Assembly: GCA_964565285.1 (NCBI GenBank)
Contig: CAZMDL010000015.1
Span: 1-30,763, forward strand
DNA from: an uncultured Candidatus Saccharibacteria bacterium
GTDB taxonomy: Bacteria > Patescibacteriota > Minisyncoccia > Phycocordibacterales > UBA9973
DNA: 30,763 nt
Reading direction: 5' to 3'
Both the position numbers and the translations under genes were made by a program. The notes beneath the pieces were generated by a model. It worked only from the letters and a program-made list of their open reading frames with translations, was not told the origin of the DNA and did no database searches. Below, one piece after another: positions 1 to 30,763 of this stretch. Numbering within the stretch: position 1 is the stretch's first letter; every line of letters begins with the position of its first letter.

Positions 1-2241
1 AGGTGTAAGTGTTGCATTAGATGCAATATTATTATCTGCTCTGTATTGTTGTTCTGCAGTTCCTCTATTAGCTTTTTTAAATTCATCTTCTCCCATTATT
101 GGAGCACCACTTGCATCTTTAGCACGGCCAGATCTGATTTCTTGTTCCACCTCAGCACGTTTTGTTTTAAGGAATACTTCTTTAATTTTTTGCTCATCTC
201 TTCCTGAAAGTTTTGAATCTGGAACACCTTTCAAGCCAGCTTTTGCTTTAATGTCTTCAAGTTCGTGTCTTCCATGATCTACTTTATCTACTAATCTTTG
301 TTTCTTGTTTAGTAATCCACCTATACCAGTTGTAACACCCAAGGCTTTACCTGTTTTAAGATCTGTTTTACCTTTGTCTTCACCATATATTTTATTTAAT
401 CCAATACCAGTTCCAAACCCGGAACCAATAAATCCACGAGTTTTTTGCATGAAGCTCATTTCTGATCTCTTGTTTGGGTCCATAAATTTTTGTGAATTTG
501 TGTCACCTCTTGATGCTTGTGCTATTTTCTGGCCAATACCACGCCCTATGAAACCAGTAGTTAATGCTGCGCCGCCAAGTGCGAGTGCACCAGCAGCTTG
601 AATTCCTCCAGCTACTGTTTGCCCGATACTTCCAGAGAAACTTTTTGCCATCTTTTTTGCCATGAGTAGCATTATCATTATGAATGCAAATGGAATTATT
701 GTTTTTAGTACGAAATCGGCTCCAGTTGCACTTTGGATTACCATGTCTCCAAAAACTTGATCTAAGAATAGGAGAATAAGATACAAGAAGAACATAAAAA
801 TTGGTGCCACAAAACATAGTCCCGTTGTTTCAGAAACCCATTGTGACCAGCCTATTTGGGGTGTTTTCTTTAGTGCGGGTACGGTAATACTAAGGAATGC
901 AAATGGCACAAATATCATAGCAAACCAAAGCCCTATTACTCGAGCAAGGAATATAATACCTACAGAGAAGAATACAATCATTCCGATAATATTTATTACT
1001 GTTGCCATCAAAGTAACTAAGAAAAATCCACCTACACCTAGATTCGTTGTTTTGTCGTTAGAATCCGATGATTGGTTTTGTGCATCATCACCTACTTTTA
1101 CTTTATATGAATTTATTATTAAATCTTGAGGGTTAACTTTTGCTACAAGTGCAGCAGATAATGGGAGCTCCCCTTTTGAGTTTGCATCATATAAATCTAC
1201 TCCACCTCTTGTGGCTGAAGAATATGTACCATCCGCGTTTTGTTTTAATGTTATCTTTACTGCATTACTATTGTAGAAGACTCGCGCTAAGATATTGGAA
1301 GTATCGATAAGAACTCTCGTGGCAAATAAACTGAAGTTTATGAGTAGCCCTACAATGATAATATCGATAATAATTGATTTGGCATGAATACTACTTACCC
1401 CAAGGATCATTCCAAATGCCGCATAAATAAGTATAAATATAAAGAATATATTACAAATATCACGCACAAGCCCCCAGCCTTTTGTTACAAATGTGGTGGT
1501 ATAGGAACTATCTGTAATAGAATATGCAAATAATTTATCAAAGAATTTTCCAGCAAGTCCAAATATGTATGATGTTGGTACAAATGCTACATAGTAAAAG
1601 ATTTGAACTACACAACCAAGAACTGTTCCACTAACTCCAGGTAGCATACTACATGCTGGTAGTATATCCCCACCTGCTCCATTTTGTGATTGAAAATTTT
1701 GACTGTCTATATTTTTTGGATCAAATGTTTGTACTATTAGTGGGTCTGGTTTTGCGTCAAATTTAACTGCTTCATTTGAGCCAACTAAAAAATTTATATT
1801 ATAAAAAGCCGAGGAACTTACTTTGTATTTTGTTGCTTCTGATAGTTTTTCCAGTCTGTATGTTCCATACATAACATCATCTCCGTCACTATTTGTTGTT
1901 TGTATTATTTTAAAGTCATCTCTGTTCATATCCCAGCCAATATTTTTTATTTCGTTTCCTGATTCATCTTTAATAGAAACACTAAATCCTCTACTCCATG
2001 AAGTTACATTTGAGTTAATTGAGCTTGGGGCACCATTCATTATTGCATCAATTTGTAGTGTAATGGAATCTGGAGTATTAGATATTTGTGAAATAGTAAA
2101 ATTTTTGATTCCAGCTGAGGCTGCATGAGCTTCGTTTTTTTGTAGTGATATAGAACTATTATCTTTCATTACAAAACCAAAAGGCGCAAATAATGTTGCG
2201 ATTATGGTTACCATGAATATGTATGGCAAAACTTTCTTCAT
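1..2241 (-). CDS. VirB6/TrbL-like polytopic membrane protein, 3' end outside window (>747 aa); absent from the ORF track
   Basis: My manual translation from ATG 2241 (MKKVLPYIFMVTIIATLFAPFG...NEAHA) gave no stop, and the frame is still open at position 1. It has a signal-like N-terminus and several hydrophobic segments, including GWGLVRDICNIFFIFILIYAAFGMILG and IIIVGLLINFSLFATRVLIDTSNILA, a pattern I associate with CPR VirB6-like proteins. A Gly/Ala-rich segment and a charged C-terminal tail follow. Confidence 0.75.
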   Translation of the reverse strand, partial: MKKVLPYIFMVTIIATLFAPFGFVMKDNSSISLQKNEAHAASAGIKNFTISQISNTPDSITLQIDAIMNGAPSSINSNVTSWSRGFSVSIKDESGNEIKNIGWDMNRDDFKIIQTTNSDGDDVMYGTYRLEKLSEATKYKVSSSAFYNINFLVGSNEAVKFDAKPDPLIVQTFDPKNIDSQNFQSQNGAGGDILPACSMLPGVSGTVLGCVVQIFYYVAFVPTSYIFGLAGKFFDKLFAYSITDSSYTTTFVTKGWGLVRDICNIFFIFILIYAAFGMILGVSSIHAKSIIIDIIIVGLLINFSLFATRVLIDTSNILARVFYNSNAVKITLKQNADGTYSSATRGGVDLYDANSKGELPLSAALVAKVNPQDLIINSYKVKVGDDAQNQSSDSNDKTTNLGVGGFFLVTLMATVINIIGMIVFFSVGIIFLARVIGLWFAMIFVPFAFLSITVPALKKTPQIGWSQWVSETTGLCFVAPIFMFFLYLILLFLDQVFGDMVIQSATGADFVLKTIIPFAFIMIMLLMAKKMAKSFSGSIGQTVAGGIQAAGALALGGAALTTGFIGRGIGQKIAQASRGDTNSQKFMDPNKRSEMSFMQKTRGFIGSGFGTGIGLNKIYGEDKGKTDLKTGKALGVTTGIGGLLNKKQRLVDKVDHGRHELEDIKAKAGLKGVPDSKLSGRDEQKIKEVFLKTKRAEVEQEIRSGRAKDASGAPIMGEDEFKKANRGTAEQQYRADNNIASNATLTP

Positions 2242-2304
2242 CTGTTTTTATTATAGCATTTTGAGTTTCTATTGCTATATATTTTACTTTATTTTAAAAC
2301 CAAA

Positions 2305-4623
2305 TTACCAAACATTGTACATCTTTTCAAAATTACTCCACGGTTTGATATACATTAGTGATTTTACAATTCCAGTCAGTCCTCCTGTTGGAATTGATGC
2401 AAGTAGATTTCTTATGTCGTGTAGGCTTCGCCCTTGAGATAGTACGTTGATTAATTCGTTTTCAGTATATAATTCTGTATATAAATATCTAACTATTTGG
2501 GCGTCTGTTGAATCAACTAAGTCAGAATTTCTTCCATATATTTGAAGTAATTGATTAATGGTTTTACCGTTAGCTAGATTTTGTATTATAGTGTCGCGTC
2601 CGTATTTTGTGGCATATGCTACTCTTTCTGCATAATTTCTTTTGCCTGGTTCCATTATATCTATTACTTTTTGCATTTCCATGTATTGGAATTTACGTTT
2701 CAAGATAGACATCATTGTCCAAGGTTGGATTTTTTGATCCATTATTTGTTTTACTTCAGCTTCTGTTTTTCCTTCTGTGAGTTTTTTACCAATTGTTTCT
2801 GCATCTGCTGGTCCTGATACTGATTTTAATACCATATCAATTACTTGCTGGTCTGTATAACCTGTCAGGTTATCTATTCTCAAAGAAGAAACAAATCTAT
2901 AGTATGTGTTGTCTTCTGAGTTTTTATTATTTCCAGATTGATATGGATTATATCGGCGCTCATCTCTTCCTTGATATTTTACACTACTACTAATTCCACC
3001 TTCTATTTGCTCTGTTTTACTACCGAGTGTTTGCTTGTAGTCTGCCCTACTTGTCTGGTCTATACATTGTTGTGTAAGACTTTTTGCATTTTCAATAATG
3101 TATTTGTAATTACGAGTACTGTCTTCTTCCCCGTTTACATCTGATTGAGACTTGAGGAATGGAGCAAGTAAATTAAATTGGCGAGTGAGTTCAGCTAGTT
3201 GTGCTTTTTCTGAATCTGTAAATTGTAATGCAATATCAGCTTCGTTACATTGTTTTTTAATACCGTAACCATTGCCACGGTTATTGTTTGTATTATTGTT
3301 TTTATTTGTATTATTATTTGCAAATTCACTTCCGTAATTTGGGTCGTATAGTGTTTTTGTTTTTCCATCTGCCCAGCAATTTGAATCAAGGGCATCTTTT
3401 GTATTATCACTATCATTGTCTATGTTGTCGCTACATTGAGGAATTATGTTAAATTCTGTGCTCTTGTCTGGCATATATGAAGATTTGTTTTTCGTATTCA
3501 AATCACTATGACATCCTGGGTCATTTATGTCTGTTAGTTTATCTCCATCATCATCTTTACCGTTACTACACTGTGGAATTATATTTAACTCAATTGTTTT
3601 ATCTTTAAGATAGCTATTTGTATTATTTGGATTCAAATCACTATGACATCCTGGGTCTAGTTCATCTATCAATCCATCTTGATCATTGTCTGCCCCATCA
3701 CGACATGCTGGTATAAAATCAAGTTCTGTTGATTTATTTTCATCATAAGTATCTGTATCTACGATCATTATCATTTCAGGATTTCTACTTGTTTTTGATG
3801 GGTATTTTGATTTTTTGATTTCTGGATTTGGCATCATATTTGCTGGAAGTGTTCCTGTTTCATTGAAAGTTGGGTCGTAAGTACTAGAATTTTTACTATT
3901 TTGATCTGTATGACAATCTGGATCGTCTAAGTCTTTTAAATTATCTCCATCATTGTCTATGGTGTCTGCACAAGTTCCTGTTTTTACACTTGCTCCACCA
4001 ATAGTAGTACTGTTAATACTCCCTGCCCCTGTATTTGCTGGACTTGGTAGTAATTTTACCGGTGTTGTGTCGACTACTTCTTTAGGTATATCTTTATATA
4101 CTTCTAGGTTTGTGTGGCATCCCGGGTCAAGAATATCTTTCAGTCCATCTTGGTCGTTGTCTAGTCCGTCTTTACATTGAGGAATAAAATTTGCTGGAAA
4201 TACTGTCTTGTATTTTAGGTTATTTCCGTCACAAGAATTCCCGTTGTTATTTACTTGCTGGTTTGAATCACATGGGTTTTGGAAGCCATAATTATTTGTA
4301 GGTAATGGAATTGGGTTTAAATTTGGTGTTATTAAACTATTACCAATATTACTTGTATTTGGTGTGTCTGTTGTTGTTTGTTCTTGTCCTGTATTTGGTA
4401 TTTCTGTTTTTGTTATATCTGTGGGGGTATTTGTTTTGTCTACTGTATTTAATTCTTTATTTTTTGATGTACCAAGTAATGGTGCAAATAATTTACCACC
4501 AGCGCTTTTTGTATTCGATATTCCCCCATCTTTAATAAAAATAAAATAAATACCAAAAATAAGCACAAGTGTAATTGCGAATGCTATTATGAGTGCTTTT
4601 GATTTTTTTGGATTTTTCTCCAT
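2305..4623 (-). CDS. Membrane-anchored surface protein with five Cys-bracketed Asp-rich (Ca-binding-like) repeats
   Basis: 772-aa ORF with an N-terminal TM helix (ALIIAFAITLVLIFGIYFIFI), Thr/Asn/Pro-rich linkers and five C-x18-C repeats of the type CxDGxDNDxDGxxDxxDPGC. Confidence 0.75.
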   Translation of the reverse strand: MEKNPKKSKALIIAFAITLVLIFGIYFIFIKDGGISNTKSAGGKLFAPLLGTSKNKELNTVDKTNTPTDITKTEIPNTGQEQTTTDTPNTSNIGNSLITPNLNPIPLPTNNYGFQNPCDSNQQVNNNGNSCDGNNLKYKTVFPANFIPQCKDGLDNDQDGLKDILDPGCHTNLEVYKDIPKEVVDTTPVKLLPSPANTGAGSINSTTIGGASVKTGTCADTIDNDGDNLKDLDDPDCHTDQNSKNSSTYDPTFNETGTLPANMMPNPEIKKSKYPSKTSRNPEMIMIVDTDTYDENKSTELDFIPACRDGADNDQDGLIDELDPGCHSDLNPNNTNSYLKDKTIELNIIPQCSNGKDDDGDKLTDINDPGCHSDLNTKNKSSYMPDKSTEFNIIPQCSDNIDNDSDNTKDALDSNCWADGKTKTLYDPNYGSEFANNNTNKNNNTNNNRGNGYGIKKQCNEADIALQFTDSEKAQLAELTRQFNLLAPFLKSQSDVNGEEDSTRNYKYIIENAKSLTQQCIDQTSRADYKQTLGSKTEQIEGGISSSVKYQGRDERRYNPYQSGNNKNSEDNTYYRFVSSLRIDNLTGYTDQQVIDMVLKSVSGPADAETIGKKLTEGKTEAEVKQIMDQKIQPWTMMSILKRKFQYMEMQKVIDIMEPGKRNYAERVAYATKYGRDTIIQNLANGKTINQLLQIYGRNSDLVDSTDAQIVRYLYTELYTENELINVLSQGRSLHDIRNLLASIPTGGLTGIVKSLMYIKPWSNFEKMYNVW
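3376..4176 (-). repeat. Five intragenic 60-nt C-x18-C repeat units
   Basis: Units at 4117-4176, 3913-3972, 3646-3705, 3511-3570 and 3376-3435. The last three are spaced exactly 135 nt apart. A 27-nt exact repeat, ATTCAAATCACTATGACATCCTGGGTC, lies at 3496-3522 and 3631-3657. Confidence 0.9.
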
Positions 4624-4641
4624 AATATTTATTATATTACA

Positions 4642-7600
4642 TTAATTTGGACATACTGCCCCACTCGGTGTTTGTGTTCTTTTGATAATGTTTATTGCCT
4701 TACTTTCAAATTCTACACTTCCCTTTTTATCTTTTACCTTCATTTCGATTGTTGCAGTACCTGAGTCTTTAGATTGAGAGATTGGATAGCTATTGAAACT
4801 TGATTGAGTGATTATTTTACCGCTACCAAGTGTTAATTTCCATTCTGTTGTATAAGGTGTAGTACCGCCTGTAGAAATATTGTTCAATGTAATTTCTGTG
4901 GTGCATTTATTTGCGTATGATTCTTGAATAATACTAAAATCTGCTGTTAAGGCTGCATTTGTATTGTTTGTATAATTTCCTGCGCCATTTGCTGTATTGT
5001 TGTTCCCTGTTGTGTTATTTGTATTGCCTGTATTGTTTCCTCCGGTTGTATAATTTGTATAGTTACCTGGTCCTGTTGTCGTTGTATTGTTTGTCTTTAC
5101 TCCATTTAGAGATTCTATTGTGGCGTCTTGATTTGCCATAGCATCAAGACATTCTGCTGGAACTTTTATTTTGCCATAAATAATATCGTTTTGTTGTCTT
5201 TTTCGTGCGGCTTTTACGATGGCATCTACTTTTGCTTTTATTATACCTAATCTGTATATATTTGCTTTTGCTTTTCTGACTTCTTCTGCATAATCGGTTT
5301 TTGCTGATGCAATATTTATTTCATAAGTTCTTAGGTTTCTTGTTACATCAAGACCAGCTTCAGCCATTGGTAGGTAGAATTGATTATCGGTACCATCATC
5401 ATTATAAGCTGTTCTCATTAGTGAGTTTGGTCCATAAAGTTCAGTCATTTTGTTTGAGTATGTTGTAAAGTCATTTTTTATTTTTCTTATTGCAGCTTTT
5501 TTACCTGTTTCAAAATCTTCACGAGCTTGATCTTGTTGAGCTTTTAGGTCTGCTTTTGCTTTGTCTATTTTTTCTTGGCGAGTAGATCCACCCCCTATTG
5601 TTGAAAGAAGGTCATATACTGAGCCGATAAGACTTGATTGTAGTTTGTATAGTCCACCTAGTATTGGAATACTTTCAATAATATTTGCAAAACTATCCGC
5701 AGCTTGGATATACCATGAGTCTGGATTTTGTATTAAATCCATTCCATTTGTGGTTTTTAATAGTGAAGATTTAAAGTTTGGTTTTACTATTTTGAAATCT
5801 TGAGTCAGGTAGGTGTTTCTAATTTGCTCAATAAGTGCGTTTGCTGTAACACGTGCTGGGCCTTGCCATGTTGGGTTTGGTCCTGGAATACAATAATCAA
5901 GTTCACCTATTGCTGGCAATATTCCTGGTAGTACTTTTAATGAATTATTTACTGCTTCTATATAATCTTTTTGAATTGTTATTATTCCTTTTTTATATAC
6001 GTATTTTTTCTTTGTTACAGGATCTATGCGCATTATGTCTCCTAATGCTGTTGTAATATCAAATTTATCTGCGCTAGTCCATCCACGACCTCTTCCCACA
6101 GTAATTATTTTACCTGTTGCAGAATCTACCCCTGGTATATTACTAATGTCGTTACCACTCGCATCGTATATTTTGTTTGATCCTGGTCCTCCTAAACCAT
6201 TATTTGAACTATTTTTTGGATTAAATGTAGCCAAACTTGAGAGACCTTGGTTTATTAATTGATTCATTAATGCACCAAATACAGCATCAAGTGATTCGTT
6301 TACTGTATCTGCGAGCTCTAATTGGCGTGTTGGTGATTGTAATTGAGTTTTTAATTGGTCTTGAATTATTGTTCCAGGAGTTACTGTTTCGTAACGCAAA
6401 CATTCTTGTGTTTGTGTTTTTTCTCCTGTGCTTACTTTTTTATTTTGTGAGTTTGCTAAATATATTTCAAAACTAGCAATTCCTGCTGTTGCTCCTGTAC
6501 TAAATGAAACTTCTACTTTATGATAAGAGCCCTCAAGAAGTCCATTGAAAGATACATCAAACATGACTTTGCCTTTCTGGCCTATTGTCATTACTGTTTT
6601 ACTATCTTCTCTTCCTCCACCTAGGTTTTGTAATTCTGCAGTTATTGTTCCAGCACTTGGTGCATCATACTGCATATTTAATGTAAATGATTTGCCACCG
6701 ATTGTTTTGTTTAATAAACCAACCCCAGTACTTTTGCTAAGTACTTTTATATCACCAGTTGCTGATGGTGTGTTGTTTGTTGCATTTGTGTCGGGTGTGC
6801 CTTTGGCGTACTCAACACACTTTTTTTGGTCTAAGAATCCATTGTTTTGAGCAAGTTCAGATTTTGCATTTTCTACTTTTTTGTTTTGTTCGTCGGCGAC
6901 TTGCTGAGTTGCTAAAATATTAAAACCAAGAGGGTTATTTGCAGGATTTTGTGTAAGAGAGAACCAGCCATCCCAACCTCCCTTGTTAAAATCTTGTGCA
7001 AAATCTTCTGTTGTTGAACCGTTTTGAAGTGAATTGTTTAAATTTGAGATTAATTTATTTTTTGGATCTGTTGTTTTGTCTTTTATTAATGCTTTAGCAA
7101 AATCACGGCCATAAGGATATAAAGATGCATTGTCGAAATCAACAATTGGTCCTAAGAATGAACGTAGTGTTTCTTTCCCTAAGCTATCAAAGTATGAATC
7201 TTGATCTCTTACAAAAAGAGGATCTCCATTGAAACCAGAATTAATCCAATTTACAGTTTTTTCTGTTATGGATTTTAATTGATTTTTTGCAAGTGAATAA
7301 GCTACACCATTAATACATTCTTCACGGAATTTAGCATTCTCTGCTTCTTTTTTTATTTGGTCTTCTTTCTTTTTTATTTCAGAAGTTTTCTTTTCTAGTG
7401 CTGCATTGTCTGTTGGTACTGAAGTCGCTTCTTGCCCTATTCCTTCAAGTGCATCTTCTGTTTGATTTATATAATCATTGTCATCTAAGCTATTTACAAA
7501 GTCCGCTGCTTTTTCTGGATCGATAAGATCATTTAAGGCTCCTTTTACCTTACTTACTAAGCCTGTACATCCTAAAACAGCTGGGATCGCTTCTTCTATA

Positions 7601-7845
7601 TTTGTAACATTAAAAGCATAAGGATTTTCTCCTGTGTCTGTATCCTCTGCTGTGGTAGTTCCTGTGTTTGTTTGCGTATTTGTATTTGAAGTAGTTTGAC
7701 CTAGATAGTTTGTAGGATCAATTTCAGATTCATCTCCTATGTCCCATATAGCTTTTGCTTCGAAAAAAGGAAAAAGTGTTGCACTTACAAAAAAGCATAA
7801 CATTAGGGCACTTGCGATTATTTTTTCTAAATATGTACGATTCAT
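4642..7845 (-). CDS. Large exported protein of unknown function with a C-terminal PKD/Ig-like domain
   Basis: 1067-aa ORF with a signal peptide ending AKA. It contains the block TVNWINSGFNGDPLFV...GGWDGWFSLTQNPANNPLG, which I recall from Parcubacteria hypothetical proteins, then an Asn/Thr/Gly linker and a beta-rich C-terminus (LTADFS...STGGTTPYTTEW...TIEMKVKD). Confidence 0.7.
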   Translation of the reverse strand: MNRTYLEKIIASALMLCFFVSATLFPFFEAKAIWDIGDESEIDPTNYLGQTTSNTNTQTNTGTTTAEDTDTGENPYAFNVTNIEEAIPAVLGCTGLVSKVKGALNDLIDPEKAADFVNSLDDNDYINQTEDALEGIGQEATSVPTDNAALEKKTSEIKKKEDQIKKEAENAKFREECINGVAYSLAKNQLKSITEKTVNWINSGFNGDPLFVRDQDSYFDSLGKETLRSFLGPIVDFDNASLYPYGRDFAKALIKDKTTDPKNKLISNLNNSLQNGSTTEDFAQDFNKGGWDGWFSLTQNPANNPLGFNILATQQVADEQNKKVENAKSELAQNNGFLDQKKCVEYAKGTPDTNATNNTPSATGDIKVLSKSTGVGLLNKTIGGKSFTLNMQYDAPSAGTITAELQNLGGGREDSKTVMTIGQKGKVMFDVSFNGLLEGSYHKVEVSFSTGATAGIASFEIYLANSQNKKVSTGEKTQTQECLRYETVTPGTIIQDQLKTQLQSPTRQLELADTVNESLDAVFGALMNQLINQGLSSLATFNPKNSSNNGLGGPGSNKIYDASGNDISNIPGVDSATGKIITVGRGRGWTSADKFDITTALGDIMRIDPVTKKKYVYKKGIITIQKDYIEAVNNSLKVLPGILPAIGELDYCIPGPNPTWQGPARVTANALIEQIRNTYLTQDFKIVKPNFKSSLLKTTNGMDLIQNPDSWYIQAADSFANIIESIPILGGLYKLQSSLIGSVYDLLSTIGGGSTRQEKIDKAKADLKAQQDQAREDFETGKKAAIRKIKNDFTTYSNKMTELYGPNSLMRTAYNDDGTDNQFYLPMAEAGLDVTRNLRTYEINIASAKTDYAEEVRKAKANIYRLGIIKAKVDAIVKAARKRQQNDIIYGKIKVPAECLDAMANQDATIESLNGVKTNNTTTTGPGNYTNYTTGGNNTGNTNNTTGNNNTANGAGNYTNNTNAALTADFSIIQESYANKCTTEITLNNISTGGTTPYTTEWKLTLGSGKIITQSSFNSYPISQSKDSGTATIEMKVKDKKGSVEFESKAINIIKRTQTPSGAVCPN

Positions 7846-7860
7846 AATAAAATAGAAAAC

Positions 7861-8748
7861 CTATTCTTGTAGTATACCATTTCTTATAAAAAAGTTTTGT
7901 AAATTTTTCAAATCTATTGCAAGGGCATCATTATTTTTTTTATATGACACAAGAGCACTCATTCCTGTTATAGGATCGGCTGTCATTATAGACATTTGTT
8001 CTATTGCCACAGCATTTTTTTCGTAATCATTTGCTAATTTTAATTGTAAATCAGAAAGTGAACTCGGAACTTCAAGCTGTATTAGGTCTTGACCGAAACC
8101 CCTGTATTCATTTGCTATATTTTTTAAACCAGCTATAGATTCTTTGTCGTTTTCTGATACAGCCTTACCCATATAGGTTAATTCATTGCCTATACCACTA
8201 TTTATGTATCTATTTGCGAGTTTTTTAAAATTTGTATAATAAGCTTTTATTGTTTTCGTGTTTGTTTCTGTTGTGTTTATTATAGCTTTTGTATATATGT
8301 CTGGAATTTGCTCGGCTACAACTTTTTTACCTATTCCATTTGAAAGATTTGCAATGGAATTTTCATTTAAATTACCTGTTTGTTTTAATGAAACAATTAA
8401 CGCAAAAAATTCACGAGCTAGTTTGTCGTTTTCTGTGACTGCATCATCGTTGTTTGGGTTACCGTCATCTAATGCTTTTTTCTTTGCTAAAATGAATTCT
8501 TTATTGCTTGCCCCGTCGCCCTTTGGATCAAGCCCCCAAAGGCTTTCTTCCCAATCAGCAATTCCATTATGATTACTATCTTCTGCTACTACTTCTTTAA
8601 TCATTAAGTTTTTTGCTATAGAATTTCTGTGCAGTTTATCTTTAATGCTTGGAGTTATTTTTGTAATGATAAAAGCAATAGCAAGTAATATTGTAATAGC
8701 TCCAACGCTCTTTAAAAATTTTTTACTTGGCAAATATGATTTATTCAT
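7861..8748 (-). CDS. Membrane-anchored hypothetical protein with one thrombospondin-3-like Ca-binding motif
   Basis: 295-aa ORF with an N-terminal TM helix, the motif DSNHNGIADWEESLWGLDP and a helical C-terminal domain. Confidence 0.7.
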   Translation of the reverse strand: MNKSYLPSKKFLKSVGAITILLAIAFIITKITPSIKDKLHRNSIAKNLMIKEVVAEDSNHNGIADWEESLWGLDPKGDGASNKEFILAKKKALDDGNPNNDDAVTENDKLAREFFALIVSLKQTGNLNENSIANLSNGIGKKVVAEQIPDIYTKAIINTTETNTKTIKAYYTNFKKLANRYINSGIGNELTYMGKAVSENDKESIAGLKNIANEYRGFGQDLIQLEVPSSLSDLQLKLANDYEKNAVAIEQMSIMTADPITGMSALVSYKKNNDALAIDLKNLQNFFIRNGILQE

Positions 8749-8763
8749 TAAAAATTATATTTA

Positions 8764-9132
8764 TTATAGACTTGAACCCCAAAAATATATTGAATATGTA
8801 GGGTATGGTGTTCCTGTTTCTGGTGTGATACAAGATATTTCATCTATTGGCGCTTCAGTAGCAAAACCTAACACCCAAGCCCCTGGTATTATTGAGTAAT
8901 TTGAATGGCCAATAGATTCAAGAGCTATTGAGTATGGATAGCCTGTTCCAAAAGTACTTGTTTCAAATGTTAGTGGGCCTTCTGGGTGGTAAGTATTTTC
9001 ACAAATATTTACTCCATCAACAGTACTCAGTATTCTTCCACCAAAAGGCGTATATGCATAAGCAAAATTTACAACACTAAGAAACATAAAAAAACTAAAT
9101 GCTATACATAATGATGAGATTGCGTGTTTCAT
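8764..9132 (-). CDS. Small secreted protein with two mature-region cysteines
   Basis: Start moved to MKHAIS (ATG 9132) because TATAAT lies 6 nt upstream. Signal peptide ends AYA; motifs PFGGRI, PGAWVLG and terminal WGSS. Confidence 0.65.
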   Translation of the reverse strand: MKHAISSLCIAFSFFMFLSVVNFAYAYTPFGGRILSTVDGVNICENTYHPEGPLTFETSTFGTGYPYSIALESIGHSNYSIIPGAWVLGFATEAPIDEISCITPETGTPYPTYSIYFWGSSL

Positions 9133-9172
9133 TCTTTTATTATACAAGGTTTATTTTTTAAATCCAATAGTT

Positions 9173-9943
9173 TTAGATTTTTTGGGTTATATTTAGCCAA
9201 CTTTGCAAAGATAATTCTTCAGCGCGCGTTTTTTCTGAAATGTTTAGTATTTCAAATATATTATTTATTTTTTCTTTATCTGATATATCTTCTAGGTTTT
9301 TCTTTAGAACCTTTCTTTTATGAGCAAAACCTGTTTTTATTACCTCAAAGAATTTCTCCTCCTCTTTTTTATTTTTAAAGTTATTTCTGTTTATATTTTG
9401 TATCGAAAGTATAGCTGAATCAACTTTAGGGCTTGGGGTAAAATACCTTTTTGGTACCTTTATAATATATTTGGGTATACCGTAAGCTTTTACAGATAAA
9501 GATAAAATACTTTCTTTTTTGTCGCAAACTCTTTGAGCTACTTCTTTTTGTACTAAAACCACCATATTTTCTGGTTGATTTTTGTTTGTTAAGAATTTTT
9601 TAAATATAGCCCCTGTTATGTTGTATGGGATATTGGCTATTAATTTATAACTTTTTTCTTTTATTTCTATATCGAGTACATCATTAGAGATTAGTTTAAG
9701 TTTGCCAGATTCTATTTCTTTTTCAAATTTTTCTTTTAGTAAATCGACTAAGTCCCTATCTTTTTCAATAGCTATAACCTTTTTGGCTCTTAGTAATAAT
9801 TCGGTCGTTAATACTCCTTTACCTGGTCCTATCTCTATAATAGTGTCTTTATTTGTTATATTACCCGCTTCACACATTGCCTTAATGGCAAAGGGAGCTT
9901 TTAGGAAGTTTTGCCCTAGAGATTTTTTAGCTTTATGAATCAT
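9173..9943 (-). CDS. rsmA: 16S rRNA m6,2A dimethyltransferase RsmA/KsgA
   Basis: KKSLGQNFL, IIEIGPGKGVLT (SAM motif I), ANIPYNIT (motif IV), FTPSPKVDSA. Confidence 0.97.
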   Translation of the reverse strand: MIHKAKKSLGQNFLKAPFAIKAMCEAGNITNKDTIIEIGPGKGVLTTELLLRAKKVIAIEKDRDLVDLLKEKFEKEIESGKLKLISNDVLDIEIKEKSYKLIANIPYNITGAIFKKFLTNKNQPENMVVLVQKEVAQRVCDKKESILSLSVKAYGIPKYIIKVPKRYFTPSPKVDSAILSIQNINRNNFKNKKEEEKFFEVIKTGFAHKRKVLKKNLEDISDKEKINNIFEILNISEKTRAEELSLQSWLNITQKI

Positions 9944-9965
9944 AGCTATATGATAGCATATGCTT

Positions 9966-11879
9966 TTATATATAGACTATTTTATCCTCATTCCCTCCAC
10001 CTGTTTCAAGCATCATTAGGTAATCTGGTATATCACTTAAGAATTCGCTTGGTGTATTTACACATCTCGCACCAAATATTGTTCTAAAAGAGGTGTAAGA
10101 TAAGAATAATTTATGTTCTGCTCTTGTAAGCGCTACGTAGAATAACCTCCTTTCTTCTTCAGGGTCACCATCTTTTTTTGTATCTCGTGACTGAGGAAAA
10201 AGATCTTGTTCTAGTCCTGCTATAAAAACATATTTAAATTCAAGGCCTTTTGAAGCATGAACTGTCATAAGTCTTACGCCGTTTGTTTTTTCGGTTTTAT
10301 GCATTAGGCTGTCTTGATCGCTTGCTAAAGAGGCATCAGTAAGTAATGCATCTACTCCTTCTTCATCTAGTTCATCATATTTTAACGATAAACTAACTAA
10401 TTCTTGTATGTTTGAAAGGCGTTCTAGATCTTCTTCTGTTCCATTTGTTTTTAATTCATTTTCAATCCCACTCTTTTTGATTATAAATTTTATTGTCTCG
10501 GATACACTATTTGTGTGGCTATATTCTTCTATTTCATTAAGAAGATTATAAAAATTATCTATTTTTATTTTCATTGCTTGCGGTAAAGAATCTTTCATTC
10601 CAGAAAAGAGTTTTATTATTGTTGTTTTACCGATTCCACGAGTTGGAACATTTATAATTCTTTTTATATCTGAAAGTCCTTCTTTATTCCTTGATGCTCG
10701 TAAATATGCTAATACATCTTTAACCTCTTTACGCTCAAAGAACTTAACTCCAAGTACTTGGTATGGTAAGCCTTGTCTTATAAAAGATTCTTCAAGCACA
10801 CGTGATTGGAAATTAGCTCTATATAATACTGCTATATTTTCTGGTTTTACTCCTTCATTTAAAAGATTTGATACTTTATTTGCAATGAACTTTCCTTCTG
10901 CATATTCGTCAAATGCTTCATATAATGAAATAGCTTCCCCTATTTCATTTTCTGTGAATAAATGTTTATCTGCACGGTATTGGTTCTTTTTTATTATTGT
11001 ATTGGCTGCTTCAATTATATTTTTTGTTGAACGGTAATTTTGTTCTAGCATTATTATCTTAGCTTTTGGGTAATCTTTTTCAAAATGAAGCATGTTTTTT
11101 ATATTTGCTCCACGCCAGCTGTAAATATTTTGATCTGTGTCACCTACAACACAAATATTTTCTTTCTCACTTACGAGTAATTTAACTAATTCGTATTGAA
11201 CTTCGTTCGTATCTTGGTACTCATCAATATGTATGTACTCGAATCTTTTATTGTATTCTTTTTTTATTTCAGGGTGTTTTTTTAGTAATTGAACACTTTT
11301 TAGTAATAAATCATCAAAGTCTAAACTTCCTTCATTTTTTAATGATTCGTCGTATATTTTCCATACTTTTAAAACAACTTCCTCAAAAGAAGATTGTATT
11401 TTTAATGAAAAATCTTCATGACTAACAAAATCACCTTTTAATCTTGAAATCACACTACGTATTTTTCTTGGTTCGTATTGTTTTGGATCTAAGTCTAGCT
11501 TTTTTAAAGCTTCTTTTATTATTGAAATTGTGTCGCCATCATCTGCGATAGAAAAGTATTTTGATATACCAACTAATTCTGAATTTTCTTTTAATATTCT
11601 TACTCCTAATCCATGAAAAGTTACAATTAGTGGCAATGAGCCGTAATCTTTACCATCTAAAAGCTTTATTGTTCTTTCTCGCATTTCATTTGCAGCTTTA
11701 TTTGTAAAGGTTACTGCAAGTATATTATGTGGCAATATTCCTTTATGTATTAAATATAAAATTCTATAAGTAAGTGTTTTTGTTTTTCCTGCTCCTGCTC
11801 CTGCGACAATAAGAAGCGGTCCTTCCGTTTGGAGGACCGCTTCTTTTTGTTGTGTATTTAGATCGTTTAGATAGTTCAT
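9966..11879 (-). CDS. pcrA: ATP-dependent DNA helicase PcrA/UvrD family
   Basis: SF1A motifs AGAGAGKT, DEYQDTN, VGDTDQNIYSWRGA, LEQNYRS, MTVHASKGLEF and EERRLFYVALTRA. The C-terminus is short. Confidence 0.93.
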   Translation of the reverse strand: MNYLNDLNTQQKEAVLQTEGPLLIVAGAGAGKTKTLTYRILYLIHKGILPHNILAVTFTNKAANEMRERTIKLLDGKDYGSLPLIVTFHGLGVRILKENSELVGISKYFSIADDGDTISIIKEALKKLDLDPKQYEPRKIRSVISRLKGDFVSHEDFSLKIQSSFEEVVLKVWKIYDESLKNEGSLDFDDLLLKSVQLLKKHPEIKKEYNKRFEYIHIDEYQDTNEVQYELVKLLVSEKENICVVGDTDQNIYSWRGANIKNMLHFEKDYPKAKIIMLEQNYRSTKNIIEAANTIIKKNQYRADKHLFTENEIGEAISLYEAFDEYAEGKFIANKVSNLLNEGVKPENIAVLYRANFQSRVLEESFIRQGLPYQVLGVKFFERKEVKDVLAYLRASRNKEGLSDIKRIINVPTRGIGKTTIIKLFSGMKDSLPQAMKIKIDNFYNLLNEIEEYSHTNSVSETIKFIIKKSGIENELKTNGTEEDLERLSNIQELVSLSLKYDELDEEGVDALLTDASLASDQDSLMHKTEKTNGVRLMTVHASKGLEFKYVFIAGLEQDLFPQSRDTKKDGDPEEERRLFYVALTRAEHKLFLSYTSFRTIFGARCVNTPSEFLSDIPDYLMMLETGGGNEDKIVYI

Positions 11880-11904
11880 TGCTATCTATTATACATCTAT
11901 TTTT

Positions 11905-12213
11905 TTAGTTTCCAATATTTGCCATTGTTTGATTAGCTTTTTCTTTAAAAGCTAAGGCTTCTTCTGCAACGATTTGTTCAAATCCTGGGATATTTTCTAC
12001 AAGAAAAGCAAAAATCATATCTGGATCGGCATTGTTGTTTAATATTGTTTCAAATTTTTCTAAATCTTTTTCTTCTACTCTTTCCATGGCACGCATCAAT
12101 GATCCTTGAAAAATTAATGCCCCAATTTGGGAAATCAATTCTTCTTGTACTTCAGGTGAAGCTGCTTCGATTCCAAATGATTTTATAATGATATTTTTTA
12201 CTTCGTTGTTCAT
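11905..12213 (-). CDS. Small acidic helical protein, DUF5663-like
   Basis: 102-aa ORF tightly spaced in a co-directional run. The pattern (FGIEAASPEVQEELISQIG...FAFLVENIPGFEQIVAEE) resembles a CPR family from memory only. Confidence 0.6.
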   Translation of the reverse strand: MNNEVKNIIIKSFGIEAASPEVQEELISQIGALIFQGSLMRAMERVEEKDLEKFETILNNNADPDMIFAFLVENIPGFEQIVAEEALAFKEKANQTMANIGN

Positions 12214-12248
12214 ATATTTTTTGCTTAAAGCAATAGTAAATTAATAAT

Positions 12249-14372
12249 TTAGAATCCTAACCAATTTAAAAACCTTTGCACCTTCCCAATTTTACGATCT
12301 GCATTGTATTCATCAAGTCTCCAGTTTCTTGTTTTTTCTCCTACTGTTGTCTCTGTTTCATTTGTACTTGTGTTTTCTGTGTTTGTTGTTTGTTTACCAC
12401 TTTTTCTCCATTTATTGAATTCTTCTGTTTTGTCTTCGCTGGATCCATCGTCATCTATGTGCTCGTTATCAGTATTTGTAGTATTTTCAGGATTATTGTG
12501 ATTCAAATTATTATCAATATTTTCACTACTTGGTTTATTATCTATATTTAATTTTTCTGTTCCTACTTTAACTTCTACATTTTGCCCATGGTTTCCATCT
12601 TCAAGATTTACTTTTGTTTTATCCCAATTGTATTCATATTTGTCTTGCATTGATTTATCTTCGAAGTTTTGACCAAATGCATGAACTTCTTTGCCGTGTA
12701 TATGGTCACCTGCTTCGTATTCTGTAACCTTGAAATTTTCATGGTCAAGAAGGTAAGCTGTGCCTTTTGTTGCTACGCGGACTTCATTACCATTACTGTC
12801 TATATATCCAAACTTTTGTCCAAGTTTACTGTAGAAATCTGCACTATGTATATCTCCATGGTAGCCCATTTTGTCTGCCATACTTTGAGCCCAATCATCA
12901 TGACCTTCAAGTTGTGCTTTAAGTGCCCAAGTGATTCCTGTGTGTCCTGGTTCACCTGTTACTATTGCATTTGGATCAAATCCTGTTTGTGGAGGAGTCG
13001 GAACTGGTGGTTCGTGTGGAATTGGTGATGGAACCGGTGTTGGATGCTGGAACATATCTGTATGTCCGATACCATACCCCACAATTGCTCCTGTTAAGAT
13101 TCTTCCAATCATTTGCTTCTTTCTCATACTTGCCATGCGGTTATTGTATTCAGAAAGAGTTTTTTGATACCCTGCTTGCGCTGTTTTAAATGAATCTTCA
13201 CTCCAGCCCATTTTAGTAAGCATTTCTTTTGAATGTTCTGTTCCTGTAGCGAGTTGATCTTTGATGTATGGTTCATGAACACGGCGGATTCCTGATGCTA
13301 CTGTTTCGCTCGCTGCTACGCTTATTGCTGTTCTTCCAAGCTTACTACCAAGATATGCTCCAAGAATACCTACTCCACCTGTAGTAACTGCAATTGTTCC
13401 ACCAACAGCTGTTGAAAGTAATATTCCATATAGGCGACGTTTTGCTGGAGAAAGTTTTCCATACCAATCCATCATTTGGCGCATCACGCCCTTTTCTTTT
13501 GGAGTCATTGCTTCTACGTTTTTCTTTTGTAGGAGTGCTTCTTCGTCTACTACTAACTGTTTGAATATAACTTCAGCTTTGAATTGTTCCATTTTGGTTT
13601 TCAATTCTGCTGGTGTTATATCTGGATTTTCTTGTTTTAATGAAATTTCTTTATTTGCGTAAAGTTCATTACCATATGCATATAATGATTTTTCATATTT
13701 TGATTTTAGTTCTGTAAGTTTCTCTGGAGTTTTTGGCATTTCATTTGGTTTAAGCCAAAATGTTTTACGTAGCCAGTTTACTCTTCCTGCTTTACGTAGT
13801 TCTTTTAAATGTTTTGCATTTTCTGCTACATAAGCATTGCGGTCTTGTTCGAGAGTAGCTTTTGCGCCTTCTTTTTGTTCGGGTGTTTGATTTGGATTTT
13901 CTTCTTCCCCTTCTTGTTCTTTTGCTAGTTTTTGTAGAGTCTTTGCTTCGGCAAGAATAGCATCACGTTCTACGTTTAATTCATCTTTTTGTGATTCCAA
14001 ATTTTTTTTCTTTTCTGGGTCTTTCTCAGCATCAATTTCAACTAATTTTGCTGCTATTTTTTTATTTATTTCATCTAGACGCGCTTTTATTTTATCTACA
14101 TCTTCTTGGGTAACTTTTTTCTTCTCAGGTTCTTTGGCTGGTTCTTTCTTATCTTCTCCAGTAACTTCTGTCATTATTTTATCTATTTCTTCTTCACTTA
14201 GATTTAAGTCTTTAGTGCCACGCAAAGTAGCTTTTATCTGCTCATCAGATAGCTTCTTTTCTTTTAATTCATTTCTTAAATCAAGTGCTTTTTGGCGTAG
14301 AGCTTCACCCTTTTTTAACTCTTCGTTTATTGCATTCAATTCTTTTTCGTTCTCACTTACTGGATTTTCCAT
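12249..14372 (-). CDS. Large coiled-coil protein with a central Gly-rich hydrophobic hairpin
   Basis: 707-aa ORF with an E/K-rich heptad N-terminal half, hydrophobic segments GILLSTAVGGTIAVTTGGVGILGAYLG and GRILTGAIVGYGIG, a Pro-rich linker and an acidic Asn/Thr tail. No signal peptide. Confidence 0.7.
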   Translation of the reverse strand: MENPVSENEKELNAINEELKKGEALRQKALDLRNELKEKKLSDEQIKATLRGTKDLNLSEEEIDKIMTEVTGEDKKEPAKEPEKKKVTQEDVDKIKARLDEINKKIAAKLVEIDAEKDPEKKKNLESQKDELNVERDAILAEAKTLQKLAKEQEGEEENPNQTPEQKEGAKATLEQDRNAYVAENAKHLKELRKAGRVNWLRKTFWLKPNEMPKTPEKLTELKSKYEKSLYAYGNELYANKEISLKQENPDITPAELKTKMEQFKAEVIFKQLVVDEEALLQKKNVEAMTPKEKGVMRQMMDWYGKLSPAKRRLYGILLSTAVGGTIAVTTGGVGILGAYLGSKLGRTAISVAASETVASGIRRVHEPYIKDQLATGTEHSKEMLTKMGWSEDSFKTAQAGYQKTLSEYNNRMASMRKKQMIGRILTGAIVGYGIGHTDMFQHPTPVPSPIPHEPPVPTPPQTGFDPNAIVTGEPGHTGITWALKAQLEGHDDWAQSMADKMGYHGDIHSADFYSKLGQKFGYIDSNGNEVRVATKGTAYLLDHENFKVTEYEAGDHIHGKEVHAFGQNFEDKSMQDKYEYNWDKTKVNLEDGNHGQNVEVKVGTEKLNIDNKPSSENIDNNLNHNNPENTTNTDNEHIDDDGSSEDKTEEFNKWRKSGKQTTNTENTSTNETETTVGEKTRNWRLDEYNADRKIGKVQRFLNWLGF

Positions 14373-14398
14373 TTTTTAGATTTTTATTTTTATTAATA

Positions 14399-15823
14399 TT
14401 ACGACTTTTTTTGTTTATTATAATTTTCTATTACTTTTTGTATTTGTTCTGGATTTAATTTAAATTCTCTCTTCAATGCTTGTGCTCCTAGTGTTCCGTC
14501 TTTTTTTAACAATTTATCTGCTACTTCTTGATTTATATCCGCACTTATTCCTAGATCTTTAAGTATGTTTATCAATAATTCTTTTTCTAGTTTTCCGTTT
14601 TTTACTTCGATGATTTGTAAGTCTGGGGTCATTAATGGTGGTATTTCTTTTGTTTCAGCATCCTCTTTCTTTGTATTTTCTTTTTCTTTGGCTATCAATT
14701 CTTCCAATTCTTTTTTGCGAGCAAGTAAATCTGGAAGTTTTTTACTGAACTCTGAGTATTCTTTAAATGTGTTTACGAACTCAGTCATTATTTGTTCCAC
14801 ATTCCTCTCTTTGTTTTCTTTTGTTTCAGTCTCCTCTTTCTTTATATTTTTTTGCTCTTTTATTTCCTTTATTAAATGTTGAATTTTTGGAATTGTAATT
14901 TGATTTGTTTTACTTGCTGGATTTTCTGTTTGTATTTCTGCAATTAGTTTTTGGTTACGACGAAACAAGCGAGTAACTTTGTAATTATTCTCACCTTTTT
15001 CTTTAAATTCTTTATTTAACTTTTCTACTAGTTTTTCGTTTTTTGTATGTAAAAATTCATCCCCTATTTTTAATTTAAAATCAGAATAGTATATTTCTTT
15101 TACAGGTAGTTCAAGTTTTAGTGTGTCTGCCTTTTTTAAATTGTCTTCATATTCTTTGATGCCTATTAAAGATTCATTTATTTTTTCTTTTGTAGATTCT
15201 TTTGGATCTTCTTCTAATTCACGTTCTAAGTTTTGTTTGTTTAATTTATATGCATCAGATATCCATCTGTATGGATCTGTTTCAAATATTTTTAGTCTTG
15301 TTTCACTTTCATTTCTAGCTTCTTGTCCTGTTGCGCTAGAAAATTCTTCTGTTAGTTTTGCTCTCCATTTTGTAGTATTAAATTCGAGAGATTTTAATAT
15401 GGCTTCTTTTTCAGCACTATTTTCTGCTCCCCCATTAGGGTTTACATCAGGTGTTTTCATGTCTTTTATTGTACCATTATTATTTTCTGGCGCTAAGCGT
15501 TTTGTTGCTTTTACTGTGGATTTAGCTTCTGCCGCCCAGACTGCTTTATCGATGGTTACCGTAGGTTCTGGATTTATTTGTTTTATTTTACTACTCCGTA
15601 ACCTCTCTTGTTTTATTTTAGGTATTACTACTTTCTCAAAAAAATCTACCACTTTTATCTGTTCACCGTTCCAGTTTGCTGCGTACCTTTCTGCCCTCTT
15701 TTTACGCATATCTTTAAGCTCTATTTCTAGGGCTTTCTCGTCTATAAATTCTTCATCCTTATTGTTTGCTTCTAGTTTAGATTTTATCTCGTTTAACTTT
15801 GAGATGTCTTCAGGTTTAAACAT
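14399..15823 (-). CDS. Charged coiled-coil hypothetical protein
   Basis: 474-aa E/K-rich ORF with no hydrophobic segment, preceded by a clear promoter. Confidence 0.7.
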   Translation of the reverse strand: MFKPEDISKLNEIKSKLEANNKDEEFIDEKALEIELKDMRKKRAERYAANWNGEQIKVVDFFEKVVIPKIKQERLRSSKIKQINPEPTVTIDKAVWAAEAKSTVKATKRLAPENNNGTIKDMKTPDVNPNGGAENSAEKEAILKSLEFNTTKWRAKLTEEFSSATGQEARNESETRLKIFETDPYRWISDAYKLNKQNLERELEEDPKESTKEKINESLIGIKEYEDNLKKADTLKLELPVKEIYYSDFKLKIGDEFLHTKNEKLVEKLNKEFKEKGENNYKVTRLFRRNQKLIAEIQTENPASKTNQITIPKIQHLIKEIKEQKNIKKEETETKENKERNVEQIMTEFVNTFKEYSEFSKKLPDLLARKKELEELIAKEKENTKKEDAETKEIPPLMTPDLQIIEVKNGKLEKELLINILKDLGISADINQEVADKLLKKDGTLGAQALKREFKLNPEQIQKVIENYNKQKKS

Positions 15824-15829
15824 GCTTAA

Positions 15830-15859
15830 ATTTTAACATTTAATAATTAAACTTGTCAA
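15830..15859 (-). promoter_or_regulatory. Sigma70-type promoter for the 474-aa gene (leaderless spacing)
   Basis: TTGACA (15854-15859), 18-nt spacer, extended -10 TGT-TAAAAT (15830-15838), then 6 nt to the ATG. Confidence 0.7.
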
Positions 15860-15903
15860 TATGTCAATTTTGTGGTGTCATTGGGTGACTGTGTATAGCT
15901 CTG

Positions 15904-15932
15904 TTGACTTGATTTCTTATCTGGGCTACGCT
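15904..15932 (+). promoter_or_regulatory. Sigma70-type promoter for the LysM-M23 gene
   Basis: TTGACT (15904-15909), 17-nt spacer, TACGCT (15927-15932). It lies inside the ORF-track 5' extension, which argues that the true start is downstream. Confidence 0.5.
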
Positions 15933-16022
15933 TTATATATAGAGGGCTATGGATGCCCAATATCGATACAGAACAGTACCACGCTTCATATTTCTAGCCG
16001 AGCAGAAAATCAATATTATCTT

Positions 16023-17333
16023 ATGCAAAATACTACAATTAAAAAGGTCATTACGCGCACTTATGCTTTAATTTCTGCCGTTATGACTAAAATATCTTTA
16101 TTTTTCAAGCCTATTATAATGAAGGCTTGTTTCTCTTTTGTTATTATTTTGTCTATTATATTGCTTCCTATAAAAGCCCATGCAGGGTTTTTATCTTTTA
16201 TGGGTGATTTATTGGGTACACAGACAAGTGCGGCAGAGGTTACTCCTGTTGAAAGTAATACTAAAAATTCTCAGACTATGACTCTACTTGAGCCATCTAT
16301 TACACCAGAACTTAAAAATACTATTAGTCAAGATTCTGTAGCTATAATTAAAGATCAGGTTCTTGAATCGACTAATGGCCCGTTGGGAACTGAAGCTGAT
16401 TTGGGTTATGAAGCATATACTTCTACTTCTAAGCTTGGGGTTCATATTGTTAAAGCTGGTGAAACATTGGCTTCTATAGCTAAAAAAGAAAAAGTCTCAA
16501 CTTACGCTATCGTATATGCCAATAGTGACATAAAACGTAGTGACCTTACAAAAGTAGGTACTGCTCTTACTATTATTCCTCTTGATGGAAGTGCTTATAC
16601 AGTAAAAAGGGGTGAAACTGCAAGTTCTATTGCTCAAAAATATGGTCTTTCTGTAAATGATATATTGGAATATAACGTTTTAAGTAAAGCAAGTGATATT
16701 GATGCTGGTGAAACAATTTTCCTTGTTGGTACATCTAAGGCTGAGATTGAAAAGGCTAATCGTCTTGCGATAGAAAAGGATAAAATAGCAAAACAAGCTA
16801 AAATAAAGCCAACAGAAGAATCTTCCCCTGAAAAAACACCTGTTGTGGTGAGTGCTCCTGTTGAAAGTCCAGTTGTTCAAGCTGTTGTTCCTGTTGTAAA
16901 TAAGACTGAAGATGTAGCTCAAGGTCCATCTGGTGCTATCGCTAAAGGTTTTATCTGGCCATTCCCTGCTGGTGTAGGACGTGTTACTCAAAGACTTCAT
17001 GGTCCTAATGGTGTGGATTTAGGTGCTCCAAAAGGTACACCTATATATGCTGTTGCTGACGGTACGATACTTATTGCTGACGGTAATGGATGGAATGGAG
17101 GTTATGGATATTATGTTGTTGAGAATTTTAATGATGGAACTCAAGGTATGTATGCTCATATGAGTAAGGTTGTTGCTGACGCTGGAAGTCCTGTAAAACA
17201 AGGTGATTTGATTGGATATGTGGGTTCTACTGGTCGTTCTACTGGACCACATTTGCATTTCGAAAGACGTGGTGACGAAAATCCATTTAAGGATTTAAAA
17301 GTTAATAGTACATCTGATGATTTCCATGATTAA
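16023..17333 (+). CDS. LysM-domain M23 family peptidoglycan metallopeptidase
   Basis: Signal peptide ending AHA, two LysM repeats (HIVKAGETLASIA, YTVKRGETASSIA) and M23 zinc motifs HGPNGVD and HLH. The start is uncertain (16023, 16083 or 16119); the track start at 15861 is unlikely. Confidence 0.9.
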   Translation: MQNTTIKKVITRTYALISAVMTKISLFFKPIIMKACFSFVIILSIILLPIKAHAGFLSFMGDLLGTQTSAAEVTPVESNTKNSQTMTLLEPSITPELKNTISQDSVAIIKDQVLESTNGPLGTEADLGYEAYTSTSKLGVHIVKAGETLASIAKKEKVSTYAIVYANSDIKRSDLTKVGTALTIIPLDGSAYTVKRGETASSIAQKYGLSVNDILEYNVLSKASDIDAGETIFLVGTSKAEIEKANRLAIEKDKIAKQAKIKPTEESSPEKTPVVVSAPVESPVVQAVVPVVNKTEDVAQGPSGAIAKGFIWPFPAGVGRVTQRLHGPNGVDLGAPKGTPIYAVADGTILIADGNGWNGGYGYYVVENFNDGTQGMYAHMSKVVADAGSPVKQGDLIGYVGSTGRSTGPHLHFERRGDENPFKDLKVNSTSDDFHD

Positions 17334-17616
17334 AAAAATTATTACAATATTTATATTTGTTATATTTACCTTTACATCTATAGGAGGTTCTTTCCCCCGC
17401 ACCGTAGAAGCTGCAACTGCTAAAACAACCACAACAAAGAAATCTACTACAAAAAAAACAACTAAGAAAAAGGTTATTAAAAAGAAAAAAGAAAGATTGA
17501 TTTTAAACCCTCCTCTTATTACTCTTGATACTGCTCCACATTCCCCAAAACCAGTTACAAAAAAGAAGACAACAACCAAGAAAAAGGTTACAACAAAAAA
17601 GAAAGCAAATGCATAA
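17326..17616 (+). CDS. Small secreted Lys/Thr-rich basic protein
   Basis: ATG 17326 overlaps the M23 stop (ATGATTAA). Signal peptide ends VEA, followed by two K/T tracts around a Pro-rich core. A terminator follows directly. Confidence 0.65.
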   Translation: MIKKIITIFIFVIFTFTSIGGSFPRTVEAATAKTTTTKKSTTKKTTKKKVIKKKKERLILNPPLITLDTAPHSPKPVTKKKTTTKKKVTTKKKANA

Positions 17617-17649
17617 ATTAAAACCACCACAATTGTGGTGGTTTTAATT
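17616..17649. terminator. Bidirectional intrinsic terminator (34-bp perfect palindrome)
   Basis: AATTAAAACCACCACAA|TTGTGGTGGTTTTAATT lies between convergent genes. Confidence 0.8.
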
Positions 17650-19215
17650 ATTTACCTTCGGTCTATACTGCAGTGCTTCTAGTATGTGCGAAGTAGAAAT
17701 ATGTTCACTTCCTTCGAGATCCGCAATAGTGCGAGCAAGTTTGATAGTACGGTGGTATGCGCGGGCGGAGAGCTCTAGGCGCTCTGCACTTTGGTTTAGT
17801 ATTTGTTTTACTTCTTCTGAGAGCGGAGCGAATGTATTTAATTCTTTTACATTCATTTCGCTATTTGTTTTTATTTTTCTTGTGGCTTTTTTAAATCTTT
17901 TTTCTTGAATTTCTCTTGCTTTTAATACTCTTTCTTTAATTGTATTAGTTTTTTCTCCATGTGTTTCATTTGAAGAAAGTTTGTCATAGTCTACAGCACC
18001 TACTGTTACCCAAATATCTACTCTATCCATTATTGGTCCTGAAAGTTTTCTTTTATATCTATCAAGATCCATTTGTTTACATATACAAGCTTTTTGTTTG
18101 TTTCCTTTATGTCCGCACGGGCAGGGGTTCATGGCTGCAACGAGAATAAAGTTTGACGGAAACATTGGAGATCCTCTAGCTCGTGATATGGATACTATAT
18201 TGTCTTCAAGTGGTTGGCGTAGCGATTCTAAAACACGTTTTTCAAATTCTGGAAATTCATCAAGGAACAAAACACCTTTATGTGCTAGAGTTACTTCTCC
18301 TGGTTTTGGGTTTGCTCCACCGCCAATCATAGATACATATGAAGCAGTATGATGAGGAGATCGAAATGGAGGTTCAGTTATTAGTGCTTCTTCTAGCATT
18401 CCTACTATAGAATGTATTCCTGTTATTTCTAGAATATCATCAGTATCTAAATCAGGAAGTATATGTGAAAAAACTCGAGCAAGCATTGTTTTCCCTGTGC
18501 CGGGTGGTCCACTCATTGCAATATTGTGCCCACCGGCGGCAGCAATTTCGAGTCCACGCTTTGCTCCTTCTTGCCCACGAATATCAGAGAAATCTATTTG
18601 ATGAATTTTTTCTTTATGTATTATTTCTGTTTTTATTTGTGGTTGAAGTTTAGGTCGTTCTGGCTCCAAGGCTTCACCTTTTTTGTTATATCTTATTTTG
18701 TATATATGGTCGATTACTTCTCTTAGAGTTCGTGCACCGTATACTGTAATTCCTTCAACTAGTGCCGCTTCGCGTGCATTATCTATAGGTACAAATATTT
18801 CTTTATAACCATTCCTTTTTGCTTCTTGTGTAAGTGGCAAGGCTCCTTTTATGGGTTGTAGTTCTCCGTTTAAAGATAGTTCTCCTAAAAATATTCTTTC
18901 TTCTGTATCAAAATCAATTTCTTCTGCGGAAAGCAGGTATGCAAGTGCTATACCTAGATCAAAATATGCTCCTTCCTTTTTTAAATCTGCCGGAGAAAGA
19001 GATATTACAACTTTTTGGTTTTGATTTTTAGGAGAATTATATCCTGAGTTTTTTAGAGCAGAACTCATTCGATCTTTTGCTTCATCTACAGCTTTATCTG
19101 GTAATCCCACAACAGTAAATGCATGTAGAGCTCCTTTAGTAATATCCACTTCTATTGTGACTATTTTCCCTTTCAAAAGATGCGGTTGTGCCGCATGCAC
19201 TCTTGAGAACGACAT
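17644..19215 (-). CDS. comM: ComM/YifB family Mg-chelatase-like AAA+ ATPase
   Basis: Lon-like N-terminus (VVGLPDKAVDEAKDR), Walker A GPPGTGKT, Walker B LFLDEF, CPCG...CIC zinc site and LSARAYHRTIKLARTIADL. Confidence 0.93.
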   Translation of the reverse strand: MSFSRVHAAQPHLLKGKIVTIEVDITKGALHAFTVVGLPDKAVDEAKDRMSSALKNSGYNSPKNQNQKVVISLSPADLKKEGAYFDLGIALAYLLSAEEIDFDTEERIFLGELSLNGELQPIKGALPLTQEAKRNGYKEIFVPIDNAREAALVEGITVYGARTLREVIDHIYKIRYNKKGEALEPERPKLQPQIKTEIIHKEKIHQIDFSDIRGQEGAKRGLEIAAAGGHNIAMSGPPGTGKTMLARVFSHILPDLDTDDILEITGIHSIVGMLEEALITEPPFRSPHHTASYVSMIGGGANPKPGEVTLAHKGVLFLDEFPEFEKRVLESLRQPLEDNIVSISRARGSPMFPSNFILVAAMNPCPCGHKGNKQKACICKQMDLDRYKRKLSGPIMDRVDIWVTVGAVDYDKLSSNETHGEKTNTIKERVLKAREIQEKRFKKATRKIKTNSEMNVKELNTFAPLSEEVKQILNQSAERLELSARAYHRTIKLARTIADLEGSEHISTSHILEALQYRPKVNN

Positions 19216-19225
19216 AATATAATTA

Positions 19226-19264
19226 TAACAAAAAACTCTGGAATAATTCCAGAGTTTTTTGTTA
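19226..19264 (-). terminator. Intrinsic terminator after the DksA-like gene
   Basis: 19-bp perfect arms TAACAAAAAACTCTGGAAT / ATTCCAGAGTTTTTTGTTA around 1 nt. It overlaps the comM extended -10. Confidence 0.75.
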
Positions 19265-19269
19265 ATTAT

Positions 19270-19611
19270 TTACATACAAGATTTACATGTTGCAGCGCTT
19301 GGGTTTGCTTCAAGTCTGTCTTCTTCGATTTCGTTTCCACATTCCTCACAGAACCCGTATCTATCTGTTTCTATTTTTATTAATGCTTTTTCTATAGAAG
19401 AAAGTCTCTTTGAAAGTTCATTTACTATGGCTGTGCGCTCTTCATATTCTTCGTTGTGATCAGCTTGGTCATTCATATCTGATTCTTGGGGGCGGTTTTC
19501 TTCTGGAATCGCATCCCAAATACCAGTTTGATCATTTTTTTTCGCTATACCATTTAAATCGTTTTCGATTTGAACTTTTTCTATTTCTAATTTTTCTTTA
19601 TGTGTATTCAT
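19270..19611 (-). CDS. TraR/DksA C4-type zinc finger protein
   Basis: Coiled-coil tip DMNDQA (DxxDxA) and CEEC...NPSAATCKSC zinc finger. Confidence 0.88.
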   Translation of the reverse strand: MNTHKEKLEIEKVQIENDLNGIAKKNDQTGIWDAIPEENRPQESDMNDQADHNEEYEERTAIVNELSKRLSSIEKALIKIETDRYGFCEECGNEIEEDRLEANPSAATCKSCM

Positions 19612-19649
19612 GTCTTAATTTTATCACTCTTATTTAAACAAGCAAATAA

Positions 19650-20513
19650 TTATAATGGTTTTATACTTTGAGTTCTGATTCTTTTTGTTATTTCTTTTAT
19701 GGTATCAATATCATCTGTTATTACTAAGTTATTTTTACCAATAAACATATAATATAAAACAGCTTGTCCTGTATTATCCTTTATAATACGAGCGTCGTTG
19801 TTGTCTATAAGTAAGTCTTCAAAGTTTTTAGAAAATAATACAGAGCGGTCTTGGTTTACATCTATTCCAAAGATAGAGAACATTTCATCAAATAATGTCT
19901 TTTCCCAAGTGAGCATTCCTGCAAATGCCTGGTCGTAATTTTTTGTTTCTATTATCAAAAATAAATGACTTTTAGTATCTCCTTGTTTTTTTGTGTATGT
20001 TCCAAGCATAAACTTTCCTAAAGAACGCACAAATGCACCACTCGCACTTGAGCCTATTTGTTTTAAGAAATTTTCTGCACTGTCATCTTTTAAGATAAGT
20101 GCTTTCATTGAATCAGGATTGTCTCCCTTTTTAACTTCTTCTTGTATTATTTTTGCTGTCTCTTCTTTTCCAATAACATCATTATTAAGTATTACTTGTT
20201 TGTCTGCATGAATGATAGTTGGAATTTCTTTTGTTACTACTTCGTGTACATTATTCTCATTACTTTTTTTATTTAAAAAAGTAATGAGAAAGTATGCTCC
20301 AATGATTAGCAAAATACCAATAAATATAAAAACAAAGTTTATCTTTTTTGCTTGCACAAAATTATTAACAGCTATTTCTTTCTGTTTTTTATTTTGCTCT
20401 GCTAATGCAATTTTAACCATTGATGCTTGTTCGTTGGCTATAGCTTCAGCCATATCTGATGCATAGGTGTGAATTGTTTTTATATTTGAATTATTTTTAT
20501 TTTGCTCATCCAT
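19650..20513 (-). CDS. Single-pass membrane hypothetical protein downstream of pnp
   Basis: 287-aa ORF 7 nt from the pnp stop, with one TM helix (FVFIFIGILLIIGAYFLITFL). Confidence 0.75.
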   Translation of the reverse strand: MDEQNKNNSNIKTIHTYASDMAEAIANEQASMVKIALAEQNKKQKEIAVNNFVQAKKINFVFIFIGILLIIGAYFLITFLNKKSNENNVHEVVTKEIPTIIHADKQVILNNDVIGKEETAKIIQEEVKKGDNPDSMKALILKDDSAENFLKQIGSSASGAFVRSLGKFMLGTYTKKQGDTKSHLFLIIETKNYDQAFAGMLTWEKTLFDEMFSIFGIDVNQDRSVLFSKNFEDLLIDNNDARIIKDNTGQAVLYYMFIGKNNLVITDDIDTIKEITKRIRTQSIKPL

Positions 20514-20520
20514 AACAAAA

Positions 20521-22644
20521 TTATTTTATTTCTACTGGTTTAAAGAAATCTTTGTTTGCTTCTTTAATAGAAAAACTTAATCTTCCTTTTTCATTTTTTA
20601 TTATCTTTACTGGAACACTGTCTCCTTCTTTAAGAATAGCAGAAACATTCTCTACACGGAATGGGGCAATTTCTGATACATGAACTAATCCTTCTGTATC
20701 TCTTCCGATTTTTACAAATGCTCCAAACTCTACAATTTTTACAACTGTCCCATTTGCAAGATCTCCTACTTTATACTCATGTGTCATTTCTTCGATTATT
20801 GTTTTTGCTTTTTCTGCTCCACCATTTTTGCCTGTAATAAATACTGTTCCATCTTCTTCGATTGTAATTTCTGTTCCTGTTTCTTCGCGGATTGCATTTA
20901 TGTTTTTGCCTCCTGGTCCGATTACCATACCGATTTGTTCTTTATTTATTTTTACAGTAAGAATCATTGGTGCATGTATTGAAATTTTTTCACGTGGTGC
21001 ACTAATTTCTTTTGTAATTGTTTCAAGTATTTTTATACGAGCAGTCTTTGCACGCACTAGTGCTGCTTTTAGAATTGGCACAGGAATTCCATCTACTTTT
21101 ATATCGAGTTGTATTGCAGTGATTCCATCATTTGTTCCTGCTACTTTAAAATCCATATCGCCATAATGATCTTCTGGACCTTGAATGTCGGTAATCAATT
21201 CATATTTTGAAGAATCATTTTCATCGATCATGGCACCAATTGAAATTCCTGCTACTGGTTTTTTAATTGGTACGCCACCATCCATAAGTGCGATTGTGGC
21301 TGCACAAATACTTGCTTGTGAAGTTGAACCATTTGAAGCAGTTGATTCTGATACAACACGAATTGTATACGGGAATTTTATTTTTTCTGGAATGACTGGA
21401 GTTAGTGCTTTTTCTGCAAGAAATCCATGACCCATTTCTCTGCGATTTATTCCACCTACGCGTCCTGTTTCACCAGCTGAATATGGTGGAAAATTATAGT
21501 GATGCATAAATCTTTTCTTTACAGAAAATTCTATCCCATCGATAGTGTGCATTGCATCTGGGCCAGCTAATGTAAGCACACTCATTACATGTGTTTCTCC
21601 GCGATAGAATATGCCTGAACCGTGTAACACTTCAGATATGCCCCCAGCTTTTGCATAAAGACCTCGAACTTCATCAAGTGCACGCATGTCTGCACGCATT
21701 TTTTGGTTAATCGCTTTCTCGTGTAACAGTTTGTCTATATATGTTTCTATATAATCTTCTGCTACAAATTTTTCTTCTTCTTTGTCTTTGTATTTTTCAT
21801 CGACTATAGTTTTCCATTTACGCCAAGTTTCCTCGATTGTTTTCTTGCTTTCATTTCCAAATAATGATTGGTCAAGCATTGGCTTTATTTCAGCGTCAAA
21901 CAATGCTGGAACCTCACTTGGTAATTCTGTTTTTGGGAAAAGTAGTTTTTCTTTTCCTAGTTCTGTGCGGAGCATTTTTTGAAAGTCTTCCCATTTTGCA
22001 ATTTCATTTACTGCCATATCAAAACAAGTCCCCATTTCTTCTTCAGAAAGTTCGTAAGCCATAGCTTCAATCATGTTTATATTTTTTTCTTTTCCGCATA
22101 CCATAAGGTCGAGTGCGTAAACAGATTCATCTTCTTGAGGAATATAATTATTGATTTCTATATTTGTTCCTGTATTTGTTTTACTTATATGTACTCCACC
22201 TACTGGTCCGTGCCATGGAATATCTGAAACATGAAGTGCGATACTTGCCGCATTTATGCCGAGTGTTTTTGGATCTGCTTTTCCAATTGCAATTACTGTA
22301 ATAATTACTTGTACTGCGTTTTTGATGTGGTGTTCAAAAAGTGGTCGGATTGTGCGGTCGATCACACGTGCTGCAAGGATTGCTTGGTCAGACGGTCTAC
22401 CTTCTCTGCGAGTGAATTGTGAGCCGAGGATTTTTCCACCAGCATAAAACTTTTCTAAGTATTCTACTGTTAGATTAAAAAAACCTGGATTTGATTTTCC
22501 ATCTTTACTAATTACTGCTGTCGCCATTACTACAGTTCCTTCACACTTTAGCATTACTGATCCATTTGCTTGATCTGCTAAATCAGAAAAAACAGCGGTG
22601 ATTTTTTTACCACCAATCTCTACTTCAAATTCTTTACTCTTCAT
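20521..22644 (-). CDS. pnp: Polyribonucleotide nucleotidyltransferase (PNPase)
   Basis: RREGRPS, FMHHYNFPPYSAGE, SNGSTSQAS, DMDFKVAGT, then KH and S1 (EGLVHVSEI) domains. Confidence 0.98.
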   Translation of the reverse strand: MKSKEFEVEIGGKKITAVFSDLADQANGSVMLKCEGTVVMATAVISKDGKSNPGFFNLTVEYLEKFYAGGKILGSQFTRREGRPSDQAILAARVIDRTIRPLFEHHIKNAVQVIITVIAIGKADPKTLGINAASIALHVSDIPWHGPVGGVHISKTNTGTNIEINNYIPQEDESVYALDLMVCGKEKNINMIEAMAYELSEEEMGTCFDMAVNEIAKWEDFQKMLRTELGKEKLLFPKTELPSEVPALFDAEIKPMLDQSLFGNESKKTIEETWRKWKTIVDEKYKDKEEEKFVAEDYIETYIDKLLHEKAINQKMRADMRALDEVRGLYAKAGGISEVLHGSGIFYRGETHVMSVLTLAGPDAMHTIDGIEFSVKKRFMHHYNFPPYSAGETGRVGGINRREMGHGFLAEKALTPVIPEKIKFPYTIRVVSESTASNGSTSQASICAATIALMDGGVPIKKPVAGISIGAMIDENDSSKYELITDIQGPEDHYGDMDFKVAGTNDGITAIQLDIKVDGIPVPILKAALVRAKTARIKILETITKEISAPREKISIHAPMILTVKINKEQIGMVIGPGGKNINAIREETGTEITIEEDGTVFITGKNGGAEKAKTIIEEMTHEYKVGDLANGTVVKIVEFGAFVKIGRDTEGLVHVSEIAPFRVENVSAILKEGDSVPVKIIKNEKGRLSFSIKEANKDFFKPVEIK

Positions 22645-22653
22645 AAATATTGA

Positions 22654-22724
22654 GCTATCACCCAGACTCTAGTTTTGAAACATTCCATTTTAGGAGCTTC
22701 AACGCTAATTGTCTGGAGAATAGC
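22654..22724 (-). promoter_or_regulatory. Long imperfect hairpin in the pnp 5' leader
   Basis: On the minus strand GCTATTCTCCAGAC pairs with GTCTGGGTGATAGC, TAG with CTA, TTGAAGC with GTTTCAA and TCC with GGA. It ends 9 nt before the ATG. An extended -10 TGCTATGAT lies at 22745-22753. Confidence 0.7.
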
Positions 22725-22812
22725 AATTACATAATAATACTTGCATCATAGCAAAATTGACTCTTTTTTAAAAGAGTAAAAAAGTTGGAAATATGATATA
22801 TTCTTTTTACTT

Positions 22813-23358
22813 ATGGCTACAATAATTTTTGATTTTGATGATACGCTTTTTGATACAGCACTTCTAAAAGAAGATATTTTTTTAGAAATTATTTCACACG
22901 GTGCCACAAAAGAGCAGGTACTTAATTCTTATAAAAAGTGCAATGAAAAATTTGGAAATTATACTTTAAAAGAACATATTAATATTTTAAATAATGAATA
23001 TGATTTAAAAATTTCTGAAGATATTTTTTCTTGGTTTGAGAGTTTAAATTTTACTTCGTATTTATTTAAAGAAACAATCTCTTCTTTAGAAAAATTATCA
23101 GAAAAACATAATCTTATTTTACTTACTAAGGGGGACATTACTTTTCAGAAAATTAAGTTAGAAGGAGTAAATATTTTAAAATATTTTAAAGAGTTATTTA
23201 TTGTAGATGGAAATAAAGAAGTTTTTTTGAAAGATAAATACTTTACTCCCCCTGTGTATTTTATAAATGATAAAGAGTCTGAAAACGAAAAAATTCAAGA
23301 ATTATTTCCTGAATTTATTTTTATCCTACCAGATATGAAAACAGGAATGCATTTATAG
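22813..23358 (+). CDS. HAD superfamily hydrolase
   Basis: Motif I IIFDFDDTLFD, motif II LLTKG, motif III Lys (QKIKL) and motif IV-like FINDK. Confidence 0.85.
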   Translation: MATIIFDFDDTLFDTALLKEDIFLEIISHGATKEQVLNSYKKCNEKFGNYTLKEHINILNNEYDLKISEDIFSWFESLNFTSYLFKETISSLEKLSEKHNLILLTKGDITFQKIKLEGVNILKYFKELFIVDGNKEVFLKDKYFTPPVYFINDKESENEKIQELFPEFIFILPDMKTGMHL

Positions 23359-23370
23359 CATTCCTGTTTT
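23338..23370. terminator. Bidirectional terminator between the HAD and PfkB genes
   Basis: 13-bp arms AAAACAGGAATGC / GCATTCCTGTTTT with a 7-nt loop, overlapping the HAD stop. Confidence 0.75.
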
Positions 23371-23376
23371 TAATTT

Positions 23377-24288
23377 TTACAAATCATTTTTGCTTGGACC
23401 ATTTGCGGCACCTTGCATTGTGACTTTTTTGCCGGAAACTTGTGTTGCAAATAATATGCATTCACGAATTTCTTCGATAGTTAATGAGCTAAAATCTTTA
23501 CCAAATTCCATAGTTTTTATAATGAAGGCTGCGTGGAACCAATCTCCTGCACCGATTGTATAAACTTCCTTACCTAAGTATTTCTTGCATGCTTCAAACA
23601 TTTCTGGAGTCTCTCCTTCTTTTGAAAACATCCCACCATCTTTTTCGCGAGTAACAATTATTACTTTTGGTCCATATTGGTGAAGTTCTGAGATCCCAGT
23701 TACTCTGCATGCGTCGTACTCTGCATCGTTCATTATCAATAGGTCGGTTTGTTTAAGGATTTCAATAAATGAATTCCTTTTTTCGATTAAAGCAATTCTT
23801 GGATTTAAAGATCTGTATCCTATGTGTTTATTAAACAAAGCTTTTACGAAAGGTAATTCTTCCTCCCTTACTCCTGTGGCAATACGATACATTCCTTCTT
23901 CTTCCCCTATTTGATTTATAGTTTCATTGATTTTTGATTCTTCAATGTTACCTTTTAGTCCAAAGACTTTATTTTTTGGTAATCCATCAATAGGAAATAG
24001 TGAGATATGTGAATGGTCTAAAATTTGAAATTCTCTGTGAGGAATTTCGTATTTTTCTAATGCCCAACGTAAAGTATGACTTTCAAAATCATTCTTTACT
24101 CCTGTAAAAGCAAGAACTTTGCTTTTACCACCAAGTACATTAATAGCACGAGCTACGTTTGCGGATGTTCCGCAAAGATCTACGCTTAAAGATTCGAGTG
24201 AACCTTTTTCTGCCCCTGTCATACGATTGTATATAGGAACTAATTCCGGATTCACTGAGAACCCAATAAGAGCTTCTTTCTCTAGCAT
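23377..24288 (-). CDS. PfkB/ribokinase family carbohydrate or nucleoside kinase
   Basis: GTSANVARAINVLG (N-terminal signature), LLIMNDAEY, VIIVTREKDGG and C-terminal YTIGAGDWFHAAF. The substrate cannot be assigned. Confidence 0.85.
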   Translation of the reverse strand: MLEKEALIGFSVNPELVPIYNRMTGAEKGSLESLSVDLCGTSANVARAINVLGGKSKVLAFTGVKNDFESHTLRWALEKYEIPHREFQILDHSHISLFPIDGLPKNKVFGLKGNIEESKINETINQIGEEEGMYRIATGVREEELPFVKALFNKHIGYRSLNPRIALIEKRNSFIEILKQTDLLIMNDAEYDACRVTGISELHQYGPKVIIVTREKDGGMFSKEGETPEMFEACKKYLGKEVYTIGAGDWFHAAFIIKTMEFGKDFSSLTIEEIRECILFATQVSGKKVTMQGAANGPSKNDL

Positions 24289-24348
24289 GGTTAATTTGTA
24301 TAATTTTATGATTTTTCTTGATTCTATACGTAATATAAATAAATATCA

Positions 24349-24386
24349 AATAAAAATACCCTAGAATATTCTAGGGTATTTTTATT
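24349..24386 (-). terminator. Intrinsic terminator after the NYN gene (38-bp perfect palindrome)
   Basis: AATAAAAATACCCTAGAAT|ATTCTAGGGTATTTTTATT. Confidence 0.78.
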
Positions 24387-24394
24387 ATTTATTT

Positions 24395-24895
24395 TTAGTA
24401 TATTAGAAATTTTCTTGGGTTTTTTGATAAATCAATGAAATCATCTGCTTTTTCTTTTAGTTTCATGGACGTTGATTTTCCAAATGAGGCAACTTCTACT
24501 TGGACAAGCTGGCTTTGTAAGTATTCTACGAGTGGTAAGAAATCGCCATCCCCTGCCACAAGAACTATTGCATCGAGTTTGGGTGCCATTTTCATAGCAT
24601 CTACTGCTATTCCTACATCCCAATCTCCTTTTTTTGCTCCACCACCAAATATTTGTAATTCTTTTGTTTTGGTTTCAATTCCGAGTTTTGTGAGTGCTTC
24701 AAAGAATTTTTCTTCTTCACCACCTTCACTTGTAATTACGTATGCTGTTGCTCGGACAAGTTTACGCCCAGCTACTACTTCTTTTAATACTGCTCCAAAG
24801 TTTACTTTTCTTTTGTATAAGTTTTTAGCACTATGATATAGGTTTGCTGTATCGATGAATACTCCTACTCTTTGCTCTTTATGTTTAATAATCAT
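24395..24895 (-). CDS. NYN domain (LabA/DUF88, PIN-like) nuclease family protein
   Basis: VFIDTANLY, KKGDWDVGIAVD and LVAGDGDFLPLV with the conserved acidic residues. Confidence 0.9.
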   Translation of the reverse strand: MIIKHKEQRVGVFIDTANLYHSAKNLYKRKVNFGAVLKEVVAGRKLVRATAYVITSEGGEEEKFFEALTKLGIETKTKELQIFGGGAKKGDWDVGIAVDAMKMAPKLDAIVLVAGDGDFLPLVEYLQSQLVQVEVASFGKSTSMKLKEKADDFIDLSKNPRKFLIY

Positions 24896-24912
24896 ATATA
24901 TAAGTATAACAA

Positions 24913-24948
24913 AACAAAATACTCCGAGCGAACTCGGAGTATTTTGTT
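24913..24948 (-). terminator. Intrinsic terminator after rpsO
   Basis: 16-bp arms AACAAAATACTCCGAG / CTCGGAGTATTTTGTT with a 4-nt loop (UUCG on the minus strand). Confidence 0.82.
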
Positions 24949-25207
24949 AAGCTTTTAATTTTTTAGCTACTGTTTCGTGACGAGATTTATCTGTTTTTTC
25001 TAGGTGTTTAAGATGCTTTCTGCGGTCTGCCACCATTTTGATAAGTCCACGACGAGAATGGTTATCTTTTTTGTGTTTTTTAAGGTGAGTTGCTAGTTCA
25101 TCTATCTTTTCTGTAATGATAGCGATCTGCACTTCAGGAGAACCAGTATCTTTATCATGAATTTGGTTCTTTTTTATGATATTTTGCTTTTTCTTCGTTG
25201 TTAACAT
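24947..25207 (-). CDS. rpsO: 30S ribosomal protein S15
   Basis: HDKDTGSPEVQIA and KDNHSRRGL. Start moved to MLTTKKK (25207), giving 86 aa. Confidence 0.97.
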   Translation of the reverse strand: MLTTKKKQNIIKKNQIHDKDTGSPEVQIAIITEKIDELATHLKKHKKDNHSRRGLIKMVADRRKHLKHLEKTDKSRHETVAKKLKA

Positions 25208-25281
25208 GATTGGCATATAGTAGCACATATGTTTAAAAAATGCAAGATCTACCTTATAGTGCTATAATTATTGTACGACAT

Positions 25282-26235
25282 ATGAGTACTACGCTTGATA
25301 AATACAAAAGAGAATTTCTTGAACACGTAGAAATTGAAAAAGGTAACAGCCTTTTGACTGTTCGGAATTATGAGCACTATCTCGACCGGTTTTTCAGTAC
25401 TACAAAAGTTTCTGAGCCATCTCAAATTACCGATGAAGTGATTCGAGAGTTCCGACTTCATATTAATCGTCTTCCTGGAGTAAAAGTTCGCGGTCAAAGT
25501 GCCGCCACACTTAAAAAAAATACTCAAAACTATCATTTGATTGCACTCCGCTCATTTTTGAAATATTTAATGAAACGCGGAGTTACTTCCCTTCCCCCTG
25601 ACCGGATTGATCTTGCAAAGATAAAAGAACGTCATCTCGATTTAATTTCAGCCGATGAATTACAGCGTTTGCTTGAAGCGCCGAAAATGCCAGCACTTAC
25701 TAAAGAGAGTCCTAATGATACGCTCAAAATACTTCGTGATAAAGCAATATTAGAATTATTTTTCTCTACAGGGCTTCGTCTTTCGGAATTGTGTTCATTA
25801 AACCGCGACCTTGATTTATCGAAAGATGAATTTTCTATTCGTGGAAAGGGTGAAAAGGTGCGGGTGGTATTTCTTTCAGAATCTGCAAAGGACGCAATTC
25901 GTGAGTATTTAAAAAATAGAAAAGATTTAGATGAACCGATGTTTGTGCAATATTCACGCAATAAAACTAAAAGTAATGAATCTGCTCGGCTTACTCCCCG
26001 CTCTATTGAACGCATTGTAAAATACTATGCGATAAAAGCTGGTATATCAAAAAAAGTAACACCTCACGTGATTCGTCACTCGTTTGCGACTGACCTCCTA
26101 TCAAATGGTGCTGATATCCGCTCTGTGCAAATGATGCTTGGTCATGCAAATATATCCACTACGCAAATATATACCCACGTGACTGATTCCCAACTTCGTG
26201 ATATTCACAAAAAATTTCATAGTAAAGGAAAATAA
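25282..26235 (+). CDS. Site-specific tyrosine recombinase, XerC/XerD-like
   Basis: Complete catalytic set: TGLRLSEL (R), GKGEK (K), HVIRH (HxxR), LGH and TQIY (Y), plus an N-terminal SAM-like domain. Start moved to MSTTLDK (25282), downstream of TGCTATAAT at 25260-25268. Confidence 0.92.
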   Translation: MSTTLDKYKREFLEHVEIEKGNSLLTVRNYEHYLDRFFSTTKVSEPSQITDEVIREFRLHINRLPGVKVRGQSAATLKKNTQNYHLIALRSFLKYLMKRGVTSLPPDRIDLAKIKERHLDLISADELQRLLEAPKMPALTKESPNDTLKILRDKAILELFFSTGLRLSELCSLNRDLDLSKDEFSIRGKGEKVRVVFLSESAKDAIREYLKNRKDLDEPMFVQYSRNKTKSNESARLTPRSIERIVKYYAIKAGISKKVTPHVIRHSFATDLLSNGADIRSVQMMLGHANISTTQIYTHVTDSQLRDIHKKFHSKGK

Positions 26236-26273
26236 AAAACCTTCCATATGACGCAGCGGTCGGAAGGTTTTTT
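26234..26273 (+). terminator. Intrinsic terminator after the recombinase
   Basis: AAAAAACCTTCC...GGAAGGTTTTTT stem followed by a U tract, directly after the stop codon. Confidence 0.7.
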
Positions 26274-26786
26274 TAAGATTTTCTGTGGAGGATATTTAAA
26301 AAATAACTTTATAACTTATTCTCAATGAATAAGGGAACATTAAAGTAAGAGGTAAACTTATCATAATTTTATATGCACAGTTATGTGCCATTAAATATAA
26401 GTAAACGTAACTAAAATATTTTACACGTTTTGTTTTTTAAATTCTACACAGTTTACGAAATTTCAAGCCTAGTAAGCTAGGTTGGGTGTCTGGGTAATTT
26501 CAGCATCCCTACTTTTCGCTTTTTTGGTGTGTGCAGCCGGCTTTTTTTTCTCCAAACGATACGAAGTTTTGTTGTCCGTTTGGTCCATTTGAAAATGTTG
26601 TTTTTTTCATTTTCTTAAAATGATTAAAATGTTAGACAATGAACTAAATTTTCTAGAAACTTCAACTCATGATCGAATCTGTCACATGAGGTTTTGTAGT
26701 CTAGGGCTACAGAAATCTTACAGATGATATTACTCTTTTGAAAATTTATAGTCAACAACTTTATCCACTTCTGATATACTCTTAAT

Positions 26787-27581
26787 ATGAAACTCATTTC
26801 TTGGAATACAAATGGATTGCGGGCGACGGTGAAACAAGGCAATTTTGATGGATTGTTTACAAAATACAAGATGGATATTCTCTGCCTGCAGGAGACAAAG
26901 TGTGAAGCTGAGCAACTTCCTAATGCAGTGCGAAACATAAAGAACTATCATTCATACTTTTCTCACTCTCTTGGGAGAAAGGGGTATAGTGGCGTGGCTG
27001 TGTATACAAAAGTTAAGCCGGACAAAGTGGAGTATGGATTAGGAATACAAGAACTCGATCAAGAAGGCCGTTTGATTATTCTTTATTTTGAAAAAGGTTT
27101 AGGAGTTGTGAAACAAAAGATTATTCTTTTGAATGGATACTATCCAAACGGTGGGCAAGGTCCGCATCGCCTCGAATACAAACTTAAGTTTTATGATGCA
27201 TTTCTAAAATTTATAGATAAAAAGAAAAAGGCCGGATACGAAATAATTTTTACTGGTGATGTAAATACTGCGCATGAAGCAGTGGATCTTGCTCGCCCAA
27301 AGGCAAATGAAGAGAATACTGGCTTCCTCCCTATCGAGCGTGCATGGATTACAAAAGTAATTGATCACGGATATATAGATACATTTCGTACTCTCCACCC
27401 AAACAAAAAGGAGATGTATACCTACTGGGATCAAAAGACTTCTTCTCGTGACCGTAACGTCGGCTGGCGTATTGATTACTTTTTTGTCTCTGCTCCCCTG
27501 CTCCCACTCGTAAAAAAGTCCGACATGCTTTCAGATTACCTCGGCTCCGACCATTGCCCTATCGTACTTGAGCTTAAATAG
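26787..27581 (+). CDS. xth: Exodeoxyribonuclease III (AP endonuclease, Xth/ExoA)
   Basis: ISWNTNG, LQETK, YYPNG, GDVNTAH, WRIDYF and SDHCP. Confidence 0.96.
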   Translation: MKLISWNTNGLRATVKQGNFDGLFTKYKMDILCLQETKCEAEQLPNAVRNIKNYHSYFSHSLGRKGYSGVAVYTKVKPDKVEYGLGIQELDQEGRLIILYFEKGLGVVKQKIILLNGYYPNGGQGPHRLEYKLKFYDAFLKFIDKKKKAGYEIIFTGDVNTAHEAVDLARPKANEENTGFLPIERAWITKVIDHGYIDTFRTLHPNKKEMYTYWDQKTSSRDRNVGWRIDYFFVSAPLLPLVKKSDMLSDYLGSDHCPIVLELK

Positions 27582-27637
27582 TTTTGATGTTTACTTGCTT
27601 TGTGTTAGTTTGAATAAAAACAAATAAATATATAGCT

Positions 27638-27787
27638 ATGATATTAGCAATAATTCTGGTTGTACCAGAAAACCCTCGCTTCATGGCTAATATTTCATTA
27701 TTCCTTCTTCTCGTTATCGTCACTGTTCTAATCATTAGATTTGCGACAAGAAACACAAAAAGAAAACATAATCGCCACGAAGATTAA
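27638..27787 (+). CDS. Small membrane protein, 49 aa, below the ORF-track cutoff
   Basis: MILAIILVVPENPRFMANISLFLLLVIVTVLIIRFATRNTKRKHNRHED*: a TM helix and a basic tail, co-directional with xth, ending at a hairpin. Confidence 0.5.
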   Translation: MILAIILVVPENPRFMANISLFLLLVIVTVLIIRFATRNTKRKHNRHED

Positions 27788-27817
27788 AAAACACGACCTC
27801 TCGGCCGTGTTTTTTTG
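27786..27817. terminator. Terminator between the small ORF and the DinB-like gene
   Basis: On the minus strand CACGGCC-GAGA-GGTCGTG (GNRA loop, one G-U pair) is flanked by A and T tracts. Confidence 0.72.
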
Positions 27818-28309
27818 TTATTGTTTTGGTGGAGTGTCCATTCCTGCCCATAAATTTATAGTACCAATGTTTGCAGTTCCAGATTGTTTTAGGTATAGGA
27901 ACATTTGCATTTTATAAGCTACCGCCCACTTTAGTGGTCCATTAAGTAAATGCATTGCACGAGTTTGAACTGACCACATATTAACTTCTTCATTCAATTC
28001 TTCTTCTGTCAGGTTATTAATTAAAGGTGTCATGCTACTTATTTGCTTGTCCATCATTTCCCCGAAATTTTCCAATGTTGGAAGAGGTGTTTCTTCTGAG
28101 TATTTTTTGAATGATGACATATCTTTAGTAACTATTGATTCAGTAGATGCTATAAAAATATAAGATAAATAATGCATTAATTCATGCAATGTTCTTTGTC
28201 CGTCTGTTGGCTTGTGGTCTAGCTGGGGTAGTGTAATCTTTTCTGCTAAGTGTTTAATTATTTCAAATTCTTTTTTAAGTGAATTTAAATATTGTTCTTT
28301 TGTGATCAT
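27818..28309 (-). CDS. DinB superfamily-like protein
   Basis: LDHKPTDGQRTLHELMHYLS and AVAYKMQMFLYLKQSG match the helix 2 and helix 4 patterns of DinB/YfiT four-helix bundles. Confidence 0.6.
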   Translation of the reverse strand: MITKEQYLNSLKKEFEIIKHLAEKITLPQLDHKPTDGQRTLHELMHYLSYIFIASTESIVTKDMSSFKKYSEETPLPTLENFGEMMDKQISSMTPLINNLTEEELNEEVNMWSVQTRAMHLLNGPLKWAVAYKMQMFLYLKQSGTANIGTINLWAGMDTPPKQ

Positions 28310-28357
28310 ATTTTGAATTTTTATTAATAACAGTTTTATTAGTATAACATTAATAAT

Positions 28358-29878
28358 TTATTTTACTCCGTGTTTTTGATTTAATTTTTTTATTTCTTCT
28401 TCTTCTAATTCTTCTTTTAAATCCTTTGCTTTCTCCCCTATTTTTTTGAGATCTTCTATTGGTAATTTTAGTAGTTCTAGAGCTCTTTTTTCTAAGTACT
28501 CTTCGGTATTTTTTGTAGAATCTTCTATTACTTCTTCAAGTAATGCGTGTAATGTATAACTAAATTTTGGTCCTGGTTTTTCTCCCATTGCAATTAATCT
28601 TTCCCCATCAATCTTTAATTGCCCTACCGAGATAGGGTCGCGGAGTACTTGTTCAAGCATCGCATGGTATTTACGTAGCCTATAAGGGGCTTCTGCTTTT
28701 TTCATTCCCACTCTGTCGCATTCACGAATTTGCATTAGTTCCCATACATGTTCCTTCCCTACCTTCTGTACTATTCGGCGAACCGCAGAAAGTGTGATTT
28801 GCTCTGTATCTGAGAAAAACATATGATTGCGCACCATTGAAACTACAAAATCTGTTGATTTCTTTGAGAATTTTAAACGCTCCATTATTTTTTGTGTCAT
28901 ACGAGCTCCTACAACTTCATGCCCATAGAAAGTGTAGGCTTTTTTCTCCCCTACTCTTCTTGTACGAGGTTTACCAATATCATGAAACAGTGCAGCTAAA
29001 CGAATTTCTGTAGAGAACCCTTTATCGGCTGAGTGTTGTAATGCTTGAACACAATGCTCAAAAACATCGAATATATGTGCTCCACCTTGGGCACACCCAA
29101 TTCCCTCTTCTAATTCTGGAATTATATATTTAAGTAATCCAAGTTTACTCATCATACCTATCCCGATACTTGGATTCTCACTTTCAATAATTTTTACAAA
29201 TTCATCATGGATTCTTTCTTGAGAGATGTTTTTAAGTAAATGAGCATTTTCAATAATTGACTGCATTGTGTCGTACTCTATAGCAAAATTCAATTGTGTG
29301 GAAAACCTAACTGCTCTTAAAATTCTTAATGCGTCTTCATTAAATCTGTCATGAGCCGAACCTACTGATTTTATTATATTGTCCTTTATATCTTCTTGTC
29401 CTTTATAAAGGTCAATTATCTGTCCTTTTGTGCTATAAGCCAATGCATTTACTGTAAAATCACGTCTTTTAAGGTCATCTTCTATGTTTTTACTGAATGT
29501 AACCTCTTCTGGATGACGAAAATCACTATATTTTGCTTCAATTCTGTATGGTGTGACTTCTACTATGTAATATTCTGGTTTTGTTTCATGTGCAACAGCT
29601 GGTTCATCTTTTTTGGTAGTTTCATGTGTAACATTCTTTGGAATACAAACCCCTACGGTTCCAAATGAATTTTCATATATGGTTTTTTCAAATAAAGGTA
29701 TTATTTGTTCTGGATTAGCATTTGTAGTTATATCCCAATCTTTTGGTTCTTTATTTAAAATAAGATCTCTAACAAATCCACCCACAAGAAAAGCCTCAAA
29801 ACCAGCATTTTCGAGTGTTTCTGTTACATGTGTAACATAATTTGGTATTTTTGAGTCATTTATAAGTTTTTGTTTCAT
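28358..29878 (-). CDS. cca: CCA tRNA nucleotidyltransferase (class II) with HD domain
   Basis: FLVGGFVRD, KDWD, DLKRRDFTVNA, EDALRILRAVRF and HD motif ALFHDIGKP. Start moved to MKQKL (29878) because the track start overlaps the tRNA. Confidence 0.93.
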   Translation of the reverse strand: MKQKLINDSKIPNYVTHVTETLENAGFEAFLVGGFVRDLILNKEPKDWDITTNANPEQIIPLFEKTIYENSFGTVGVCIPKNVTHETTKKDEPAVAHETKPEYYIVEVTPYRIEAKYSDFRHPEEVTFSKNIEDDLKRRDFTVNALAYSTKGQIIDLYKGQEDIKDNIIKSVGSAHDRFNEDALRILRAVRFSTQLNFAIEYDTMQSIIENAHLLKNISQERIHDEFVKIIESENPSIGIGMMSKLGLLKYIIPELEEGIGCAQGGAHIFDVFEHCVQALQHSADKGFSTEIRLAALFHDIGKPRTRRVGEKKAYTFYGHEVVGARMTQKIMERLKFSKKSTDFVVSMVRNHMFFSDTEQITLSAVRRIVQKVGKEHVWELMQIRECDRVGMKKAEAPYRLRKYHAMLEQVLRDPISVGQLKIDGERLIAMGEKPGPKFSYTLHALLEEVIEDSTKNTEEYLEKRALELLKLPIEDLKKIGEKAKDLKEELEEEEIKKLNQKHGVK

Positions 29879-29891
29879 ATGAAACTCTTTG

Positions 29892-29963
29892 TGCACCCGC
29901 CAGGACTCGAACCTGGAAAAACGGTTCCGAAGACCGTTGTGATATCCATTTCACCACGGGTGC
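29892..29963 (-). tRNA. tRNA-Arg (anticodon UCG), CCA not encoded
   Basis: Full cloverleaf: acceptor GCACCCG/CGGGTGC, D stem GTGA/TCAC with A20, anticodon arm ACGGT-CTTCGGA-ACCGT and T arm CCAGG-TTCGAGT-CCTGG. Confidence 0.96.
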
Positions 29964-29991
29964 ATACGGTTATTTATTTGACGACTACTTT

Positions 29992-30020
29992 ATTCTATAC
30001 TAAAAGCATATTTTAGTAAA
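29992..30020 (-). promoter_or_regulatory. Promoter for tRNA-Arg and probably cca
   Basis: TTTACT (30015-30020), 17-nt spacer, TAGAAT (29992-29997). Confidence 0.55.
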
Positions 30021-30051
30021 TAATATTATAAAGTAAGATTAAAATTATGAA

Positions 30052-30080
30052 TTGCATTTTTTATTAAAAATGATTATAAT
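30052..30080 (+). promoter_or_regulatory. Promoter for tRNA-Gly
   Basis: TTGCAT (30052-30057), 17-nt spacer, TATAAT (30075-30080). Confidence 0.7.
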
Positions 30081-30110
30081 TTGAAAGTTGTTTTAAGTAT
30101 TATAGGCATT

Positions 30111-30181
30111 GCGGGATTGGTTTAGTGGTAGAACACGTCCTTGCCAAGGATGAGACAGGAGTTCGATTCTCCTATCCCGCA
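30111..30181 (+). tRNA. tRNA-Gly (anticodon GCC), CCA not encoded
   Basis: Acceptor GCGGGAT/ATCCCGC, D stem GTTT/GAAC, anticodon arm CGTCC-TTGCCAA-GGATG and T arm AGGAG-TTCGATT-CTCCT. Confidence 0.96.
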
Positions 30182-30263
30182 CAATTTAATGAAATATGAT
30201 TATAGGTTCTATAAAAGACGTAATCTCTCAGACAGTCTTTAATAACAAAAAATAGCCTTAATT

Positions 30264-30272
30264 TGTGGATAA
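30264..30272 (-). promoter_or_regulatory. Perfect DnaA box
   Basis: TGTGGATAA, the reverse complement of TTATCCACA, in AT-rich intergenic DNA. Confidence 0.55.
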
Positions 30273-30459
30273 CTATGTGTGTATTGTTTATAAGAGACAG
30301 CATTTAAAATAAAAGCCATTTACCTTAAATTATTAAAAAGCTTATTTTATAAGGGTTTTAACATAAAGACAAGTCATAACACGTATATTGTGTCTAATAA
30401 ATAGTAATATGTTTCACGTGGCACACTTTTTATTGTTACATGTGTAACTTATATAGGGT

Positions 30460-30763
30460 ATGAAGAATTTTACTTCAAATTCACAAAAAATAGGGGAGTT
30501 GGGTGAGAATATTGCTTGTAATTTTTTAATAAAGCATGGTTATTCTATTAAGGAAAGGAATTACACAAGAAAATGGGGTGAAATAGATATTATTGCGGAA
30601 AAGGATAATAAGCTTTATTTTTATGAGGTTAAGTCTAAATCAGTTCATTTATCTGAAGGGGTTTCTCATGAAACAAACAATATATACAGACCTGAAGAAA
30701 ATATGCATTCATGGAAGTTAAAAAGGCTGGCTCGTGTTGTGCAGACTTATTTAATTCAAAATA
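30460..30763 (+). CDS. yraN: YraN family (UPF0102) PD-(D/E)xK nuclease-fold protein, 3' end outside window
   Basis: IGELGENIACNFL, ERNYTRKWGEIDIIA and FYEVKS; open to the window end. Missing from the ORF track. Confidence 0.9.
   Translation, partial: MKNFTSNSQKIGELGENIACNFLIKHGYSIKERNYTRKWGEIDIIAEKDNKLYFYEVKSKSVHLSEGVSHETNNIYRPEENMHSWKLKRLARVVQTYLIQN

Follow-up and report, generated by a model that had tools for sequence, protein, structure and literature searches.

The right-hand end of the window, as we call the whole 30,763-nucleotide stretch of DNA analysed here, carries seven sites that most probably constitute a chromosomal parS centromere, the core of which appears to have been relaxed throughout one bacterial order from CG to a pyrimidine-purine centre, with tolerance on the part of ParB as the likely cause. 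The centromere element itself is ordinary and the novelty lies in its order-wide relaxed core. Few protein-binding DNA sites of bacteria are as highly conserved as parS, the CACGTG core of which is generally taken to be invariant. Mostly non-CG cores across one bacterial order would offer a natural and testable case of specificity drift in a centromere protein, complementing the work on ParB and Noc, which accounted for changes in the arms. In the literature collection searched, we found no relevant report on parS in Patescibacteria or CPR.

The parS-like cluster and its locus

The host is a tiny uncultured Paceibacteria bacterium (Parcubacteria/OD1, 'Nomurabacteria'-type) represented by an assembly of 598,945 bases (~599 kb; 86% complete). 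The cluster lies within a conserved gene order, cca / tRNA-Arg / tRNA-Gly / yraN, where an Rfam scan found the two tRNAs and nothing else and a promoter and terminator scan gave no signal exceeding shuffles. The features of the locus, with the sites listed without strand, are the following:

28358-29878, minus strand: cca, tRNA-repair gene for the CCA-adding enzyme, with PolyA_pol head, RNA-binding and HD domains; hosts sites 1-4
29582-29597: site 1, TGTTTCATGTGCAACA, TG centre; within cca, coding V95-A-H-E-T99 in the expanded loop
29618-29633: site 2, AGTTTCATGTGTAACA, TG centre; within cca, coding V83-T-H-E-T87 in the expanded loop
29822-29837: site 3, TGTTACATGTGTAACA, TG centre and perfect arms; codes V15-T-H-V-T19 of the CCA enzyme
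29871-29886: site 4, TGTTTCATATGAAACT, TA centre, in which lies the cca start codon (ATG 29878-29876, minus strand)
29891-29963, minus strand: tRNA-Arg(TCG), within the conserved locus
30111-30182, plus strand: tRNA-Gly(GCC), within the conserved locus
30264-30299, plus strand: conserved non-coding block of 36 bp, TGTGGATAACTATGTGTGTATTGTTTATAAGAGACA, the first bases of which form a perfect DnaA box, TTATCCACA in reverse complement
30410-30425: site 5, TGTTTCACGTGGCACA, one mismatch in the arms and the canonical CG as centre; between genes, upstream of yraN
30434-30449: site 6, TGTTACATGTGTAACT, TG centre; between genes, its end lying 10 nt ahead of the yraN ATG
30460-30762, plus strand: yraN (UPF0102), truncated at the contig end; hosts site 7
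30660-30675: site 7, GGTTTCTCATGAAACA, weak, two mismatches; within yraN, coding V-S-H-E-T

Six of these 16-mers, at 29582-30449, have at most one mismatch to TGTTNCAYRTGNAACA, against 0.07 such matches expected from shuffles of the window, and the weaker seventh follows at 30660. In a scan of the whole assembly all six were confined to this one 1.1-kb stretch, and the thirteen matches with two mismatches were scattered. The seven sites were therefore found where the earlier note had placed them, with no other of comparable quality elsewhere, and the even spread over the genome that it had named as telling against a parS region was not observed. Its parS region is upheld as a parS-type cluster in the origin region, at one locus per genome throughout the genus. 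All seven sites are 16-bp inverted repeats with parS arms (TGTTNCA / TGNAACA), six having at most one arm mismatch and one having two, and most retain at least one canonical TGTTNCAC half. They depart from the arms of the Noc binding site (TATTTCC / GGAAATA) at position 2, which is G, and at position 7, which is A. The central CG of parS is present in one of the seven, the centres being CA/TG in five and TA in one, in the same numbers as previously counted. The pan-bacterial chromosomal consensus is TGTTNCACGTGAAACA, and every consensus in Table 1 of the review that gives it has a CG centre (PMC7022226).

Known systems share much of this arrangement. Bacillus subtilis Spo0J (ParB) also reads an inverted repeat of 16 bp whose arms are the same, present in several near-origin copies, some of them inside genes; unlike there, the centre here is mostly CA/TG or TA and all sites fall within ~1.1 kb at one locus. 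In Caulobacter crescentus 5-7 parS sites form a tight cluster ~8 kb from ori, and its natural sites conserve one half, GTGAAA, with the other half variable (Tran et al. 2018, PMC5815017). Tight clustering and the pairing of one canonical with one variant half recur here, although the variation here is concentrated at the innermost base alone and Caulobacter has ParA and MipZ, with parB near the cluster. In Pseudomonas aeruginosa a single canonical half-parS is usable by ParB and half-sites are scattered genome-wide (PMC10419367), to be compared with the canonical half kept in most of our sites; in contrast, the full-length 16-mers are restricted here to one locus.

The cluster is present, with its synteny, in 26/26 same-genus loci read and was found again in 77/80 related species, where 331 sites were counted in 80 species loci against 2 with a reversed-pattern control. 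The position of site 6 is kept in alignment A1, and at the place of site 7, ~200 nt into yraN, at least seven same-genus relatives have better-matching sites. The placement of site 4 over the cca start codon and of site 6 against the yraN start, together with the conserved DnaA-box block 110 bp away, could suggest operators of another DNA-binding protein (a cca/tRNA/yraN regulator or an origin-binding factor) that resemble parS by accident. We regard this as quite unlikely: relatives carry perfect canonical TGTTTCACGTGAAACA copies inside the same clusters and nowhere else, the arms are those of parS at every position known to distinguish it from the Noc site, the genomes have one canonical ParB, and most copies lie deep within coding sequences, unlike the usual placement of operators.

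Selection on the DNA and the pyrimidine-purine centre

Codon usage in cca points to the DNA as the object of selection. The N-terminal cca site (site 3) has an orthologue in 74/79 related species, and the V[T/S][H/R]VT peptide that it encodes is written in those 74 with GTT in 74/74 (background codon share 0.36) and GTA in 74/74 (background share 0.28), with ACA 42/42 and TCA 31/32 at Thr/Ser and with CAT 57/57 and CGT 12/13 at His/Arg. Synonymous codons are thus fixed, so that the sites are maintained by selection on DNA and not on protein. The recurrence of V[T/S/A]H[E/V]T peptides in two proteins might otherwise be read as a need of the CCA enzyme and YraN for V-T-H-E-T-type motifs, with the palindromes as a by-product. 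This is very improbable, given that two copies are intergenic and that codon choice is invariant well past codon-usage expectation. Moreover, sites 1 and 2 lie in an insertion of ~21 residues between FGTVGVC and IVEVTPYR as compared with a solved CCA enzyme, in a loop whose length and sequence differ among species except for the parS-encoded peptides. Within cca the sites are thus written in frame, at an N-terminal helix, at the start codon and in a surface loop that is expanded, with the remaining sites just upstream of yraN and within it.

The variation of the core is genuine and particular to this lineage. Over the 80-species set the centres are CA/TG in 173 sites (52%), CG in 110 (33%) and TA in 29 (9%), non-pyrimidine-purine centres being rare (6%); the figures for the own order are CG 17, CA/TG 15 and TA 9, and those for the rest of the phylum CG 43 (90%), CA/TG 4 and TA 1. 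The arms GTTNCA / TGNAAC stay strict and the relaxation is confined to the two central bases, half-site positions 2, 3, 4 and 6 being near-invariant among the 331 sites in a matrix conditioned on the search pattern. Orthologous sites alternate between CG and CA from one species to another and are therefore variants of one element. The change is better worded as a relaxation to a pyrimidine-purine centre, in the order CA/TG > CG > TA, than as a switch, as CG persists.

Outside cca the commonest centre is CG (63/120 sites), and part of the CA excess is thus codon choice, His versus Arg, and not a ParB preference. The C fraction at position 8 also rises weakly with local GC content (Spearman rho 0.30), so that mutation pressure contributes. 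Pure AT/CpG mutation pressure is insufficient, both by these correlations (0.30 for GC; 0.18, not significant, for CpG observed/expected) and by the fact that other low-GC Patescibacteria keep CG. Coding needs (His CAT over Arg CGT, and a site that has to accommodate the ATG start) may have pushed the tolerated centres to CA/TG and TA, with mild AT pressure adding to the same shift. As for other origins of the centre, avoidance of a restriction site was rejected, CACGTG occurring 61 times against 59 expected, with ACGT mildly depleted (0.77) in this genome. A directional role of the asymmetric centre was rejected as well, since the two orientations are balanced outside cca (20 vs 24); within cca the orientation bias tracks the reading frame (His CAT versus Cys TGT).

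The same figures bear on the idea of a decaying centromere, in which the CG sites alone would function and the CA/TG and TA copies would be wrecks of CpG decay, bound by ParB weakly if at all. The series CACGTG, CATGTG, CATATG consists of the transitions that such decay predicts, this genome has a CpG observed/expected ratio of 0.75, and both the weak tracking of GC content at position 8 and the predominance of CG outside cca fit it. Nevertheless, we consider decay improbable. It would leave this genome with one imperfect site, and the N-terminal site is CA-centred in 57/74 species with its other synonymous positions fixed, unlike a dead site. CACGTG is undepleted genome-wide, CG makes up 90% of the centres in the other low-GC Patescibacteria, and the scarcity of non-pyrimidine-purine centres indicates a centre still under constraint. 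If the relaxed core is accepted, parS scans that require CACGTG would miss or under-count centromeres in CPR genomes of this kind.

ParB and its partner proteins

The earlier note would have been contradicted by the absence of parB, which is present in this genome as a contig-end fragment at C111:2-301; it scores 26.5 bits for the ParB_C domain, is 54% identical to residues 238-336 of the genus ParB and adjoins relA/spoT as in relatives. The assembled part covers the C-terminal 100 residues only, with the HTH outside the assembly; a Pfam ParB_N search of this genome accordingly gave no match, a misleading result from a truncated gene that tblastn with the genus ParB recovered. Full-length ParB is encoded in 22/24 same-genus genomes, with ParB_N, HTH_ParB and ParB_C domains and a match to Thermus Spo0J at E = 1e-44, an architecture comparable to the N-terminal CTP-binding, HTH and dimerisation domains of the B. 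subtilis protein. This ParB, of the canonical CTP-switch type with its GERRxRA motif, HTH and C-terminal dimerisation domain, would be expected to load at the sites and to spread over the locus.

The note had also pointed to the specificity residues of ParB, and here the outcome is divided. The four that separate ParB from Noc are all ParB-type (R173, T179, A/S/T184 and G201, against Q173, K179, K184 and R201 in Noc), whereas two other positions are lineage-specific: residue 177 is S/T in 16/16 ParB families of the order and A in five CG-only lineages, in Thermus and Myxococcus ParB and in Noc, and residue 205 is P in 15/16 families (A205P). Both changes co-occur with the relaxed core and lie beside DNA-contacting residues, since in the Caulobacter structure N178 and R204 make contacts to parS (PMC7383237). 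The ParB changes and the relaxed core amount to one phylogenetic event, and their association is thus a correlation inseparable from shared ancestry. Still, the core would likely owe its relaxation to ParB tolerance, through S/T replacing A just ahead of Asn178, which contacts bases, and through Pro just behind Arg204, and a ParB with shifted specificity, as formerly proposed, would be plausible. An E-Y pair in the recognition helix was rejected as the cause, because SREY is also found in the CG-only lineage G131. A precedent for re-tuning the reading of a parS-like palindrome is Noc, a ParB paralogue in which a few substitutions in or near the recognition helix switch the bases read (Jalal et al. 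2020, PMC7383237). The Noc site differs from ours in its arms (half-site positions 2 and 7) and keeps the CG centre, whereas ours retain parS-type arms and change at the centre, with the switch residues 173, 179, 184 and 201 ParB-type.

The ParA profile AAA_31 had no match in this 86% complete assembly and exceeded its cut-off in only 2/25 genus genomes; CbiA matches were weak, and the one examined in this genome is CTP synthase. The Walker-type ATPase partner of a complete ParABS system was thus not found, and, unlike in B. subtilis, ParA (Soj) is missing from the set recovered and parB lies 175-270 kb from the parS cluster. A closer parallel is Streptococcus pneumoniae, whose orphan ParB-parS system, with four sites near oriC and without parA, recruits SMC (PMC7022226). 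Both have ParB and parS without ParA, few origin-near sites and SMC-ScpA genes, the presence of which makes SMC recruitment a likely output. The pneumococcal sites keep CACGTG, however, and the short SMC-like protein encoded here alongside ScpA (an SMC_N protein of ~750 aa) has no recognisable hinge domain, a search for the Pfam SMC hinge having given no match, so that SMC loading is an assumption. As no ParA was found, while the genome encodes a short SMC as well as ScpA, the system would probably serve mainly to organise the origin region and to load SMC, as in S. pneumoniae.

Position relative to the replication origin

The closed relative RAAC4_OD1_1 has its GC-skew maximum (terminus) at 175.9 kb and its skew minimum as a plateau at 500-518 kb; the parS cluster, at 511.7-513.6 kb, lies inside the plateau and is the only place with sites of pyrimidine-purine centre. 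The cluster falls within the zone where GC skew and coding strand switch in four relatives (RAAC4_OD1_1, G004, G021 and G024). Origin proximity in the present genome is based on synteny, the window being collinear with RAAC4 511-542 kb, and on this basis the cluster is placed at or within ~12 kb of oriC and ~40 kb from dnaA (552.7 kb in RAAC4). The earlier expectation of an origin to the right of the window fits, the plateau covering its right end and reaching at most ~11 kb beyond. Of the neighbours against which the note had wished to set the cluster, the skew switch is where it should be, but dnaA is ~40 kb to the left, parB is distant and ParA was not found. With dnaA ~40 kb from the skew switch, the cluster would make a good marker of the origin region in fragmented MAGs.

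The 36-bp block is possibly oriC or a regulatory element. It is single-copy in this genome and was found in 61/80 related loci, and the block region of relatives has a second DnaA-box-like motif; a DnaA-trio reading of it was a poor fit by eye. It is tempting, if doubtful, to imagine that ParB carrying A177S/T and A205P accepts or even prefers CATGTG and CATATG, and that its complex might sit on an oriC at the DnaA-box block, ~40-50 kb off dnaA, coupling origin firing, SMC loading and cca/yraN expression in cells without ParA. Such a ParB would allow parS to coincide with His codons and to overlap even a start codon. Neither the whole of RAAC4 nor 230 kb of G004 yielded a dense DnaA-box cluster, and a rival spot for oriC is a 250-bp gap located exactly at the skew minimum of RAAC4, 11 kb away.

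The parS-like cluster and its host genes

Direct reading of positions 29400-30763 together with a pattern scan recovered all seven parS-like 16-mers that the earlier note had placed at the right end of the window, and its tally of five CA/TG centres, one TA and one CG was correct.

parS-like sites (start, sequence, two middle bases)
Site 1, 29582, TGTTTCATGTGCAACA, centre TG
Site 2, 29618, AGTTTCATGTGTAACA, centre TG
Site 3, 29822, TGTTACATGTGTAACA, centre TG
Site 4, 29871, TGTTTCATATGAAACT, centre TA
Site 5, 30410, TGTTTCACGTGGCACA, centre CG
Site 6, 30434, TGTTACATGTGTAACT, centre TG
Site 7, 30660, GGTTTCTCATGAAACA, centre CA; two mismatches, weaker

Shuffles of the window, which makes up the whole of contig C15, predict 0.07 matches at ≤1 mismatch versus the six seen. 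A genome-wide pattern scan, in line with the check proposed in the earlier note, run on the entire metagenome-assembled genome (598,945 bases, 118 contigs, 86% complete, 33% GC), found no match at ≤1 mismatch beyond these six, and the 2-mismatch matches (n = 13) are dispersed. Of the respects tested, the central CG is the only one in which the element departs from a chromosomal parS cluster.

Genes and elements at the locus
28358-29878, minus strand, cca (PolyA_pol head, RNA-binding and HD domains in the product)
29891-29963, minus strand, tRNA-Arg(TCG)
30111-30182, plus strand, tRNA-Gly(GCC)
30264-30299, conserved 36-bp non-coding block, TGTGGATAAcTATGTGTGtATTGTTtATAAaaGACA, starting with a perfect DnaA box
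30460 to contig end, yraN (UPF0102)

Sites 1-4 lie within cca, in frame on its coding strand: site 3 provides the codons for V15-T-H-V-T19 of the product, site 2 those for V83-T-H-E-T87 and site 1 those for V95-A-H-E-T99, and the cca start codon (ATG, 29878-29876) falls within the centre of site 4. The stretch bearing sites 1 and 2 is ~21 residues longer than in the solved CCA-adding enzyme 6IBP; among species, the parS-encoded peptides (VTHET, VAHET, VSHET, VARET, RRET) are constant while the rest of this stretch differs in length and sequence. Sites 5 and 6 are directly upstream of yraN, and site 7, within this gene, codes for V-S-H-E-T; at least seven relatives also have a site ~200 nt inside yraN, which lends support to this weak copy.

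Perfect-arm sites are present in 25 of 30 other genomes of the genus, nearly always in one place per genome, and all 26 genus loci fetched carry one to seven sites on a shared cca/tRNA/yraN synteny. The loci of 80 related species, with CCA proteins 56-74% identical, hold 331 sites (arms ≤1 mismatch, centre free) versus 2 with a reversed-pattern control. In the literature covered, a search on parS in Patescibacteria found nothing relevant; what is added here is a contrast in the core at the level of the order, a test on synonymous sites, a position on a closed genome and a correlation with ParB residues 177/205.

Other features of the locus were also recorded. In the relative G024 (locus L023, 17563-18248) the tRNA-Arg/tRNA-Gly(GCC) pair of the cca-yraN interval is inverted with respect to the window (29891-30182) and five other genus genomes. 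The locus is a frequent contig break: in 13/80 species less than 350 bp of contig remain upstream of cca, in 22/80 the contig ends within 2.5 kb on that side, and the window's own contig stops 300 bp inside yraN. The repeated 16-mers, the tRNA genes, strain variation or a coverage peak at the origin could be the cause. A tyrosine recombinase gene (25240-26235, plus strand; Phage_integrase and SAM-like N-terminal domains), 3.6 kb from the cluster, is syntenic and 75% identical in the closed relative RAAC4_OD1_1, and therefore probably encodes a housekeeping Xer-type enzyme, not a prophage integrase.

Selection on the DNA and the relaxed core

The N-terminal cca site is found as V[T/S][H/R]VT in 74 of 79 species, with its synonymous positions fixed.

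Codons at the N-terminal cca site (use; background share across those genes)
Val, GTT, 74/74; 0.36
Val (second), GTA, 74/74; 0.28
Thr, ACA, 42/42; 0.46
Ser, TCA, 31/32; 0.24
His, CAT, 57/57; 0.65
Arg, CGT, 12/13; 0.24

The His codon CAC, which would disrupt position 10 of the 16-mer, is never used. Selection at this site targets the DNA, and an explanation of the sites as a protein motif is ruled out by the fixed synonymous codons. The centre of this orthologous site switches among species (CA in 57, CG in 12-13, TG in 2, TA in 1), which, together with the fixed synonymous positions, argues that CA-centred copies are maintained rather than decayed.

Centres of parS-like sites
80-species clade set: CG 110, CA/TG 173, TA 29, other 19
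Perfect-arm sites in one genome from each family of the window's order: CG 17, CA/TG 15, TA 9, other not tallied
Rest of phylum, 90 genomes, perfect arms, pyrimidine-purine centres only searched: CG 43, CA/TG 4, TA 1

Pyrimidine-purine centres make up 94% of the 80-species set, and the relaxed core is neither peculiar to the window's genome nor general in the phylum. The centre mix differs inside cca (129 CA, 46 CG, 18 TA) and outside it (44 CA, 63 CG, 8 TA), so the CA excess is partly a choice of His over Arg; outside cca, non-CG centres still amount to 47%, versus 10% elsewhere in the phylum. Base composition explains little of the choice (rho 0.30 with GC content), and the asymmetric non-coding centres have no preferred direction (20 versus 24). 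Restriction avoidance was excluded as the cause, CACGTG occurring 61 times versus 59 expected.

The earlier note had proposed a ParB of shifted specificity. Residues contacting parS (Q162, G170, K171, S172, R173, N178, G201, R204) and those switching ParB to Noc (173, 179, 184, 201) have been reported (PMC7383237). With numbering taken from motif spacing, the contacts are all retained in the order's ParB and the switch residues are ParB-type; differences appear beside the contacts, at 177 and 205. In 16/16 families the helix has the sequence GKSR-x-Y-V-[S/T]-N, and the corresponding place is [V/I]-A-N in five CG-only CPR lineages, in Thermus and Myxococcus ParB and in Noc; the residue following R204 is Pro in 15/16 families of the order and Ala or Thr elsewhere. 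These changes are a specific candidate cause of the relaxed core, their match with it being one lineage-level co-occurrence. An E-Y pair in the helix was rejected as the cause, as it also occurs in a CG-only lineage.

In layout, the Caulobacter cluster is the nearest, with one half-site conserved and the other variable (PMC5815017). A same-genus cca loop (G001, contig C32, locus L065, 3166-3331) carries three TGTTTCCCGTGAAACA and one TGTTTCACGGGAAACA, in which one half-site has C for A at position 7, the change separating the Noc site from parS.

Chromosomal position and candidate origins

The skew of RAAC4_OD1_1 (693,530 bases) reaches its maximum, the terminus, at 175.9 kb and has a flat minimum plateau at 500-518 kb, within which lies the parS cluster (511.66-513.65 kb), whose four sites are the only matches genome-wide with a pyrimidine-purine centre; dnaA is on the rising flank, at 552.65 kb. 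In the relatives G004, G021 and G024 both the minimum of the cumulative GC skew and the coding-strand switch come within ~10-20 kb of the cluster. From the cluster, dnaA is 39-48 kb away in five genus genomes, and parB is 175-270 kb away. In RAAC4_OD1_1, G004, G021 and G024, dnaA lies 39-52 kb from the switch, inside one replichore.

RAAC4 511-542 kb is collinear with the window, reversed, by which the origin zone would span the right end of the window and up to ~11 kb further, and dnaA would be expected past the left end. The negative GC skew of the window and its 19/24 minus-strand ORFs agree with this placement, and the earlier note's expectation of an origin to the right fits it.

The 36-bp block, single in this genome and conserved in 61/80 related species, has tRNA-Gly on one side and sites 5 and 6 on the other; relatives have a second box-like motif ~36 bp from the DnaA box. 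Possible roles for the block are an oriC element, a promoter or some other regulatory site. A dense DnaA-box cluster was not found anywhere in RAAC4 or across 230 kb of G004, and an equally good oriC candidate is a 250-bp divergent gap that lies 11 kb away from the cluster, exactly where the RAAC4 skew is lowest. Placing oriC in the tRNA-Gly/yraN intergenic region is tentative and somewhat doubtful.

ParB, ParA and SMC

A ParB_N Pfam search of the window's genome gave no match, and tblastn with a genus ParB located the C-terminal 100 residues (Pfam ParB_C), which open contig C111 and, as in relatives, have relA/spoT alongside. Therefore parB, whose absence the earlier note would have counted against its reading, is present and severed by the assembly. 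In this clade parB adjoins relA/spoT, not parA or rsmG. The ParB of the genus is of canonical build (ParB_N with GERRLRA, HTH_ParB, ParB_C; E = 1e-44 to Thermus Spo0J). ParA was not found in the window's genome (assembly 86% complete) and scores above cut-off in just 2/25 good genus genomes; the weak CbiA match examined here is CTP synthase, and those of relatives are in long ORFs of ~560-580 aa.

The window's genome encodes a 752-aa SMC_N protein and ScpA. SMC in model bacteria has about 1,200 aa; the sole SMC-like protein here (contig C104, 599-2857, locus L158) and in G004, G017, G021 and G024 has 752-768 aa, with SMC_N matches at both ends and no SMC_hinge Pfam match in these five genomes. 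Since ParA was not found and SMC_N protein and ScpA are present, the system looks closest in its working to that of pneumococcus, which lacks ParA and is known to recruit SMC (PMC7022226); by analogy, SMC would be recruited at the window's cluster. In another same-genus genome (G015, contig C30, 16612-28051) a second ParB-like match and a ParA-like (AAA_31) gene share one contig, probably as a mobile element's own partition system and not a chromosomal one.
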